Shown: positions 1 to 64,000 of the stretch, one piece after another
Layout of the letters: each line of letters opens with the position of its first letter
How positions within the stretch are numbered: position 1 is the stretch's first letter
NCBI GenBank assembly: GCA_001940845.1
Contig: MSGV01000017.1
Location: 9,864-73,863, forward strand
Length of the DNA: 64,000 nt
Source: Christensenellaceae bacterium Phil7
GTDB taxonomy: Bacteria > Bacillota > Clostridia > Christensenellales > CAG-138
Reading direction: 5' to 3'
Program-made: the position numbers and the translations under genes
Notes under the pieces: model-generated
Seen by the model: the letters and a program-made list of their open reading frames with translations, nothing else
What the model was told of the DNA's origin: nothing
Databases searched by the model: none

Positions 1-142
1 ATCCGGAAAATGAGGATGCGCCGTCCTGAGAAAATCCGTAGATCAATGCATAGATCAGCAGGTCAGTGCCCTTAAGCCCCAATTCCGATATCATCCAGCC
101 CTGGATGCAAATATAGCTATCGTTTTTTATTAAATCGTTCAT
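1..142 (-). CDS. Phage replication initiator / HTH protein, N-terminal part (runs off the window)
   Basis: Manual translation MNDLIKNDSYICIQGWMISELGLKGTDLLIYALIYGFSQDG resembles the IQGWM..LxLKG..LLxYAxIYGFSQ start of Firmicutes phage replication proteins; AGAAGGA RBS upstream. Confidence 0.7.
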   Translation of the reverse strand, partial: MNDLIKNDSYICIQGWMISELGLKGTDLLIYALIYGFSQDGASSFSG

Positions 143-251
143 TTCCTTCTCCATCAGTATGATTTCAGCCGCGCACAGACAATCCATAAGGATAACTCCT
201 TTTTTGTTTTGTGCGCCAACACCCTATCCGCGCACGGCTGCAACCATCAAC

Positions 252-584
252 CTATGCCGTCCAGCATCTTGCCTTAAAAATTGCCACACCACCAAGCCAA
301 TAGCCAAGCATGTGCAATCCTCTAGGTGTTAAATAAAAATCTGCGTATGATACGCCAGCGATTGGATTATGCCTGATGCCGCCATGATCTGCATATCCCA
401 AACGGTACAGCTGCGTCCATGTCGTATCCGGCAGCCGCACCCGTATAGTGTTGTATGGCATATAAAAAATCATGGTATTGCGGCTGTAATGCGGTCGCTT
501 TGTGTTTGGTCTGACAAACTTGTCATCAAAGCCGATACATTTTTGCATTGCAGCAAATGCTGCATCATCCGGACAATACATCAT
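252..584 (-). CDS. Phage hypothetical protein
   Basis: Start re-assigned to ATG 584 after a GGAGGTG RBS; TGATG overlap with the upstream ORF. Confidence 0.6.
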   Translation of the reverse strand: MMYCPDDAAFAAMQKCIGFDDKFVRPNTKRPHYSRNTMIFYMPYNTIRVRLPDTTWTQLYRLGYADHGGIRHNPIAGVSYADFYLTPRGLHMLGYWLGGVAIFKARCWTA

Positions 585-865
585 CACACCTCCCCGATAA
601 CTATCAGGAGCTGAGACGGTATGCGCTGCGTAGTGTCTGCAAGCGCGATCAAATCCTCGCCATCGATGTCGACATCCAGCAGCAAGCTTATTGATTTGCC
701 ATCTATGCTGATCGGGCATCCACTGCAAAACCACTTATGCACATACGATGTATGCCGCTGGTCTTTTGGCAAATACAGATAATCACTTAAGGCTCGATGC
801 AAGATTGCTGCGCGTAAAATAAGCTCCGGATGCAGCTCTCTTACTTTTTTTGCTTGTCTAGCCAT
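584..865 (-). CDS. Phage hypothetical protein
   Basis: 93 aa ORF with GGAGGT RBS directly after the recombinase stop. Confidence 0.6.
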   Translation of the reverse strand: MARQAKKVRELHPELILRAAILHRALSDYLYLPKDQRHTSYVHKWFCSGCPISIDGKSISLLLDVDIDGEDLIALADTTQRIPSQLLIVIGEV

Positions 866-879
866 ATATTTTTACCTCC

Positions 880-1695
880 CTACCATGTAACTGCCGCATC
901 CATGGCGGCTTGCTGCTGCGCCTGAGATAAGCGCAGATATATGCTCGTGGTCGTTACGCTGCTATGCCCTAAAATATCCGCAAGCAGCGATAGATTGTTA
1001 TTGTTTTGTAAAAAATTGATCGCAAAGAGATGGCGGAATGAGTGCGGATGCGCATTTTCCGCCGGAATGCCATATCGCTGCGCATGTACACGCAGCATCT
1101 TGCGTATGCCGCCATCGGTCATAGGTTTGCCGTGCGCATTGCGGCAGATCAGATCATCGTGTGCCAAATTGTCAAATACCGATATCACATCCTCCGATAG
1201 GCGGCGCGGAAAGATGATCGTGCGCTGTTTGCCCTTGCTATACACATCCATACGCCCTCTATCCAAATCGCTGCGTCTTACCAGCAGCAGCTCGCTCACG
1301 CGCATCCCCGTCATTGCCAACATGCGATAATAGATCGCCCACCTGATATTGCCATCCTCGACCAAACCATCGATAAGGCGGCGGTATTGGTCAGCCGTTA
1401 TAACATTATCGATGGAGTGCGTGTGCTGCCGCTTGACCGACTTGACATCGCAGACAATACCTCTAAAGGAGCAATATTTGCGCATAGCACATAGCCGCTG
1501 ATTGACCGTTGCAGCACTCCTGCTGCGGGATAGATGATGTTTCCATCTCACGATCGTTGCCTTGCACAGCTCGTCCGCCCCAGCAAATGCATGGTAGCTT
1601 GCAACGGCTGCCATATAGCTGCTGACAGTGGCATCAGCCGCCTCGCTATCGATCAAGTACTCCCGGAAGGCATCCATATCATGTTGTATCTCCAT
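880..1695 (-). CDS. Tyrosine recombinase (XerC/D-like), internal to the prophage
   Basis: Catalytic motifs GMRVSEL (R), KGK (K), HPHSFRH (H-x-x-R) and LGHSSVTTTSIY (H, Y). Confidence 0.92.
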   Translation of the reverse strand: MEIQHDMDAFREYLIDSEAADATVSSYMAAVASYHAFAGADELCKATIVRWKHHLSRSRSAATVNQRLCAMRKYCSFRGIVCDVKSVKRQHTHSIDNVITADQYRRLIDGLVEDGNIRWAIYYRMLAMTGMRVSELLLVRRSDLDRGRMDVYSKGKQRTIIFPRRLSEDVISVFDNLAHDDLICRNAHGKPMTDGGIRKMLRVHAQRYGIPAENAHPHSFRHLFAINFLQNNNNLSLLADILGHSSVTTTSIYLRLSQAQQQAAMDAAVTW

Positions 1696-1727
1696 CGCTT
1701 ATAGCCCTCCTCAAAGCCCCTAAAAGC

Positions 1728-1755
1728 ACTACCGATAATAGCTGTTATCGGTACT
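1728..1755. other. Putative tyrosine-recombinase site (11-6-11, dif-like)
   Basis: ACTACCGATAA-TAGCTG-TTATCGGTACT; the arms are inverted repeats with 10/11 identity, 33 bp upstream of the recombinase start. Confidence 0.65.
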
Positions 1756-1784
1756 ACAGGCATTATTACCTCCACCATTCATCA

Positions 1785-1886
1785 TCAGTTGACCCCGTTT
1801 AACGCCGCCTCGATCAGGCAGGCGATTGGCGCTAATGCAGCGCCAAGCAATACTGCGAAAATAAGTGCTATTAATCCCGGTTCCAT
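1785..1886 (-). CDS. Small hydrophobic phage peptide (33 aa)
   Basis: MEPGLIALIFAVLLGAALAPIACLIEAALNGVN, preceded by AAGGAGAGGG; below the ORF-track length cutoff. Confidence 0.5.
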   Translation of the reverse strand: MEPGLIALIFAVLLGAALAPIACLIEAALNGVN

Positions 1887-1901
1887 GCTTGTCCCTCTCC
1901 T

Positions 1902-2216
1902 TTATGCAATTTGATTTCCGTTGCGGTCATGCAGCATATATCCGCACCACTTAGCGAGTAGCTTGCAAGCGTCCTCCGGCTCCATAAGCTCCATATTGTT
2001 ATCGGCATCAGCCGGAAATTCTTCCGGCACTATAAAAAGCTGCATATATAAATTCCCGCTCATTCCCTGGTCGAAGAGCTCTTGGAGAGCATCAGCGTAA
2101 CCAACCTTGCCGTCTTTGCGCTTGGGGAAAAACCTCCAGCTAACAGGGTTCTCAGGACAACTGTCACAGTCAACATATCGTCCGCTATATCTATCCATAT
2201 CCATACCTCCAATCAA
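1902..2216 (-). CDS. Phage hypothetical protein
   Basis: ORF in the co-oriented early operon; GGAGGT RBS near the start. Confidence 0.55.
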   Translation of the reverse strand: MIGGMDMDRYSGRYVDCDSCPENPVSWRFFPKRKDGKVGYADALQELFDQGMSGNLYMQLFIVPEEFPADADNNMELMEPEDACKLLAKWCGYMLHDRNGNQIA

Positions 2217-2221
2217 ATCTA

Positions 2222-2827
2222 CTAAGCAAACATGTCGTTATCATCCTGATCTTGTATTTCTAATTCCCCTCCGTCAGTGCCCGGACAAGGTATAACCATG
2301 CCGCAAACAACATCGCCCTCCGGGAAATTCTCATCGCACACAGATCCCAAATATACAGGCGGCTCATCAATAGGCGTGTGCGAAAAGAATAAAGATGTGT
2401 TTTCTGCATCCATATCTGCGATCGCCTGAACCGGAATTGCAAATGTTGAATATGCAGCATCTTCTGGGCTGGCAGCTCTGACCAGCGCTTTTGTATGGCA
2501 GCAGTCACATTCGACGAGATATAATCTGCTCTCGCAATAATAAACTTTTAGCTCGCACCCGCACCGATAGCAGCTGATGCCGGACCTAGATGATAAATAA
2601 TCCCATCCTCCATCCCTAGCATCAAATATCTCGTGGCATATTTGATCGACGTTAGCAGTGCAAGCATCCATCAATATTTGCCAAAACTTTTCTCGCTCCG
2701 ATAGAGCTGTAAAATTTTGCCTATATTTGTTATTGCTTTGCCCAGGTCGCTGCAGCTTATCGCTTGCATCATCCACCAATTTTTTGCAATGCTTTAAAAT
2801 CGGCTCAATGTCTACGTATTTAGCCAT
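2222..2827 (-). CDS. Phage hypothetical protein with a zinc-ribbon (Lar-like) segment
   Basis: CYRC...CDCC cysteine pairs; MAKYVD start typical of phage early genes. Confidence 0.55.
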   Translation of the reverse strand: MAKYVDIEPILKHCKKLVDDASDKLQRPGQSNNKYRQNFTALSEREKFWQILMDACTANVDQICHEIFDARDGGWDYLSSRSGISCYRCGCELKVYYCESRLYLVECDCCHTKALVRAASPEDAAYSTFAIPVQAIADMDAENTSLFFSHTPIDEPPVYLGSVCDENFPEGDVVCGMVIPCPGTDGGELEIQDQDDNDMFA

Positions 2828-2833
2828 TTTTTA

Positions 2834-3331
2834 TCACCCCGCAGTAACCTGATCGAAAATGCCAGGGCTGTCAAACCCATCAAACAGATCCTCTGCAACA
2901 ATGTGCCCATGCTCGTCCAATAGGATACATGCAGCATCATCGCCGTAGATGTCGCTCTCCATAAGGTAAAATTTATATCCGCCGATTACCCGATGGTCGA
3001 TCGTATGCCATGTGCCGCAGTGACCGGGTATACATAGGCCGGATGTGTCTGCGCTGATTATGCCGTCCTTTTTGCTGGTCGCTATCTCTCCGGCACAGGC
3101 TGCATACCCCGCCAGATCTACAAAGCTGTCCGCCTTATCGCCTGCCTTAATGCGCGCAACTTTAAGCAGTGCCAGCATTATTGCAACATCCTTCGCCGTA
3201 AATTTCGTTCCGGTGTAAGCCTCCCACAGCTTACCTATGAGCGCAAAACAATCCTCCGGCTTGCCGTAGTCGTGCTCGCGCTGCCCGCACACGCACTTCT
3301 CTGCCTCTTTCAAAATCTCTGATCTTCGCAT
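2834..3331 (-). CDS. DUF6378-like phage protein with an extra C-terminal domain
   Basis: R.EIL.EA.KCVCGQRE.DYG.PED.F..I..LW..Y and DSFVDLAGYAACAGE motifs; start at ATG 3331 after GGAGGT. Confidence 0.7.
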   Translation of the reverse strand: MRRSEILKEAEKCVCGQREHDYGKPEDCFALIGKLWEAYTGTKFTAKDVAIMLALLKVARIKAGDKADSFVDLAGYAACAGEIATSKKDGIISADTSGLCIPGHCGTWHTIDHRVIGGYKFYLMESDIYGDDAACILLDEHGHIVAEDLFDGFDSPGIFDQVTAG

Positions 3332-3555
3332 GGTTGTCCAACCTCCAATTCGTATTTTGCCCATCTGGTTTTTTCGCCAAAGCGATTTTTGCCATCAACT
3401 ATTTCGCGGCGTATCTTATAGCCCATTTGCTTAAGGTCACAAATCCTTGCACCCAAGCGCATGATCCCGTATTCCTGCAGCGCGTCCATCGGCGTTATAG
3501 AGCCGTACACCTGCATGTGCCTTAAAACTTGCTCGTTTTGCGTCATAAGTATCAC
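3310..3555 (-). CDS. Phage winged-HTH protein
   Basis: TQNEQVLRHM..YGSITPMDAL.EYGIMRLGARICDLK..GY motif. Confidence 0.7.
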   Translation of the reverse strand: MILMTQNEQVLRHMQVYGSITPMDALQEYGIMRLGARICDLKQMGYKIRREIVDGKNRFGEKTRWAKYELEVGQPCEDQRF

Positions 3556-3591
3556 CTCTCTTGCCCTGTGCTTGTCCGTCAGGGACGGAGC

Positions 3592-3774
3592 TCATCCGTC
3601 CGCCCCGCTGCATTCTGCGGCGGAAGCCGACAGTGCGTCCAGTGCGTTGCGAGTGATTCTGCGCAATATTGCATCAATCTCATCTTGAGTCTTATCTCTG
3701 CAATAATCGTCACAGATCCTTATCAGCGTGTTACCTATCTTAAATTCCTCGACCACATGTCCGGTATCGATCAC
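3592..3774 (-). CDS. Small phage protein (60 aa), candidate recombination directionality factor
   Basis: GTG start after AGAGGGGGTG; IGNTLIRICDDYCRDKTQDEIDAILRRI; first gene downstream of cro; RDF role is inference only. Confidence 0.55.
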   Translation of the reverse strand: MIDTGHVVEEFKIGNTLIRICDDYCRDKTQDEIDAILRRITRNALDALSASAAECSGADG

Positions 3775-3802
3775 TATTAACACCCCCTCTACGCATTAAG
3801 TC

Positions 3803-3831
3803 TATTTATGCGGTTATTTGTCCTATTACTC
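3803..3831 (-). promoter_or_regulatory. Sigma-E-like (mother-cell sporulation) promoter candidate
   Basis: GAGTAAT-14 bp-CATAAATA, a partial match to the B. subtilis sigma-E consensus (T/G)(A/C)ATA(A/T)(A/T)-14-CATACA(A/C)T. Confidence 0.4.
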
Positions 3832-3892
3832 AGGAACTGATGCAATATCCGTAACTAACAGTTTTCGAATTAGTTTCTGCTTTCATTTTTTG

Positions 3893-4093
3893 TTAACATC
3901 GCAGGTCGCCGTCATCTTCAAATAACTCATACACAGAACAATTTAAAATCTGCGCAATGCGCTTGATCGTAGAAATAGAAGGATTTCTCTTTCCGCTTTC
4001 GATGTTGCTTAATGCGGGCTGCGATATATTAGCTTGTTTAGCAAGCTCGCATTGTTTTATGTTGCGAAGTTTTCGTATAGCTTTTATTCGCAT
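3893..4093 (-). CDS. Cro-like XRE HTH regulator
   Basis: IKQCELAKQANISQPALSNIESGKRNPS HTH; ATG 4093 with TAAGGAG RBS; divergent from cI. Confidence 0.88.
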   Translation of the reverse strand: MRIKAIRKLRNIKQCELAKQANISQPALSNIESGKRNPSISTIKRIAQILNCSVYELFEDDGDLRC

Positions 4094-4124
4094 GTTAGTC
4101 TCCTTATCGACTTTTCCTATTGCT

Positions 4125-4153
4125 ATTATACAGCAGATTTCAGGGCATGTCAA
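4125..4153 (-). promoter_or_regulatory. Consensus sigma-A promoter of the cro (lytic) operon
   Basis: TTGACA-17 bp-TATAAT on the minus strand. Confidence 0.8.
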
Positions 4154-4177
4154 TAGCTATATGAAAAGATTTTATTA

Positions 4178-4206
4178 TTGATTTTTATTTCTGTTAGCTA
4201 TAAAAT
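4178..4206 (+). promoter_or_regulatory. Probable cI (lysogenic) promoter
   Basis: TTGATT-17 bp-TAAAAT. Confidence 0.5.
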
Positions 4207-4233
4207 AATTATAGAACGAAGAAAGGAATATTT

Positions 4234-4839
4234 ATGAATCAAATAAAGAAAATAAGGGAATCCAGAGGAATATCTCAAAAGGAACTGGCAATTGTGATGA
4301 AAACAGCGCAGCCAACTGTTTGTAACTGGGAAAACGGAACCCGTGTCCCGTCTCACAACAATGTCCTTAAATTAGCCGAATACTTCCATGTATCTGCGGA
4401 CTATATAATGGGTTTAGAGAAAGATGAACCAAAGAAAGAAACTAATATTGGCTTTAGAATACCTATCTTAGGTCGCGTCCCTGCCGGTATCCCGCTGGAA
4501 GCAATAGAGGATATCATCGGCTATGAAGAGATCCCGCAGAGCTGGCTCGATGGGAACCGCGAATATTTTGCAACCAAGGTACAGGGCGATAGTATGTACC
4601 CTAAATACATCGAGGGAGACATCATCATCGTCCGCAAGCAGCCAACCTGCGAAAGTGGACAAGACTGCATCGTGTACGTCAACGGATATGACGCAACATT
4701 AAAAAAGGTTATTATGCTGCCCGATGGCGGAATACAGCTCACGCCCATAAACACTATGTACTCGCCAAAAACTTATCGTGATGGAGATGAGCCGATAAGC
4801 ATTGCTGGTGTTGTCGTTGAAATAAGACGAAAACCATAA
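4234..4839 (+). CDS. CI/LexA-like phage repressor (XRE HTH + S24 peptidase)
   Basis: N-terminal HTH, IPILGRVPAG cleavage loop, GDSMYP catalytic Ser, ATLKK catalytic Lys. Confidence 0.93.
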   Translation: MNQIKKIRESRGISQKELAIVMKTAQPTVCNWENGTRVPSHNNVLKLAEYFHVSADYIMGLEKDEPKKETNIGFRIPILGRVPAGIPLEAIEDIIGYEEIPQSWLDGNREYFATKVQGDSMYPKYIEGDIIIVRKQPTCESGQDCIVYVNGYDATLKKVIMLPDGGIQLTPINTMYSPKTYRDGDEPISIAGVVVEIRRKP

Positions 4840-4841
4840 AT

Positions 4842-5570
4842 TTGATGGAGAGGAATTTTATAAGAAAGCGCATATATGGAATTGTTTCCGCTTCCGATGA
4901 GAAGAGTAAAAGCGGAAGTATTTATAACTTGATAATGATGTTTTTTATCATTATCAGCCTAATTCCACTTGCGTTTAAAGCCGATAGCACATTTTTCTTC
5001 ATTCTGGATAAGGTTTGCGTCTCGGTCTTTATTTTGGATTATGCGCTCCGGCTCATAACAGCCGATTATAAGTATGGTAAAAAATCCATTTTATCATTTG
5101 TTAGATATCCATTTTCATTCATGGCAATAATTGATTTGATCTCAATATTACCATCCTTGACAGTATTAAATAACGGCTTTAAAGTTTTGCGAATAATGCG
5201 CATGGTTAGGGCATTAAGAGTTCTTAGGGTTTTTAAAGCGGCAAGGTATTCCAAAAGCATCAGAATTATAGCGGCTGTGTTTAAAAAATCAAAGGAACCG
5301 CTTACGGCTGTAGGCACTTTGGCAATTGCATATGTGCTGATCTCTGCGCTTATCATCTTTAATGTTGAGCCTGATTCGTTTAATAGTTTTTTTGATGCGG
5401 TTTATTGGGCAACCGTTTCCCTGACAACTATGGGATATGGTGATATTTACCCGGTAACGACAGCCGGACGCATCGTGACCATGATTTCTTCGATATTCGG
5501 CATAGCAATCGTTGCGCTGCCATCGGGCATCATAACCGCCGGATATATGAGTGAAATAAATAAAAATTAA
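4842..5570 (+). CDS. Voltage-gated-type potassium channel (6TM ion transporter) carried by the prophage
   Basis: S4-like Arg repeat LRIMRMVRALRVLRVFKAAR; pore helix and filter YWATVSLTTMGYGDIYP. Confidence 0.9.
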   Translation: MMERNFIRKRIYGIVSASDEKSKSGSIYNLIMMFFIIISLIPLAFKADSTFFFILDKVCVSVFILDYALRLITADYKYGKKSILSFVRYPFSFMAIIDLISILPSLTVLNNGFKVLRIMRMVRALRVLRVFKAARYSKSIRIIAAVFKKSKEPLTAVGTLAIAYVLISALIIFNVEPDSFNSFFDAVYWATVSLTTMGYGDIYPVTTAGRIVTMISSIFGIAIVALPSGIITAGYMSEINKN

Positions 5571-5584
5571 AGGAGTAACCAACC

Positions 5585-6334
5585 ATGAAGTCAAAACCAA
5601 TAACCATCTTTTTGTTGTCCGCACTTGTTATGCTCTCTCTCGCATTCTTCGGATGCTCATACTCCCCCGAACTGCTTTTTACATCCGATCCAACCTCAAC
5701 ACCTGAGCTGACCTCAACGCCTGAGCCGTCCTCAACGCCTGAGCCGTCCTCAACGCCTGAGCCGTCCTCAACGCCTGAGTCGTCCTCAACGTCTGAGCCG
5801 TCCTCAACACCTGAGCCGTCCTCAACGCCTGAGTCAACTTCAGCTCCGAAACCGACTTCAACCCCCAAGCCAACTGCAACCCCGGAACCAACTTCAACTT
5901 CGAAGCCGACTGCAACCCCCAAGCCAACTGCAACTTCGAAGCCGACTGCAACTCCGAAGCCAACTTCAACCCCCAAGCCAAAGCCAACTCCAAAGCCGAC
6001 TGCAACTCCGAAGCCAACACACTCTTCCGATACTACCGTTGGCGACTTAGATTATACAGAATGGCAAGGAAAGTATGTTGGCAGCAGCGAGAGTGATAAA
6101 TACCATACTCATGGGTGCAGGGCAGGCAATAATATTTTATTATCCAATGTCATTTGGTTTAAATCAGCCGATGATGCTAAATCCCACGGTTATAAGCCAT
6201 GCGGCATATGTCTTGGTCATAAGGCTGAAGCCAGCTTGAGGAATGATTTCGCCGTTGCCATCGTGCCGCTCAGTACGCAGATCTTGGAGGTGCGCCATGC
6301 CATATTGCCTGTATGTAAGGAAATCGAGAGCTGA
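5585..6334 (+). CDS. Lipoprotein with a Pro/Thr stalk and a C-terminal Ada-like Zn-binding motif
   Basis: Signal peptide ending LAFFGC; STPEPS and KPTATP repeats; YVGS..SDKYH..GC...GYKPCGIC. Confidence 0.75.
   Translation: MKSKPITIFLLSALVMLSLAFFGCSYSPELLFTSDPTSTPELTSTPEPSSTPEPSSTPEPSSTPESSSTSEPSSTPEPSSTPESTSAPKPTSTPKPTATPEPTSTSKPTATPKPTATSKPTATPKPTSTPKPKPTPKPTATPKPTHSSDTTVGDLDYTEWQGKYVGSSESDKYHTHGCRAGNNILLSNVIWFKSADDAKSHGYKPCGICLGHKAEASLRNDFAVAIVPLSTQILEVRHAILPVCKEIES
5694..6018 (+). repeat. Two adjacent 18-bp coding tandem repeat tracts (STPEPS, then KPTATP/KPTSTP)
   Basis: ctcaacgcctgagccgtc units followed by aagccaactgcaaccccc-like units. Confidence 0.85.
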
Positions 6335-7886
6335 CGCGGAAGCCGAAGCCCGTGGCGAGGGAGAAACGCTGACGCGCCATATCAATGCATTGCTGGAGCT
6401 AGCAAAGCGGAGACAGCTTAATGTCACCAAAATATATCGTGAAATTGTCTCCGGCGATACCATTGCAGCCCGTCCGATCGCTCAACAGCTGCTGAACGAA
6501 GTCGGTCAAGGCATGTGGGATGGTGTGCTCGTTATGGAGGTCGAGCGTCTTGCTCGCGGCGATACCATAGATCAGGGCATTGTCGCTCAGACGTTCAAAT
6601 TTTCCGGCACTCGGATCATCACTCCAATCAAGGACTACGATCCGAACGATGAATTTGACGAGGAATATTTCGAATTCGGACTTTTTATGTCTCGCAGAGA
6701 GTATAAGACCATAAACCGTCGTCTCCAGCGTGGTCGCTTGGCATCGGTAAAGGAGGGTAAGTGGCTGGGCAGCTGCGCGCCTTACGGCTATGAGCGGGTT
6801 AAGCTTGCTAACGATAAGGGCTGCACCCTTGCTCCGTATCCGCCGGAGGCGGAGATAGTGACCTTGATTTTTAGTTTATATACTCAAGGCGAGCAACAGA
6901 ATGACGGCACATTTCGGCGATTGGGAGTATCTCTCATTGTCCGCAAATTAAATGAGCTGCGCATCCGTCCCAGGGTTAGCGAGCACTGGTCTCCTGCAAC
7001 GATAAGGGACATCCTTATCAACCCCGTATACATAGGTAAAATAAGGTGGAATTGGCGACATGGAGTAAAAAAGATGGTCGATGGGCAGGTGCGAGAATTT
7101 AGACCCAGAGCACCGATAGAAGATTGCATCTTGGTCGATGGTTTGCATCCCGCCATCGTTGACAACGAGACGTTTGCTTTAGCACAGGAGTACATGGCAA
7201 ATAATCCGCGCCAACCCGTACCGGCAAGGCAAAAAGTAATGAATCCCCTTGCAGGGCTTGTCATCTGCGCAAAATGCGGGCGCAGAATGACGCGCCGTCC
7301 ATACGGTGGACGGCAGCCGGAAACCTTAATGTGCAAGGATACCGCCTGTGATAACATATCATCAGCCTTGCACCTCGTGGAAGCTCGCATCCTCGATGCC
7401 CTGCGCAATTGGCTCGCTGAATACAAGCTGCAATTGGGCGAGGATTCCTCCGCCGCAAACAATAAAGTCGTTGCAGCGGCGAATGAAAAGGCGCTCCAGC
7501 AGCTAACCGCAGAGCACGCAACGCTTTGCAAGCAGCTCGATAATATTTACGATCTGCTCGAGCAGGGGATCTACACCACCGATCAGTTTCTCGATCGCTC
7601 CCGCAAGCTCTCCGAGCGCATATCTCAAAACGAGCATGATGCGGCTGTCTTAAATAAATCCCTTGCCGCCGATAAAATGCGAGAGATCAGCCGCCGTCAG
7701 CTTATACCCAAAGTAGAGCACGTGCTGGAGGTGTATTCATCCCTTCCATCCGCTAAAGCAAAAAACGATATGCTGAAAGAGGTGCTGGAAAAGGTCGTCT
7801 ACATAAAAACATCCGATGTGCGTAAAGGCGGATCGCCGGACAATTTTCAAATTACCATCTATCCCAAGTTGCCCAAAACCGATTGA
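6297..7886 (+). CDS. Large serine recombinase (phage integrase)
   Basis: YCLYVRKSR catalytic Ser, ERLARG, APYGY, recombinase domain, CAKCG..C..C zinc ribbon, coiled coil; ATG 6297 after GGAGGTG. Confidence 0.95.
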   Translation: MPYCLYVRKSRADAEAEARGEGETLTRHINALLELAKRRQLNVTKIYREIVSGDTIAARPIAQQLLNEVGQGMWDGVLVMEVERLARGDTIDQGIVAQTFKFSGTRIITPIKDYDPNDEFDEEYFEFGLFMSRREYKTINRRLQRGRLASVKEGKWLGSCAPYGYERVKLANDKGCTLAPYPPEAEIVTLIFSLYTQGEQQNDGTFRRLGVSLIVRKLNELRIRPRVSEHWSPATIRDILINPVYIGKIRWNWRHGVKKMVDGQVREFRPRAPIEDCILVDGLHPAIVDNETFALAQEYMANNPRQPVPARQKVMNPLAGLVICAKCGRRMTRRPYGGRQPETLMCKDTACDNISSALHLVEARILDALRNWLAEYKLQLGEDSSAANNKVVAAANEKALQQLTAEHATLCKQLDNIYDLLEQGIYTTDQFLDRSRKLSERISQNEHDAAVLNKSLAADKMREISRRQLIPKVEHVLEVYSSLPSAKAKNDMLKEVLEKVVYIKTSDVRKGGSPDNFQITIYPKLPKTD

Positions 7887-7904
7887 TAACATATTGGGTA
7901 TAAA

Positions 7905-8300
7905 GAAATTGCGCATTGGGAGATGCTTGGCACGATGATATTCCAATCGCTTCGCGGCGCATCGCTCGCCGATATCGACCGAGCCGGGCTGACCGGGTAT
8001 TACACCATCCATAATCATGGCGTATTCCCCTGCGATCCGAACGGAGTGCCCTTCACCACCGCCTATATCGCCTGCACCGGCGATCCGATCACCGATATAA
8101 CCGAGGATCTGGCAGCGGAGGAAAAGGCCCGCACGACCTATGAACATCTAATGAATCTTACCGATTGTGAGCAGTATCTTGCACCCCTGCGCTTCCTGCG
8201 CGAGCGTGAGATCGTCCACTATCAGCGCTTCGGCGAATGCCTGAATATCCTGCACGAAATGTATCCGAACAGGGATCAGAATAAGCTTTGCAGAAAATAG
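7905..8300 (+). pseudogene. cotJC: 3' part of cotJC (manganese-catalase family spore-coat protein), split by the prophage
   Basis: Frame reads EIAHWEMLGTMIFQ...GDPITDITEDLAAEEKARTTYE...LRFLREREIVHYQRFGE; N-terminus missing; in-frame TAA at 7887-7889. Confidence 0.85.
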
Positions 8301-8664
8301 CAGCGCGTTTTCCAAGCGCATGATCGGCATTTCATGAGCGCTGCGCCGATGTGCGCAAAGCGGATGGATGTATGAATTTTCATCCTGTGATCTCCGATCG
8401 AGCATGCATGAAGGGCTCGTATTGGCCTGGTATACCACTATGGCATCCGGCAAATGCGATCCCTTTTCCTTATGCAGCCAAGCCATCGAACGCTTGATAT
8501 TCACGCCGTATTATGTATGGAAGCACTTAACCCAAGAGCTCCCCTGCTCCACTCCATTTTTATATGCTTAATAATGGCTTGATCAAGCCCGGCTTCCAAG
8601 TCTGCCGCAGCGGTTCCCAAAATCATGTTATATCAATTTTCTTCATGATATCGGTAAAATGGGC

Positions 8665-8693
8665 TTGACAGAAGCCCACGCTTGCCATATAAT
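8665..8693 (+). promoter_or_regulatory. Sigma-A promoter of tRNA-Tyr
   Basis: TTGACA-17 bp-TATAAT. Confidence 0.85.
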
Positions 8694-8713
8694 GATTCTA
8701 TAATATTAATTAT

Positions 8714-8798
8714 GGACGGGTTCCCGAGCGGCCAAAGGGAGCGGACTGTAAATCCGTTGTCACAGACTACGATGGTTCGAATCCATCCCCGTCCACCA
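8714..8798 (+). tRNA. tRNA-Tyr (GTA)
   Basis: GGACGGG/CCCGTCC acceptor stem, CTGTAAA anticodon loop, long variable arm, GGTTCGAATCC, encoded CCA. Confidence 0.96.
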
Positions 8799-8840
8799 AA
8801 GCACCGTAATCTTGGTATCAAAATTACGGTGCTTATTTTT
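8799..8840 (+). terminator. Hairpin after tRNA-Tyr (terminator and possible att remnant)
   Basis: AAGCACCGTAAT...ATTACGGTGCTT followed by a T-run. Confidence 0.65.
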
Positions 8841-9140
8841 GCTTACATACGCAAAAACCAAAGGTTTTTCAAGATTTTTGTGCAAAATTCAAAACCGCAG
8901 CGGTTATTCTCGTTTATGGGGCTATTGCCACCCTTCGCAGCTATAAATCGAGTGAAATATTCTGCTGTACAAAACTTCGTTCTTTTAGAACTATTCCTCG
9001 TTCCCATGGCTTCTGTATTTCTCGTTGCTACTGCGATATAATTATTTCAGAACGACAACTAGTTCTGGAAGTCAGCGCATATGCTCAAAGATGAAGAAGT
9101 TATATTTTTAACCCAATAGCATCTGATAGGTTAAAAATCA

Positions 9141-9169
9141 TTGATATTATAAACCAAATTGCATATAAT
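9141..9169 (+). promoter_or_regulatory. Sigma-A promoter of the TA operon
   Basis: TTGATA-17 bp-TATAAT. Confidence 0.65.
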
Positions 9170-9191
9170 AAGAGCGTAAGGAGGTGTTATT

Positions 9192-9491
9192 ATGGCATTA
9201 ACAACTTTCAGCGTAAGGATGGACGAAAGCTTAAAACGGCAGTTTGATGCCCTTTGCTCCGATTTTGGAATGAATGCGACCACTGCGTTTAATGTGTTTG
9301 CCCGTGCTGTTGTTCGGGAAAAGAGAATCCCATTTGAAATCCAGGCATCCAGCTATTTCACAAGACAGAGTGGTATGCAGGCATTTATGGCACTTCGGGC
9401 ACAGGCAAAGGAAAACGGTGTGCAGGATTTGTCCCTTGATGAAATCAATGAGGAAATTCGTAAATCCAGATATGAAGAGGCTGCGGAGTGA
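9192..9491 (+). CDS. RelB/DinJ-family antitoxin
   Basis: FSVRMDESLK..FD.LC.DFGMNATTAFNVFARAVVREKRIPFEI ribbon-helix-helix motif. Confidence 0.88.
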   Translation: MALTTFSVRMDESLKRQFDALCSDFGMNATTAFNVFARAVVREKRIPFEIQASSYFTRQSGMQAFMALRAQAKENGVQDLSLDEINEEIRKSRYEEAAE

Positions 9492-9670
9492 TTTGTTATG
9501 CGGTGATTGATACCAATGTGCTGGTATCTGCACTCTTGTCAAGTCACGATAATGCCGCTACTGTTCAAGATGAAGCCTACCTTGTAACCGGAAACCTGAA
9601 ACATTTTCCTATAAAACCGTTTATCGTGACTGCACGAGAGTTTTTAGGCATTCTAAATGGAACCAAATAA
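9488..9670 (+). pseudogene. PIN-family toxin with a large internal in-frame deletion
   Basis: AVIDTNVLVSALL N-motif joined almost directly to the LVTGNLKHFP C-motif; only 60 aa. Confidence 0.75.
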
Positions 9671-9750
9671 GATACACTAAATTGTCAAAGGGGACTGTTT
9701 TAAGCAGCCCCTTTTCCTTATTATCTTGAAGAAAGGGGGACGGAGAACAA

Positions 9751-9828
9751 ATGCCAAGCAAGTTGGATTTCTATTCTCAAATGGCAGACCACACAGCAAG
9801 GCAGTTTACCGGCAGCTTCGTTGAACGG
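9751..9828 (+). pseudogene. 5' fragment of a large ICE-type helicase/methylase gene
   Basis: Strong RBS then MPSKLDFYSQMADHTARQFTGSF, recalled as the start of large ICE proteins; resemblance ends after ~26 codons. Confidence 0.35.
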
Positions 9829-10383
9829 AATTTGGACCCCCCTGCTTTTCGGCTATACAATTCCCGCTGTGCGAACGCGTGCTCTCCCATGACAAACAAA
9901 AAAGACACACGATCAGCGCATGTGCCTTAAAAGAGAGAGTTTATTTTATGTGTTGCGAAATAAAAACCTTGCAGCAAAAAAAGCTTTTTATTCCGGTGCT
10001 TAGCCTATCCTGCCATCCTTTAAAAACCTTTCATTGCATACTCATGAGAAGAATCATCTCACGCTTCATACATACAACAATCGTGAAGGGGTAAATGGGT
10101 AACACTTTTCAAAATATATTTTTATTTTTCCGTTTTGAATGCAGCTGCCGCGGTATTTCCGGCGCGTACAGTTCGCGCGGCATTGCGCCGCCTACTCTTT
10201 TCAAGCGCAGCCTTGCAGAACTCCGTTCAATTCTCCGCCCAACGACCGCCCCCAAAGTGAAAACAAATCATATCTCGCATTTTGCATCCCTTTATCCTAT
10301 CTTTTATTATTGACTCTGTCCGATTTCGAACCTATAATAATTTATGTATCTTCAACAATAAAGTCGAAAAAACGGAGTACATT

Positions 10384-11889
10384 ATGAGAAAAAAAGAATT
10401 GCCCGAAGCATCGGCCTTCCTCAATTGGAAGCAGGGCTTGGGATCGGATGATGCAAACCGCATAGAGCAATTTTTCGAAGAGCTTCGATCGCATATCCTC
10501 CTGGCGCGGGATGAAACGCGCAAGCTCATGATCGATTTTGAAAATGTGCTGCTCTTCTATGCGCAGGAAGGCGTTTCCATCGATGATATGCTGGATAGGC
10601 TCAATCCTCGGCGGCTGAGCGGGTTTTATGCGCGCCCTCCGGCCGTCTGGTATCCCCTTGATGATGCTGCAAAGATCTATCCGCTTTCAATGCGCAATGG
10701 GCGTATGGCCGTCTTTCGCCTATCGGTATATCTTAAAAGGCCGGTCGTACCGGAGCTGCTTCAAACCGCACTGACCTTCACGATAACGCGGTTTCCAAGC
10801 TTTGCGACCACGGTCAAGAGCGGTTTATTCTGGCATTATTTGGATGCCTCCAAGCGGCGCTACACCGTGGAGGAAGAAAAAGGAATACCCTGCCGCCCAC
10901 TGCCGGTCTCCCGAAGCGGCTCCCAATCCTTCCGCGTACTCTTCTTCCGAAATCGCATCAGCATCGAATTCTTTCATATTCTGACCGATGGTACCGGCGG
11001 GCTCGTCTTTCTCAAGACCCTCACTGCGGAATACCTCAGGCTGCTTGGTTCTGCCGAAATCAGCGGCGATGGCATCCTGCGCATTGGAGAAATTCCAAGG
11101 GCGAGTGAAACCGAAAATGCCTTCCTCCATGCTGAAAAGGCGGCCGGAGCCTCGGGCTTTACCGATCGACCCGCCGTTCAGTTCGGCGGCGCACTGGCCA
11201 GAACCCTTCCATGCCGAATACTGCATTTCAAGCTGGATTCCGAAAAGCTGCTGGAAGCGGCAAGGCAGCGCGGAACAACCGTCACCGCATATATCCTTGC
11301 AAAGCTTTTTCTTGCCGGACGAAGCGCGATAGATTTGCAGAGCGGGGAGATGAGCATACAGGTGCCCGTCAATATGCGCAAATTCTATCCATCGAATACC
11401 GTCAGGAATTTTGCGATGTACTGCGGAATCCGCATTCCCATTCAAGCAATAGAACCGGGCAATGAGCTCATCGAGGAGATATCCCAGCAGCTTGCCGAAA
11501 AGACCTCTGAGGAAAATATGAGCGCAATGATGGCCTCGACCGAAAGCATGGTGCATTTGCTGCGCTATATTCCTCTGGCGATCAAAGCGCCTGTGGCAAG
11601 GCATGTGTATAGCTTCCTCGGCGAAAGCATCTTCACCAATACCCTATCCAATCTGGGGGTGGTCAAGCTGCCCGATGAAATGGCAGATCAGATCGAATGT
11701 ATGGATTTTGTGCTGGGTACCGCTTCATCGAACCGGGCGAGCTGCGCCATGATCACCTGCGGCGGCACGGCAATGCTTTCCGTTACCAAGCGCACCCTCG
11801 ATCCCTCGTTTGAGGAGGCGCTCTGCGCCCTGCTGTCCGAGGATGGCATACCTATGGAGCTTGAAGGAAGTGAAAATTATGAAGGTTAA
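10384..11889 (+). CDS. Alcohol acetyltransferase-like CoA-dependent acyltransferase
   Basis: WYPLDDAAKIYP, FFHILTDGTGG (HxxxD), IQVPVNMRKFYPS.TVRNF, TLSNLG. Confidence 0.82.
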   Translation: MRKKELPEASAFLNWKQGLGSDDANRIEQFFEELRSHILLARDETRKLMIDFENVLLFYAQEGVSIDDMLDRLNPRRLSGFYARPPAVWYPLDDAAKIYPLSMRNGRMAVFRLSVYLKRPVVPELLQTALTFTITRFPSFATTVKSGLFWHYLDASKRRYTVEEEKGIPCRPLPVSRSGSQSFRVLFFRNRISIEFFHILTDGTGGLVFLKTLTAEYLRLLGSAEISGDGILRIGEIPRASETENAFLHAEKAAGASGFTDRPAVQFGGALARTLPCRILHFKLDSEKLLEAARQRGTTVTAYILAKLFLAGRSAIDLQSGEMSIQVPVNMRKFYPSNTVRNFAMYCGIRIPIQAIEPGNELIEEISQQLAEKTSEENMSAMMASTESMVHLLRYIPLAIKAPVARHVYSFLGESIFTNTLSNLGVVKLPDEMADQIECMDFVLGTASSNRASCAMITCGGTAMLSVTKRTLDPSFEEALCALLSEDGIPMELEGSENYEG

Positions 11890-12445
11890 TATAACGTATC
11901 CCCATGCAGAAAAAAGGCTTGAATGCAGGCGCAGCCTGCTGCTATGGTCGAAATGGATTCTGTTTGCCGCATGTGCGCTCTGTGTATTTCTGAATCTGGT
12001 CATCGGCGGTCCGGCATGGAGCGTGATCGTCGTATGGGCGGGCTGGACCTGCTGGTCCTTCCTGATCTGGCCCGATCTCGTTTCATGCAATCGCATGAGC
12101 CTTTGGATTCGTATGGTGCTCAGCGCCGCACTGCTGCTCAGCATCATCGCGCTGCTGTTCACTCAAAGCGCCCGAAATGGAATTCCGCTGGTATGGTTCA
12201 TCGGCGAAAGCGTGGCCGGCGCACTCTTCTTCACCGATCTCTCCCGGCAAAAGCAGAATATGCCGCCCATGCTGCTCCTGCTTGCAATGGGGCTGATGAT
12301 CTCGGTTTTCGGGATGATATTCGTTGGTATAACATGGGAATTCATTGCGACAGGCATTGCGGCGGTCATAATAATCATAGCCGGAATCTCATTGCTCGGA
12401 GATGAGCTGATTCAAGCGATCAAAAAGACCATACATACGCAGTGA
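11879..12445 (+). CDS. Membrane protein (DUF6320-like) coupled to the acyltransferase
   Basis: Several hydrophobic helices; start overlaps the upstream stop. Confidence 0.65.
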   Translation: MKVNITYPHAEKRLECRRSLLLWSKWILFAACALCVFLNLVIGGPAWSVIVVWAGWTCWSFLIWPDLVSCNRMSLWIRMVLSAALLLSIIALLFTQSARNGIPLVWFIGESVAGALFFTDLSRQKQNMPPMLLLLAMGLMISVFGMIFVGITWEFIATGIAAVIIIIAGISLLGDELIQAIKKTIHTQ

Positions 12446-12476
12446 TGCTGCGAAGCTGAGGCCCTCCTGAAAGCAA

Positions 12477-12911
12477 TCAGAGCATTTCGCCCCAAAGCCC
12501 GCTTTCCAACTCCAGTATGGCTTCAATCGGGATCTCCGAGCCATCATGAAGGATGATGCTTCGTGAATATTCATCAATACGCTTTACCCTTCCCACGGCG
12601 GTGATATATTCACCGCCCGATTTTGTTTTATCGGGCAAAAAATAGGTTATCGTGATCTCGGGCTCCCCTGCGGCATCGGAGATGAGCTGAAGCTTCATAT
12701 CGAGGAGCGTACGCATATCCTCGCTCAGCTCTATCCTGCTGTCCGTCAGCCGTGCGGTCTCCTTTATCGCCGCTCCATATCCCGTCAATGCCGCAAATGG
12801 CGAAAACTGAGCCGCACGGTCATGTGCCGACATATGGGGTCTCGTGCTCGAAACATGATGCGGCAGCGAAATTATAGCATCGTAGCGATGCTCATCCTCG
12901 AATCCGGGCAT
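12477..12911 (-). CDS. YolD-like protein (partner of Y-family polymerase)
   Basis: HHVSSTRPHMSAHDRAAQFSPFAALTGY; ITYFLPD..K.GGEY. Confidence 0.85.
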   Translation of the reverse strand: MPGFEDEHRYDAIISLPHHVSSTRPHMSAHDRAAQFSPFAALTGYGAAIKETARLTDSRIELSEDMRTLLDMKLQLISDAAGEPEITITYFLPDKTKSGGEYITAVGRVKRIDEYSRSIILHDGSEIPIEAILELESGLWGEML

Positions 12912-12969
12912 CGATATCCCTCCTGTGAAATCATCATTGCGGCGATACTGTTTTGGTACCCATGCCGCC

Positions 12970-13524
12970 CTATATTGAATAAACGACTGCGCCCATCACC
13001 GCCGAGATCAATATGAGCATGATCGGGGATAGCTTTTTACCGGTCAGCTTGGGCAGAAGCAGCATCAGCGCACCGAGTATCGCCGAAATCAGCAATGCAC
13101 GAATATCCGCCGCACCATTGGCTGCACAGTGCTCTATCACCATATAAATGCCGACTGCAAGTATTATACCGATGATACATGGCTTCAAACCATCGAGGAG
13201 CGCCTGAACATATTTATTATTCATAGTTTTCTTCAAAACCGCCGTCAGCAGCAGGATGATGAGGAATGCCGGAAGCACCACTGCGAATGTTGCCAGAAGG
13301 CTTCCTGGCAGTCCGGCCTTTGCGCTGCCCACATAGGTTGCGATATTTACCATTATCGAGCCCGGAGTCGATTCACTGACGGCTATCATATAGGTCAGCT
13401 CCTCATCGGTCAGCCAGCCATAGGCAAGAACGATATCACGAATCAGTGGAATCGCGCCATAGGCTCCGCCGAACGAAAAACAGCCCACCTTGAAAAAACC
13501 GATGAGCAGATCCAGATAGATCAT
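12970..13524 (-). CDS. Short-chain chromate transporter (CHR) subunit
   Basis: FFKVGCFSFGGAY, AVSESTPG, LATFAVVLPAF. Confidence 0.88.
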   Translation of the reverse strand: MIYLDLLIGFFKVGCFSFGGAYGAIPLIRDIVLAYGWLTDEELTYMIAVSESTPGSIMVNIATYVGSAKAGLPGSLLATFAVVLPAFLIILLLTAVLKKTMNNKYVQALLDGLKPCIIGIILAVGIYMVIEHCAANGAADIRALLISAILGALMLLLPKLTGKKLSPIMLILISAVMGAVVYSI

Positions 13525-14120
13525 TTCCCATCACCACCCTTGATAAAAAATGCAGCAAGGCTCACCGCTGCCGCCATCAGCATCAGCGCAATTGATGAAA
13601 ATTTTAAGGAAAAGATATCGATCAGCAGCATCGACGCAAATCCAAAGGCCATTATGGAATAGGTCAGTGCATTTCTCTTGATATGCCTCGCCATATTGAG
13701 CCCCGCCTGAAGGATCAGAAGCCCTACAGCCAGCTTTATCCCTTTGAATGCATTTGCAATGATGGTCAGCTCCATAAAATTATCAAGGAACATGGAGATG
13801 ATATAGATGATGATAAATGATGGCAGAACGACTCCGATCGTTGCGGCAATCGCCCCGGCCATACCCGCCGTCCTGAAGCCTACGAAGGTAGCAGCATTGA
13901 TCGCTATAGGTCCGGGAGTGGATTCCGCAATGGTGACGGCAGCCATCATTTCATCATGCGTTATCCATTTTTTCCTTTCAACGCAGCTATTTTCAACCAT
14001 TGATATCATTGCGTAGCCGCCGCCGAAGGTAAAAAGACCAATCTTTACAAAGGTCAGGAACAGATCCATTATAAGCTTCATCATGCGCCCCCATTTACTG
14101 AATTCGTCTGATTCTAGCAC
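13521..14120 (-). CDS. Short-chain chromate transporter (CHR) subunit
   Basis: KIGLFTFGGGYAM, AESTPGPIAINAATFVG. Confidence 0.9.
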   Translation of the reverse strand: MLESDEFSKWGRMMKLIMDLFLTFVKIGLFTFGGGYAMISMVENSCVERKKWITHDEMMAAVTIAESTPGPIAINAATFVGFRTAGMAGAIAATIGVVLPSFIIIYIISMFLDNFMELTIIANAFKGIKLAVGLLILQAGLNMARHIKRNALTYSIMAFGFASMLLIDIFSLKFSSIALMLMAAAVSLAAFFIKGGDGK

Positions 14121-14209
14121 TGCATTCAGCTTTAGTCAACGCCCGATGAAGGAGCTCACGCCCTAAAGGATCGGCACATGGCATAGCGATGCAAAGCCAA
14201 AGCAGCGTA

Positions 14210-15733
14210 CTAAGCCTTATGCCCTCCGATCTGCTCATTCCGCTCCTTTGCGGTCGCTCCCTCTTCAAAGCTTATCCCTTTAAGAATAGCATTCCTTCCG
14301 AAACGCTTTTTAATCGAAAGCACCGCCTCCTGCATCCTCCGTTCCCTTGCCAATGCTTCGGTCTCCTGCTTCCGCTCAGCCTCCTTCTCCGCAGGGTCTG
14401 TAAACAGCTCAAGCTGCTCATACTCCGGGGCATCCGGCACGGCGGTTTCGCCGATCACATTATTGGCGGTAATATTGAGCCGCCTTATGAGCAGCCTTTT
14501 ATCGGCTATCCTTTCAAAAAGCTCGGAGGCCGCATCCATTATCCGCTTTGCCGACGAGGTGTATCCATTCAGCCCAACCGAGCCATGTGCATGCTTCGGA
14601 ACCCTTCTTCCATAAAAATCCGTCGTTATATCGCCATGATAATCCGCCCTGATGGACTCATTGGCAAGGTTTTCGATATCATACCCGATGGTGATCGTGA
14701 TCTGATTCGTCATAAGCTTCCTATCCACCAGATCGAGCACGAGGGCATCCATCATTTCGCAGACAACAAGCCTTGCCCTATCAAAGGGATAGGGGCTTTT
14801 GAGCACCTGCCCGGATCCAATACTGCTCGATTCCGGTTTATATGCCTTGATATCTGCGAGCGTGCAAGGCTCCCAGCCCCAGGCATGATCTATGAGCAGC
14901 TCCGCATTCACACCAAACAGCTTATAGAGCAGGGCTTCGTTATAGAAATCCCTTGGCCCGCCGATGGAGCAGCCTGCAATATCCCCCATCGTATAGAGCC
15001 CGATCGATTCAAGCCGCTTTGCATAGCCCCGGCCGACCCTCCAAAAATCCGTAATGGGTCTATGCGTCCATAGCAGCCTGCGATAGCTCATCTCATCCAA
15101 TTCCGCAATTCGAACTCCATTTTCATCCGCCGCGATATGCTTCGCCTGAATATCCATAGCCACCTTGCATAGATACAGATTTGTGCCTATTCCGGCGGTT
15201 GCCGTTATCCCCGTTCTGCCGAGCACCTCCAATATCAGCTTCATCGCCAGCTCCCTTGCGGATATTCCATATGTGCTCAAATAGCTTGTTGCATCGATGA
15301 AGACCTCATCTATTGAGTAGACGTGGATATCCTCCGGGGCGATGTATTCGAGGTAGATCTGATAGATACGGGTGCTGAATTCGATGTAATGCGCCATCCT
15401 GGGCGGTGCCACGATGTATTCAACGGCGAGCTCTCCATGCGCCTTGAGCTCATTCACATCGAAGGAGCTTCCCGTAAGCCGATTTCCCGGCGCAGCACGC
15501 CTCCGCTGCGCATTTATTCCATCTATCCGCTGCATGACTTCAAAAAGTCTTGGTCTGCCCGGTATTCCGTAGGCCTTCATGGATGGTGTGATGGCAAGGC
15601 ATATCGTCTTTTCGGTTCGTCCGCTGTCCGCAACCACAAGCTGCGTGCTCATCGGATCCAGCCCCCGTTCGACGCACTCCACCGAAGCATAAAAGCTCTT
15701 GAGATCGATAGCGATATATGTTCTTTGCTCCAT
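14210..15733 (-). CDS. Y-family DNA polymerase (UvrX/ImpB/MucB-like)
   Basis: IAIDLKSFYASVEC, YSIDEVFID, TATAGIG, C-terminal QIGGHKA. Confidence 0.92.
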   Translation of the reverse strand: MEQRTYIAIDLKSFYASVECVERGLDPMSTQLVVADSGRTEKTICLAITPSMKAYGIPGRPRLFEVMQRIDGINAQRRRAAPGNRLTGSSFDVNELKAHGELAVEYIVAPPRMAHYIEFSTRIYQIYLEYIAPEDIHVYSIDEVFIDATSYLSTYGISARELAMKLILEVLGRTGITATAGIGTNLYLCKVAMDIQAKHIAADENGVRIAELDEMSYRRLLWTHRPITDFWRVGRGYAKRLESIGLYTMGDIAGCSIGGPRDFYNEALLYKLFGVNAELLIDHAWGWEPCTLADIKAYKPESSSIGSGQVLKSPYPFDRARLVVCEMMDALVLDLVDRKLMTNQITITIGYDIENLANESIRADYHGDITTDFYGRRVPKHAHGSVGLNGYTSSAKRIMDAASELFERIADKRLLIRRLNITANNVIGETAVPDAPEYEQLELFTDPAEKEAERKQETEALARERRMQEAVLSIKKRFGRNAILKGISFEEGATAKERNEQIGGHKA

Positions 15734-15800
15734 GCCCCGGCACACCTCCCTTGTATCGGACTATTTCAATATCTATGAAGCCTTACTCCCACTGAATTGT

Positions 15801-16460
15801 TCAGACGATCTCCCATACGAAGGATGCCGTATCGATGAGCTCTATCTCGTCCGGCTCGATATTCGGCATGAGCTTCATATTTCTCACCATCATGGGCAGA
15901 ACGGTCTGCTCATCAGCATATCGAGTTCGCGAATTCAAATCCTGCCGCCCCCAGCTATAGTCTATACTTAAGAGCTGCCCAAGCTCAACGCCTGCGGCAT
16001 GGCAAAGGCACTCGGCTTTCTCTACGGCATCGTGCGCAATGCAGGCAAGCAGCTCTTCTTCCAGCTTTGAAGGCTCTTTAACCGTAAAATCGATGCTCAA
16101 TTCCGGGGCAGCTATGCTTTCGGCAAGCGCTGAGAGCATTCCAGCCAGCCTCCCACTATCGAAATCAAATGCAAGCCTGAATCGATAGGCTGCCGCATAT
16201 CCGGCAAATACACTCTGATAGCTTCCGCTGCCATCCGGCTGATTTTCATATGCCGTATCGACATTGAAGCTTATTGTCTTCAGCTCGCCCCTTTGAAAAC
16301 CCATGGCTGCTGCCGCACCCTCCAAAGCCTCTATGCGCTTTGCGGCACGCTCCATCGCATCCGCATATTCCATAGCCCTCTCTTCAATCAGTATGGATAG
16401 AATTATCATATCCGGTCTTGCTGATACCTTGCCCGTGCCTTTGATGGTGATCGTCCTCAT
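15801..16460 (-). CDS. SIMPL/DUF541-family protein
   Basis: TITIKGTG.VSARPD...DAVEKAE.L..AAGVELGQLLSI. Confidence 0.82.
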   Translation of the reverse strand: MRTITIKGTGKVSARPDMIILSILIEERAMEYADAMERAAKRIEALEGAAAAMGFQRGELKTISFNVDTAYENQPDGSGSYQSVFAGYAAAYRFRLAFDFDSGRLAGMLSALAESIAAPELSIDFTVKEPSKLEEELLACIAHDAVEKAECLCHAAGVELGQLLSIDYSWGRQDLNSRTRYADEQTVLPMMVRNMKLMPNIEPDEIELIDTASFVWEIV

Positions 16461-16546
16461 CCGATTTTCCTCCCATTATTATCTCCGATGTAATTCTGAA
16501 TATGAGCCGCTCCGCTCTTCGGCGGCAGTGAAATTCGCGCCTGGGC

Positions 16547-17020
16547 CTACCGCCTTGCCTTGCCCGTCATATGCTCCTGGATCATTTCAAACATCACAAA
16601 TGCATCGATATCCTTTTTGCAATGCTCGATCGCCCTTCCCGCCGCTTCCGGGGCAAGCGTCCGCATGAATACCCTCAATGCGGCAAGCTTTTCATCTCGC
16701 TGCTCTATAATCCTCACACTGCCAAAGACTATGACGCTGGAATAGCTGACCGAATAATTTTCCGCATCCAGCTCGCGGCGATCGACCACCGTCAGGCAGG
16801 CTTTCGGATTTCTGCGTAACGCATCGAGCTTATGGCTTCGCCCGGATGTTCCGTGCATATATAGCTTTCCATCTGCCAAGGCATAGCTGATCGGTACGCC
16901 GTATGGATAGCCATCATACCCGATTACGCAGAGCACTCCATCGGTGCATCTGCTAAGCAGCAGCTTGGATTGCTCTGGATCAAGCTCGCGCTCATTCCGC
17001 TCCATCGCTCTGAATCTCAT
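16547..17020 (-). CDS. Pyridoxamine 5'-phosphate oxidase-like flavin-binding protein (Nim family)
   Basis: GYPYGVPISY..LYMHG..HKLDAL..NPK...YSSVIVFG. Confidence 0.8.
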   Translation of the reverse strand: MRFRAMERNERELDPEQSKLLLSRCTDGVLCVIGYDGYPYGVPISYALADGKLYMHGTSGRSHKLDALRRNPKACLTVVDRRELDAENYSVSYSSVIVFGSVRIIEQRDEKLAALRVFMRTLAPEAAGRAIEHCKKDIDAFVMFEMIQEHMTGKARR

Positions 17021-17042
17021 TTTATCCGCCCCCCATCCCCAG

Positions 17043-17516
17043 CTAATCGTTTCTCGAGCATTTTTCCGCATCGATAGCTAGCACCAGCATGAGTGCCGCA
17101 AGCGCATCCTCGGGATCAAAAACCTCTATCGAATAGGTATCCGTCCAGTTGAAGAGCTCCTTAGATACCTCGGCAACAGGATTTCCCTGCTCATCTTCAA
17201 CATCATAATCCCATTCTAAGAAATTGCCCGTAACATGCCAGCCAAAGAAATCTATATCGTATCTGGGCCTGAACAGTGAGAATTCCCTGCTTATGCACCC
17301 GACGCAGCTATCGCCAATATACATTTCGAACTTTGGCATAAATGTCAGCACACGCTGCTTCACCATGCCCAGATAATGACCCTGCGCATCGAATATCTTG
17401 AAGCAATGCCCCCATGATAGCTGACCACTGACCGTAAAGACGGTATTGCCGGCTTCATCATATATATCATAGCTATCGAACCATGAAAAAAACCGTTGCT
17501 TAAAGAGCAGTTTCAT
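17043..17516 (-). CDS. LURP-one/scramblase (Tubby C-terminal-like) protein
   Basis: KQRFFSWFDSYDIYDE.G, ELFNWTDTY.I. Confidence 0.82.
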   Translation of the reverse strand: MKLLFKQRFFSWFDSYDIYDEAGNTVFTVSGQLSWGHCFKIFDAQGHYLGMVKQRVLTFMPKFEMYIGDSCVGCISREFSLFRPRYDIDFFGWHVTGNFLEWDYDVEDEQGNPVAEVSKELFNWTDTYSIEVFDPEDALAALMLVLAIDAEKCSRND

Positions 17517-17603
17517 ACTTTCCCCTCCAATTCTTCCCACCTATTGGGAAATTCCAGCTTGATCTATTATACCATACCGCCCCGCTTTTGGGTACCTCCA
17601 TCG

Positions 17604-17881
17604 TTTTTAAAATATATTTATTTTTTCGTTACCCACTGCTACCTTTTGAATTGTTGTATCTATGAAAGGGAAATCCTGTCTGCCGCTCAAAGCATCATAA
17701 AATCTCATTTTCAAAATATATTTGCTTTTCCGTTACCCACTACCACCTTCTGAATTGTTGTATTTAATGAAAGGGAAATCCTGTTTGCCGCTCAAAACAT
17801 CATAAAATCTCATTTTCAAAATATATTTACTTTTTCGTTACCCACTGCCGCCTTCTGAATTGTTGTATTTAATGAAAGGGA
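17604..17881 (+). repeat. ~105-bp non-coding tandem repeat, about 2.6 copies
   Basis: AAAATATATTT..CGTTACCCACT..TGAATTGTTGTAT..ATGAAAGGGA recurs at 17609, 17713 and 17818. Confidence 0.9.
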
Positions 17882-18327
17882 GATCATGCTCCTCTTGGCA
17901 CTGAAGGAAAGCTTGCACCATGATTTCAAACATATATGCCGCATATCGGATGCTGATATAAGGAACCGTGTCCATCAAGGGTTTCTTATCTCAATATCCT
18001 GACGCACTCTCTCTTTTAAGGCACATGCACATCTTGTGTGCCTTTTTGTTTTTTGGTTTCATTTAGCATGGAAAGGATTCGCAATGAAATCAACCGCAAT
18101 GCTGTTCACCCCTTCCCTTATGCTCAGTTCGCCGCTCGACTCCTAAGGATTGGTTATCGATTCAATTCCGATGGTGGAACTACGCGGCACTGCATATTGC
18201 ATGTGTTGCTGTTTTTATGAACTTGCACGATGTGTTAACCCAGATAAGGACAAAAACCTAATCAAAGTTGTTTAATGACAGTAGAATAGGATTTTTGAAG
18301 CAAAAAACTTATTTGGAGGATTACAAA

Positions 18328-18716
18328 ATGGATAACAGAATTTTTGATGAAAATAATGGCTTGTGGTATGAAAAACAAGGCGATTATCTCATCCCCTGCC
18401 TTACCTTACCACCCGAAAAGGAACAGCCGATAAGGCTTATTCGGACGGCGGCACTTGCGGTACTTAAAGGAACGCCACAGGATTATATACACAAATCTGC
18501 TCACAAGCGGCAGGTTAAACACTTACATCTCCGGTATTGACAGGCATTGACAGGCAGGCACAGGAATGCTTTGAAACGCTCACAGAGCAGATGAAACAGG
18601 CACAGGGTATCACGGAGCAGTTAAAGGCGGAAAACGCTTTAGAATGGGTAGGAAAAATGAATAACATACGGGCGTGTGCGATAGAGATTATCAACGAGGA
18701 AATCATATTCCATTAA
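18328..18716 (+). pseudogene. tnpV: TnpV-family protein, frameshifted
   Basis: NGLWYEKQGDYLIPCLTLP start and GITEQLKAENALEWVGKMNNIRA end lie in different frames; 10-bp tandem duplication TTGACAGGCA at 18537-18556. Confidence 0.8.
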
Positions 18717-18968
18717 AGCATTGTAACGCATATATCTGTAAAATCGTGGTGGGTAGGGGTAATTCCTTACCCGTCATATTTTATGCCCTGTGAGCCGCTT
18801 AAATAAGGAGGTTTGACACCGAAAAGCGTTATAATACAGTTTCTTTTTAGGAAAGTAATTTGTTATTGGAGATAAATTACTTATCCGAATATCATAAAAT
18901 TACTCAAATTATCAATTTTGCAATTCATCTTTATGATATAATGCATCTTGAAGGTGAGGTGCGCTAAA

Positions 18969-19766
18969 ATGCAGAGATATTTTGAACTTGCCAGAGCTTT
19001 GGAATATATAGAAATTCATTTGTTAGAAAATTTTAAGCAAGAAGATGTTGCAAGAGCAGCATATGTTTCTCTTTCTGCTTTGCAAAAGATGTTTCGATAT
19101 ACATTTGGATGTAGTGTTAATGAATATATATCTAAGCGAAAAATGACGGTTGCGGCTGAGGAGCTTATGTCCAGCAATAAACCACTATATGAAATGGCGT
19201 TCAAATATGGATATACATCAACAGAAGCATTCAGTCGTGCTTTTTCAAAAGTAAACTGCTGCTTGCCCTCGGACTTCCGAAAGGGTAAAAAAACACAGGC
19301 AGTATTTACTTCTCTGACGGCTGAAAATGGAGATATCATAAGAACATCGCCCATAGCGCTGATTGAGGCAATTAAAAACTCAATCAATTGTTATGTGGTT
19401 TGTTTTGATATAGCAGGAATAATGGATATCAATGCTATTTCTCGTGAAGCAGGTGATATTGCGTTATTGGAAGCGGTTTCTCGTATTCGTCAATATATAT
19501 CAAATAACATTCCTTTCTTTCGCATAGGTGGAGATGAATTTGTTTTAATAACACCGTTTAATTATATAGAAGACGCCGAGCACTTGGCATCATCTGTATT
19601 ATCACATAATGGAGAAACATTTACATATAAAGAATTGCAAATTCCCCTCTATCTTCGCAGTTGGTATGGAAAGAACTCGTTTGCAATCGGTTCTGAAAAT
19701 CCTGCTGTAATTCTTAGGGAAAAGGTCAAATATCAAGGATTTACAGAGGTGCGAAGTGATGAATGA
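18969..19766 (+). CDS. AraC-type HTH regulator fused to a GGDEF-like domain
   Basis: ALEYIE.HL...YGYTSTEAFSRAF (AraC) followed by CFDI...IN...GD..L...FRIGGDEFVLI. Confidence 0.8.
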   Translation: MQRYFELARALEYIEIHLLENFKQEDVARAAYVSLSALQKMFRYTFGCSVNEYISKRKMTVAAEELMSSNKPLYEMAFKYGYTSTEAFSRAFSKVNCCLPSDFRKGKKTQAVFTSLTAENGDIIRTSPIALIEAIKNSINCYVVCFDIAGIMDINAISREAGDIALLEAVSRIRQYISNNIPFFRIGGDEFVLITPFNYIEDAEHLASSVLSHNGETFTYKELQIPLYLRSWYGKNSFAIGSENPAVILREKVKYQGFTEVRSDE

Positions 19767-20946
19767 AAACAAAACCGTTAAAAAGGGTATTCGCAATATT
19801 ATTTTTTTAGGGTTGGTAAGCTTTTTTATGGATTTATCAAGCGAAATGGTATATCCATTAATCCCAATTTACTTAACAAGTGTATTAGGAGCAACTCCGA
19901 CCATAATCGGTGTGATTGAGGGTATCGCAGAGAGTATTGCAAGTTTATTAAAGGTTTTCAGCGGATATATCAGTGATAAATATCAAAAAAAGAAACCGAT
20001 CGCATTTGTTGGATATGCAACCGGGGTAGTTTATAAGCTTGCTATGATTTTTGCGGGCTCGTGGCTTGGAATTTTGTTTGCGAGAATTGTTGACCGTTTT
20101 GGAAAAGGAATACGAACAGCACCAAGAGATGTTATGGTAGCAGACAATGCAGAAGCAAAGGCTATAGGAAAAAGCTTCGGCATACACAAAATGCTGGATA
20201 TGGCAGGCTCGGCGGCGGGCGTTTTGCTTGCCTATATTTTATTCACAAGATTAGGTCAGAGTTCTTATAAAACAGTATTTTGGATTTCAATAATTCCTGC
20301 AATCCTTTCGCTATGTATGTTCTTCTTTATCAAAGAACAGAAAGAACTACGACAAATCAAACAGCGCGAAAAATTTTGGACTGGTATAAAAGACTTAAAC
20401 GGTCAGCTTAAATTATATCTTTGTGTAGCTTTTTTGTTCACACTTGGAAATTCATCAAACAGCTTTCTGCTTTTGCGAGCGGCTGATGTTGGCATTTCAA
20501 GTGCAAATATTATTTTTTTATATTTTATTTTTAATATCACTACGTCAATACTTTCTGTTCCGTTTGGGAAATGGTCAGATAAGATTGGGCGAAAAAATGT
20601 ACTTATTCTTGGGTATGCAATATTTGCTCTCGTTTATTTTGTATTTGCCGTAGCTTCTAATAAAGTGATGATTGTACTCGCCTTTTTCCTTTACGGCGTT
20701 TATACGGCAGTTATCAACGGTGCAGAAAAAGCCTTTATTACAGAAATTTCACCAAAGGAACTAAAGGGAACTTTGCTCGGCCTTCATTCTACTTTGGTGG
20801 GAATCGCATTACTTCCAGCAAGCGTAATCGCTGGTATTCTTTGGGACAACATAGGAAATTATGCACCATTTCTATTTGGTGCGATACTTTCGATTGCAGC
20901 TGCAACTATACTGAATTTTGGATTGAAAGAAAAATCTAATTTATAA
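19756..20946 (+). CDS. MFS transporter
   Basis: DLSSEMVYPLIP, DRFGKGIRTAPRD, WSDKIGRK; about 12 hydrophobic helices. Confidence 0.9.
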   Translation: MMNENKTVKKGIRNIIFLGLVSFFMDLSSEMVYPLIPIYLTSVLGATPTIIGVIEGIAESIASLLKVFSGYISDKYQKKKPIAFVGYATGVVYKLAMIFAGSWLGILFARIVDRFGKGIRTAPRDVMVADNAEAKAIGKSFGIHKMLDMAGSAAGVLLAYILFTRLGQSSYKTVFWISIIPAILSLCMFFFIKEQKELRQIKQREKFWTGIKDLNGQLKLYLCVAFLFTLGNSSNSFLLLRAADVGISSANIIFLYFIFNITTSILSVPFGKWSDKIGRKNVLILGYAIFALVYFVFAVASNKVMIVLAFFLYGVYTAVINGAEKAFITEISPKELKGTLLGLHSTLVGIALLPASVIAGILWDNIGNYAPFLFGAILSIAAATILNFGLKEKSNL

Positions 20947-21405
20947 AAACAGATAATGTATTAATCGGTAATTAAAACAGAAAAAATCATCTTAAGAACT
21001 ATTCTTGAAGTAAAACATTACCCCACCGAATAAAAAACGGTGTTTTGGTGGGCTGTCTTGTTACGCCCAAATAGAATGGCGACCACCCTCAAGACCCGCT
21101 TTTGAGTTTGGAGGAATTTTTTATGTGTTGGTCGGCTTCGGCTACACCGCTGCTTATCAGAAGCAGCAGCTATCTACATAGTATCACGGATAAGTGAGGA
21201 TAACCTGTTAAAAAAATCTTTGCTTGTGCGTGGTACACTTGCACCCATAAAGTAGAAGCCAAATTTCTACATAATAGTGATGAATATTCTTATAACCGCA
21301 TTGGTTTGACAGCCTTTGCGGTTTTTCTTTTGTCGTTTTTGTCGGGTGTCGTTCCCCACCTCTCAATCTGGATTTTCAAGAAATTCAGATTGGAGGAAAT
21401 AAAGA

Positions 21406-21834
21406 ATGGCATATAACCACGGCAAAGAGGAACGCAAGTGGCGTATCTGGAAAGAAGCCGAAGAAAAGATATTAAGGAACTGCGGCGTACCCGAATGTAT
21501 CATTGAGCAGCTTCGTACTTATGACCGAGCAGATTTTAATTCCAACCGACGATTTTACCGCTACTTAAATGATGTCGGGGAATACATTGAGGAAACGGAA
21601 GCGTCGGAACGGAAGATAGAAGTTAAAACTGTTTCCGATTTGCTCAATGAAATCGAGAACGAAAATCTGTATCGTGCATTGCTCACGGTGGACAAGCGTA
21701 CCCTGCAAATCGTTCTGCTGAAAATGCAGGAATACTCTACAAAGGAGATTGCCCCGATTGTCGGCTTGACAACAGGTGCTATCTACGCAAGATTAGACCA
21801 CCTGCGGAAAAAGCTGAAGCAATTTAAGCGTTAA
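21406..21834 (+). CDS. Sigma-70 region-4 domain protein (mobile-element type)
   Basis: MAYNHGKEERKW... with C-terminal YSTKEIA..VGLT..AIY.RL..LRKKL. Confidence 0.78.
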   Translation: MAYNHGKEERKWRIWKEAEEKILRNCGVPECIIEQLRTYDRADFNSNRRFYRYLNDVGEYIEETEASERKIEVKTVSDLLNEIENENLYRALLTVDKRTLQIVLLKMQEYSTKEIAPIVGLTTGAIYARLDHLRKKLKQFKR

Positions 21835-21862
21835 GGATAATATCGCACTTTCCCACGGGCTA

Positions 21863-22390
21863 TTGGGTGAGAGGTCGGATAAACCTCTCACTCAATTTTT
21901 TCGGGAGGAAAGCAAAATGGCGATACCTAAAAGGGCTTATATGCTTCAAGCGATAGAAACGGAGAACGGAACGAGTTATCATATCAGCTTCCGTGACGGT
22001 ACGGGAAAGGTGCATAGACTGAATGTATCCTATGATTTTTATATGGCGTTTCGGAGGTTGGAGCTTGACCAACGCAACTTAGAGAATTGGGATTGGCGGC
22101 ACAGAGAGTTTTCGGAGATTTGGGATGAAACACTGAACAGACGGGCATTGCGGCTTCCCAAAAGTGTGGACGAGCAGATTATTGACGGGGAACGGAATGA
22201 GCTGTTACACCAAGCAATTTCCACCCTGCCAGAAATCCAGAAGCGGCGTTTTCTCCTATACTACGAATACGATTTGAATTACTACGAGATTGGAGCAATG
22301 GAGCATTGCACACCGCAGTCGGTAAGAAAATCCGTTGTGATTGCCAGAGAAAAGGTAAAGGCACAGATGAAAGACTATCTCTGTGCCTGA
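21863..22390 (+). CDS. Sigma-70 region-4 domain protein (Tn916 Orf7-like)
   Basis: AISTLPEIQKRRFLLYYEYDLNYYEIGAMEHCT. Confidence 0.75.
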   Translation: MGERSDKPLTQFFREESKMAIPKRAYMLQAIETENGTSYHISFRDGTGKVHRLNVSYDFYMAFRRLELDQRNLENWDWRHREFSEIWDETLNRRALRLPKSVDEQIIDGERNELLHQAISTLPEIQKRRFLLYYEYDLNYYEIGAMEHCTPQSVRKSVVIAREKVKAQMKDYLCA

Positions 22391-22872
22391 CCGTAACCCT
22401 TGCCCTTGTATCTTCGGATATGAGGGCATTTAATAAAAAATAGATGTTTTGAGAAGATGTGGGCAATCCCCACCTAACGCCTGCGGTATGCTATGAGAAA
22501 ATGCCGTGCTTTCCCTACAAGATAAGTTTGGTACAGTTTGATGTGGTAAGGAAGCTCTAAAACTGTATGACTTTGAATACTCAAAGCCGCTACATACAAC
22601 ATTGCTTTGAAGCGAGAGAAACTCTCCCGCCGATTTGTGATGTATATGTAGTGGCTTTTTTGTTTTGCCGATTGCACCTTGACAACTGAATACATGCCGC
22701 CTTAAAGGATATGATTTTGCGATGATATGAGCAAGGCAACTTCGGAGTGAAAATCTCGGATAGGAACAATTATAGGCTTGCGGCACGATATACGATAGCA
22801 AAATAAATTTGGTTGCATTATAAAAATTAATCGGCATAAGCTCAAATCAAAGAGCTCATGCCGATCCATACA

Positions 22873-23328
22873 TCAATGATTAGTATCAGCAGCATTTATT
22901 GGCAGCACCTCATCGCTTCCGACCTTTTGGATGAAAGCCAGCTCGATCTGCTCATCAATAATAAACACGGTCAGCACCCTTTCATCATCGAGCTGCGCAA
23001 GCAGCAGATAAAGCTCGCCCTCCCGCTCCGTATTGGATGGGAAGCCCGCGCTCAGAGAAGCTTCGATAGCTTCATCCAGCGATACTCCCTCCATAAGCTC
23101 GGCTATGCTCGATTGCCTGCTGTAGCTCTGTTGGTATAATGCGTCCGAAGCGATGCTGCATCCATGCTTTTTCAGCTCCGATGCCACCTCATCCGCAAGG
23201 CTTGCGCCGCCGATCAGCATTCGCAGTGCTATGGCAAGCACAAGCAGGACGAGCGCAGCGATGAGCAGCGAATTGCGGGTCGAATGCTCCATTCGCTTTC
23301 CTGCATTTTGATTTTTATTGATTGCCAT
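22873..23328 (-). CDS. Hypothetical membrane-anchored protein
   Basis: One N-terminal TM helix; co-oriented downstream of ecfT. Confidence 0.6.
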   Translation of the reverse strand: MAINKNQNAGKRMEHSTRNSLLIAALVLLVLAIALRMLIGGASLADEVASELKKHGCSIASDALYQQSYSRQSSIAELMEGVSLDEAIEASLSAGFPSNTEREGELYLLLAQLDDERVLTVFIIDEQIELAFIQKVGSDEVLPINAADTNH

Positions 23329-23405
23329 CTTACAAACCTCGTTTACGGCATCCGGAGCTTCGTTCGTCCCCGCTCATTCCAATTAATATCCAATTAATAA
23401 GAATA

Positions 23406-24212
23406 TCAGAAAAGGAATCTCTGGGAAAGCAGGATCGCCGCTATGAGCGCACCGGTGATGAGCGCCGCTGCCAGATCGCCCCATTGCAGCTTAAGCACCC
23501 GCATACGGGTTCTGCCCTCTCCGCCATGATAGCAGCGGCTCTCCATCGCCATTGCAAGCTCACCGGCATGGCGAAAGGAATTCACTATGAGCGGTATGAG
23601 CACGGGCAGCATGGCCTTCGCCCTTTTAATGACATTTCCGCTTTCAAAATCAGCCCCGCGCGCAAGCTGAGCCTTTTGGATCTTATCAGCCTCCTCTATA
23701 AGGGTCGGGATAAACCTGAGCGCGATGGTCATCATCATCGCAAGCTCATGCACCGGAAATTTTATCAGCTTCAGCGGCGCCATCAGCTTTTCAAGCCCAT
23801 CGGTCAGCGCAATCGGCGTGGTGGTCAGAGTTAAAAGGCTGGTTCCCACGACCAATGTTGAAAGGCGCAGAACTATAAAGAACGCATTTTTTATTCCTTC
23901 ATCATATATCTTGATTATCCACCAATCCACCAGCAGATTGCCCTTTCGGACGAGCAATAGGTTAAAGAGGAACATCAGCGGAAGTATAAATCGCAGCGGC
24001 TTGAGTGCCTTCAGCAGATAGTTGAGCGGAATCCTTGCCGTCAGCGTTACGGCAAGGATGAATGCGGCAATGATTATGAATGCCGGCATCTTTTCGACAA
24101 GGAATATGGCCACGATGTATGCGATCATCAATAGTATCTTCGTGCGCGGATCGAGCCTGTGTACGGCAGAATTTCCGGGCAGATATTGGCCAAGGGTTAT
24201 ATCATTAAGCAT
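23406..24212 (-). CDS. ecfT: ECF transporter transmembrane component T
   Basis: HRLDPRTK, ALRFIPTL, QLARG, AMESRCY. Confidence 0.95.
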   Translation of the reverse strand: MLNDITLGQYLPGNSAVHRLDPRTKILLMIAYIVAIFLVEKMPAFIIIAAFILAVTLTARIPLNYLLKALKPLRFILPLMFLFNLLLVRKGNLLVDWWIIKIYDEGIKNAFFIVLRLSTLVVGTSLLTLTTTPIALTDGLEKLMAPLKLIKFPVHELAMMMTIALRFIPTLIEEADKIQKAQLARGADFESGNVIKRAKAMLPVLIPLIVNSFRHAGELAMAMESRCYHGGEGRTRMRVLKLQWGDLAAALITGALIAAILLSQRFLF

Positions 24213-25056
24213 GCTTCACTGCCCTCCCAAGCCATTCGATAAAGCTTTCCTCGGTATAGAGCCCATCGGGAACCGCCGCCCCCCGCTGCTTCAGCATTGC
24301 GGCAAGCTGCATCGGCTTTGGTACATCCAGGCCGATCTCTGTAAGCTCGGCCGTATCCGCAAAAACCTGCTCCGGCGTACCGATCATTCGTATCCTGCCA
24401 TTATTCAATACTATTATCCTTTCGGCAGATCTTGCGATATCATCCATCGAATGGCTGACCATTATGACTGCGCAGCCCAGCTCTGCTCTCAGCCTTGCTA
24501 TAAGCTCCAGCACATCCCTCCTGCCGCCCGGGTCGAGCCCGGCCATCGGCTCATCCAGCACGAGATATTTCGGACGCATGGCGATAATTCCTGCGAGCGC
24601 AGCCCTGCGCTTCTGGCCGCCCGAAAGCTCGAATGGGGATTTTTCCATCATCTCCGCCGGATCGAGCCCGACCAGCTCCAATGCCTCCGCTGCAAGCCGC
24701 TTGACCTCAGCCTCATCCAGCTTCATATTCCTCGGACCAAACGAGACATCCGCAAATACCGTGCTGTCAAAGAGCTGGTAATCGGGATACTGAAACGCCA
24801 TGCCTATCAGCGCACGCCCCTTGGCGCGCTGCTTCTTATCATTCATATCATAACCATCGACCAGAACCCTTCCGCTCGTGGGCTGCATCAGTCCGTTAAG
24901 CTGCTGTATCAGGGTCGATTTGCCGCTGCCCGTATGCCCTATCAGCCCGATAAATTCGCTGTCACCCACGGTGAAGCTTATATCATCCAGTGCAGTATGG
25001 GCATTTGCGGTATTCTGCATATATGTATAACTCAGTTTTTCAACAACAATGGGCAT
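24205..25056 (-). CDS. ecfA2: ECF transporter ATPase A2
   Basis: GHTGSGKST, FQYPDYQLF, SPFELSGGQKRR. Confidence 0.93.
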   Translation of the reverse strand: MPIVVEKLSYTYMQNTANAHTALDDISFTVGDSEFIGLIGHTGSGKSTLIQQLNGLMQPTSGRVLVDGYDMNDKKQRAKGRALIGMAFQYPDYQLFDSTVFADVSFGPRNMKLDEAEVKRLAAEALELVGLDPAEMMEKSPFELSGGQKRRAALAGIIAMRPKYLVLDEPMAGLDPGGRRDVLELIARLRAELGCAVIMVSHSMDDIARSAERIIVLNNGRIRMIGTPEQVFADTAELTEIGLDVPKPMQLAAMLKQRGAAVPDGLYTEESFIEWLGRAVKHA

Positions 25057-25907
25057 AATAATTCTGCCAACTCCTCCGCCTTCAGCACATCACAGGGCGC
25101 AATGAGCCCCTTTGCGATCAGCTCATCACGAATTCCGACTATCACGGGAACATCGAGCCCTATGCCTCGGAGCCTATCCCCCTGCGCAAAGACCTCCCTG
25201 GGCGAGCCCGTAAAATCGATAAGCCCATCATTCATGACGATTATCCTATCGGCATCGACGGCCTCCTCCATATATTGGGTAATCATTATGACCGTGATCC
25301 CACGCTTGCTGTGCAGCTCGTTTACTATATCGATGATCTTTTTTCTGCCCAGCGGATCAAGCATTGCGGTCGCTTCATCCAGAACCAGCACCTCCGGCTC
25401 TATGGCCAGCATACCGGCAATCGCTATTCGCTGCTTCTGCCCGCCGGAAAGCATATGCGGTGCGGATTTTGCATAGGAAAGCATATCGACCGCTTCAAGC
25501 GCATCATGCACCCGCCGGATTATCTGCTCCGTGGGTATGCCGAGATTTTCGGGGCCGAAGCCCACATCTTCCTCCACCACGGTCGTCACTATCTGGTTGT
25601 CGGGATTCTGAAATACGACCCCGACTTTTTTTCTTATATCAAGCGTGCGTTCCTCATCGATGGTATCCATCCCATCTATCCTGACCGTCCCCTCCTCGGG
25701 GATCAGCAGTGCGTTCAGCAGCTTGGCAACGGTGGATTTGCCGCTGCCGTTTCGCCCTACGATCGCAACGAATTCGCCGCGCTCGATATCGAAACTGACG
25801 CCCCTGAGCGCCTGAGTTTCCGCACCATCATATGTGTATTTCACATTCTCAACGCTTATCATAGAATGCCTTTCATCCATGTGAGTATTTGATCCCACAT
25901 CAAACAC
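25032..25907 (-). CDS. ecfA1: ECF transporter ATPase A1
   Basis: GRNGSGKST, FQNPDNQIV, LSGGQKQR, DEATAMLDP. Confidence 0.93.
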   Translation of the reverse strand: MFDVGSNTHMDERHSMISVENVKYTYDGAETQALRGVSFDIERGEFVAIVGRNGSGKSTVAKLLNALLIPEEGTVRIDGMDTIDEERTLDIRKKVGVVFQNPDNQIVTTVVEEDVGFGPENLGIPTEQIIRRVHDALEAVDMLSYAKSAPHMLSGGQKQRIAIAGMLAIEPEVLVLDEATAMLDPLGRKKIIDIVNELHSKRGITVIMITQYMEEAVDADRIIVMNDGLIDFTGSPREVFAQGDRLRGIGLDVPVIVGIRDELIAKGLIAPCDVLKAEELAELLCPLLLKN

Positions 25908-26046
25908 TTCATTATATCAAGCTTATCCGCATTTTAGCAAGTATATTTAAGCAATCCATGGTAGTTTGGATTCGGTGCACTATGGCAAGATCCGGCGTGC
26001 ATTTGTGCCCGCCGGATCTCTCAAAGGGGTAGTGGATATAGTATTT

Positions 26047-27621
26047 TTACTCGGCCTTGGGGCCTGCATTGATGATGCTCTCGGGCATATTGGTGTACTT
26101 TTTGAAGTTATTCACAAACATGCGCGCAAGCTCTCTGGCCTGGGCATCATAAGCATCCTTATCCGCCCAGACTTCACGGGGATTGAGCACCTCATCGGGC
26201 ACCTCGGGGCAGGTCTTGGGAACGAGGACATTGAATATTGGATGCAGCTCATATTCGACATCATTGAGCTTACCCTCAAGAGCGGCAGTGACCATCGCAC
26301 GGGTATATTTGATCTTCATGCGGCTGCCGACGCCATAGGGGCCTCCCGTCCAGCCCGTGTTGATGAGGAATACATTCGCGCCGTTTTCATCGATCTTCTT
26401 GCCAAGCATCTCTGCATAGATGGATGGATGCATGGGCAGGAATGGTGCGCCGAAGCAGGTGGAGAAGGTCGCCTGGGGCTCCTTGATGCCGCGCTCGGTG
26501 CCGGCCAACTTGCTCGTGTAGCCTGAGACAAAATGATATTTTGCCATATCCTCGGTCAGCTTGGAGATGGGTGGCAGCACGCCGAAAGCATCCGCCGTCA
26601 GGAATATGACCGTCTTGGGCTGATTGCCCTTGCCCGGGATCACGCAATTGGGAATGTACTCAACGGGATATGCCGCACGGGTATTCTCCGTGATGCTCGA
26701 ATCCGCAAAATCCAATGTGCGGGTATCTTCATCCATGATGACGTTTTCAACGAGCGTACCGAAGCGGATCGCATCCCAGATCTCCGGCTCATTCTCGCGG
26801 GAGAGATTGATGCATTTCGCATAGCAGCCGCCCTCAAAATTGAATACGCCATTATCGGACCAGCCGTGCTCGTCATCACCAATGAGCCAGCGATTCGGGT
26901 CCGCCGAAAGAGTGGTTTTGCCCGTTCCGCTCAGTCCAAAGAATAATGCGGTGTCCCCATCATTGCCGATATTGGCGGAGCAATGCATCGGGAAAACTCC
27001 ACGCTGAGGCATGAGGAAGTTCATGACGGAGAACATGCCCTTCTTGATCTCTCCGGAATACTTTGAGCAGGCGATGGTGACCCTGTTCTTCTCGAAATCC
27101 AATATGATCGCAGCCTCACTGTTCACGCCGTCACGCTCCGGGATGCATTTAAAGCCGGGTGTGCAGAGCACGGTGAATTTTGGTTCGAAAGCATCGAGCT
27201 GCTCCCTATCCGGGCGAACGAACGCCTGAGTCGCAAAGAGTGCGCTTGCAGCATTTTCGCAGACTACCCTGATCGGCAAAGCGTATTCGCTGTCGGCTCC
27301 AACATAGCCATCCACTATAAAGATCTCGCGATTCTGCATATATGCGCACATCTTTTCATAGATGCCATCAGCCTTTTCCCGGCTGATCGGCACATTCACC
27401 TTGCCCCAATCCACCAGATCATGCACATTGGGGGTATCGACGATGAAGCGGTCATTGGGCGATCTTCCGGTATATTTTCCGGTATCGATCACGAGCGCAC
27501 CGGTCTTACTGAGCTTCCCCTCCTCCCTCTCAAGGGCGTGCTCAATGAGCTGAGCGGGCGACAGGTTGCGATAGATCGCTTTCGGGCAAAGGATGCCCAT
27601 TGCTTCAATGTATTCTTTCAT
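26047..27621 (-). CDS. pckA: Phosphoenolpyruvate carboxykinase (ATP)
   Basis: TGRSP.D, FFGLSGTGKTTLS, LIGDDEHGW, FEGGCYAK. Confidence 0.97.
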   Translation of the reverse strand: MKEYIEAMGILCPKAIYRNLSPAQLIEHALEREEGKLSKTGALVIDTGKYTGRSPNDRFIVDTPNVHDLVDWGKVNVPISREKADGIYEKMCAYMQNREIFIVDGYVGADSEYALPIRVVCENAASALFATQAFVRPDREQLDAFEPKFTVLCTPGFKCIPERDGVNSEAAIILDFEKNRVTIACSKYSGEIKKGMFSVMNFLMPQRGVFPMHCSANIGNDGDTALFFGLSGTGKTTLSADPNRWLIGDDEHGWSDNGVFNFEGGCYAKCINLSRENEPEIWDAIRFGTLVENVIMDEDTRTLDFADSSITENTRAAYPVEYIPNCVIPGKGNQPKTVIFLTADAFGVLPPISKLTEDMAKYHFVSGYTSKLAGTERGIKEPQATFSTCFGAPFLPMHPSIYAEMLGKKIDENGANVFLINTGWTGGPYGVGSRMKIKYTRAMVTAALEGKLNDVEYELHPIFNVLVPKTCPEVPDEVLNPREVWADKDAYDAQARELARMFVNNFKKYTNMPESIINAGPKAE

Positions 27622-27728
27622 GTTTTGTTTCCTTTCAGGGGATGCTTTCCCCGATTGATGCTCCGTTTATGATATCGATGGAGAGACGCCTGATATCGGA
27701 TTCATGCTGCCCCAATCCATCGTTTTCA

Positions 27729-28586
27729 TCATTTCCTGATGAAGAGGATGCCCAGAGTATGCGGTCCGCAATGGCTCGCAACGGTACAGCCTGCGGTCGT
27801 GCGGCGGATCTCAACGAAATCAGCATACTGCTTGACGAGCTGCTCGATCTCCTCCACGATCTCCTCTTCAGTGGTAGTATATGTGATAAAGATGCGCTTG
27901 AATCGAATATCTTCCCTTCCTTCAAGCCTATCCTTCACATATGTGCGCAGGCAGCGTGCCCATGATCCGCGATACTTCTTGACTACCTTCATGTTGCCGT
28001 CAATGACCTCAATGCTTGGATGAAGCTGTAAGAGATTGGCTCCGAGTGCGGCAACCGCCGAGCAGCGTCCGCCCCTGACCATGTAATCAAGCCCATCGAG
28101 CACAAAGCTGGTTTCAACCCTTGGAACGATCTGCTCATCGAGGATCTGCTTTATATCCTTTGCGCACCTGCCCTCATCCGCCATATCCGCGGCTTCAAGG
28201 ACGATATGCCCCACGCCCGTCGATAGGTTCCTGGAATCCACGACATAGACTCCTGGCACGGCTGCCGCCGCAAGGCAGGCATTGCTGTAGCCGGATGAAA
28301 ATTCGGAGCTGATGGTGATAAATACGAGCTCCGAGCCATCCTCCGTCAGTTCTCTGAAAACCTTTTCAAGCCTTGCAACCTCCGGTGCGGCGGTCTTTGG
28401 CAGGGTTTTGAGATTGGTGCAGCGGTCGAGCATCTGCATCATGGTGATGTCGACCCCGTCCGCATACTCATCCCCTCCGATACGAACGAACAGAGGGATA
28501 ACTGTGATGTTGCGTTCAGCATACAGATTCGTGCCGTAAACTTCGTTCAGCAGATCTGCGGTGCTGTCGCAGGCGATTTTAACCAT
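27729..28586 (-). CDS. DegV-family fatty-acid-binding protein
   Basis: KIACDSTADL, ISSEFSSGY, VVDSRNLS, SHCGP; start re-assigned to ATG 28586. Confidence 0.92.
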   Translation of the reverse strand: MVKIACDSTADLLNEVYGTNLYAERNITVIPLFVRIGGDEYADGVDITMMQMLDRCTNLKTLPKTAAPEVARLEKVFRELTEDGSELVFITISSEFSSGYSNACLAAAAVPGVYVVDSRNLSTGVGHIVLEAADMADEGRCAKDIKQILDEQIVPRVETSFVLDGLDYMVRGGRCSAVAALGANLLQLHPSIEVIDGNMKVVKKYRGSWARCLRTYVKDRLEGREDIRFKRIFITYTTTEEEIVEEIEQLVKQYADFVEIRRTTAGCTVASHCGPHTLGILFIRK

Positions 28587-28821
28587 ATTGTATGACTCCT
28601 GAATAAATAAAATAAAAAAAGGAATAATATGGTTATATTCTAACACAGCATTAAAAAAAAGTAAAGTATTGCACACTTGAATTGTTAGTTTCTCCCGAAT
28701 ATACATTCCAATCCCCATTTTGAGCGAAAATATGCTTGAAAGCATAGCTTTGAAGTTGTATAATTAATGGAATGAATATGTGTGATGAATATAACATTCC
28801 TCGCAAAATGGAGGCGATGCT

Positions 28822-29481
28822 GTGATAAGCGAATATAGCTCCGATCTTCGGCCCATAGCTGCGGCTGCGGATGAATTTGATGATATTGCCAAGCTGCATG
28901 AGCTGCAATATCTGCATAGTGCGGCCATGAGCACGCTAAGACTCAAATTTGAGGTTTTGAACGGCGAATTTCAGCTTCAGCATGCGAAAAATCCGATCCA
29001 CCATATCGAGAGCAGGCTGAAATCCCCTGCCAGTATGGCATCGAAGCTCAAAAAATACGGTCATGCCGTGACGGTCAGCGATGCGAAGGAATATCTCAAT
29101 GATATTGCCGGCGTGCGCGTGGTCTGCCGCTTTCTTGAAGATGTCTATGATGTTGAAAAGGCATTCATGCGGCAGGAGGATGTGAAGCTCATAGAGCGTG
29201 AGGACTATATTGCACATCCGAATTTTAATGGCTATCGCAGCCTGCATTTGGATGTTGAGATACCGGTATACCTTTCTTCGACGATAGAATATGCCCGCGC
29301 CGAGATACAGATACGAACCGTTGCCATGGATTTTTGGGCGAGTCTTGAGCATGATCTGAGATATAAGGGCACAAAAAATATCCCCGCCCATATAAGCAGG
29401 GAGATGTATGACTGCGCCGCCGAAATCGCAAGGATCGATAAGAAGATGCAGCAGATGTATTATGAGATTCAATCCCTCTGA
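28822..29481 (+). CDS. Small alarmone synthetase (RelA/SpoT synthetase domain)
   Basis: IESRLKSP.S..KL, DIAGVR, GYRSLH, EIQIRT.AMDFWASLEH.LRYK. Confidence 0.92.
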   Translation: MISEYSSDLRPIAAAADEFDDIAKLHELQYLHSAAMSTLRLKFEVLNGEFQLQHAKNPIHHIESRLKSPASMASKLKKYGHAVTVSDAKEYLNDIAGVRVVCRFLEDVYDVEKAFMRQEDVKLIEREDYIAHPNFNGYRSLHLDVEIPVYLSSTIEYARAEIQIRTVAMDFWASLEHDLRYKGTKNIPAHISREMYDCAAEIARIDKKMQQMYYEIQSL

Positions 29482-29535
29482 TCCATTATCCTGCGATATC
29501 GCATTCCACGCTTTTCTATCATTCGGAAATGGCGA

Positions 29536-30177
29536 TCATTCCCTCATGGTTTCGAGTATATTCGAAACCTTTTTCTTTATCCTCTGGATGGTATTATCGA
29601 CCGATTTATTCGTTTTGCCCAGAGCCTTCGCGATTTCATTATAGCTATCGCCCTTGATAAAGCGCACTAGCACCCTGCGCTCAAGCTCCGTCAGCTCCTT
29701 GCCTATCCGCATCAGCAGCTCCATATACTCCTCTCGCTCCAGGAAGATATCCTCCGGATTGACGTTTCCGGGCTGCATGATTGTATCCGCCAACATACCG
29801 CATTCATCATTGCCGTCGTCTGAGCTTTTATCCAGCGAGATATAGTTATTGAGCGGCAGATGCTTCTTGCGCGTCGCACTTTTTATGGCCGTGAAGAGCT
29901 GGCGGACGATACAGGTTTCGGCGAATGAGCGAAATGCAACCCCATGCTCCGGGGAATACTCTCGAATCGCTGCAACAAGACCGATCGCGCCCTCCTGCAC
30001 CAGATCCGCGCTATCCGCACCGATGAGGAAATAGGGCCTGGTCTTTCGCCGGACAAGGCCCATAAATCTCATTACCATAACATGCTCCGCATCCCTATCG
30101 CCGCCCTGTGCGAGCAATGCGAGCTGCTCATCGGTATATTCCGTGTAAGTTATGTTTTCGCCAATATTTTCAGCCAA
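29536..30177 (-). CDS. sigH: RNA polymerase sigma-H factor
   Basis: YFLIGAD..DLVQEG.IGL, TAIKSATR.KH.PLN.YISL, KSVDN.IQRIKKK; rlmB-sigH synteny. Confidence 0.93.
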   Translation of the reverse strand: MAENIGENITYTEYTDEQLALLAQGGDRDAEHVMVMRFMGLVRRKTRPYFLIGADSADLVQEGAIGLVAAIREYSPEHGVAFRSFAETCIVRQLFTAIKSATRKKHLPLNNYISLDKSSDDGNDECGMLADTIMQPGNVNPEDIFLEREEYMELLMRIGKELTELERRVLVRFIKGDSYNEIAKALGKTNKSVDNTIQRIKKKVSNILETMRE

Positions 30178-30179
30178 GA

Positions 30180-31547
30180 TCAGCCGTTAAGCTCCTGTCT
30201 GTTCTTTTCAAACATTATTATAGCCCCCGCAACAGCGGCATTCAGCGAATCAATATGCCCCTTGAGAGGTATGGAGACGAGGAAATCGCACTGTTCCTTG
30301 ACGAGCTTTGATAATCCATTGCCCTCACCGCCGATGACGAGCGCAAATCCGCCCTTCATATCGACCTCATATGCCGGCTTTCCTTCCATATCGGCACCGG
30401 CGATCCAGATATTCTTCTCCTTCAGCAGGCTGATCGTATTCGAAAGATTCGCAACCCTTGCAATTCTCATATGCTCTGCCGCACCCGCCGAGGTCTTGAC
30501 CACCGCTGCGGTCACGGAAGCCGACCTGCGCTTCGTTATCACAATGCCATGTGCGCCTGCACACTCCGCGCTCCTGATGATCGAGCCAAGATTATGCGGA
30601 TCTTCTATGCCATCCAACAGGATCACGAAGGGCTTCTCGCCGCGCAGCTCTGCATATTCGAGGATATCTTCGAGCTCCGCATATTCCACTCCGGGAATCT
30701 CAGCAACTATGCCCTGATGATTTCCGCTCTTCCCATTATGGCCAAACGGCATACAAAGCTCATCCAGCTTCGCACGATCGACCTCACGGATGACCAGATT
30801 GGCATCCCGTGCAAGGGTGATTATCTCACCAAGCGAGCCATCATGCTCCTTTATCACAAGGATACGATCTATGCTCCTGCCGCTCTTTATCGCTTCCTTA
30901 ACTGGGTTTCTGCCCATAATTATATTGGGCAGCTCGATGCCGGCACTCTCCTCCGATACGGCTGCAAGCTCCGCCTGCGCTCTGCTCATGCTGTCCTCAC
31001 GCTCGGAACGGAACTGCGAATCCTTGCGCCTGTCTCCGTAGGGCTTACGCTCGTAGTTGCGGTCCCCGTCGCTGCGCCTGTCTCCGTAGGGCTTGCGCTC
31101 ATAGCTGCGCTCACCATCCTGGCGCCTGTCTCCATAGGGCTTGCGCTCATAGCTGCGCTCTCCATCCTTGCGCCTGTCTCCATAGGGCTTACGCTCGTAG
31201 CTGCGCTCTCCATCGCTGCGCCTATCTCCATAGGGCTTACGCTCGTAGCTGCGCTCTCCATCCTGACGCCTGTCTCCATAGGGCTTGCGCTCGTAGCTGC
31301 GCTCTCCGTCCTTGCGCCTGTCTCCATAGGGCTTGCGCTCATAGCTGCGCTCTCCATCGCTGCGCCTGTCTCCATAGGGCTTGCGCTCGTAGCTGCGCTC
31401 TCCATCCTGACGCCTGTCTCCATAGGGCTTACGCTCATAGCTGCGCTCCCCGTCACTGCGCCTATCGCCGTAGGATCTCCTTGCACCTCGTTTATCGCTA
31501 TTCGGTCTGCGTCCGCCGTAGCCGTTCCAATCGCTTGCCATAATCAT
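30180..31547 (-). CDS. rlmB: 23S rRNA G2251 2'-O-methyltransferase with a long N-terminal repeat extension
   Basis: GRNPV.EA, HQGIVA, DPHNLGSIIR, SLNAAVAG (SPOUT fold). Confidence 0.94.
   Translation of the reverse strand: MIMASDWNGYGGRRPNSDKRGARRSYGDRRSDGERSYERKPYGDRRQDGERSYERKPYGDRRSDGERSYERKPYGDRRKDGERSYERKPYGDRRQDGERSYERKPYGDRRSDGERSYERKPYGDRRKDGERSYERKPYGDRRQDGERSYERKPYGDRRSDGDRNYERKPYGDRRKDSQFRSEREDSMSRAQAELAAVSEESAGIELPNIIMGRNPVKEAIKSGRSIDRILVIKEHDGSLGEIITLARDANLVIREVDRAKLDELCMPFGHNGKSGNHQGIVAEIPGVEYAELEDILEYAELRGEKPFVILLDGIEDPHNLGSIIRSAECAGAHGIVITKRRSASVTAAVVKTSAGAAEHMRIARVANLSNTISLLKEKNIWIAGADMEGKPAYEVDMKGGFALVIGGEGNGLSKLVKEQCDFLVSIPLKGHIDSLNAAVAGAIIMFEKNRQELNG
31032..31463 (-). repeat. 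48-bp coding tandem repeat x9 (RRxDGERSYERKPYGD)
   Basis: Counted directly in the translation. Confidence 0.93.
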
Positions 31548-31561
31548 TCCTCACAATTTTA

Positions 31562-32068
31562 TTACTTATTTTCTGTTGCAGCATCCAAGTTATTCTCAAC
31601 ATTCGATCCAAAAAGCATTACGCGTACAAGCTCGCCGATACGCTCATCCCTTCCAAGGAGATACAGGTATCCTATGAGTGCTTCAACCCCCGTTGCGTGA
31701 CGATAATCGAGGATCTGGGCATTCTTCGGTACGGTTCCCATGTGCGCATTGCGGCCTCGTTTAAACACCGTCAGCTCCTCTTCGGACAGCATGGGTTCGA
31801 TCCGCTTGAATGCCGCCGCCTGAGCCTTGGCGCAAACAAGCTTTGCTGCGCGCATATGCAAGCCATGCACCGGCAGAGTTGTCGTACCAACAAGCATGAT
31901 CCGCACATACATTTCATAGACGGTATCGCCAACATAGGCAAGCACGAGTGGACTCATCTGCTTGGGATTTTGCCCCCTCCTGCCCATCAGCACAACATCG
32001 CTCACCATATCGTATATGCTTTGCCCGGAAACCCTATCTGTATTGTTTTCTTTATTTGCATACTCCAT
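31562..32068 (-). CDS. mrnC: Mini-ribonuclease III
   Basis: PLVLAYVGDTVYE, KRGRNA, YRHATG.EALIGYLY; upstream of rlmB. Confidence 0.92.
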   Translation of the reverse strand: MEYANKENNTDRVSGQSIYDMVSDVVLMGRRGQNPKQMSPLVLAYVGDTVYEMYVRIMLVGTTTLPVHGLHMRAAKLVCAKAQAAAFKRIEPMLSEEELTVFKRGRNAHMGTVPKNAQILDYRHATGVEALIGYLYLLGRDERIGELVRVMLFGSNVENNLDAATENK

Positions 32069-32183
32069 CAGTTTCTATTATACACCAAATTCATTATTTT
32101 TCAATAGCCCGAATAAAAAAGCATTGGGAGCAGCTTTCGCCCTCAATGCCGATATCCTTATATGCGCCAATGGGTGCCCGGGA

Positions 32184-32669
32184 TCAATTCTGTTCCTTAT
32201 CGAGCATGGATTCTATCCTATCCGCATCAAGCTTTTCAATGAGCTCTTCAAATGAGCATACGATCCTTTCTACCGCCGGATGGAAATAAAATGTGCAGCT
32301 CTGCTTGGGATCGCGGAATGCCTCTCCCGTCTCGCTCCAGATCAGGATTCGCTTATTGCTCCTTGAAGCTATGGCCACTCCGATTTCGGTATGCGTGCCA
32401 AAGCCCCCTGGAAGCAGCGCCACGACAAGCTCCGCATCGCGAACCGCGCGCACCTCGCTGAAAGCGACCTCTGCCATTTTATCCTTGCCCATGGAGCGGA
32501 CATCGCCGTGGGCTGTCCAATCATAGGTCAGCTCATGCCCATTGCGGGAAAGTACGGCAGATAATTCCTTTGCCCGCTCAACATTTTCAAGACCTGTTGC
32601 AATATAAAATCTCATATTTGTTACGTTTCCTTCAAAAATTCGAGCCGGCATGCGAATTATGCTGCTCAC
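32184..32669 (-). CDS. Nucleoside 2-deoxyribosyltransferase-like protein
   Basis: FYIA...TYDWT.H...E..AV..A..V..LLPGG.GTHTE.G.A. Confidence 0.65.
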   Translation of the reverse strand: MSSIIRMPARIFEGNVTNMRFYIATGLENVERAKELSAVLSRNGHELTYDWTAHGDVRSMGKDKMAEVAFSEVRAVRDAELVVALLPGGFGTHTEIGVAIASRSNKRILIWSETGEAFRDPKQSCTFYFHPAVERIVCSFEELIEKLDADRIESMLDKEQN

Positions 32670-32682
32670 TCGTTGTCCTTTT

Positions 32683-33261
32683 TTATCCTCTTATCTTACC
32701 CTCTGCCCAGTGCTTGCGGCAAAGTCCGATATATTTATCATCAGAACCCAGCACGACCTGCTCGCCGACCTTGGTGATCCCCCCATGTCCATCCAGCCTG
32801 GCGTTCATGATCGCCTTCTTTCCGCACCAACAGATGGTTTTAATCTCCTCAATGGTATCCGCTAAAGCCATCAGCCAATGGCTTCCTTCAAAGAAATTGC
32901 CTTGGAAATCTGTTCTCAATCCGTAGCATATCACAGGAACCCCATGATTGTCAACTAAATCCACCAATTTGAGCACCTGTTCGCGGGTCAGAAATTGCGC
33001 CTCATCCACGATAACGCAATCATATGAATTCGCATGGAGCTCGTCCCAATCGATATCATCAAACAGCACGCATTCCTCCATCAGCCCGCAGCGGGATCTG
33101 ACGGTATGAATCCCATCCCTTGTATCTGTGGAGGGCTTAGTCAATAATGCCCTCTGTCCACGCTCACCATAATTATATTTGACCATGATCGCCTGCGCCG
33201 TTTTGGATGAGCTCATCGCGCCATATCGAAAATAAAGCTTTGCCATCTTCTCTCCGTCCAA
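32683..33261 (-). CDS. tdk: Thymidine kinase
   Basis: LYFRYGAMSSSKT, VDEAQFL, YGLRTDF, KTICWCG, LCRKHW. Confidence 0.95.
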   Translation of the reverse strand: MDGEKMAKLYFRYGAMSSSKTAQAIMVKYNYGERGQRALLTKPSTDTRDGIHTVRSRCGLMEECVLFDDIDWDELHANSYDCVIVDEAQFLTREQVLKLVDLVDNHGVPVICYGLRTDFQGNFFEGSHWLMALADTIEEIKTICWCGKKAIMNARLDGHGGITKVGEQVVLGSDDKYIGLCRKHWAEGKIRG

Positions 33262-33336
33262 TCAAGATTTTATCATGATTCAGGAGGAATATGATCATTC
33301 CTCCAAGCATTTCATCATATATTCACCGTGTCCGGC

Positions 33337-34311
33337 TCATCTGCTCCCCTTATCATAGGGTATCCCCTCCGCCTTGGGTGCTTTGGATTTGGATGATGTA
33401 AATGCAAGCACCACCATTGTTGCAATATATGGCAGAATATTATAGAAAACCTTGGGAATGTTCAGATCGTTCAGGAACGGAATGAGCATGACGGAATTTG
33501 CGACCTGCCTCAGGAAGGCAAAGAACAATGCCGCGAGGAATATGCGTACCGGCTTCCACTGACCAAAGATCATTACCGCCAGAGCGAGGAAGCCGAAGCC
33601 CGCAACGCCGGTATGGCCATTGCAGTTTCCGTTCATAACGCCGACCGCATAGGCAAAGCCGCCCAACCCACCGAGCATGCCGGAAATCATCACCCCCGCA
33701 TATCTCATTCTATAGACATTTATCCCGACCGAATCCGCCGCCTGCGGATGTTCTCCGCACGCACGAAGCCTGAGCCCAAACCTTGTCCTATACAGCAGGA
33801 TATGGGCAGCGATAAGCACCAGCACGCCGATATAGACCGTAAGATAAGTCTGCTTGAAGAAGAGATCACCCACAACGGGGATCTGGCCGAGCAGCGGAAT
33901 GCTCTTTATATAGAAATTTGTCGTGGTCGTGATGCCATCGCTCATGAAAAACATCTTGCTGATCAGCAGCACCAGTGCAGGCACAAGCATATTCATCGCC
34001 GTACCGACTATCGTCTGATCCGCCTTCATGTTTATGGCAGCAAACGCCAGTGCCAGCGAATATATTGCGCCTGCTATAGCTGCGGCGGCAAGGGCAATCA
34101 GCAGTATGAGCTGCGCATTCATGCCGGTCGGATCGAGATAGTAGGTAACAAGGCATCCAAAGAATGCACCAAAGAGCATGATGCCTTCGAGCGCAAGGTT
34201 GATAACGCCGCTGCGCTCCGCAAACATGCCGCCAAGCGCAGCCAGCAGCAGGGGTATTGCAACCGGCAGAGTATTTTGAACGAGAAAATAGACAACCTCC
34301 ATATGGTTCAC
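33337..34311 (-). CDS. Nucleoside ABC transporter permease
   Basis: ERSGVINLALEG, RFGLRLRACGEHP.AA. Confidence 0.9.
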   Translation of the reverse strand: MNHMEVVYFLVQNTLPVAIPLLLAALGGMFAERSGVINLALEGIMLFGAFFGCLVTYYLDPTGMNAQLILLIALAAAAIAGAIYSLALAFAAINMKADQTIVGTAMNMLVPALVLLISKMFFMSDGITTTTNFYIKSIPLLGQIPVVGDLFFKQTYLTVYIGVLVLIAAHILLYRTRFGLRLRACGEHPQAADSVGINVYRMRYAGVMISGMLGGLGGFAYAVGVMNGNCNGHTGVAGFGFLALAVMIFGQWKPVRIFLAALFFAFLRQVANSVMLIPFLNDLNIPKVFYNILPYIATMVVLAFTSSKSKAPKAEGIPYDKGSR

Positions 34312-35456
34312 TCCTCCTTATCAATATCAAGCTCTATCATCGGCGCATCAATTTCATCGGCGGTGATATTGCCTTCCGGCTTCGCATTCCCGGCACGCTT
34401 TCTGCGCCTTTTTCCAAGGACGAGCTCCCGAACAAACATTGCAAATGCGGAGAAATAGATGATGAATGCTATCATAACATCTATGATCTCCGGCTTATAC
34501 GCAACGGCCGCCGTGCCGCCCCTCTGTATGAACGAAACGAATATCGCCGAGAATACTATGCCTATCGGATGCGAGCATCCCAAGAGAGCCACTGCAATGC
34601 CATTGAAGCCCTCCTCCGCAATGACGTTTATGGGCTCATATGTCATGCTTGCCCCCTGGATCGAGGATGGAGAAAGGATATAGAGCGCACCGCCCAATCC
34701 GGCAAGCGCACCTGCAATTATCATGGTGAGGATGATGTTGCGCCTGCTGTTCATTCCCGCATATTTTGCAGCGAACTTATTGAAACCCGTTGCGCGCAGC
34801 TCATATCCGAAGGTGGTCTTGAAAAGCACTATAAACAGGAGCACAGCGAGCACAATTGCTATGATCGTTCCGATATTCAGGCTGCTGCCTCCTCCGCCTA
34901 TCGAGGGAAGCTGAACGTTTTCCGGGATATAATTCGTCCTAGCCTTGACAGCAACATACATGACCGCATTGTTCCGAACCAGCTCGTCCACTATGTACAT
35001 GCCTATATAGTTGAACATTATCGAGGTTATGACCTCGTTTATATTCAGCAGCGCTTTGAATATCCCCGGTATTGCGCCCCACAGCGCACCGCCTGCTATC
35101 GCCGCAAGGCAGCAGACAATCCAGTTTATCGGCCTGGGCATGGGAAGCATGAATGCAGCATACATTGCGCAGAACATGCCCATGGTGTATTGTCCCGATG
35201 CTCCGATATTGAAAAGCCCCATCCTATAGGCAAAGCCGACCGATAGACCGGTCATTATTATCGGCGTTGCATAAAACAGCACATCGGCCATTCTGGTAAA
35301 GCCTCTCGTCAGCACCGTTCCAAAGCCCGAAAGCGCATTTGCCGGAGCTGCGGCAAGCATTACTATGAATCCAAAGATCAATCCTATAGCAATGGCTGCC
35401 AGCGAGGGCAAAATGCCAAGCAGCAGTTTTTTTACTCCCCTATCGTTTGAATTCAT
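34308..35456 (-). CDS. Nucleoside ABC transporter permease
   Basis: GLFNIGASGQ, NEVITSIM, GYELRATG.N, GFNGIAVALL. Confidence 0.9.
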   Translation of the reverse strand: MNSNDRGVKKLLLGILPSLAAIAIGLIFGFIVMLAAAPANALSGFGTVLTRGFTRMADVLFYATPIIMTGLSVGFAYRMGLFNIGASGQYTMGMFCAMYAAFMLPMPRPINWIVCCLAAIAGGALWGAIPGIFKALLNINEVITSIMFNYIGMYIVDELVRNNAVMYVAVKARTNYIPENVQLPSIGGGGSSLNIGTIIAIVLAVLLFIVLFKTTFGYELRATGFNKFAAKYAGMNSRRNIILTMIIAGALAGLGGALYILSPSSIQGASMTYEPINVIAEEGFNGIAVALLGCSHPIGIVFSAIFVSFIQRGGTAAVAYKPEIIDVMIAFIIYFSAFAMFVRELVLGKRRRKRAGNAKPEGNITADEIDAPMIELDIDKEE

Positions 35457-37084
35457 GCCATTGCCTCCGTTTCCGCAGAATCATCGCGCTTGCTCCCCGC
35501 CATATAAAGGCCAACTTCACGCACATTCGTCCTTTCCGGGTCCAGCTCTCCAACGATCTCTCCGCCGTGCATGACCAATATTCGATCCGCGAGATTCATG
35601 ACCTCGTCAAGCTCGAATGAGATAAGCAGCACCGCAGCTCCCCCATCGCGCTCACGCACTATGCAATTATGGATATATTCTATTGCGCCTACATCAAGCC
35701 CCCTTGTCGGCTGAACTGCGACCAGCAGGCTATGCTCCCTATCCATCTCTCTTGCGACTATGGCCTTTTGCTGATTGCCGCCGGACATGCTTCTCACGAT
35801 GGAATCGGAGCCCTCACCGCTGCGCACATCGTATTTTTTAATCAGCTCATCGGAATATTCCCTGATCTTCGCCCTGCGGATGAAGCCTCCGCGCTCGAAT
35901 TCCGGCTGCCAGTATCGCTGCAATACCATATTATCTGCAAGGCTGAAATCCAGAACCAGCCCATGCTTGTGCCGATCCTCCGGTATATGGCTCATGCCTA
36001 ATTTGCTGCGCCTCCTTATGGATGCTCTCGTGATATCATTCCCGCAAAGACCGATGCTCCCCGCGCTCGCTCTTTCAAGCCCCGTCAAAGCGGATATGAG
36101 CTCGGTCTGCCCATTGCCGTCAATGCCCGCAATGCAGACGATTTCTCCCGAATGCACCTTAAACGAAACATCCTTTACCGATCGCTTCCCCTTATGGGTT
36201 TTTGATGGAACGCTGAGCTTCTGCACATCCAATATGACGCCGCCCGGATGCGCCTTGGATTTTTCTACCTTGAGCTGAACATCCCTGCCAACCATCATAC
36301 GGCTGAGCTCCTCCGGCGTGACAGCCTTCACATCGACCGTGCCCACGCATTTTCCCTTGCGCAGCACTGTGCATCGATCGGCCACCGCCATGATCTCATT
36401 CAGTTTATGGGATATGAAAAGAATCGATTTGCCTTCGGCAGCGAAGCTCCTGATTATCTCCATCAGCTCCGTAATCTCCTGCGGAGTCAATACGGCGGTC
36501 GGCTCATCGAATATCAGCACATCATTATCCCTATAGAGCATCTTGAGTATCTCCGTGCGCTGCTGCATACCGACGGAGATATCCTCTATCCTTGCATCCG
36601 GATCGATTTGCAGCCCATATTTTTCGCTGAGGCTCATAACCTTCGCCCTTGCCTCCTCGATCCTCAGAAAGCCCGCTTTGGCGGGTTCTACGCCAAGAAT
36701 GATGTTTTCTAGTACGGTGAAGCATTCCACCAGCTTGAAATGCTGATGAACCATGCCGATGCCGAGTGCCGTCGCATCGTTCGGATTGCTTATATTCACG
36801 GCTTGTCCATTCATTCTTATTTCGCCCTGCTCGGGGTTATAAAGCCCGAACAGCACGCTCATAAGGGTGCTCTTTCCCGCACCGTTTTCTCCGAGCAGCG
36901 CATGGATCTCGCCCTTCCTTATAGTCAGCGTGATATCATCATTGGCAACGATGCCCGGAAACTCCTTTGTGATATGCAGCATTTCTATTATGTTATTCTC
37001 CAAACCGCACCTTTCCTTTCTGCCAATATGGCGGTCGATCAGCGGGCAATTCAGCGTGCCCGGCATGGATTTATAAGACCGCAT
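35453..37084 (-). CDS. Nucleoside ABC transporter ATP-binding protein (true start probably ~37003)
   Basis: GENGAGKSTL, DEPTAVLTPQE, MSGGNQQK, QPTRGLDVGA. Confidence 0.92.
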   Translation of the reverse strand: MRSYKSMPGTLNCPLIDRHIGRKERCGLENNIIEMLHITKEFPGIVANDDITLTIRKGEIHALLGENGAGKSTLMSVLFGLYNPEQGEIRMNGQAVNISNPNDATALGIGMVHQHFKLVECFTVLENIILGVEPAKAGFLRIEEARAKVMSLSEKYGLQIDPDARIEDISVGMQQRTEILKMLYRDNDVLIFDEPTAVLTPQEITELMEIIRSFAAEGKSILFISHKLNEIMAVADRCTVLRKGKCVGTVDVKAVTPEELSRMMVGRDVQLKVEKSKAHPGGVILDVQKLSVPSKTHKGKRSVKDVSFKVHSGEIVCIAGIDGNGQTELISALTGLERASAGSIGLCGNDITRASIRRRSKLGMSHIPEDRHKHGLVLDFSLADNMVLQRYWQPEFERGGFIRRAKIREYSDELIKKYDVRSGEGSDSIVRSMSGGNQQKAIVAREMDREHSLLVAVQPTRGLDVGAIEYIHNCIVRERDGGAAVLLISFELDEVMNLADRILVMHGGEIVGELDPERTNVREVGLYMAGSKRDDSAETEAMA

Positions 37085-37199
37085 GGAATAGCTGATGACG
37101 CAGCTTCCTGTGTAATCAGCTATTCCGGCGACCGCGCAGCATGATATTCTTTGGGGAAGGGTCTCCCCTTCCCCAATTTGCCGTATACGGCTTCAGTAT

Positions 37200-38336
37200 T
37201 TACCGAATGCACTCGATCTTGGTGATGGTGAGCTTCAGGTTGGAGGTCAGCTCGGCCTCTGTTGCATGACCTTCCGCATTCTCGATGGAGAAGGTTCTTA
37301 TGGGAGCGATCTCACCGCTGACAAGCTGTGCGAAAACGGCATCATATGCGGCCTTATCAAAGGTATTGAATCTATCGAACGCATCGCCCTTTGCATCGCC
37401 GATGACGGAGGTGGGCAGTCCAACGCCCTCATTGGCAGCGTTGAAATAGGTCGTCTTGCCGCCATAGGTGCTCTCAAAATCCTTTGTCTCATAAATGCTC
37501 TTGAGCACAGCCTGTACGGAAGCTGCGAGACCCTTGGTTGCAGAGGTGACAACCGTATCGCTATCATATCTCTGATCGACGTCAACGCCGATGACCTTGC
37601 CGTTTGCTTCCGCTGCCGCAGCCATGACGGATTTGCCAACGGAACCGCCGCACGCGAAGATGATCTCAACGCCGGACTGATACATAGCCGCAGCGGTCGC
37701 CTTATTGCCGTCAGTCTCTGCGAAATCGCCGGTATAATGATACTTCACCTGGATATCGCCCTCTGCGAGCTTGAGCTCGGCTGCAGCGGCCTCGATGCCC
37801 TGAAGATAGCCGTAACCAAAGGCCTGAACTGCGGGCACGGCCATTCCGCCCATGAAACCAAGCTTGCGGTAGCCATCCATGACTGCGGCATAGCCTGCAA
37901 GATAGCCGGACTGCTCCTCTGCATACATGACGGATGCGGTATTTTTCGCAGTATTAAATTCGGTATAGTCTGGGTTATGGGGAGTGCCGTCCAGAATGAT
38001 GAATTTGACGTTCGGATACTTGGTCTGCGCAGTGAAAACCGCCGGTTCGAAGAGATATCCGGGGCATACGACTATCTTTGCGCCCGAATCAACTGCGAGC
38101 TCGATAGCTGCAAGATATGCATCATCGTTCGCATCCTCGGGCTTATAATATTTATTGGAAATTTTATGCGCATCCGCATAAGCCTTGACGCCCTCCCAAG
38201 CGCCCTGGTTGAAGCTCTTATCATCGATATTGCCCTTATCGGTGATAAGTGCGATATCAAAGGTGGTTCCGGTACATGCAAATGCAAACGGAACGAGCAT
38301 CAGTGCCGCAAGCAGTACGGCAAGCAATTTTTTCAT
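37200..38336 (-). CDS. BMP-family nucleoside-binding lipoprotein
   Basis: Lipobox AFAC, IDDKSFNQGAWEG, VIGVDVDQ; start ATG 38336. Confidence 0.92.
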   Translation of the reverse strand: MKKLLAVLLAALMLVPFAFACTGTTFDIALITDKGNIDDKSFNQGAWEGVKAYADAHKISNKYYKPEDANDDAYLAAIELAVDSGAKIVVCPGYLFEPAVFTAQTKYPNVKFIILDGTPHNPDYTEFNTAKNTASVMYAEEQSGYLAGYAAVMDGYRKLGFMGGMAVPAVQAFGYGYLQGIEAAAAELKLAEGDIQVKYHYTGDFAETDGNKATAAAMYQSGVEIIFACGGSVGKSVMAAAAEANGKVIGVDVDQRYDSDTVVTSATKGLAASVQAVLKSIYETKDFESTYGGKTTYFNAANEGVGLPTSVIGDAKGDAFDRFNTFDKAAYDAVFAQLVSGEIAPIRTFSIENAEGHATEAELTSNLKLTITKIECIR

Positions 38337-38586
38337 TTTAATAATCCTCCTGATTTCCTCGGGATAAATCCCGCCGTCTGCATACATTATACCAAGCTCC
38401 ACTGGAAAATGGAAGCCCTTTTTGCTTTTTTTGGCAGGAATGAGGCAATTTTTTTGCTTTTCCGTGAAATCAAACCCGTTTGGTACGGAAAAATTAAATT
38501 GTACGTTGAAAGACTTCGGATTTTGGATTATAATAAAGCTGTGAAAATGGAGTCTGTTTGCGAATAAAGCTATATGGAGGTCCTTC

Positions 38587-39432
38587 TTGTTCGGTTATGT
38601 TCGTCCCAATATCCCTGAGCTGCGCGTGCGTGAAAAGCTGCGCTATGATTCATGGTATTGCGGGCTATGCTATCGCTTGGGTAAGGACTATGGGGCGGCA
38701 GCAAGGCTCTGTCTCAGCTTTGACTGCACCTTCCTTGCTCTCATTCTGGGCTCGATGGAGGTTATGCAGCCCTACGAAATGAGGCACTGCCCCTTCAAGC
38801 CCCTGGGCAAAAAAAGAGCTGTCATTACCGCCGATTCGCCATCCATGGATTTTGCTGCGGCTTCCTGCATTCTGCTTGCAAAATACAAGCTGGATGATGA
38901 TGCATCCGATGGAGCCCGGCTTCGCAGCCTTGGCAAACTTCCGCTGCATTCCGCCATAAAAAAGGCTCAGCGGCGATATCCGCTGCTCGATGAAACGATC
39001 CGCTCGAATCTCCGCAAGCTTGCCGCCATCGAGAAGGCTCGCATTCCTTCGCCCGATCCCCCGGCCAATGCCTTCGGATCGCTCCTATCCGAATTGCTCG
39101 CGCTCGCTCCCGCCGATGAGGGGATGCTTCCGGTGCTCTCCGAGCTCGGATTCTGGATCGGCAGATTCATCTATCTGATCGATGCCTGGGATGATCGCGA
39201 TCATGATTCGAAGCATGGGCTCTATAATCCATTCCTGCTGTCAGGAGCCGATAGAGCCACGGCGGAATTCCTGCTCAATCTTTCCATAAATTCCGCGATC
39301 GATGCTTTCGATCTGCTCGATATCCGCAGCGATGGCGAGCTCGCTTCAAATATCATAGCAGAGGGTTTATTTGCGGCCATGGATAGGATTATGAATAAAA
39401 TTGAACCACTGCCAAAGGAGGAAAATGAATGA
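38587..39432 (+). CDS. DUF5685-family protein
   Basis: MFGYVRP..EL...YCGLC..LG..YG..ARL.LSFD.TFL. Confidence 0.85.
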   Translation: MFGYVRPNIPELRVREKLRYDSWYCGLCYRLGKDYGAAARLCLSFDCTFLALILGSMEVMQPYEMRHCPFKPLGKKRAVITADSPSMDFAAASCILLAKYKLDDDASDGARLRSLGKLPLHSAIKKAQRRYPLLDETIRSNLRKLAAIEKARIPSPDPPANAFGSLLSELLALAPADEGMLPVLSELGFWIGRFIYLIDAWDDRDHDSKHGLYNPFLLSGADRATAEFLLNLSINSAIDAFDLLDIRSDGELASNIIAEGLFAAMDRIMNKIEPLPKEENE

Positions 39433-40109
39433 ATCCTTATCAGGTGCTTGGCGTAAACGAAAATGCTTCCGATGAGGAGGTTCGTGCCGCCTACCTTAAA
39501 TTGGTAAAAAAATACCATCCGGATAGATATACGGATAATCCCCTCAAGGATCTCGCCACCGAAAAGCTGAAGGAGATCAATCAGGCCTACGATAGCATTA
39601 CAAAGCAGCGTGAAGGCGGGCGCAGCCAATCCTATACATCCAATAATTCCTCTTCCGCACGCTCGGAGCAAAGGAGCAATTATTCCAATTATTCGGGCAG
39701 CGGCAATAATTACGACGGCTACGGCTATTCCGGAGCCTATTCTCCCGAACTCCAACGTGTTCGCGCCGCACTCAATGTGAATAATCTGAATGAGGCAGCG
39801 GCCATACTGAATGGAATTTCGGTACATAATGCGGAATGGAATTATCTTTATGGGCTCGTCTGCTTCCGCAGCGGCGATTATATGCGGGCAAGGGGCTATC
39901 TCGAACAGGCGATCAATATGGAGCCGAATAATGCCGAATACCGCAATGCCTATGATGTGCTTATGCGCCGCGGCGGACGCAAATATTATGCCTCCGATAA
40001 TTCCGCTTCCGGGGATTCCTGCAATTCCGCCTGCAATATCTGCTCAACGCTCTGGTGCATGGATTCATGCTGCGAATGCATGGGCGGCGATCTGATAAGG
40101 TGCTGCTGA
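39429..40109 (+). CDS. J-domain protein with TPR and a Cys-rich C-terminus
   Basis: NPYQVLGV...KKYHPD; AEWNYL...A..MEPNNAEY; LWCMDSCCECMGGDLIRCC. Confidence 0.88.
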   Translation: MNPYQVLGVNENASDEEVRAAYLKLVKKYHPDRYTDNPLKDLATEKLKEINQAYDSITKQREGGRSQSYTSNNSSSARSEQRSNYSNYSGSGNNYDGYGYSGAYSPELQRVRAALNVNNLNEAAAILNGISVHNAEWNYLYGLVCFRSGDYMRARGYLEQAINMEPNNAEYRNAYDVLMRRGGRKYYASDNSASGDSCNSACNICSTLWCMDSCCECMGGDLIRCC

Positions 40110-40654
40110 TGAGAACAGTATCCCCCGCCGTAAAGCTTGCGCTTTCCGCAATGAGCACTGCGCTCGGAGTGCTCGCACTGTATGTCGCTTCGCTGCTCGG
40201 AACCTCTCGCCTTGCGCTGATGTTTGCCGCCTCCCTAATGATCTGGATACCGCTCAAGGAAAAGACGGGTCTGCTCTATGGATTTTTGACCTATCTGGCC
40301 ACCGCAGCGCTGACCTATCTGCTCGTGCCCGATAAACTCTATGTTGGAGCATATATCTTCTTTTTTGGGCTCTATGGCTTCATTCAGCTTGGCTTTGATT
40401 CTCTTACGAAGCTCCGGGCAGTATCATTTTTGCTGAAGTTCTTATGCTGCAATCTGATCGCCGGGCTTGCGCTCGGAATAGGCAGCCTGTTTTTTGATCT
40501 CGATATCGCTCTAGCATCTATGCCCGGCTCATTTCCCCTATGGGCTATCATAGCGATATGTGAGGCCGCTTTCATCGCTTATGTGCTGCTCTATGCATTC
40601 TGCACCCGTGTTTTCGATAAGGAGCTTAGAAAGCTGATAGTCAAGCGAGATTGA
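40109..40654 (+). CDS. Membrane protein
   Basis: Multiple TM helices; TGATG coupling to the J-domain gene. Confidence 0.7.
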   Translation: MRTVSPAVKLALSAMSTALGVLALYVASLLGTSRLALMFAASLMIWIPLKEKTGLLYGFLTYLATAALTYLLVPDKLYVGAYIFFFGLYGFIQLGFDSLTKLRAVSFLLKFLCCNLIAGLALGIGSLFFDLDIALASMPGSFPLWAIIAICEAAFIAYVLLYAFCTRVFDKELRKLIVKRD

Positions 40655-40723
40655 TTTCATTATAGTATAGAATAAGGCTCGCGGAAGCATTTTAACGCCT
40701 CTGCGAGCCTTCCTGATATGCTG

Positions 40724-41398
40724 TTATTCATCCCTGCCCGGTTCGAATGGGCGCAGAACGATGACCCTATCCACACCGAGACTTTCCTTCGTGATGGTCG
40801 CTTCGCACTCGCTCATTTTATATACCGAGCAGTCCTTTGCTCCCTCGATAAAGGGCTCAAGCGGGCATAGTTCGAAATTCAGCTTTGAATTCTTATAATG
40901 CATCGGTATGACGACACCCGGTCTCAGAATATTGGCCAATTCTCTCGCCTGGAGGTCATCGATGGTATAGATCGCACCTATCGGCACGAGCAAAATATCT
41001 ACCCGTCCAAGGCTATCCAGCAGTTCCTTATCCGGTATCTCGCCAAGATCGCCGCAATGCAGGATACGCATTCCATCCATATCAAAGGAGAACATGACAT
41101 TCTCTCCCCGGGCGCTGCCCTTGGTGCAGTCATGATAGGTCTTATATCCCTTGATCTTTACACCTTTAACATCAAATTCTGCCTCTGTACGAATAAGTAT
41201 CGTGCTTCCGGTCACCGATCCAAGATAATTGTGATCGTGATGATCGTGGCTTATCGTTACGGCATCCGCTTCTATCGGCGGAAGCTTAAACAAAACGCTG
41301 GGCGCAAACGGATCGGTCAGGATGCTTACCCCATTGGAATCCGTAAGCAGGAAACATGAATGCCCATACCATTTGATTTGCATAAAAATTACCTCCAA
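40724..41398 (-). CDS. MBL-fold metallohydrolase
   Basis: WYGHSCF, SHDHHDH, HCGDLG, IPMHY. Confidence 0.9.
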   Translation of the reverse strand: MEVIFMQIKWYGHSCFLLTDSNGVSILTDPFAPSVLFKLPPIEADAVTISHDHHDHNYLGSVTGSTILIRTEAEFDVKGVKIKGYKTYHDCTKGSARGENVMFSFDMDGMRILHCGDLGEIPDKELLDSLGRVDILLVPIGAIYTIDDLQARELANILRPGVVIPMHYKNSKLNFELCPLEPFIEGAKDCSVYKMSECEATITKESLGVDRVIVLRPFEPGRDE

Positions 41399-42057
41399 TT
41401 TTGTTTAATTTCATTATTTATAACAGCCGCTGCCAATCCTGCAAGGCTGGAATTAAACCCCTTTCCCTCCTTAAAAGCGACCAATGCTGCTTTGCGGACG
41501 GCATCGATAAGTCTATGCCGCTTATTAGCATCCGCCTCGTCAAGCGCAGCAAGCGCAAGCACCGCCGCAGCATGCTGCATCCTTCCCGGTGCAGAATTTC
41601 TGTTGACCGCAGCATAGCCGCAAAGCCTTGCATGAACATATTCCGGGCTGTCCGGGAGACGAATATGTGCATTTATCCTTCCTATGTTTAGCCCTTCCAG
41701 GCTGCGTTCAGCGGCAGCCAGCAGGAATTCATCCTTCAGAATAAAATTAATATAGCCATTCTCAGTGAAAATACGCTCAAATATTGCGCCATACTTCGCT
41801 CCGGGCTCAAGCAAAGACCGATCTTTGGCGGTAAAACCCACTGCCATGCCCGGATTCGCTTCGGCGGCTGCGCCCAGCCTTCGTGCCGGTGGGCAGCAAA
41901 TATCCACCCGCTCCATGTGCGCATTGCATTCACCGATAAGCCGCTTGATCGGGATAATCATCCGACGGGATACGGCCATTCCCAATTCTTCATTTATGAA
42001 CCCGAGTGCAGCTTCTTCTGCCTGCCTGAAGCAGCCGATTCCAAATATCTCATTCAT
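41389..42057 (-). CDS. Hypothetical protein with ArgRS N-terminal-like and DALR-like motifs
   Basis: ENGYINFILKDEFL and PEYVHARLC motifs; no HIGH/KMSKS. Confidence 0.45.
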   Translation of the reverse strand: MNEIFGIGCFRQAEEAALGFINEELGMAVSRRMIIPIKRLIGECNAHMERVDICCPPARRLGAAAEANPGMAVGFTAKDRSLLEPGAKYGAIFERIFTENGYINFILKDEFLLAAAERSLEGLNIGRINAHIRLPDSPEYVHARLCGYAAVNRNSAPGRMQHAAAVLALAALDEADANKRHRLIDAVRKAALVAFKEGKGFNSSLAGLAAAVINNEIKQNWR

Positions 42058-42455
42058 AAGCCTGCTCCTTGAATCGCAGCGGCACTATCTCAGCAATATA
42101 CTTCGGCTTGATTATATCCATCTCTGTTTATATTGTACATCAATTCTCGGAATATTTCAATACCCAATTCACATTTTTAGCCCGGATTTTACACATTCAT
42201 TATAAATATGCGATAAATGGCGCATTTATTTCCGCCCAAGCCATCAAATATCGGGTCGAATTGCGAGAGGGTTAAGTTTACATTCTAAATATATTAATAC
42301 TTCTCGTTCAGTATTCACAAGCTCTGCCGAAATTTCAAATCCGCCCTTCGAATCCCACAGCCATGATAAAGCGGCTGCCGCTCATCATATTTGCTAAAAC
42401 CGGCACAAGCGAATTCTTGCACCGGTCTTCATCTCAATATAGGCTCATTTAATTA

Positions 42456-43556
42456 TCAGCCAACATACTCCTTTGCAGCCTCTTCGCCCTCGAGCACACG
42501 AATTGCACTTGCAGCAAGAGCTTCAAGCTCACCCTCACCGGGATAGATTACGACCGGTGCGATGAATTCAACCATTTCCCTTATATAATTGCAAAGCGGC
42601 TTGCTGTAGCTCTGTCCACCGGTCAGGATTATTGCATCGACCTTGCCCTTGAGCACAGCGGCCATCGCTCCGATGGTCTTGGCAACATTATAGCCCATTC
42701 CAAAGAATACAAGCTTCGCCTCCTCATCACCGGCAAGCGCCCTATTCTCGATATCGAGGGAGGAATTCGTTCCAAAATGCGCAACAAAGCCGCCCGCCTT
42801 CGAGCAGAAATCATACATCTGCTCCATTGTATATTTGCCGCTTGCGACCAGATCAAGAACGGTTTTAACGTTCAGACCGCCAAGACGTTCAGGGCTGTAA
42901 GGTCCTTCGCCATTTATTCCGTCATTGACATCTATAACGGCACCATTGGAATGCGCTCCAACCGTGGTGCCGCCGCCCATATGAGCGACTATGACATTGA
43001 CATCCTCAAAACGCTTTCCGTTTTCCTTGCAATAACGCCTTACGCAAGCCTTCTGATTCAGGCAATGAAATACGCATGTGCGTTCTACGCCCGGAAGACC
43101 CGTAACCTTTGCTATCTCCTCGCGCTCATCAACGACAACGGGATCTGCAACAAAATAGGGCTTTCCATATTCCTCGCCAAACTCTCTTGCAAATACGCCG
43201 CCAAGACAGGATGCATGGCTGAGTGCGGAGGGAAGATTTTCGAGATCATAGAGCAGCTTATCATTGACGGTATAGGTTCCGCTCCTCATGGGCTTCACTA
43301 TTCCGCACCTGCCGATGAAAGCATCCATTGCTGCAATATCGATATTCTGCTCTTTGAGCAATTTCTTTATGAGCTCCATGCGCATCGGAGCCTGGTCGAT
43401 CACGGAGCTATACTTAGCCAATTCCTCAGTGCTATGCCTGACTGTGCCCTCATAGATGCGATCTTCGCCAACAAATACGCCAACCTTTGTGGAGGTCGAG
43501 CCCGGATTAATTACGAGAACCTGATGCTTATCCATATTGTGTACCAATCCTTTCAT
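42456..43556 (-). CDS. buk: Butyrate kinase
   Basis: VINPGSTSTK, ADPVVVDE, FHCLNQKA, AHMGGG, YPGE.E. Confidence 0.92.
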   Translation of the reverse strand: MKGLVHNMDKHQVLVINPGSTSTKVGVFVGEDRIYEGTVRHSTEELAKYSSVIDQAPMRMELIKKLLKEQNIDIAAMDAFIGRCGIVKPMRSGTYTVNDKLLYDLENLPSALSHASCLGGVFAREFGEEYGKPYFVADPVVVDEREEIAKVTGLPGVERTCVFHCLNQKACVRRYCKENGKRFEDVNVIVAHMGGGTTVGAHSNGAVIDVNDGINGEGPYSPERLGGLNVKTVLDLVASGKYTMEQMYDFCSKAGGFVAHFGTNSSLDIENRALAGDEEAKLVFFGMGYNVAKTIGAMAAVLKGKVDAIILTGGQSYSKPLCNYIREMVEFIAPVVIYPGEGELEALAASAIRVLEGEEAAKEYVG

Positions 43557-43749
43557 GATTGCTCTGAATCAGAAAATATTAAAACCTGTAAGGTAATAAG
43601 CCTCCTTAACGGTTTTATTTACAATTTCATTATAATGGTTTTTTTACCATAACGCAAGTATATTTGGGCAAAATCTCCACTTCGGGAACAAATTGCGGTG
43701 AAAACCCATTATTTATATTAAGCCGCCCTTCATATCGAAGCCTCTGCGC

Positions 43750-45006
43750 TCAGACCAGCCCGATGTTTCTGAGCTTTTTCTCAAATTCCTCATTCGTCAT
43801 AAGGTGAACATTCTCAATGAGCTCAACCTCCATCTCCCTGGCACGCTGCCGCAGGGCTTCACGACTCCGAGCAGTCCTGTTGATATAGGTTGTAACGAGC
43901 ACACGCCTTGCGTAATTGCCTCCAAATCGATTTGCAACGGTACGAAGCTTATAAAGCTCATCGGAGTTGACCATTCCGTTTTTGCAGGATACGAGGATGG
44001 GAATCAGCCCCCTCATCAAAAATACATCGATCTCATTTTCAACATCCAGTATCGATTCCTCTCCGCTATGGAATTCCCCATCCCAATCGATACAGACGCC
44101 GTTCATCGCATCGGTATAGAGCTTAGAGCCATCCACGCGCCTTGCCCGCATTGCGAGAATCATTGTCGTAAGCTCCAATACATTGCCGGCTTTAATGATG
44201 CAGCGCTTCACCTGCATATCCTTATAGGAAAAGCTCAATTCAGTATCGCTGAGATTCAATCCGGAGATGCACCCGGCCTTCTCCATCGCTGCGAGAAGCT
44301 CGCTAAGCTGATCCAGCTTATCCCTGCCCTCCCTGCGGGCGAGCACACGCTCAAGCTCAAGGCTGACCCTAAGCGAATCGGAGTCCCGGCTTCCCCTGCC
44401 CTCAAGCTCATTCAAAAAGCTTATCCGGCGATTCCATGCCGCCGGAGAACCCTTGCAAATCTCCCAAAGCTTCAGCACATCCTGCTGAAAATCCTCGCTC
44501 AGCTTCCATTGCACCGTACCTGCAGCTCTCTCTCCCGCATTGGCAAAGCGTATCGCGCCGCCATGCATGGCGATATTATCTTCAACCGATAGATTATAAT
44601 GGGGCTCAGGCAGCACTATGCCATCCCCATCGCAATCGGATACCGCACCGCTGCGAATATTATAGCGATGCATCTCGATGCGCTTTTCATTCCTATACCT
44701 TTCAAATACTATTCCCATGGCGACGAGCAGCAGATCCTCACCGCCATTGAGATCGAATACGCATTCAGCTTCGTGCTTCACGATCCCTTCCAGCGTATCC
44801 ACTATGCTCCAAAGCTCATGCTTATTGATATGGACATAGCTGAATTCCATAGCTATCCCCTTTGCCTCCAGGAAGCGATGGAGCTCGGCGCCCTGCCTTT
44901 CCATACCCTTCCCCGTACCGATGAATACGACCTTCTCGGCCTTCATCGTCAGGCTGCTGATGATATTCTCTATCGGTGCTCTATCAAAAAATTCAATTAT
45001 GGTCAT
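43750..45006 (-). CDS. Card1/DUF1887-like CARF-nuclease protein
   Basis: N-terminal Rossmann-like FDLNGGEDLL; C-terminal GNVLE...NEIDV.LM.G..P..VSCKNG...ELYKL. Confidence 0.72.
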   Translation of the reverse strand: MTIIEFFDRAPIENIISSLTMKAEKVVFIGTGKGMERQGAELHRFLEAKGIAMEFSYVHINKHELWSIVDTLEGIVKHEAECVFDLNGGEDLLLVAMGIVFERYRNEKRIEMHRYNIRSGAVSDCDGDGIVLPEPHYNLSVEDNIAMHGGAIRFANAGERAAGTVQWKLSEDFQQDVLKLWEICKGSPAAWNRRISFLNELEGRGSRDSDSLRVSLELERVLARREGRDKLDQLSELLAAMEKAGCISGLNLSDTELSFSYKDMQVKRCIIKAGNVLELTTMILAMRARRVDGSKLYTDAMNGVCIDWDGEFHSGEESILDVENEIDVFLMRGLIPILVSCKNGMVNSDELYKLRTVANRFGGNYARRVLVTTYINRTARSREALRQRAREMEVELIENVHLMTNEEFEKKLRNIGLV

Positions 45007-45163
45007 AGTTTCTCACAAATTCCATTTCTTCATCCATGCTCTTGGCCGATAAATTTTACGACGACAGACGCAGGTCTGCCGCCGCTTTAACTATCATCCG
45101 AATGCAGCTTTTCAGCCCGGCATTCGACCATATTATTGTTTCTTTTTCTGCCCTTTTAATACA

Positions 45164-46534
45164 TCAGCCTATAGCCGCAAGACCGTTGAATTCCTCGGGA
45201 GTGACATCATATCTATCCTTGAACCTATCATAGTAATAGGTGACCTTGGTCTTTTCCATCCATTCCTTGAGAGCGGCGGAATACGCTGAATCCACCTCAC
45301 GGGTGAATGCTGCCTGATAGGCGATATTCCAAATATCATCTCCCTCCTCATACTTTATCTCGCCCTTTGGGAAGATCCTGTTCAGTATGAGATAATGAAT
45401 TCCATCATCCGATGTGAATTTAACTATACGCTCGCCTTTCGAATTGATAAATATCGTGAGCTCGGGCATCTCTTCGCCACGCGCAGGATCGGTATCCTCG
45501 ATCAGATTCTTTGCGGCATAGACGAATCCGTTTGAATAGCTAGGTGTAAGCGAATCATGCACAACATAACCCCAATCGATATAGCGATCCTTCTTCATAT
45601 TTTCGTCCTGACCGAATTCGGAGATGAGTCCATAGAAGCTTTCCACAGTGAAGCCCTCATTCAAATCGGCATCTATGGATGCTTCGGCGGTATGTGCAGC
45701 ATCCTTACCTCCTTCATCGAATGATAGCAGAAGCTGACCGACGGTGAAGCAATCCTCATTGACCAAATAGGGTTCGGTGCTTCCACCTTTCAGAAAATCG
45801 TTATATTTATCCACAAAATCGGTGAATGAAGTGGTATTTTTATATTTAAGCATGATATCCGCAATATGCTTTTTGACATCGGATTCCGTCAGCTCGATAT
45901 CATCACCAAGGCGATCCCTAATCTTCTCGATGACGGCGGAATTGATCATGCTCGTTCTTATATATTTCTTGTATGATTCGATATCGTAGCCCAGATCCTT
46001 CTCTATCAGCCGGTGCGCCTCCTCGGTGATCTCCTTTTCACCGGTAATAGCCTCATCGACCTTGCCGCGATATTCTTCTTCTATCGCTGCAAAGCTGGCC
46101 TCAAGCTGCTTTTCAATATCGGCAAGCTCCGTTTCCGAGAGCTCAATCTTATTCTTTTTGGCATAATTCAATGCAACAGCACGCTCCGTCGCCGTATTCA
46201 ATATACGGTTGAAGTATTCCTCCGGAGTCCATGCACCATAGGTATAGTAATTATAATACTCGTCCGAAGTGAAGGCGAGCATAAAATCAAATTCATGCAT
46301 CTGGAAATTGCCGGCGGTCATGATGACGGGATTATTCGGATCATCATCAACGCAGCCGGAAAAACCGATCAGCATCAGTATTGCGGCGGTCACAGCAGCC
46401 GCGAGTCGTGTCGATAGCTTCTTCATTGTGGGAATTCCTTTCGCAAGGCAATATGGACTGAGAGCTTTGTTCATACCATGCTCCACTCTAATTATATCAC
46501 AAAGCATTGTGAAATCAACACAATAGTATGCCAC
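45164..46534 (-). CDS. SurA/PrsA-like foldase lipoprotein (start probably ~46426)
   Basis: Lipobox FSGC; ALNYAKK..IELSE.E helical domain; degenerate parvulin-like F..LI.EFGQD. Confidence 0.6.
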   Translation of the reverse strand: MAYYCVDFTMLCDIIRVEHGMNKALSPYCLAKGIPTMKKLSTRLAAAVTAAILMLIGFSGCVDDDPNNPVIMTAGNFQMHEFDFMLAFTSDEYYNYYTYGAWTPEEYFNRILNTATERAVALNYAKKNKIELSETELADIEKQLEASFAAIEEEYRGKVDEAITGEKEITEEAHRLIEKDLGYDIESYKKYIRTSMINSAVIEKIRDRLGDDIELTESDVKKHIADIMLKYKNTTSFTDFVDKYNDFLKGGSTEPYLVNEDCFTVGQLLLSFDEGGKDAAHTAEASIDADLNEGFTVESFYGLISEFGQDENMKKDRYIDWGYVVHDSLTPSYSNGFVYAAKNLIEDTDPARGEEMPELTIFINSKGERIVKFTSDDGIHYLILNRIFPKGEIKYEEGDDIWNIAYQAAFTREVDSAYSAALKEWMEKTKVTYYYDRFKDRYDVTPEEFNGLAAIG

Positions 46535-46690
46535 CGAAAAAATATTTTATCGAACCATTCGATCCTGAAATCAAGCCCTGTTTATAAGGCTTTTTTATTC
46601 GGCAGCATTGATAAGAGGAAACGCAGCTCCGGCGTTTCCTCTTTAAAAATATATGTTATTTTTTTATGCTCATCTAAACAAAGCCTTTAT

Positions 46691-48094
46691 TCAATAATCA
46701 AGCAAAAGTTCGTTTACAATGCGCTCTGCGGCCGCCGGTCCGCTGCCGGTCTGCCGACCCGAGCCCGCACCCTGCCCATCCGAAAAGTTCCGGCAAAGTT
46801 CATCGATGCGCTCCTGGTCAAATTCGATCGCTCGACCTTCCAGCAAAGCCTTCACCATGCTCTTGAGCATTGATGCATCCTTTGCTTCGGCGGCATCGAG
46901 CTTCACAATGAGTCCAAAGAAGCTTTGTATCTCCAAATCCGCTTCGCACCCATCCATGGTTCCCGCAATCAACAGGTTTTCGGGAATCGCAGCCCCCGAT
47001 GTAAAGCCCGCCGTCTCCTGTTTCATATCATCCAACAGAATCATGAACTTACCCGGCTGACCGGAAAGCAGCTCAAACAGATCCTGCAGACCATTGCAGT
47101 CCCCGGTTACGCTTACCAGCCTCAGCTCCGGCAATTCTTCTACCAGATGCAGAAGCATCCTTGTCTTGCCCGAGCCCTTTGAGCCGATAAGGAGCATAGG
47201 CACGGCATCCTCATCGCGCATGAAGGCGATGGCATTTTTCAGCAGAATGTTATAGACATATTCGGGCTCATACGCACGTGAATCCGTCCCGCCCGAGAAT
47301 GAAAAATCGATATACTCCCTTAAATTCAGCTCCGCAATCGGTCTGATCCCGCCATCGAAGCGGAAGTTACGGTATCGAAGAAAATCCCCCGTTCCATAGG
47401 TGGCATGAAAGCTCCAAAGGCTCTCCGTCAGCTTTCCCCATTCCTCCGTCATTATGAACCTGCGGTACATCTCAGCCAGTGCTTCATCCGCGAAATAAGT
47501 TCCTGTAAGCTCAAATTCACCGTAATCCCAGGAATGCATCGCCCTCATCGGCCTTCCCGCCATCGGATCGCGCCGCTGCGAATATTCCTTTGGCACATGC
47601 CTTGCGCTCGTCCCGCTCCATGCGGCATTGGCAACGACGCTTGCAGCATCGCGCTGCGGTGTGCATAAGGAATTGAGAATATTGATAAAATCCTCCTCGG
47701 ATAATCTATTCAGCCTTTCGAGCGCCGTCAGCTCGCTCTGCATCGCATTGAAGAGCGGCACATCCATTATTCCCTGGGCAGCAAGGCGGGAAAAGGCATT
47801 ATCGCTGAGTAGAATGGTCTCAAGGATCGCATCCGTCAGAAGGTTTCCGCTGATCCTCCGAGCACGGCTTCCAAAGCCGCCCGATATCAGCTCTGCTTCG
47901 AGCTGCGAAAAACAGGCGCGTGCGGCACGAAGCTCTCCCGCACATATGCAATTCACAAATCCCGCTATAGGCCCATCTCCATGCTCCGATCCGGGAGAAC
48001 GAAATATGCCAATATCTCTGAATATCACCAAATCATTCGCAGCAGAATCCAGAACGGCCAGCGCCTCCAATAAATCTTCCTTTCTCTCAGGCAT
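46691..48094 (-). CDS. DUF815-like P-loop ATPase, divergent
   Basis: YGTG.F..Y..F, MLLIGSKGSGKT, KFMILLDDM. Confidence 0.55.
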   Translation of the reverse strand: MPERKEDLLEALAVLDSAANDLVIFRDIGIFRSPGSEHGDGPIAGFVNCICAGELRAARACFSQLEAELISGGFGSRARRISGNLLTDAILETILLSDNAFSRLAAQGIMDVPLFNAMQSELTALERLNRLSEEDFINILNSLCTPQRDAASVVANAAWSGTSARHVPKEYSQRRDPMAGRPMRAMHSWDYGEFELTGTYFADEALAEMYRRFIMTEEWGKLTESLWSFHATYGTGDFLRYRNFRFDGGIRPIAELNLREYIDFSFSGGTDSRAYEPEYVYNILLKNAIAFMRDEDAVPMLLIGSKGSGKTRMLLHLVEELPELRLVSVTGDCNGLQDLFELLSGQPGKFMILLDDMKQETAGFTSGAAIPENLLIAGTMDGCEADLEIQSFFGLIVKLDAAEAKDASMLKSMVKALLEGRAIEFDQERIDELCRNFSDGQGAGSGRQTGSGPAAAERIVNELLLDY

Positions 48095-48442
48095 AGGAAT
48101 ACCCCCTTGATAATCGAAATCTTTTCCATTATATTATAGCATGGTGATCGTGGATAATCAAGCAGAACCGAATACGGCATTGGAAGAGAACGGCAAAACG
48201 ACCCTTGAGTTTTGATGGAGCAAGGGCGACCGGGTTCAATGCCGCCGTGCGCTTCAAATGCAGCAATTTCGGCTTTGTTTCACAATATCGACAGATTGAG
48301 ACAAATAATCACCATTCTAAAAAAAATTGTTTGCGGCAGACTATAAACTATGGTATCATATGATGGGTTAGGATGACCGCCCGGTATTTCCCCGGCAGAG
48401 GGAATTGCCAATATACAAATTTTCTGCCAAGAGGAGGATTCT

Positions 48443-50476
48443 TTGAGCAATAATAAAAAGAAAATTAACTATTGGAGCATTCTGTTCTACTTGATAATCA
48501 TCGCCGCTATAGCGATCTTCGTTGCGACCGGCAATGATAATATCAATAAAAAACCGGAAAAGCTTGAATATGCCGCCTTCTTTGATAAGGTAAGATCCGG
48601 CTTGGGGGAAACCATGGGTGATCCCAACAGCATCATTTATGCGGTTCAGATCACAGAAGAGACGCTATACGGTATATATACCGATGGGGTCGATGATGAT
48701 GAGATCGCAAAATTTGAAAAGGGAAAGACCTATGATTTTTATGTAACGGTAAGCTCCTCCGAAGCATTTATGAGCGAGATGAGCAGCCTGCTGTCTACTT
48801 ATTATGATGTGCCCAAGGACAGCATAACCGTGCTTGACTATGGCTTTAGCTGCAAGCTGAATCCCACCCCCACAACTCCCCTTATAATAGTGCTGCTGCC
48901 GACCCTAATACTCGTTGGCGGTCTCGTTCTGCTCTTCGTCATGATAAATAAGAGCCAGAATAAGCAGGGAGCGAGCTTTACCAAGAGCCGTGCGCGTACG
49001 GCGGATGAGCTCGGCAATAAAGTCACCTTTGAGGATGTGGCCGGTGCGGATGAAGAAAAGCAGGAGCTGCGGGAGGTCGTTGATTTCCTGCGCTCACCAA
49101 AAGCCTTCACCGAGATGGGCGCAAGGATACCCAAGGGCGTGCTGCTCGTCGGCCCTCCCGGCACGGGCAAAACGCTGCTCGCAAAGGCTGTCGCCGGAGA
49201 AGCGCATGTGCCCTTCTTCTCCATAAGCGCATCCGAATTCCTGGAGCTCTATGTCGGCGTTGGCGCGGGCAGGGTTCGCGATCTGTTCCAGACGGCGAAA
49301 CGCTGCGCTCCGGCGATCATATTCATCGATGAGATCGATGCTGTCGGCAGACAGCGCGGCGCCGGTCTTGGCGGAGGTCATGATGAACGCGAACAGACCC
49401 TCAACCAGCTTTTGGTCGAGATGGATGGCTTCACGAATAGTCAGGGAATAATCGTCATCGCGGCAACAAACCGCCCCGATGTGCTCGATTCGGCGCTGCT
49501 GCGTCCGGGAAGATTCGATCGCAGAGTGACCGTCAATTATCCCGATGTCAAGGGCAGGGAGGAGATCCTTCAGGTTCATGCCCGCCATAAGACCTTCGAT
49601 TCATCCGTTGATCTGCATAAGATCGCACAGCTCACCCCCGGCTGCACGGGTGCAGATCTCGAGAACATATTGAATGAGGCTGCCATACTTGCCGTGCGCA
49701 ATGGGCATGCGGCCATCTGTGCATCGGAGATAGATGAAGCCATCAAGCGCGTGCTCTATGGTCCGGAAAAGAAGAGCCGTGTGGTCACGAAAAATGATCT
49801 CAGGATCACCGCCTATCATGAGGTTGGTCATGCGATCATTGCACATTGTCTGCCCCATTGCGATCCTGTGCATGAGCTCTCCATCATCCCAAGGGGCAAT
49901 GCCGCGGGATATACACGCATGCTGCCCGAGGATACCTATGAGCATACATCCCGCAGCAAGCTCCTCGATACCATTGCCATGGCGCTTGGAGGAAGGGCTG
50001 CCGAGGCGCTTCTTCTAGAGGATATCTGCACGGGAGCCACGAGTGATCTCCAGAACGCAACCAAGATTGCGCACAGCATAGTTACCGAATATGGAATGAG
50101 CGATGCGATAGGTCCCGTCTACCTTGCCGGCGAGCAGGAGGTATTCATCGGCAAGAGCTGGGGACAGCAGCGGAACTATTCCGAAGATGTTGCGGCAAGG
50201 GTGGATACCGAGGTTCGCCGCATCATGGAGGAACAGAGCGAGCGCGCTATGAAGGTCATTGATGAACACCGCGATGCGGTCGAACGCATTGCAGCCGCAT
50301 TGCTGGAGCGCGAACAGCTCACCGGCGATGAATTCGTAAGGCTGTTCAATGGAGAGACGCTTCCCCCTCTGCATACCGAAAAGCTGATCCATCCCGAGGA
50401 TGAGACCGAGGCCGATAGGGCGGCCGAAACCGATAAGCCTTCCGAAGCATCTGGATCGGATTCGACCGTGGATTGA
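48443..50476 (+). CDS. ftsH: ATP-dependent zinc metalloprotease FtsH
   Basis: Two TM helices, [32 protein letters not shown]. Confidence 0.97.
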
Positions 50477-50557
50477 TAAAGCTTTGGCCTCCACTTCGCA
50501 TTCATAAAGCGGAGTGGAGGCGATCAACCAAACCCTGCAAAGGAGATAAGTTTAAAA

Positions 50558-51235
50558 ATGAAAAGATTTCTGGCTATTGTGTCGGCAATGCTCATTCTCT
50601 GCTTTGGACTCAGCGCCTGCGGCACTCCGGATGAGCAGAATACCCCCACCGATAAACCGACTGAGGAAACCCAAATACCCGAAGAAACCCAAATACAAGG
50701 AGATATGGATATGAACGAAAAGCTAATTGCAACGATAGAGATGGAAGACGGCGGCATCATAAAGATTGAACTCTATCCCGATATCGCGCCCCAGAGCGTC
50801 TATAACTTTGTCAGCCTGGCTCGCAGCGGCTTCTATGATGGGACAACCTTCCATCGCATCATCCCCGGATTTATGATACAGGGCGGCGATCCCACGGGCA
50901 CCGGCACCGGTCATCCAGGCTACAGCATAAAGGGTGAATTCTCCGCAAACGGCTTCACCAATGATTTAAAGCATACGCGCGGCGTGATCTCCATGGCAAG
51001 ATCGACTCCCTATGACAGTGCAGGCTGCCAGTTCTTCATCATGCACGCCGATGCTCCGCATCTCGATGGACTCTATGCGGCCTTCGGAAAGGTCATCGAG
51101 GGGATGGATGTCGTCGATCAAATCGCAAATGTCAAATGCGATCCCAAGAATAATCATCCGTACACCGAGGTCGTCATAAAATCCATCACGATTGAAGGTC
51201 CCGAGCTTCCCGAGCCCAATAAGCTCGCAAGATGA
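50558..51235 (+). CDS. Cyclophilin-type peptidyl-prolyl isomerase lipoprotein
   Basis: Lipobox LSAC; FHRIIPGFMIQGGDP; SAGCQFFI. Confidence 0.93.
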   Translation: MKRFLAIVSAMLILCFGLSACGTPDEQNTPTDKPTEETQIPEETQIQGDMDMNEKLIATIEMEDGGIIKIELYPDIAPQSVYNFVSLARSGFYDGTTFHRIIPGFMIQGGDPTGTGTGHPGYSIKGEFSANGFTNDLKHTRGVISMARSTPYDSAGCQFFIMHADAPHLDGLYAAFGKVIEGMDVVDQIANVKCDPKNNHPYTEVVIKSITIEGPELPEPNKLAR

Positions 51236-51341
51236 TCGATCAATAAATTGCTAAATCGCTGAAATTCGAAAGCCACCGCTGCCGGAGCAGCGGTAGTTTT
51301 CTTAAACAGCAAAATGCCCTATGATGCTCTCAATTTTACTG

Positions 51342-51370
51342 TTGACAATTCAGGCGAAACAGGTTATAAT
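51342..51370 (+). promoter_or_regulatory. Sigma-A promoter of tRNA-Gly
   Basis: TTGACA-17 bp-TATAAT. Confidence 0.85.
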
Positions 51371-51388
51371 TCAACCATAGCATGATAA

Positions 51389-51462
51389 GCGGGTGTAGCT
51401 CAATGGTAGAGCTCCGGCTTCCCAAGCCGGTCACGTGGGTTCGATTCCCATCACCCGCTCCA
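51389..51462 (+). tRNA. tRNA-Gly (CCC)
   Basis: GCGGGTG/CACCCGC stem, CCGGC-TTCCCAA-GCCGG anticodon arm, GGTTCGATTCC, encoded CCA. Confidence 0.96.
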
Positions 51463-51529
51463 TAATCGGACACCAATCCTGATACAATAAGTATCTGAGT
51501 GGGTGTCCGGTTTCTTTTTGCAAAGATTC

Positions 51530-52030
51530 GAATAAGAGAGAAACAGCACTTAATAGTGATGTGGATGTGATCGGGCAAAAAAAAGAAGCCCGAAGGCTTC
51601 CTGTTCAGTCGTTATCGTGGCTCATGGCTTTGAGCATTTGCAGTGCGGCCTGCTTCTGGTTCGGCTTTAAGCAAATCCAAGCATCGAACACCTCTTTCAT
51701 ATCCGGGGTCAGTTCCACCATATCATTATCTGCGAAGAACTGCGACATGGTTATGCCGAATCCTCTGCATATCGTCTCAAGGGTTGCAACGGATGGAAGG
51801 GTATTTCTTCTGAAAATATTTCCGATAGTGGACTGCGCCAAGCCGCACTCCTTTGATAGTTTGTACTCCGTCCAACCGCGCTCTTGCAATAATTGCTGGA
51901 GACGATCATGCGTATCCATAGCATCCCCACCTTTCTCATATCTATTTTACTTCCAAAGTGAGCAATAAAATACATATGAGTTGAAACGAAAATAGGTATG
52001 TGTTATGATGTAGTTTTATAGAGATACTTG
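51530..52030 (+). repeat. ~500-bp direct repeat, copy 1 (copy 2 at 54953-55454)
   Basis: Near-identical DNA from GAATAAGAGAGAAACAGC to GAGATACTTG, encoding identical 104-aa proteins. Confidence 0.95.
51605..51919 (-). CDS. XRE-family HTH regulator (copy 1)
   Basis: RGWTEYKLSKECGLAQSTIGNIFRRNTLPS. Confidence 0.88.
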   Translation of the reverse strand: MDTHDRLQQLLQERGWTEYKLSKECGLAQSTIGNIFRRNTLPSVATLETICRGFGITMSQFFADNDMVELTPDMKEVFDAWICLKPNQKQAALQMLKAMSHDND

Positions 52031-52444
52031 ATCATTGCGACCTGTGTCCCTGGTAACGAAATGGACAATGTTGACTTGGCAGGCAACCGATTTACAGATA
52101 CAAAGCGGATTGAAGGCACTCTGCCGGATATGCTGGATGGCGCATTAGCCTTTGTCCGTAAAAATATGCGGACTGCCACTAAAATTGATACAAAGACCGG
52201 TGCAAGAATTGATCTGCCCCAATATCCCATGGATGCCGTTCGTAAAGCGGTACTGAATGCGCTTGTTCACAGAGACTATAGTTTTCATACAGAGGAAATG
52301 CCGATACAGCTGGTGATGTACTCGGATAGGTTGGAGATTACCAATCCAGGCGGACTGTATGGGCGGTTCACTGTTGATCAGTTGGGTCTCGCACAACCGG
52401 ATACACGCAATCCTGTTTTGGTAACGGCAATGGAAACCTTGTGA
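52028..52444 (+). pseudogene. Internal fragment of a RecG-C/HATPase-type ATP-binding regulator
   Basis: YP.DAVR.AVLNALVHRDYS, DRLEITNPGGL, RNP; both termini missing. Confidence 0.72.
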
Positions 52445-52575
52445 AAAACAGAAAACCATTACTCAGGAATTCCCACAATCCGATATGCAAGGTAGCCCGG
52501 TTTTCGTTCGATAACAGCAAAGAGAGACTTTCGAATAATCGAAGTGCCTATAACAAAATCAATGAGATGCGTTGC

Positions 52576-53859
52576 TCAGAACAGTTCCACACGACCAAGC
52601 AAAAAGTCAATCAGATTGCAATGGAAAATACCGTTGTCATCGTAGAATTTGTGGGGAATGTCCATTCGGACAATGATCTTCTTGAAAAAATCCTTTGTCA
52701 GCAGCAGTGATGCCAGCTCCGAAGACTCCTTTTTTGCACCATCCATTTGGAATGCGGATTGGATATAGATTTTCTTATCCGCATCATTTACAACGAAGTC
52801 AATTTCCTTTTGCAGATTTGCGCCGCCGGTGCGGTCGGTAACGACGCCTACATCCACGGAATACCCTCGCCGAAGAAGCTCATTGTAGATGATGTTTTCC
52901 ATAATGTGACCGGGATCATATTGGCGATAATTAAGTCGAGCATTACGAAGCCCGATATCTGTGTAGTAGTATTTGTTAGGATACTTGAAATAGGTTTTGC
53001 CCTTGACATCATAACGCTTCGCCATAGAAATCAGGAACGAGTCGATGATATGTTGAATGTAGTTTGAAACCAGCATGGGATTGACCTTCTCGTTCTTCAT
53101 GCTTGCAAGCGCATTTGCAACATTGGTTGGATTGGTCAGAGAACTGATTTGTGAAGCCAAGAAATCCAAAATATCGCTAAGAATATCTTCTCTCTCTATT
53201 CCGTTGCGCTCCACAATATCTTTTATATACATCTCCGTATACAGACCCGTCAGATAATCTTTTTTGTCCTTTTCATCTTTCAAGGCTGTTACACGGGGCA
53301 TACCGCCGTAAAGCATGTAAGCATCCAGAGCCTTCCGCTCATCGCCGCCCACATGGGAGTAAAACTCTTCAAAAGACAGCGGATACACATGGATTTGTGT
53401 TGCACGACCACGAAATTCCGTAGCAATATCCTTTGACAAGCCCTTGGAGTTGCTGCCCGTTACATAGACATCCAGATTTTTGTAGGCTTTTAGTTCGTTC
53501 AGCATATCGTAAATGGATACTTCAATGCCGCCGTTCGCTTCGTCAATTACCTTCGTGGTAAGCTGAACCTCATCGATGAACAGATAGAACTTCTCGTTCT
53601 TTTGCTCCGCAACGATAGATTCCACATACTCGCAAAGTGTGATTGGGTTTCTGAATTTATAGAACCGGCGCTGATCCAGCTCAATCTTAATGATGTGATT
53701 CTCCGTAACGCCCTGAGAGATGAGATAATCATAGAACAAATCAAAGAGGAGTACGGATTTTCCACACCGACGAATACCGGTAATGACTTTTACTTCGCCA
53801 TTCCACATATTATGGACAATGCGATTCAGATAAGAATCTCGTTTAATCATAGTTTTCAC
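52576..53859 (-). CDS. AAA_14 ATPase with DUF4143-type C-terminal domain
   Basis: ITGIRRCGKS, FIDEVQ, VTGSNS, YGGMP, KYYYTDIGLRN, EIDFV. Confidence 0.88.
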   Translation of the reverse strand: MKTMIKRDSYLNRIVHNMWNGEVKVITGIRRCGKSVLLFDLFYDYLISQGVTENHIIKIELDQRRFYKFRNPITLCEYVESIVAEQKNEKFYLFIDEVQLTTKVIDEANGGIEVSIYDMLNELKAYKNLDVYVTGSNSKGLSKDIATEFRGRATQIHVYPLSFEEFYSHVGGDERKALDAYMLYGGMPRVTALKDEKDKKDYLTGLYTEMYIKDIVERNGIEREDILSDILDFLASQISSLTNPTNVANALASMKNEKVNPMLVSNYIQHIIDSFLISMAKRYDVKGKTYFKYPNKYYYTDIGLRNARLNYRQYDPGHIMENIIYNELLRRGYSVDVGVVTDRTGGANLQKEIDFVVNDADKKIYIQSAFQMDGAKKESSELASLLLTKDFFKKIIVRMDIPHKFYDDNGIFHCNLIDFLLGRVELF

Positions 53860-54032
53860 CTCGAACTTGCGACAGTTTTGTCGCTACTTTCATGTATAGT
53901 ATGCCACAGAAATCAAAAAATATCAAGATCATTCAGAAAAGTTAACAATAAAGTTTCGACATTTGCGTCGCAAGTTCGAGGTGAGATGGGTTCGATTTCA
54001 TTCAGCCAAGGAAGAGATCGATATTCAAAACC

Positions 54033-54293
54033 CTATTGCAAGACTTCTATCATCATCCTGGCACCCAGGCGAAAGCTACTCTGAAATAGCGGGCAATCCG
54101 CCATAGCCTGGAACTCCCGTACACAGTCCACATATCGAGAGGACAAGTCTTTCTGTTCCTCTGTAAATGTGGCTTGCAGCTTTTCCTCATTGCGGCAGAT
54201 CAGTTGAAGCAGCTCTTTGTATTCTTTGGTCGGTGGCGTGTCATACTCCGTCGGCTCGATGTTGCCGTACCAAAATTCTTCTAAAATCTTCAT
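54033..54293 (-). CDS. DUF6809-like small protein
   Basis: ILEEFWYGNIEP...FRLGARMMIEV. Confidence 0.7.
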   Translation of the reverse strand: MKILEEFWYGNIEPTEYDTPPTKEYKELLQLICRNEEKLQATFTEEQKDLSSRYVDCVREFQAMADCPLFQSSFRLGARMMIEVLQ

Positions 54294-54652
54294 ACAGCAA
54301 CCTCCTCGTAGATCAATTCTCTACGAACGATTTCTTCTGCACAGTTACGGATATTGTTCATAGCACCGACCCATGCCATTTGGTATTTAGCTTTCACGCC
54401 CTCCGTCACGTCCTCAGAAGCTGCCATTTGCTTGATAATAAGTTCGAGACGGCTCTGTGCCTGTTCATTCAAATCAGCCAGATATGTCCACAGTTCGCCG
54501 CTAAGACACAGAGCATTGAAGCGAAAGGGATGATGTTCTTTGAGATAGTCCCTGTACATACGTCCCCACCGACCAATCGGTCTGCTTTCCTCCGATATGC
54601 GAATATCGGGAATATAGCAATCACCGCAACGAAGATAGTTCAGTTCTTGCAT
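54290..54652 (-). CDS. tnpV: TnpV-family protein
   Basis: GDCYIPDI...IGRWGRM...YLADLNEQAQ...WVGAMNNIR. Confidence 0.85.
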   Translation of the reverse strand: MQELNYLRCGDCYIPDIRISEESRPIGRWGRMYRDYLKEHHPFRFNALCLSGELWTYLADLNEQAQSRLELIIKQMAASEDVTEGVKAKYQMAWVGAMNNIRNCAEEIVRRELIYEEVAV

Positions 54653-54952
54653 CGTATGTACCTCCAGTTATAGTTCCAATAATTCAGACAGAGAAAGAAA
54701 AGGGTGATACCTGGTTGTGAAAACCAAGTATCGCCAATTTTTCTTGTCGCACTCCTGTACGGCAGCTACCCTATGCCAATATTTTTTCATACCGTCTTAT
54801 TTGAAACTACCCAAGGGTGTCCGTTTTTTGCAAATATGCGTATTTATATTGATTTTCCTGCGCAGTTTAACGATACGGACTGATTCAGAAATGGTCTCTT
54901 CGGAGGCTGTTGCACCTTCCCTATCAACCCTTTAATCATATGAAAAGGGTTT

Positions 54953-55454
54953 GAATAAGAGAGAAACAGCACTTAATAGTGGTGTGGATGTGATCGGGCA
55001 AAAAATAAGAAGCCCGAAGGCTTCCTGTTCAGTCATTATCGTGGCTCATGGCTTTGAGCATTTGCAGTGCGGCCTGCTTCTGGTTCGGCTTTAAGCAGAT
55101 CCAAGCATCGAACACCTCTTTCATATCCGGGGTCAGTTCCACCATATCATTATCTGCGAAGAACTGCGACATAGTGATGCCGAATCCTCTACATATCGTC
55201 TCAAGGGTTGCAACGGATGGAAGGGTATTTCTTCTGAAAATATTTCCGATAGTGGACTGCGCCAAGCCGCACTCCTTTGATAGTTTGTACTCCGTCCAAC
55301 CGCGCTCTTGCAATAATTGCTGGAGACGATCATGCGTATCCATAGCATCCCCACCTTTCTCATATCTATTTTACTTCCAAAGTGAGCAATAAAATACATA
55401 TGAGTTGAAACGAAAATAGGTATGTGCTATGATGTAGTTTTATAGAGATACTTG
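54953..55454 (+). repeat. ~500-bp direct repeat, copy 2
   Basis: Matches 51530-52030 with a few substitutions. Confidence 0.95.
55029..55343 (-). CDS. XRE-family HTH regulator (copy 2)
   Basis: Protein identical to that of 51605-51919. Confidence 0.88.
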   Translation of the reverse strand: MDTHDRLQQLLQERGWTEYKLSKECGLAQSTIGNIFRRNTLPSVATLETICRGFGITMSQFFADNDMVELTPDMKEVFDAWICLKPNQKQAALQMLKAMSHDND

Positions 55455-55470
55455 GACAGGGGACAATGCC

Positions 55471-55959
55471 ATGAAAGAAAACGATAAACAGACGCACTGG
55501 GTATGCTTTACGGGTCATCGCCCGGAGAAACTGACCCGCAGTGAAAGAGCAATCAAAAATGACCTGGAAAAAGAAATCCGTCGGGCAATCGCGGATGGAC
55601 TGAATGTGTTTATTACCGGCATGGCCAGAGGCGTGGACATCTGGGCTGCGCAAATCGTACTGACCCTTCGTGATGAAGGCTGCCCAATAAAGCTGATGTG
55701 CGCCTGCCCTTATGATGGTTTTGAAAAGGGATGGAAGCAAGAGTGGCAAGCGCAATATAGAACCATATTGGCAGCAGCCGATTTTGTAAAGTATGTCTGC
55801 GATGGATATAGCTGTTCCTGCTTCCAGGTCAGAAATGAATGGATGGTCAATCATGCCGCCAGGGTCATTGCTGTGTTCAACGGCAAAAAGAGCGGAACTA
55901 AAAATACGATAGATTATGCGGCAAAGGTCGGAGTGCCTGTTGCCTCTATAGAGGGGTGA
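55471..55959 (+). CDS. SLOG/YspA (DUF1273)-family protein
   Basis: CFTGHRP, FITGMARGVDIWAA, RNEWMV, SGTKNTIDYA. Confidence 0.87.
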   Translation: MKENDKQTHWVCFTGHRPEKLTRSERAIKNDLEKEIRRAIADGLNVFITGMARGVDIWAAQIVLTLRDEGCPIKLMCACPYDGFEKGWKQEWQAQYRTILAAADFVKYVCDGYSCSCFQVRNEWMVNHAARVIAVFNGKKSGTKNTIDYAAKVGVPVASIEG

Positions 55960-55963
55960 ATAA

Positions 55964-56431
55964 ATGAGCGCAGAGATTATTTATGAAAAGAAATATCCTC
56001 ACATCGATCCGGAGGAGGAAAGGAAACAATTAGAGATAGAGTTGGCAAATAAGCCTCGGGAGCCTATTCCATCGGTCGATGGGGTGTATGAAAAGATCAT
56101 GACAGATACCGCCTATATCCTCATCCCAGAACGCATTAAGGGCAGCGAGGAATTTATAAAGATGGCCATAGAGGTTTCCCGGCTGTATGAGCTGGATACA
56201 AGGATTGCGCGCCACGACAGCCATATCTCCGTGACCTACTCCTTTAACTGTTGCGGTGGGATGCGTGATATTCGCTGCGTGTTCGGCATGGCTGATGAGT
56301 TTGCTTTCTTCAAGGACATATATGGCTTTGATTTCACCATTTCAATGGACTACTACACCCACGCCGTAATCAGCCGGGGCAGAATTATTGCGCCGGACAT
56401 AGAATTTCCGGGGCTGGGGCAAACCTTTTAA
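55964..56431 (+). CDS. Hypothetical protein
   Basis: 155-aa ORF with GAGGGG RBS, directly after the SLOG gene. Confidence 0.65.
   Translation: MSAEIIYEKKYPHIDPEEERKQLEIELANKPREPIPSVDGVYEKIMTDTAYILIPERIKGSEEFIKMAIEVSRLYELDTRIARHDSHISVTYSFNCCGGMRDIRCVFGMADEFAFFKDIYGFDFTISMDYYTHAVISRGRIIAPDIEFPGLGQTF
56331..56431 (+). repeat. ~100-bp direct repeat, copy A (copy B at 57944-58045)
   Basis: ATTTCACCATTTCAATGGACTACTAC...GGGGCAAACCTTTTAA present twice, with one substitution and one indel seen. Confidence 0.95.
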
Positions 56432-56520
56432 TCTCACGCAGTATGGTGCCCGTGGTATCCCATTCATGCAGCTGCTATCACCAAAACGATATAAAATTCT
56501 CATTTTTGCTCGGATAATTA

Positions 56521-56549
56521 TTGACTTACTATCACCTTGGTGATATAAT
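56521..56549 (+). promoter_or_regulatory. Sigma-A promoter with a palindromic operator in the spacer
   Basis: TTGACT-17-TATAAT overlapping TATCACC-TT-GGTGATA (56530-56545). Confidence 0.72.
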
Positions 56550-56578
56550 AAAACCAAACCTAAATTGGAGGATCGAGA

Positions 56579-57271
56579 ATGGATAAACTGATCACAGTCT
56601 ACCATGGATCGGGACAAATCGTCGATGTTCCCACCTTTGGGCTGGGCAGAGCAAATAACGACTTTGGCCTGGGCTTCTACTGCACGGAAAGCGACGAGCT
56701 GGCAAAGGAATGGGCTGTCTCCTCTCTGAGAAATGGGTTCTCCAACCGTTACACATTGGACACCGAATTTCTGAATGTCCTGAACCTGAACAGTCCGAAC
56801 TACACCATACTGAACTGGATTGCCGTTCTGGTGGAACATCGTCTCTTCTCCATCAAAACACCCGTGGCGCGTCGAGCAAAGCGGTATTTAATCGACAACT
56901 TTGGTGTCAATGTAAATGCCTTTGACCTCATCACCGGCTATCGGGCTGATGATTCCTATTTCGATTACGCCGAATCCTTTCTGAATAACGGCATCTCTGT
57001 GGAGCAGCTTGCACGAGCCATGCGCCTGGGAAAGTTGGGGGAACAAATCGTCATCAAGTCGAAGTTCGCCTTTTCCAAGCTGCATTATGAAGGTTTCGAT
57101 ATAGCCGAAAAGGAAAAATACTATGTCCTCCGCAAAGCCCGAGATGATGAAACCAACCAGCTCTATTTGGAAATGCTGGAAGAAGAAAGCGATGGTCTGT
57201 ATATTCAGGACATTATGAGGGGAGGCCTAAAGAACGATGATCCACGCATACCAAGAAATCTATTTAAGTAA
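56579..57271 (+). CDS. DUF3990-family protein (putative ADP-ribosyltransferase fold)
   Basis: VYHGS...GRANNDFGLGFYCT...LAKEWA; GYRADDSYF. Confidence 0.8.
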   Translation: MDKLITVYHGSGQIVDVPTFGLGRANNDFGLGFYCTESDELAKEWAVSSLRNGFSNRYTLDTEFLNVLNLNSPNYTILNWIAVLVEHRLFSIKTPVARRAKRYLIDNFGVNVNAFDLITGYRADDSYFDYAESFLNNGISVEQLARAMRLGKLGEQIVIKSKFAFSKLHYEGFDIAEKEKYYVLRKARDDETNQLYLEMLEEESDGLYIQDIMRGGLKNDDPRIPRNLFK

Positions 57272-57875
57272 TGCGCAATCCATCCTGGGTGATGCTTTCG
57301 ATTACGCAGTCAATGCCTGCAATATCCCCGGCAGCGATTTTACTAAGCTGTTTGCTGCCAGTTCCATTTCCAAGCGCATGGAAAATGGAGAGCCGGCATA
57401 TCTGGCAGGCAAAAGCGGCATCGAAATTATTATGGAAGTCATCGCAGAAACTACCGGCAAAGAGTTACAGATTATCCCCCAAGAACGCTTTGAGCGCTCT
57501 AAGGAATATTGGATCGGATGGGCAGTGGCCTATTACCAGTGGTATTCAGGCAGAAAGTATAGTGATATCTTCAAGGTTATCACCTTCGATGACTTACAGA
57601 ATATGTACTATACCCTCCATGAGGCGGACGTATCCAAATTCGTGGATATTGTGAATCAGCGGATGAAGGACTTCTTCCCGGATACCAACCTCAAGCGCAT
57701 CCGAACCAATTATGGCTGCACGCAGGCTGAACTTGCCAAGCGTTCAGGGGTCGGCCTTCGTTCGATCCAGATGTACGAGCAACGCAATAAAGACATCAAC
57801 AGAGCCAGTGTGGAAACCGTGCATAGCATTGCTAAAGTCCTTGGCTGCACAGTGGAAGATTTGATGGAAAATTAA
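57237..57875 (+). CDS. DUF3990 partner protein with C-terminal XRE HTH
   Basis: EYWIGWAVAYYQW, Y.TLHEAD; TQAELAKRSGVGLRSIQMYEQ. Confidence 0.8.
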   Translation: MIHAYQEIYLSNAQSILGDAFDYAVNACNIPGSDFTKLFAASSISKRMENGEPAYLAGKSGIEIIMEVIAETTGKELQIIPQERFERSKEYWIGWAVAYYQWYSGRKYSDIFKVITFDDLQNMYYTLHEADVSKFVDIVNQRMKDFFPDTNLKRIRTNYGCTQAELAKRSGVGLRSIQMYEQRNKDINRASVETVHSIAKVLGCTVEDLMEN

Positions 57876-57943
57876 AAATGATAGGGCAAGCGATTGAATG
57901 AAAGTGTCACCCTATGGCATCATTATAATAGCCAATAATAGCC

Positions 57944-58045
57944 ATTTCACCATTTCAATGGACTACTACACCCACGCCGTAATCAGCCGGGGCAGAATTA
58001 TTGCGCCGGACATAGAATTTCCGGAGCTGGGGCAAACCTTTTTAA
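57944..58045 (+). repeat. ~100-bp direct repeat, copy B
   Basis: Duplicate of the 3' end of ORF 55964-56431. Confidence 0.95.
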
Positions 58046-58091
58046 CGAAAAAGCCCACATAAATTTCTCCCATACCGCTCAATTCGTGATA

Positions 58092-58148
58092 TTGACATTT
58101 AAAAAGTTAAGCAATAAAATATTAAGGTCTTAACAGTTAAGAGGTTAA
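58092..58148 (+). promoter_or_regulatory. Promoter and TTAA-repeat operators of the MarR-ABC operon
   Basis: TTGACA-17-TAAAAT followed by TTAAGGTCTTAA and TTAAGAGGTTAA. Confidence 0.6.
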
Positions 58149-58170
58149 TTATTATGAAAGGAGTAAAGCT

Positions 58171-58704
58171 ATGTCCGATACACTGCATCTTGGGCTTGCT
58201 GCGGGCAGGATCTGGCTGTTGACCCAGCTCGATCTCAAGAAGCATACCGATCTTATCCTGCTGCCACCGAATCAAATGCGGACGCTGGAATACATTTGTA
58301 TGCATCCGGATTGCAGCCAGAATGATGTTGCAGCGGCCATTCATGTATCCCCTGCCGCTATAGCGCAGAATATGAAGAAGCTCTGCGGAATGGGCTATGT
58401 GGAGCGCATAGCATGCCCCGGGAATCTGAGAGCAAACAGCCTCAGAGTTACCGATAATGGCATCCTTGCGGCACAGGCCTGCACCAAGATATTGAAAGCA
58501 GAGGAAGCAAAGCTGACCAATGGCTTCACCGAAGCGGAGCGTGAGCAGCTTTGGGATTATTTGAAGAGGATCATTAAAAATCTCGAAGATTCCACAACGG
58601 ATTCACTGGGGCTTCCGGAGCTTGCGATGCTTATAATGAGCAAGGATTCGGAGGCCAAGAAGGATATGAAGGGACATGATCCATCAAAGGAGGTAAGTGA
58701 ATAG
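58171..58704 (+). CDS. MarR-family regulator
   Basis: SQNDVAAAIHVSPAAIAQNMKKL...GYVER...NLRANSLRVTDNG. Confidence 0.85.
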   Translation: MSDTLHLGLAAGRIWLLTQLDLKKHTDLILLPPNQMRTLEYICMHPDCSQNDVAAAIHVSPAAIAQNMKKLCGMGYVERIACPGNLRANSLRVTDNGILAAQACTKILKAEEAKLTNGFTEAEREQLWDYLKRIIKNLEDSTTDSLGLPELAMLIMSKDSEAKKDMKGHDPSKEVSE

Positions 58705-58709
58705 AAAAT

Positions 58710-60476
58710 ATGGGTAAGAATACGAAACGAGGGGATGGTATGCTAAAAAAGATCATCCCGGCTGTCAAGGGCTATATAAAGCCATCCATCGGAGCATCGA
58801 TAATGATCCTCATAGAGGGTACGCTTGAAATTCTCATACCCTTTATGATGACCAAGCTCATAGCTGAGGGACTTAATACGGAAACTCCGAATATAAATGC
58901 CATCATCCGCATAGGCGGTATAATGCTTATCATGGCGTTTGCCGCGCTCGCTGCCGGAATGGCATGCGCACGGTTTGCATCGATCGCAGGTACGGGCTTT
59001 GCCTGCAACCTCAGGAATATGCTCTTCAAAAAAATCCAGGGCTTTTCCTTTGCCAATATCGATAAATTTTCGACCGCCAGCCTCATCACGAGGCTCACAA
59101 CGGATGTCAGCAATATGCAGATGCTCTTCGTCATGTGCATAAGGATGCTCGTGCGCAATTTCGTAATCATGGTTGCCGCATTCATCTTTGCTGCGGCCAT
59201 CAATCTTCAGCTTTCGCTGGTATTTGCTATTGCAATACCTCTGCTGGTATTCGTCATGTGGATCGTGGTCTCAAATGCCTACCCCCTCTTTGAAAAGATG
59301 CTGAATAAATTGGATCTCATGAATGCAAGGGTTCAGGAAAATCTGATCTCCATCCGTGTTGTCAAGGCATTTGTCAGGGGCGACTATGAGACCGTAACCT
59401 TTAATGAATCGGCCGATGCCCTAAAAAGGGCGCAGGTCAGAGCCGAAAAGATCGTTGCATGGATGAATCCGCTGACCCAGTTGATCTTCTATGCAGCCAT
59501 GATCGCCGTATGCTTCTTCGGCGGCAAGCTTATAGTTGGCGGAAGCATGAATGTGGCGGATCTCTCCGGCTTCCTGGCCTATATAGGTCAGATCCTTTCC
59601 AGCGTCATGATGCTCTCTGCGATCTTCGCAACATTCATAATGACCCGAGCCTCTCAAAAGCGAATCGTCGAAGTCCTTGATGAAAGGACCGATATCGATG
59701 ATAGCGATATTACCGAGGATATTCCCGTCATCGACGGCAGCGTTGAATTTCGCAGTGTTAATTTTTCCTATAGCAAAAACCCCGATAACCTCACCCTTTC
59801 AGATGTCAGCTTCTCCGTCAAACCCGGTGAAACCATAGGCATCGTCGGAGGAACGGGCTCCGCAAAGACCACGCTCGTGCAGCTCATACCAAGGCTCTAT
59901 GACGTGCTGGATGGAAGCATCCTCGTGGGCGGCAGGGATGTTCGGCAATATAAGCTGAATACCCTCAGGGACAGCGTGGCAATGGTACTCCAGACCAACC
60001 TCCTCTTCAGCGGTACGATAGAGGATAATCTCCGCTGGGGAAACGAGACCGCGACCATGGAGCAGATAGAAGCGGCCTGCCGCGCGGCACAGGCGCATGA
60101 TTTTATCATGCACTTCCCCAACGGCTATCAGACCGATCTTGGGCAGGGCGGCGTGAACCTCTCCGGCGGTCAAAAGCAAAGGCTTTGCATTGCAAGAGCA
60201 TTGCTGAAGAGCCCAAAGGTCGTCATACTGGATGATTCGACCAGCGCATGTGATACCGCTACCGATGCAGCCATTCGCCATGCATTGAGGACTGAGCTCA
60301 AGGGCACGACCACCTTCATAATCGCCCAGCGCATAGCCTCCGTATTGGATGCAGATAGGGTTATCATCGTCGATGATGGCAGGATAATGGCCATGGATAC
60401 TCCGCAGAACCTGCTGGAAACCAATGAAATATTCCGTGAGATATATGAATCCCAGACGAAAGGAAGTGTCGCTTAA
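58710..60476 (+). CDS. Heterodimeric ABC exporter subunit (degenerate ATP site)
   Basis: TM domain, GGTGSAKT, LSGGQKQR, LDDSTSA, IIAQR. Confidence 0.93.
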   Translation: MGKNTKRGDGMLKKIIPAVKGYIKPSIGASIMILIEGTLEILIPFMMTKLIAEGLNTETPNINAIIRIGGIMLIMAFAALAAGMACARFASIAGTGFACNLRNMLFKKIQGFSFANIDKFSTASLITRLTTDVSNMQMLFVMCIRMLVRNFVIMVAAFIFAAAINLQLSLVFAIAIPLLVFVMWIVVSNAYPLFEKMLNKLDLMNARVQENLISIRVVKAFVRGDYETVTFNESADALKRAQVRAEKIVAWMNPLTQLIFYAAMIAVCFFGGKLIVGGSMNVADLSGFLAYIGQILSSVMMLSAIFATFIMTRASQKRIVEVLDERTDIDDSDITEDIPVIDGSVEFRSVNFSYSKNPDNLTLSDVSFSVKPGETIGIVGGTGSAKTTLVQLIPRLYDVLDGSILVGGRDVRQYKLNTLRDSVAMVLQTNLLFSGTIEDNLRWGNETATMEQIEAACRAAQAHDFIMHFPNGYQTDLGQGGVNLSGGQKQRLCIARALLKSPKVVILDDSTSACDTATDAAIRHALRTELKGTTTFIIAQRIASVLDADRVIIVDDGRIMAMDTPQNLLETNEIFREIYESQTKGSVA

Positions 60477-62464
60477 TGAGTAATAAACAGACCGGTGCGC
60501 CCACCCCTCCCCACGGCGGCAAGGCAAAATCCATGAAGCCTAAGAATAGCAAAAAGACCTTCCTGCGCCTTGTTGGCTACTTCAAGCCCTACATCGTCAC
60601 CCTGATAATAGTTGCCGTCTGTATAATCGTTGCTGCCGAAGCAAATGTATACGGCACTGCACAGATAGAGACGCTTGTTGATTCGCACATCACCCCGATG
60701 CTCGTCAACGGCAGCAGCCCGGAGGCTTGGGCAGGCTTTGGCAAAGCGATCGGAAAGATGGCGCTCGTATACGGAATAGGCATCATCTGCATGTATCTGA
60801 ATGCCCGGCTCATGGTCAATGTCTCCACCGGAATTCTAAATGATATCCGCAAGCAGATGTTTGCAAAGATGCAGAAGCTGCCCATTCGGTATTTTGATAA
60901 GCATACCCATGGCGAAATCATGAGCCGCTATACCAACGATACGGACAGCATGAGGGAAATGGTCAGCCAGAGCATACCCCAGATACTCAACAGCGGCTTC
61001 CGCGTCATAAGCGTTCTGGTCATGATGATTATCCTCAGCCCAATGCTCACCCTGGTTGCGATAATCATGCTTTTCCTGATGGTGCTCGTCGTCAAAGCAA
61101 TCGGAAAGCGTAGCTCCGCCTATTATAAAACCCGCCAAGCCGCACTGGGCAAGGCCAATGGTTATATCGAGGAAATGACCGAGGGTCAGAAGGTCGTCAA
61201 GGTTTTCTGCCGGGAATCCAAGGTGGAAACCGAATTCGGCAAGATAAATGATGATCTGCGCAGGGCAGAGGCCGGAGCGAATACCTGGGCAAGTATGCTC
61301 ATGCCCCTCATGGGAAATCTCAGCTACATTCATTATACGATAACCGCGATTCTCGGCACCCTTATGATAATTGCTGCGGCATCCGGAAATTATATCTCAC
61401 TGCTGACCCTCACCGCAGGTCAGCTCATCACCTTCCTGCAATATACCAGGAATTTTGCTCAGCCCATCACCATGCTCAGCCAGCAGTTCAATTCCATACT
61501 TTCAGCATTGGCAGGCGCCGAACGCATATTTGAAATGCTTGATGAGGAGCCCGAGGTCGATGAAGGCCGCGTGACATTGGTCAATGCAAGGCTGGATGCC
61601 GACGGAACTCTCGCAGAATGTGCCGAACGCACCCATATCTGGGCATGGAAGCGTCCCGCATGGATCGAGACGATACAGAATGCAGATGGCTCGTTCGGCT
61701 CGCTTGAGCATCCAATGGAGCTCATCCGGGTTCGCGGCGATGTCCGATTCAAGGATGTCACCTTCAGCTATGATGGTGAAAAGATCGTGCTCGATGATAT
61801 CAGCCTCTATGCTAAGCCCGGTCAGAAGATAGCTTTTGTAGGCTCCACCGGTGCCGGTAAGACCACCATAACAAATCTCCTGAATCGTTTTTATGATATT
61901 CAGGAGGGTGAGATAACCTATGATGGAATTAAGCTTACCGATATCAGAAAGGATGATCTGCGCCGCAGCCTTTCCATGGTGCTTCAGGATACGCATCTAT
62001 TCACCGGCACCGTGCGCGATAATATCCGCTATGGTAAGGCGGATGCGACCGATGATGATATCATCCAGGCAGCAAAACTCGCAAATGCGGATTCCTTTAT
62101 ACGTCATTTGCCGAATGGCTACGATACCATGATCGAAAATGATGGCGAAAACCTCTCGCAGGGCCAGCGTCAGCTTCTTGCGATAGCGCGCGCCGCCGTT
62201 GCCGATCCTCCCGTCATAGTGCTGGATGAAGCAACCAGTTCCATCGATACCAGAACTGAGGCGCTGATCGAAAAGGGCATGGATGAATTGATGGATGGAA
62301 GAACCGTATTCGTCATCGCCCACAGGCTCTCCACCGTCCGCAACTCCAATGCCATCATGGTGCTGGAGCATGGAAAGATCATAGAGCGCGGCGATCATGA
62401 TGATCTCATGCGTGCAAAGGGCAGATATTACCAGCTCTATACCGGCGCATTTGAGCTCAGCTGA
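60476..62464 (+). CDS. Heterodimeric ABC exporter subunit
   Basis: GSTGAGKTT, LSQGQRQ, LDEATSS, IAHRLST. Confidence 0.93.
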   Translation: MSNKQTGAPTPPHGGKAKSMKPKNSKKTFLRLVGYFKPYIVTLIIVAVCIIVAAEANVYGTAQIETLVDSHITPMLVNGSSPEAWAGFGKAIGKMALVYGIGIICMYLNARLMVNVSTGILNDIRKQMFAKMQKLPIRYFDKHTHGEIMSRYTNDTDSMREMVSQSIPQILNSGFRVISVLVMMIILSPMLTLVAIIMLFLMVLVVKAIGKRSSAYYKTRQAALGKANGYIEEMTEGQKVVKVFCRESKVETEFGKINDDLRRAEAGANTWASMLMPLMGNLSYIHYTITAILGTLMIIAAASGNYISLLTLTAGQLITFLQYTRNFAQPITMLSQQFNSILSALAGAERIFEMLDEEPEVDEGRVTLVNARLDADGTLAECAERTHIWAWKRPAWIETIQNADGSFGSLEHPMELIRVRGDVRFKDVTFSYDGEKIVLDDISLYAKPGQKIAFVGSTGAGKTTITNLLNRFYDIQEGEITYDGIKLTDIRKDDLRRSLSMVLQDTHLFTGTVRDNIRYGKADATDDDIIQAAKLANADSFIRHLPNGYDTMIENDGENLSQGQRQLLAIARAAVADPPVIVLDEATSSIDTRTEALIEKGMDELMDGRTVFVIAHRLSTVRNSNAIMVLEHGKIIERGDHDDLMRAKGRYYQLYTGAFELS

Positions 62465-62523
62465 TGCATTGATATGCGGCTGACGGAGCCCGTTCTCCGT
62501 CAGCCATACAATAAAAAATATGA

Positions 62524-62886
62524 ATGAGGTTTTGCATGACAACCTTTGATAGGATCTATTTTATAGTTCGAATGATCCCGTATGGCAGGGTCGCCAGCTA
62601 CGGGCAGATCGCTGCACTCGCCGGAAATCCTCGCCTTTCGCGCGTCGTTGGCTATGCGCTGCATGTGAATCCCGATCCTGAGAACATCCCCTGCTTCAGG
62701 GTTGTAAATCGTGAAGGCCGTCCGAGCAGAGCCTTCGCCTTTGGCGGAGAAAACAGGCAGATATCGCTGCTCGAATTGGAAGGCGTAAAATTTATCGATG
62801 GCTGCGTGGATATGAGCAGCTTTCGTTGGCAGCCGGGCACCGATGAGCTTGCTGCTATAAGGGCTTTTATGGCCGATGAAGGATGA
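62524..62886 (+). CDS. MGMT/Ogt C-terminal-domain (alkyltransferase-like) protein
   Basis: IPYGRVASYGQIA.LAG.PR..RVVG.AL, IPCFRVVN. Confidence 0.88.
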   Translation: MRFCMTTFDRIYFIVRMIPYGRVASYGQIAALAGNPRLSRVVGYALHVNPDPENIPCFRVVNREGRPSRAFAFGGENRQISLLELEGVKFIDGCVDMSSFRWQPGTDELAAIRAFMADEG

Positions 62887-62902
62887 ACTCCCCATATGAA
62901 AT

Positions 62903-62942
62903 CGAGCAGGAGACGGCTCATTAGTTGAGCATTCTCCTGCTC
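62903..62942 (+). terminator. Hairpin downstream of the MGMT-like gene
   Basis: GAGCAGGAGA...TCTCCTGCTC stem. Confidence 0.55.
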
Positions 62943-63061
62943 TAGCTTGATACCAGCATAAATATTCGTCGTAAAAAGTGTTGCATAGTAACAAATTATT
63001 GTTGTAATTTCTGTTTTCAGTTGTTATAATAACCATAAGCAATGGCTTGGAGGTGTATCTA

Positions 63062-63127
63062 TTGCCGATGACTATTCTGAGGTCCTTTAAGTCCGGCGAA
63101 ACAAATGGATCAGGTGATCTCGTATAA
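63062..63127 (+). CDS. Putative 21-aa small protein MPMTILRSFKSGETNGSGDLV
   Basis: TTGTAA-17-TATAAT (63002-63030), GGAGGTG RBS (63049-63055), TTG start, hairpin at 63136-63162. Confidence 0.45.
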   Translation: MPMTILRSFKSGETNGSGDLV

Positions 63128-63135
63128 TCGAATAG

Positions 63136-63162
63136 TCGGCTGCTCATTAATTGAGCAGCCGA
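63136..63162. terminator. Hairpin between convergent transcription units
   Basis: TCGGCTGCTCA-TTAAT-TGAGCAGCCGA. Confidence 0.65.
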
Positions 63163-63171
63163 TCTCATTAT

Positions 63172-63726
63172 CTAAAACCCTGCCGGTGCGGCGGGCATAT
63201 CCTCATCAAAGCGTAGCACAAATTCCCTATCCGTGATCGTTTCATCGGCGGGTATGGAGGCAAATATTGGCGTTCTTCCATTCTCAAGGGACAGCATGAA
63301 TGAGCCATCCGGGCCCTGTATGCCCGCACTCGCAATAAGCACTTCGTTTTCATCATAAAATTCGATCCATACGGCACAGTTCAAAGCCTCCGGATAGCTA
63401 TTCACAACATAGCCATCCAAAAAGGTATCGCCATGCGCTTCGAATACCCGAATATTTTCAAACCGCAGATACTGCTGGAAATGATCGCTCCCGATTATCG
63501 GATTTCCGAGTGCATCCCGTCCATCCCCGCTATCCGATGGGTCCATGGTCGCTTCGGGCGTCGGGGTCTGCGGCTCTATAGTCACCGTCGGTATCGGCGT
63601 CAGTGCAGGTTCGAGCCTTGGGGTTGTATTGCTGCATCCTGCCAGCACCAGCATTGATACAAGCGCAAGCATTATCAGCCTTTTTCCATACCCCCTATTC
63701 ATGCTGCGCAATTTCTCTATGCTCAC
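63172..63726 (-). CDS. Hypothetical lipoprotein
   Basis: Lipobox LAGC, Pro/Thr linker, beta-rich domain. Confidence 0.65.
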   Translation of the reverse strand: MSIEKLRSMNRGYGKRLIMLALVSMLVLAGCSNTTPRLEPALTPIPTVTIEPQTPTPEATMDPSDSGDGRDALGNPIIGSDHFQQYLRFENIRVFEAHGDTFLDGYVVNSYPEALNCAVWIEFYDENEVLIASAGIQGPDGSFMLSLENGRTPIFASIPADETITDREFVLRFDEDMPAAPAGF

Positions 63727-64000
63727 GAATGAGCTTGTTCTTCAAATCATATAGACCATCCGAAAGATCGACCCTATATACATGAGGGTTCAGGAGACGC
63801 TTGCTCTCCTCCCAAAGGCTATCCATTTCGCTCTTTGCATAATCGGTGATCTCAGCCATTGTCGGGCATTTATAGACCAGCTCCCCATTTACAAATATGG
63901 GAACGAGCAGCTCACGCATGGTGTAATCGGTAAGTGTCATACGCTTGTAGGTATATTCTGGATGATAGATGGTGAGAGGCTTGCTCGTATCGAATTTCTC
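63695..64000 (-). CDS. pncB: Nicotinate phosphoribosyltransferase, C-terminal part
   Basis: RELLVPIF.NGELVY..P...I..Y....MDSLWEE.KRL.NPH.Y.VDLS. Confidence 0.8.
   Translation of the reverse strand, partial: EKFDTSKPLTIYHPEYTYKRMTLTDYTMRELLVPIFVNGELVYKCPTMAEITDYAKSEMDSLWEESKRLLNPHVYRVDLSDGLYDLKNKLIREHREIAQHE

Follow-up and report, generated by a model that had tools for sequence, protein, structure and literature searches.

Does a prophage that lodges in a spore-coat gene leave that gene broken, or does it depart when the host sporulates, so that the gene is made whole again? The question is raised by the window analysed here, a stretch of 64,000 nucleotides from the Christensenellaceae bacterium Phil7 (contig C17), in which the gene for a large serine integrase is followed almost immediately by cotJC without its beginning. 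An earlier, sequence-only reading of this DNA had proposed that the prophage acts as a developmental switch for cotJC. We consider it plausible from the sequence that excision is timed to sporulation and rebuilds cotJC, and would give this an even chance of being right; our view is equally balanced on the fuller explanation, in which a prophage integrated in cotJC, with its integrase, would be excised through a small partner protein upon SOS induction and would also be excised in the mother cell. That we are dealing instead with ordinary lysogeny at a safe-harbour site is a real possibility, if somewhat short of an even one: the phage would then use the strongly conserved DIGTEE stretch only as an attB that many hosts offer, in a gene not needed during growth, cotJC would stay broken, and excision would be spontaneous or SOS-induced only.

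The open reading frame at 6243..7886 (plus strand) most likely starts at ATG 6297, which is preceded by GGAGGTG, giving an integrase of 529 amino acids (6297..7886) with matches to the Pfam families Resolvase (PF00239, 9.5e-14), Recombinase (PF07508, 2.7e-17) and Zn_ribbon_recom (PF13408, 1.1e-7), and to phrog_95 at 6.6e-96. In an alignment of 47 relatives S10 of its YxRKSR motif is nearly invariant, and C324, C327, C346 and C351 are invariant cysteines. The protein thus appears to be a large serine recombinase of the phage integrase type, with a catalytic serine domain, a Recombinase domain and a zinc ribbon with a coiled coil. The earlier reading had described a headless cotJC behind the integrase stop and an in-frame TAA, and this is what the frame contains: TGA 7884-7886 is followed by TAA 7887-7889, after which the frame is open again from 7890 to TAG 8298-8300. 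Its translation, HIGYKEIAHWEML..., matches Mn_catalase (PF05067) at 4.3e-24 over profile positions 62-197 of 284 only, so the head of cotJC is missing. The fragment (7905..8300, plus strand; 131 codons and a stop) comprises the 3' two-thirds of the gene and is up to 86% identical to intact orthologues from the same genus, the frames of which are 195-231 amino acids long from stop to stop (195 in the genome G008) and read ...LNDIGTEE(L/I)(A/S)HWEM..., so that the break falls on the second Glu codon, GAA 7905-7907. E-x-x-H would supply manganese ligands. Carrying a Mn_catalase domain in what would be a protein of about 190-200 amino acids, the fragment can be assigned to CotJC with some assurance. 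ATG 7923 had been said to have no properly spaced ribosome-binding site, and indeed a GGGAG directly abuts it.

At this end of the prophage attR (7882..7907, plus strand) consists of a phage arm, ATTGATAACATATTGGGTAT (7882-7901), within which the integrase stop codon falls, and a crossover region whose AAGA (7903-7906) is common to attL. At the other end attL is the end of contig C6, where the last 8 codons of 5' cotJC (LNDIGTEE), a stub located solely by searching for the inverted phage arm, are followed by an arm that repeats the attR arm in inverted orientation, 1 of 20 bases differing, around the same AAGA core. attL and attR have a short common core flanked by inverted-repeat arms that match imperfectly, as is the case for large serine integrases, and an intact attP is found in six close viral relatives. 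The codons I-G-Y-K ahead of GAA 7905-7907 are phage DNA, lie in the attP arm and mimic the I-G-T-E of the host. When the two halves of cotJC are joined on paper the frame is kept (...DIGTEE-IAHWEM...), as had been anticipated, as far as the assembly reaches, the 5' part being 8 codons only. cotJC is split inside its coding sequence at the DIGTEE codons. Its expression in the mother cell is taken from the literature, the C. difficile operons cotJB2-cotD and cotF-cotCB being sigK-dependent (PMC3789822).

The insert is, to judge by its genes, a complete-looking temperate prophage of siphovirus type, about 32.9 kb long, inside cotJC of a gut spore-former. The window holds its right-hand 7.9 kb (1..7904); from there it runs leftward through C17:1-9863 and then through the reverse-complemented C6, which shares an exact 24-nt overlap with the start of C17, to attL. 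Matches to PHROGs and Pfam identify genes for terminase, portal, protease, capsid, connectors, major tail, tape measure, Dit, tail fibre and holin, and the cI/cro and replication genes that the prophage was thought to have kept are present, the replication initiator lying just left of the window. The cI-like repressor (4234..4839, plus strand; HTH_3 and Peptidase_S24 at 2e-26; phrog_4) carries an S24 self-cleaving peptidase domain, from which induction by SOS is predicted, and the cro-like HTH gene (3896..4093, minus strand; HTH_3 at 5.8e-18; phrog_8) is preceded by a TTGACA-N17-TATAAT promoter. Between repressor and integrase lie two cargo genes, one for an ion channel (4842..5570, plus strand; Ion_trans at 7.5e-29) and one, taken from the ORF list, for a Pro/Thr-rich lipoprotein-like product (5585..6334, plus strand; a weak, sub-cut-off Ada_Zn_binding match), which overlaps the integrase start. 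The host genome encodes Spo0A, SpoIVA and SigE above curated cut-offs. It also encodes a second, intact Mn catalase, and C. difficile cotCB and cotD mutants are reported to be without a significant coat defect (PMC11222575), so that a host might tolerate losing cotJC for good; both the second gene and these mild phenotypes favour ordinary lysogeny. A second serine recombinase, beside an intact Mn catalase on contig C35, is only 24% identical to the window integrase and was treated as unrelated.

If the prophage is to leave, its integrase should need a partner. The candidate recombination directionality factor is a protein of 60 amino acids encoded at 3595..3774 on the minus strand, with a GTG start, by the second gene of the early lytic operon, and it is conserved with the integrase family. 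Across relatives the gene is conserved at 45-87 amino acids: it is present in 42 of the 48 viral loci that have a 10-kb flank, and in 27 loci, the integrases of which cluster with those of small elements, it has been retained immediately upstream of the integrase gene. It has no Pfam or PHROG family, and its Atlas clusters are labelled 'hypothetical protein' only. A complex model of the partner with integrase residues 150-529 scored 0.78, against 0.00 for the best control; of 80 solved complexes 58 reach that mark, as do 2 of 110 mismatched pairs, counts that serve only as a rough guide here, our own alignments having been used. The complex runs have at least 79% of their contacts in common, with a partner pLDDT of at least 79. 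The predicted contacts (integrase residues 323-328, 364-381, 476-501 and 512-527) fall at the junction of zinc ribbon and coiled coil, and it is this predicted binding that makes the partner a candidate directionality factor. The contacts fit the DBD2-coiled-coil junction, where verified factors bind according to the accessible part of a virtual-pulldown study, which also gives 4 of its 11 bench-tested integrase-factor pairs as false positives (PMC12286644). The partner is thus, by prediction, a small protein of the same element that would bind the integrase at DBD2 and the coiled coil.

The partner copy of the window sits in an SOS-controlled lytic operon. Since the gene comes directly after cro, cleavage of the repressor by SOS should trigger lytic excision. 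This position under the cI/S24 switch is an argument for ordinary lysogeny. For a partner gene in a lytic operon, regulation through SOS alone would suffice as an explanation. What might add a second trigger is the DNA upstream of the gene, where a promoter-like stretch (3803..3826, minus strand) is made up of ATAGGACAA (3826-3818) and CATAAATA (3810-3803), the CATA box lying 36 nt before the start codon. A CATA box at -48..-18 is present in 54 of 61 distinct partner upstream regions (shuffles: mean 7.9, maximum 16), as against 131 of 919 other genes of the same loci, and full two-box matches occur in 19 of the 61; the partner gene of one small element has the upstream box GCATACATAT. The box, found in most partner copies, resembles mother-cell promoters and is a candidate for one, and an abundance so far above that in the controls is not readily explained by lysogeny at a convenient site. 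For the window itself the promoter evidence favours ordinary lysogeny, there being no convincing sporulation promoter at its partner copy or across the prophage. The CATA match of this copy is weak (CATAAATA only) and strict two-box patterns and spacing failed, 5 of 6 upstream regions in the nearest relatives by integrase have AATA where the window has CATA, and a strict search of the whole prophage for B. subtilis-type sigma-E and sigma-K sites gave 0 and 1 sites where shuffled sequence gave 0.7 and 2.5 on average, no excess over chance. A reading of ATAGGACAA as a SpoIIID box was dropped, as the published C. difficile consensus fitted it only in part.

The company that the integrase keeps is informative in both directions. 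Among 79 species-level genome loci of its relatives, 40 split cotJC at the same codon, with a cotJC half no more than 400 bp from the integrase stop (the 3' half in 27 of the 79, the 5' half in 13) and the break at residues 61-67; the same arrangement is seen in 19 of 52 viral loci. Wherever both complete halves are at hand (four loci) the rejoined frame is open, aligning to intact CotJC over residues 1-177/182. In [Clostridium] asparagiforme DSM 15981, a culturable lysogen of this family, 45.2 kb separate the two halves of cotJC. The window integrase itself belongs to a clade of 7 rows that is well supported and of which every member sits in cotJC. Other split targets among the relatives are a LysM-GH18 gene (8 loci), sigK (2; L090 and L091), dpaB (1) and an asnB-like gene (3). 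Ordinary lysogeny is hard to square with a family that repeatedly targets mother-cell sporulation genes (cotJC, LysM-GH18, sigK, dpaB), or with small relatives that split cotJC, measure 2.9-6.6 kb where both ends are visible, and still keep the integrase and partner genes without any phage genes. Closely similar phages are, on the other hand, found in different host species, which is what ordinary lysogeny would predict and which suggests recent infections rather than old domestication. Against a gene left broken stands Lacrimispora, in whose 4 genomes cotJC is in three pieces, 197 codons in total, with a dN/dS of 0.014-0.041, a purifying selection as strong as that on the intact paralogue; both integrases there are under purifying selection too, and their divergence is about that of host genes. 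The reading of the prophage as a developmental switch thus draws indirect support from the choice of targets in the family, from the purifying selection on this triply split cotJC and from the CATA-type box of the predicted factor in most relatives.

Excision in the mother cell could proceed as follows. The integrase would have recombined attP with an attB located at the codon for the second Glu of the conserved DIGTEE(I/L)AH motif. In the lysogen it would be co-expressed with the cI-type repressor and would be unable to excise the prophage alone, excision requiring the partner protein (3595-3774, minus strand) at the zinc-ribbon/coiled-coil junction, as for known directionality factors. By analogy with SPbeta in spsM, we propose that the partner gene may be transcribed in the mother cell as well, from the sigma-E/sigma-K-like promoter of CATA type. 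Excision from the mother-cell chromosome would in that case restore cotJC and allow its coat protein to be made, and the forespore would retain the prophage. A broader suggestion, which we make with rather less than even confidence, is that one integrase clade, with a partner of 45-87 amino acids under a CATA promoter, may run programmed mother-cell rearrangements across gut Clostridia, in cotJC and, in relatives, in the LysM-GH18 cortex-lytic-type gene, sigK, dpaB and the asnB-like gene. Full phages would have two exits, SOS lysis and a harmless departure from the chromosome of the mother cell, which is lost once the spore is complete.

What lies beyond attL bears on whether there is a gene to rebuild. 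The expectation that 5' cotJC would be found at the left prophage end held for the last 8 codons, on C6; the remaining 5' codons of cotJC are absent from the assembly, as are cotJA and cotJB. CotJB and CotJA Pfam profiles, and tblastn with the CotJA, CotJB and CotJC N-terminus of a relative, gave nothing convincing in the genome's own, 94.5%-complete assembly; the order cotJA-cotJB-cotJC is seen in G008, and cotJB is upstream of cotJC in 70 of 73 intact metagenome loci. Synteny was of no help, as gltX precedes cotJABC in G008 and here leads into other genes (contig C45). Missing genes are what one would expect of a decaying prophage beside a dead gene, with 5' cotJC, cotJA and cotJB deleted and the 3' part a pseudogene remnant. 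We nevertheless think such decay quite improbable, because attL retains 8 in-frame cotJC codons, the phage modules look complete, and the 3' part of cotJC is open to its normal stop with a dN/dS of 0.047-0.128 against intact relatives. Public contigs also go on past the end of C6 (by 880, 997 and 880 nt in three of the four runs), and one of them is 1485 nt long, under the 1521 nt of the shortest contig in the assembly, which would explain why the sequence beyond C6 is missing. Exact scans for attL or the phage arm gave 0 matches in metagenome contigs and 0 in viral contigs, and when metagenomes were scanned with the 3' cotJC half nothing exceeded 86% identity, so that no intact cotJC of this species came to light there. 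Contigs aligned to attL show neither a joint nor a loose end at the att core, although rare attB and attP forms could go unseen in data of this kind. A chimeric phage-host join, which might be suspected in a metagenome-assembled genome of 45 contigs with the prophage broken over two of them, is highly unlikely, since all four sequencing runs in which the window DNA occurs have 93-98% of sampled words across attR and independent contigs over attL, and the same junction architecture is seen in dozens of other genomes. These runs, all in the form of contigs, come from a single study, and no RNA data set is listed with this DNA.

That cotJC can be a target is already in print, and the window adds one more element of a known type. 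The text available to us of one preprint cites cotJC, gerE, yaaH and yhbH as integration targets, crediting Abe 2013 (bioRxiv 10.1101/2021.11.22.469490), and that of another reports that cotJC of Laceyella sacchari carries a skin-like element (bioRxiv 10.1101/2022.02.25.481979); C. difficile phi027 adjoins a cotJC homologue, splitting not being stated in the accessible part of its source (PMC11222575). In our literature search no description turned up of the att site in cotJC, of a directionality factor or of excision, the known mentions of cotJC being listings. In the literature reviewed, bench work on elements that split sporulation genes covers only a few genes (sigK, spsM, spoVFB, spoVR, gerE and yabG), mostly in Bacillus and in a few clostridia. 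The window and its relatives show that elements of this kind interrupt cotJC very often in uncultured gut spore-formers. Now that the att site is precisely placed and a directionality factor and a promoter can be put forward as candidates, cloned parts would allow a direct test of whether gut Clostridia routinely rebuild coat genes through mother-cell excision of mobile elements. The sets of integrase, partner and att sites also suggest themselves as candidate tools for site-specific genome engineering.

The nearest named, cultured phage is phiIBB_Pl23 of Paenibacillus larvae (NC_021865), whose integrase is 52.6% identical to that of the window and which has, 3' of the integrase gene and on the opposite strand, a host-like G-T-E-E coding string between inverted repeats. 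The small cotJC-splitting relatives of 2.9-6.6 kb (L029, L032, L044, L045 and L065), which are non-phage elements with an integrase and a small upstream gene, resemble gin in gerE of B. cereus (GirC and GirX; available text of PMC5595907); gin is a minimal element, whereas the window holds part of a full prophage. Closer to the window is SPbeta in spsM of B. subtilis (SprA and SprB), which, as far as the accessible text goes (PMC4191935), is likewise an active-looking prophage within a mother-cell sporulation gene, with a large serine integrase gene immediately upstream of the 3' gene half; in both cases a small accessory protein would set direction and timing, and SOS and sporulation could be separate triggers. 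The two differ in their target, and the window integrase is about 30% identical to the integrases of SPbeta-like phages. Whereas sprB adjoins attL, the candidate factor here is beside cro, 2.5 kb from the integrase; at the sprB position, beside attL/attP, we found no conserved small ORF common to this phage and its close relatives, and the 73-aa and 78-aa ORFs adjoining attL have no family. Excision during sporulation is known for SPbeta and is proposed here from sequence alone. The elements in sigK (skin with SpoIVCA in B. subtilis and CD1231 in C. difficile, and C. perfringens PhiS63, PMC3442830) use integrases of the same superfamily, that of PhiS63 being 38% identical to ours. They interrupt a regulator, whereas cotJC is a structural coat gene, so that a role in timing is less obvious here. 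In the regulation of C. difficile skin, by contrast, we find the very model that we propose: the accessible text describes a constitutive integrase, CD1231, and a mother-cell-specific factor, CD1234, controlled by sigma-E and SpoIIID (PMC5025042).

The integrase reading frame (window 6243-7886, plus strand; the most likely start is ATG 6297, which is preceded by GGAGGTG) encodes Resolvase, Recombinase and Zn_ribbon_recom domains (Pfam) and matches phrog_95 (PHROGs, 6.6e-96). Its stop codon (TGA, 7884-7886) is followed by an in-frame TAA (7887-7889), after which the frame is open up to a TAG at 8298-8300 and encodes a Mn_catalase domain restricted to profile positions 62-197 of 284 (Pfam). Matches to cotJC were found in 14 of the 16 other same-genus genomes searched, and most are intact genes with open frames of 195-231 aa and identities of up to 86%; in one of these genomes (G008) the gene order is gltX, a cotJA-like gene, cotJB and cotJC. 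Since the intact genes read ...LNDIGTEE(L/I)(A/S)HWEM..., the window cotJC begins at the second Glu codon, GAA 7905-7907. ORF reading, domain search and the intact same-genus genes thus bear out the headless cotJC frame that the sequence-only reading had placed behind the integrase stop and the in-frame TAA. We note that in another genome of the genus (L008, in G012) unrelated DNA breaks cotJC about 9 nt upstream of the window's break point, immediately ahead of the GTEE codons, the contig ending 264 nt on. A RelB-type antitoxin gene with a short overlapping ORF (window 9192-9670) lies in host DNA about 0.9 kb downstream of the window cotJC. The assembly also encodes a second large serine recombinase (contig C35:60859-64467, L001), 24% identical to the window integrase, whose end falls about 200 nt short of an intact Mn-catalase gene belonging to another subfamily. 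The pairing may be a coincidence or may represent another element beside a catalase gene.

Reading leftward from the integrase, the window encodes first a Pro/Thr-rich lipoprotein, then an ion channel and then a cI-type repressor that contains an S24 peptidase domain (4234-4839). Next comes a cro-like HTH gene (3896-4093), on the opposite strand and divergent from the repressor gene, with the promoter TTGACA-N17-TATAAT, beyond which early genes follow on the minus strand. The lipoprotein (with a weak Ada-type zinc-finger match) and ion-channel genes form the cargo between repressor and integrase (4842-6334), and both are probably expressed in the lysogen. A 271-aa protein of the tyrosine-recombinase family (880-1695, minus strand; PF00589, 3.5e-23) is encoded among the early genes, besides the serine integrase. 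On contig C17, of which the window is 9864-73863, the preceding 9.8 kb encode a replication initiator, methyltransferase, HNH protein, large terminase, portal, protease, capsid, connectors and major tail protein before the contig breaks off within the tail module. The prophage does, as had been claimed, still have cI/cro and replication genes, the former within the window and the replication initiator before it.

A search of the assembly with the phage arm of attR, the right junction (window 7882-7901), found its inverted repeat, with one mismatch, at the extreme end of contig C6. Read on its reverse strand, C6 starts with the eight codons L-N-D-I-G-T-E-E, followed by the arm and then by phage DNA that includes genes for tape measure, Dit, tail protein, fibre and holin. 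An exact 24-nt overlap links the other end of C6 to the beginning of C17; the prophage is therefore made up of C6, reverse-complemented, and then C17 as far as attR, in all about 32.9 kb. The sequence AAGA around the second Glu codon is common to attR and attL, the left junction, and a conservative join of the two reads T-E-E-I-A in frame. At a defined codon of cotJC, a large serine integrase has inserted a temperate phage that looks complete; both junctions are present, and the join keeps the frame. The expectation of cotJA, cotJB and 5' cotJC at this end, from which an intact frame could be joined in silico, held for the last eight codons (LNDIGTEE), which make up the 5' part of our join; cotJA, cotJB and the rest of the head of cotJC were not found in the assembly searched (2.21 Mb, 45 contigs, 94.5% complete). 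Public contigs from three of four runs reach 880, 997 and 880 nt past the C6 end, and one such contig, at 1485 nt, is just shorter than the shortest contig kept in the assembly (1521 nt), which would explain the missing head. Next to attL, a block of about 7 kb (C6:7985-15048, L148; minus strand, the same direction as cotJC) reads inward and comprises two small ORFs, the first with its own promoter (TTGATT-N17-TATAAT), and genes for RadC, an SNF2 helicase, a PAPS-reductase/DUF3440 protein and a ParB-like protein, the last two of which we take to be an IbrA/IbrB-like pair.

A scan of species-representative genomes for relatives of the window integrase turned up 79 loci (39-74% identity). The 3' half of cotJC lies on the same strand as the integrase, as in the window, in 27 of these loci, and the 5' half lies on the opposite strand in 13; in all 27 and 13 the cotJC piece is at most 400 bp from the integrase stop and is broken at residues 61-67. 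Of the remaining loci, 30 have space after the integrase but no cotJC piece in it (four of them have cotJC pieces at other places in the locus), five have no such space, and in four the integrase end is missing. A cotJC piece also follows the integrase in 19 of 52 viral contigs. Among the 20 closest relatives with ends inspected, six (L116, L117, L119, L124, L125 and L146) have an intact attP, the right arm being an inverted repeat of the left, and in these a terminator hairpin stands between integrase stop and arm. In the window the stop codon (within 7882-7889) is inside the arm; compared with close relatives, where the hairpin spans about 50 nt, the window phage seems to have lost this spacer.

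Both cotJC halves are present in five loci with only 2.9-6.6 kb between them, the intervening elements carrying the integrase and varying non-phage cargo; in the four loci with complete halves, rejoining leaves cotJC open (204-234 aa), and the product can be aligned to intact CotJC across residues 1-177/182. In [Clostridium] asparagiforme, whose genome is complete, 45.2 kb separate the halves. A search with the 3' half of cotJC supplied an unbiased sample of 80 metagenome loci: cotJC is intact in 73, broken at residues 62-63 in two and cut off by a contig edge in four, and in the last it breaks at residue 26, with a distant serine recombinase alongside. On one metagenome contig (L192:1193-2962) cotJC is split at residue 63 and the upstream integrase relative, which may be decaying, matches in two pieces about 290 nt apart. 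A quick maximum-likelihood tree of 74 rows (six were dropped: L020, L051, L057, L058, L088 and L094) places the window integrase in a well-supported clade of seven, all in cotJC; the cotJC label changes 13 times on the tree vs 23.8 in shuffles, none of 500 shuffles being as low. The nearest named phages by integrase identity are P. larvae phiIBB_Pl23 (52.6%) and Dorea phage DO134P1 (44.5%). We note that the former, a cultured phage of a bee-pathogen Paenibacillus, has a putative attP (L149:2795-2840) with a host-like G-T-E-E string, on the opposite strand, between inverted repeats, which suggests that it also targets cotJC.

Relatives outside cotJC sit mostly in other sporulation-linked genes. 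A LysM-GH18 gene (yaaH/sleL-like) is split near GH18 profile position 182 in eight loci (L053-L056, L060, L063, L077 and L078), broken copies of sigK (L090 and L091) and of the dipicolinate synthase B gene dpaB (L092) lie beside integrase relatives, and the C-terminal third of an asparagine-synthase-like (asnB-like) gene is recurrently broken (L024, L026 and L030).

The proposal that the prophage is excised in the mother cell during sporulation, rebuilding cotJC, is in our judgement evenly poised; its main rival, plain lysogeny at a tolerated, conserved site, is a serious possibility that we place somewhat short of an even chance. The window 3' cotJC shows no decay, with dN/dS of 0.047-0.128 against intact relatives (median among intact genes 0.096), values behind which most of the divergence may be older than the insertion. 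Lacrimispora offers a clearer case: in four genomes (L068:5597-8542 of Lacrimispora amygdalina; G042, G043 and G045) cotJC is in three pieces, all intact, cut by a different large serine recombinase at the QYGGP|DGE motif and by the window-type integrase family at DIGTEE, and each genome also holds an uninterrupted cotJC paralogue. The pieces sum to 197 codons, the length of the intact paralogue, and have pairwise dN/dS of 0.014-0.041 (paralogue, 0.020-0.045) with synonymous sites at 0.6 to saturation. Purifying selection also acts on both recombinases (0.05-0.09), which have diverged as far as the host genes. Such a pattern would be expected if the split gene were regularly rebuilt. Independent acquisition of these elements is possible.

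A candidate recombination directionality factor emerged when the 5.9-kb Lacrimispora element was compared with larger relatives and all fetched loci were then searched with an iterated profile. Besides the integrase, one small ORF is common to these elements; this partner gene is widespread in the fetched loci, and the window copy (3595-3774, minus strand, 60 aa) directly follows cro. It matched no Pfam or PHROG family, and its Atlas neighbours are solely 'hypothetical protein'. Among loci with at least 2.5 kb upstream, 42 of 48 viral ones (10-kb flank) and 35 of 57 from genomes (4-kb flank) have the gene, as do 11 further loci with less room. Two placements occur: in 27 loci, whose integrases group with those of small elements, the gene is on the integrase strand, 146-181 nt upstream; otherwise it is on the opposite strand, 1.2-4 kb upstream, an arrangement seen in the window and other full prophages. 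A complex model of integrase residues 150-529 and the partner protein, each entered as a 47-row alignment, scored 0.78 (best control 0.00), a mark that 58 of 80 solved complexes attained, as did 2 of 110 mismatched pairs; both counts hold only roughly here because the alignments were custom-made. Model runs share at least 79% of contacts, with partner pLDDT of at least 79, and the predicted contacts pair the partner's conserved hairpin with the integrase C-terminal strand 515-527 and touch 323-328, 364-381 and 476-501. The model supports binding of the integrase by the partner protein as a candidate directionality factor. According to an excerpt of a virtual-pulldown study, the binding site of verified factors is the junction of DBD2 and the coiled coil, and these factors often extend DBD2 by a strand; the same excerpt reports four false positives among 11 integrase-factor pairs tested at the bench and a solved SPbeta integrase-factor structure (PMC12286644). 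Part of the pass could be due to the model's memory of that structure.

Of 61 distinct upstream regions of the partner gene, 54 have a CATA box 18-48 nt ahead of the start codon, vs a mean of 7.9 (maximum 16) in shuffles and 131 of 919 other SD-bearing genes of the same loci; GCATA occurs in 38 of the 61, vs 3.2% of other SD-bearing genes. Six of the 54 boxes sit within a longer CATAGGACA motif. Small elements carry GCATACATAT about 10 nt ahead of the ribosome-binding site, which agrees with the B. subtilis sigma-E -10 consensus CATACA(A/C)T, in the form given by a passage of bioRxiv 10.1101/2020.04.13.040188, at six to seven of its eight positions; in C. difficile, an excerpt of PMC3789822 indicates, the -10 element is common to sigma-E and sigma-K and the -35 element differs (ATA vs AC). 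Full two-box matches occur in 19 of 61 upstream regions (shuffle mean 1.6, maximum 6). The window copy has ATAGGACAA and CATAAATA and falls outside the two-box patterns, AATA replaces CATA in five of the six nearest relatives by integrase with the upstream region read, and a strict promoter search of the whole prophage gave nothing above chance. With the box frequent across the family but the window copy and the prophage search falling short, the evidence for a putative sporulation-type promoter is good for the integrase family and weak for the window phage.

The host has core sporulation genes. Excision would need the small partner protein and might be triggered by SOS induction via the S24 repressor and, as a second trigger, by transcription of the partner gene in the mother cell. 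A preprint passage citing Abe 2013 names cotJC as an integration target (bioRxiv 10.1101/2021.11.22.469490), and part of another mentions a skin-like element in Laceyella cotJC (bioRxiv 10.1101/2022.02.25.481979). Our literature search found no paper on an att site, directionality factor or excision for cotJC; Abe 2013 or the supplementary table of the latter preprint may detail more. Integrase, partner protein, att sites and candidate promoter together form a module that can be tested. Mother-cell transcription of the partner gene, on which developmental excision would depend, is proposed after SprB of SPbeta (as described in part of PMC4191935) and CD1234 of the C. difficile skin element (in an excerpt of PMC5025042). 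The window integrase is itself 38% identical to that of the sigK-intervening C. perfringens phage PhiS63 and 30% identical to those of SPbeta-like phages.
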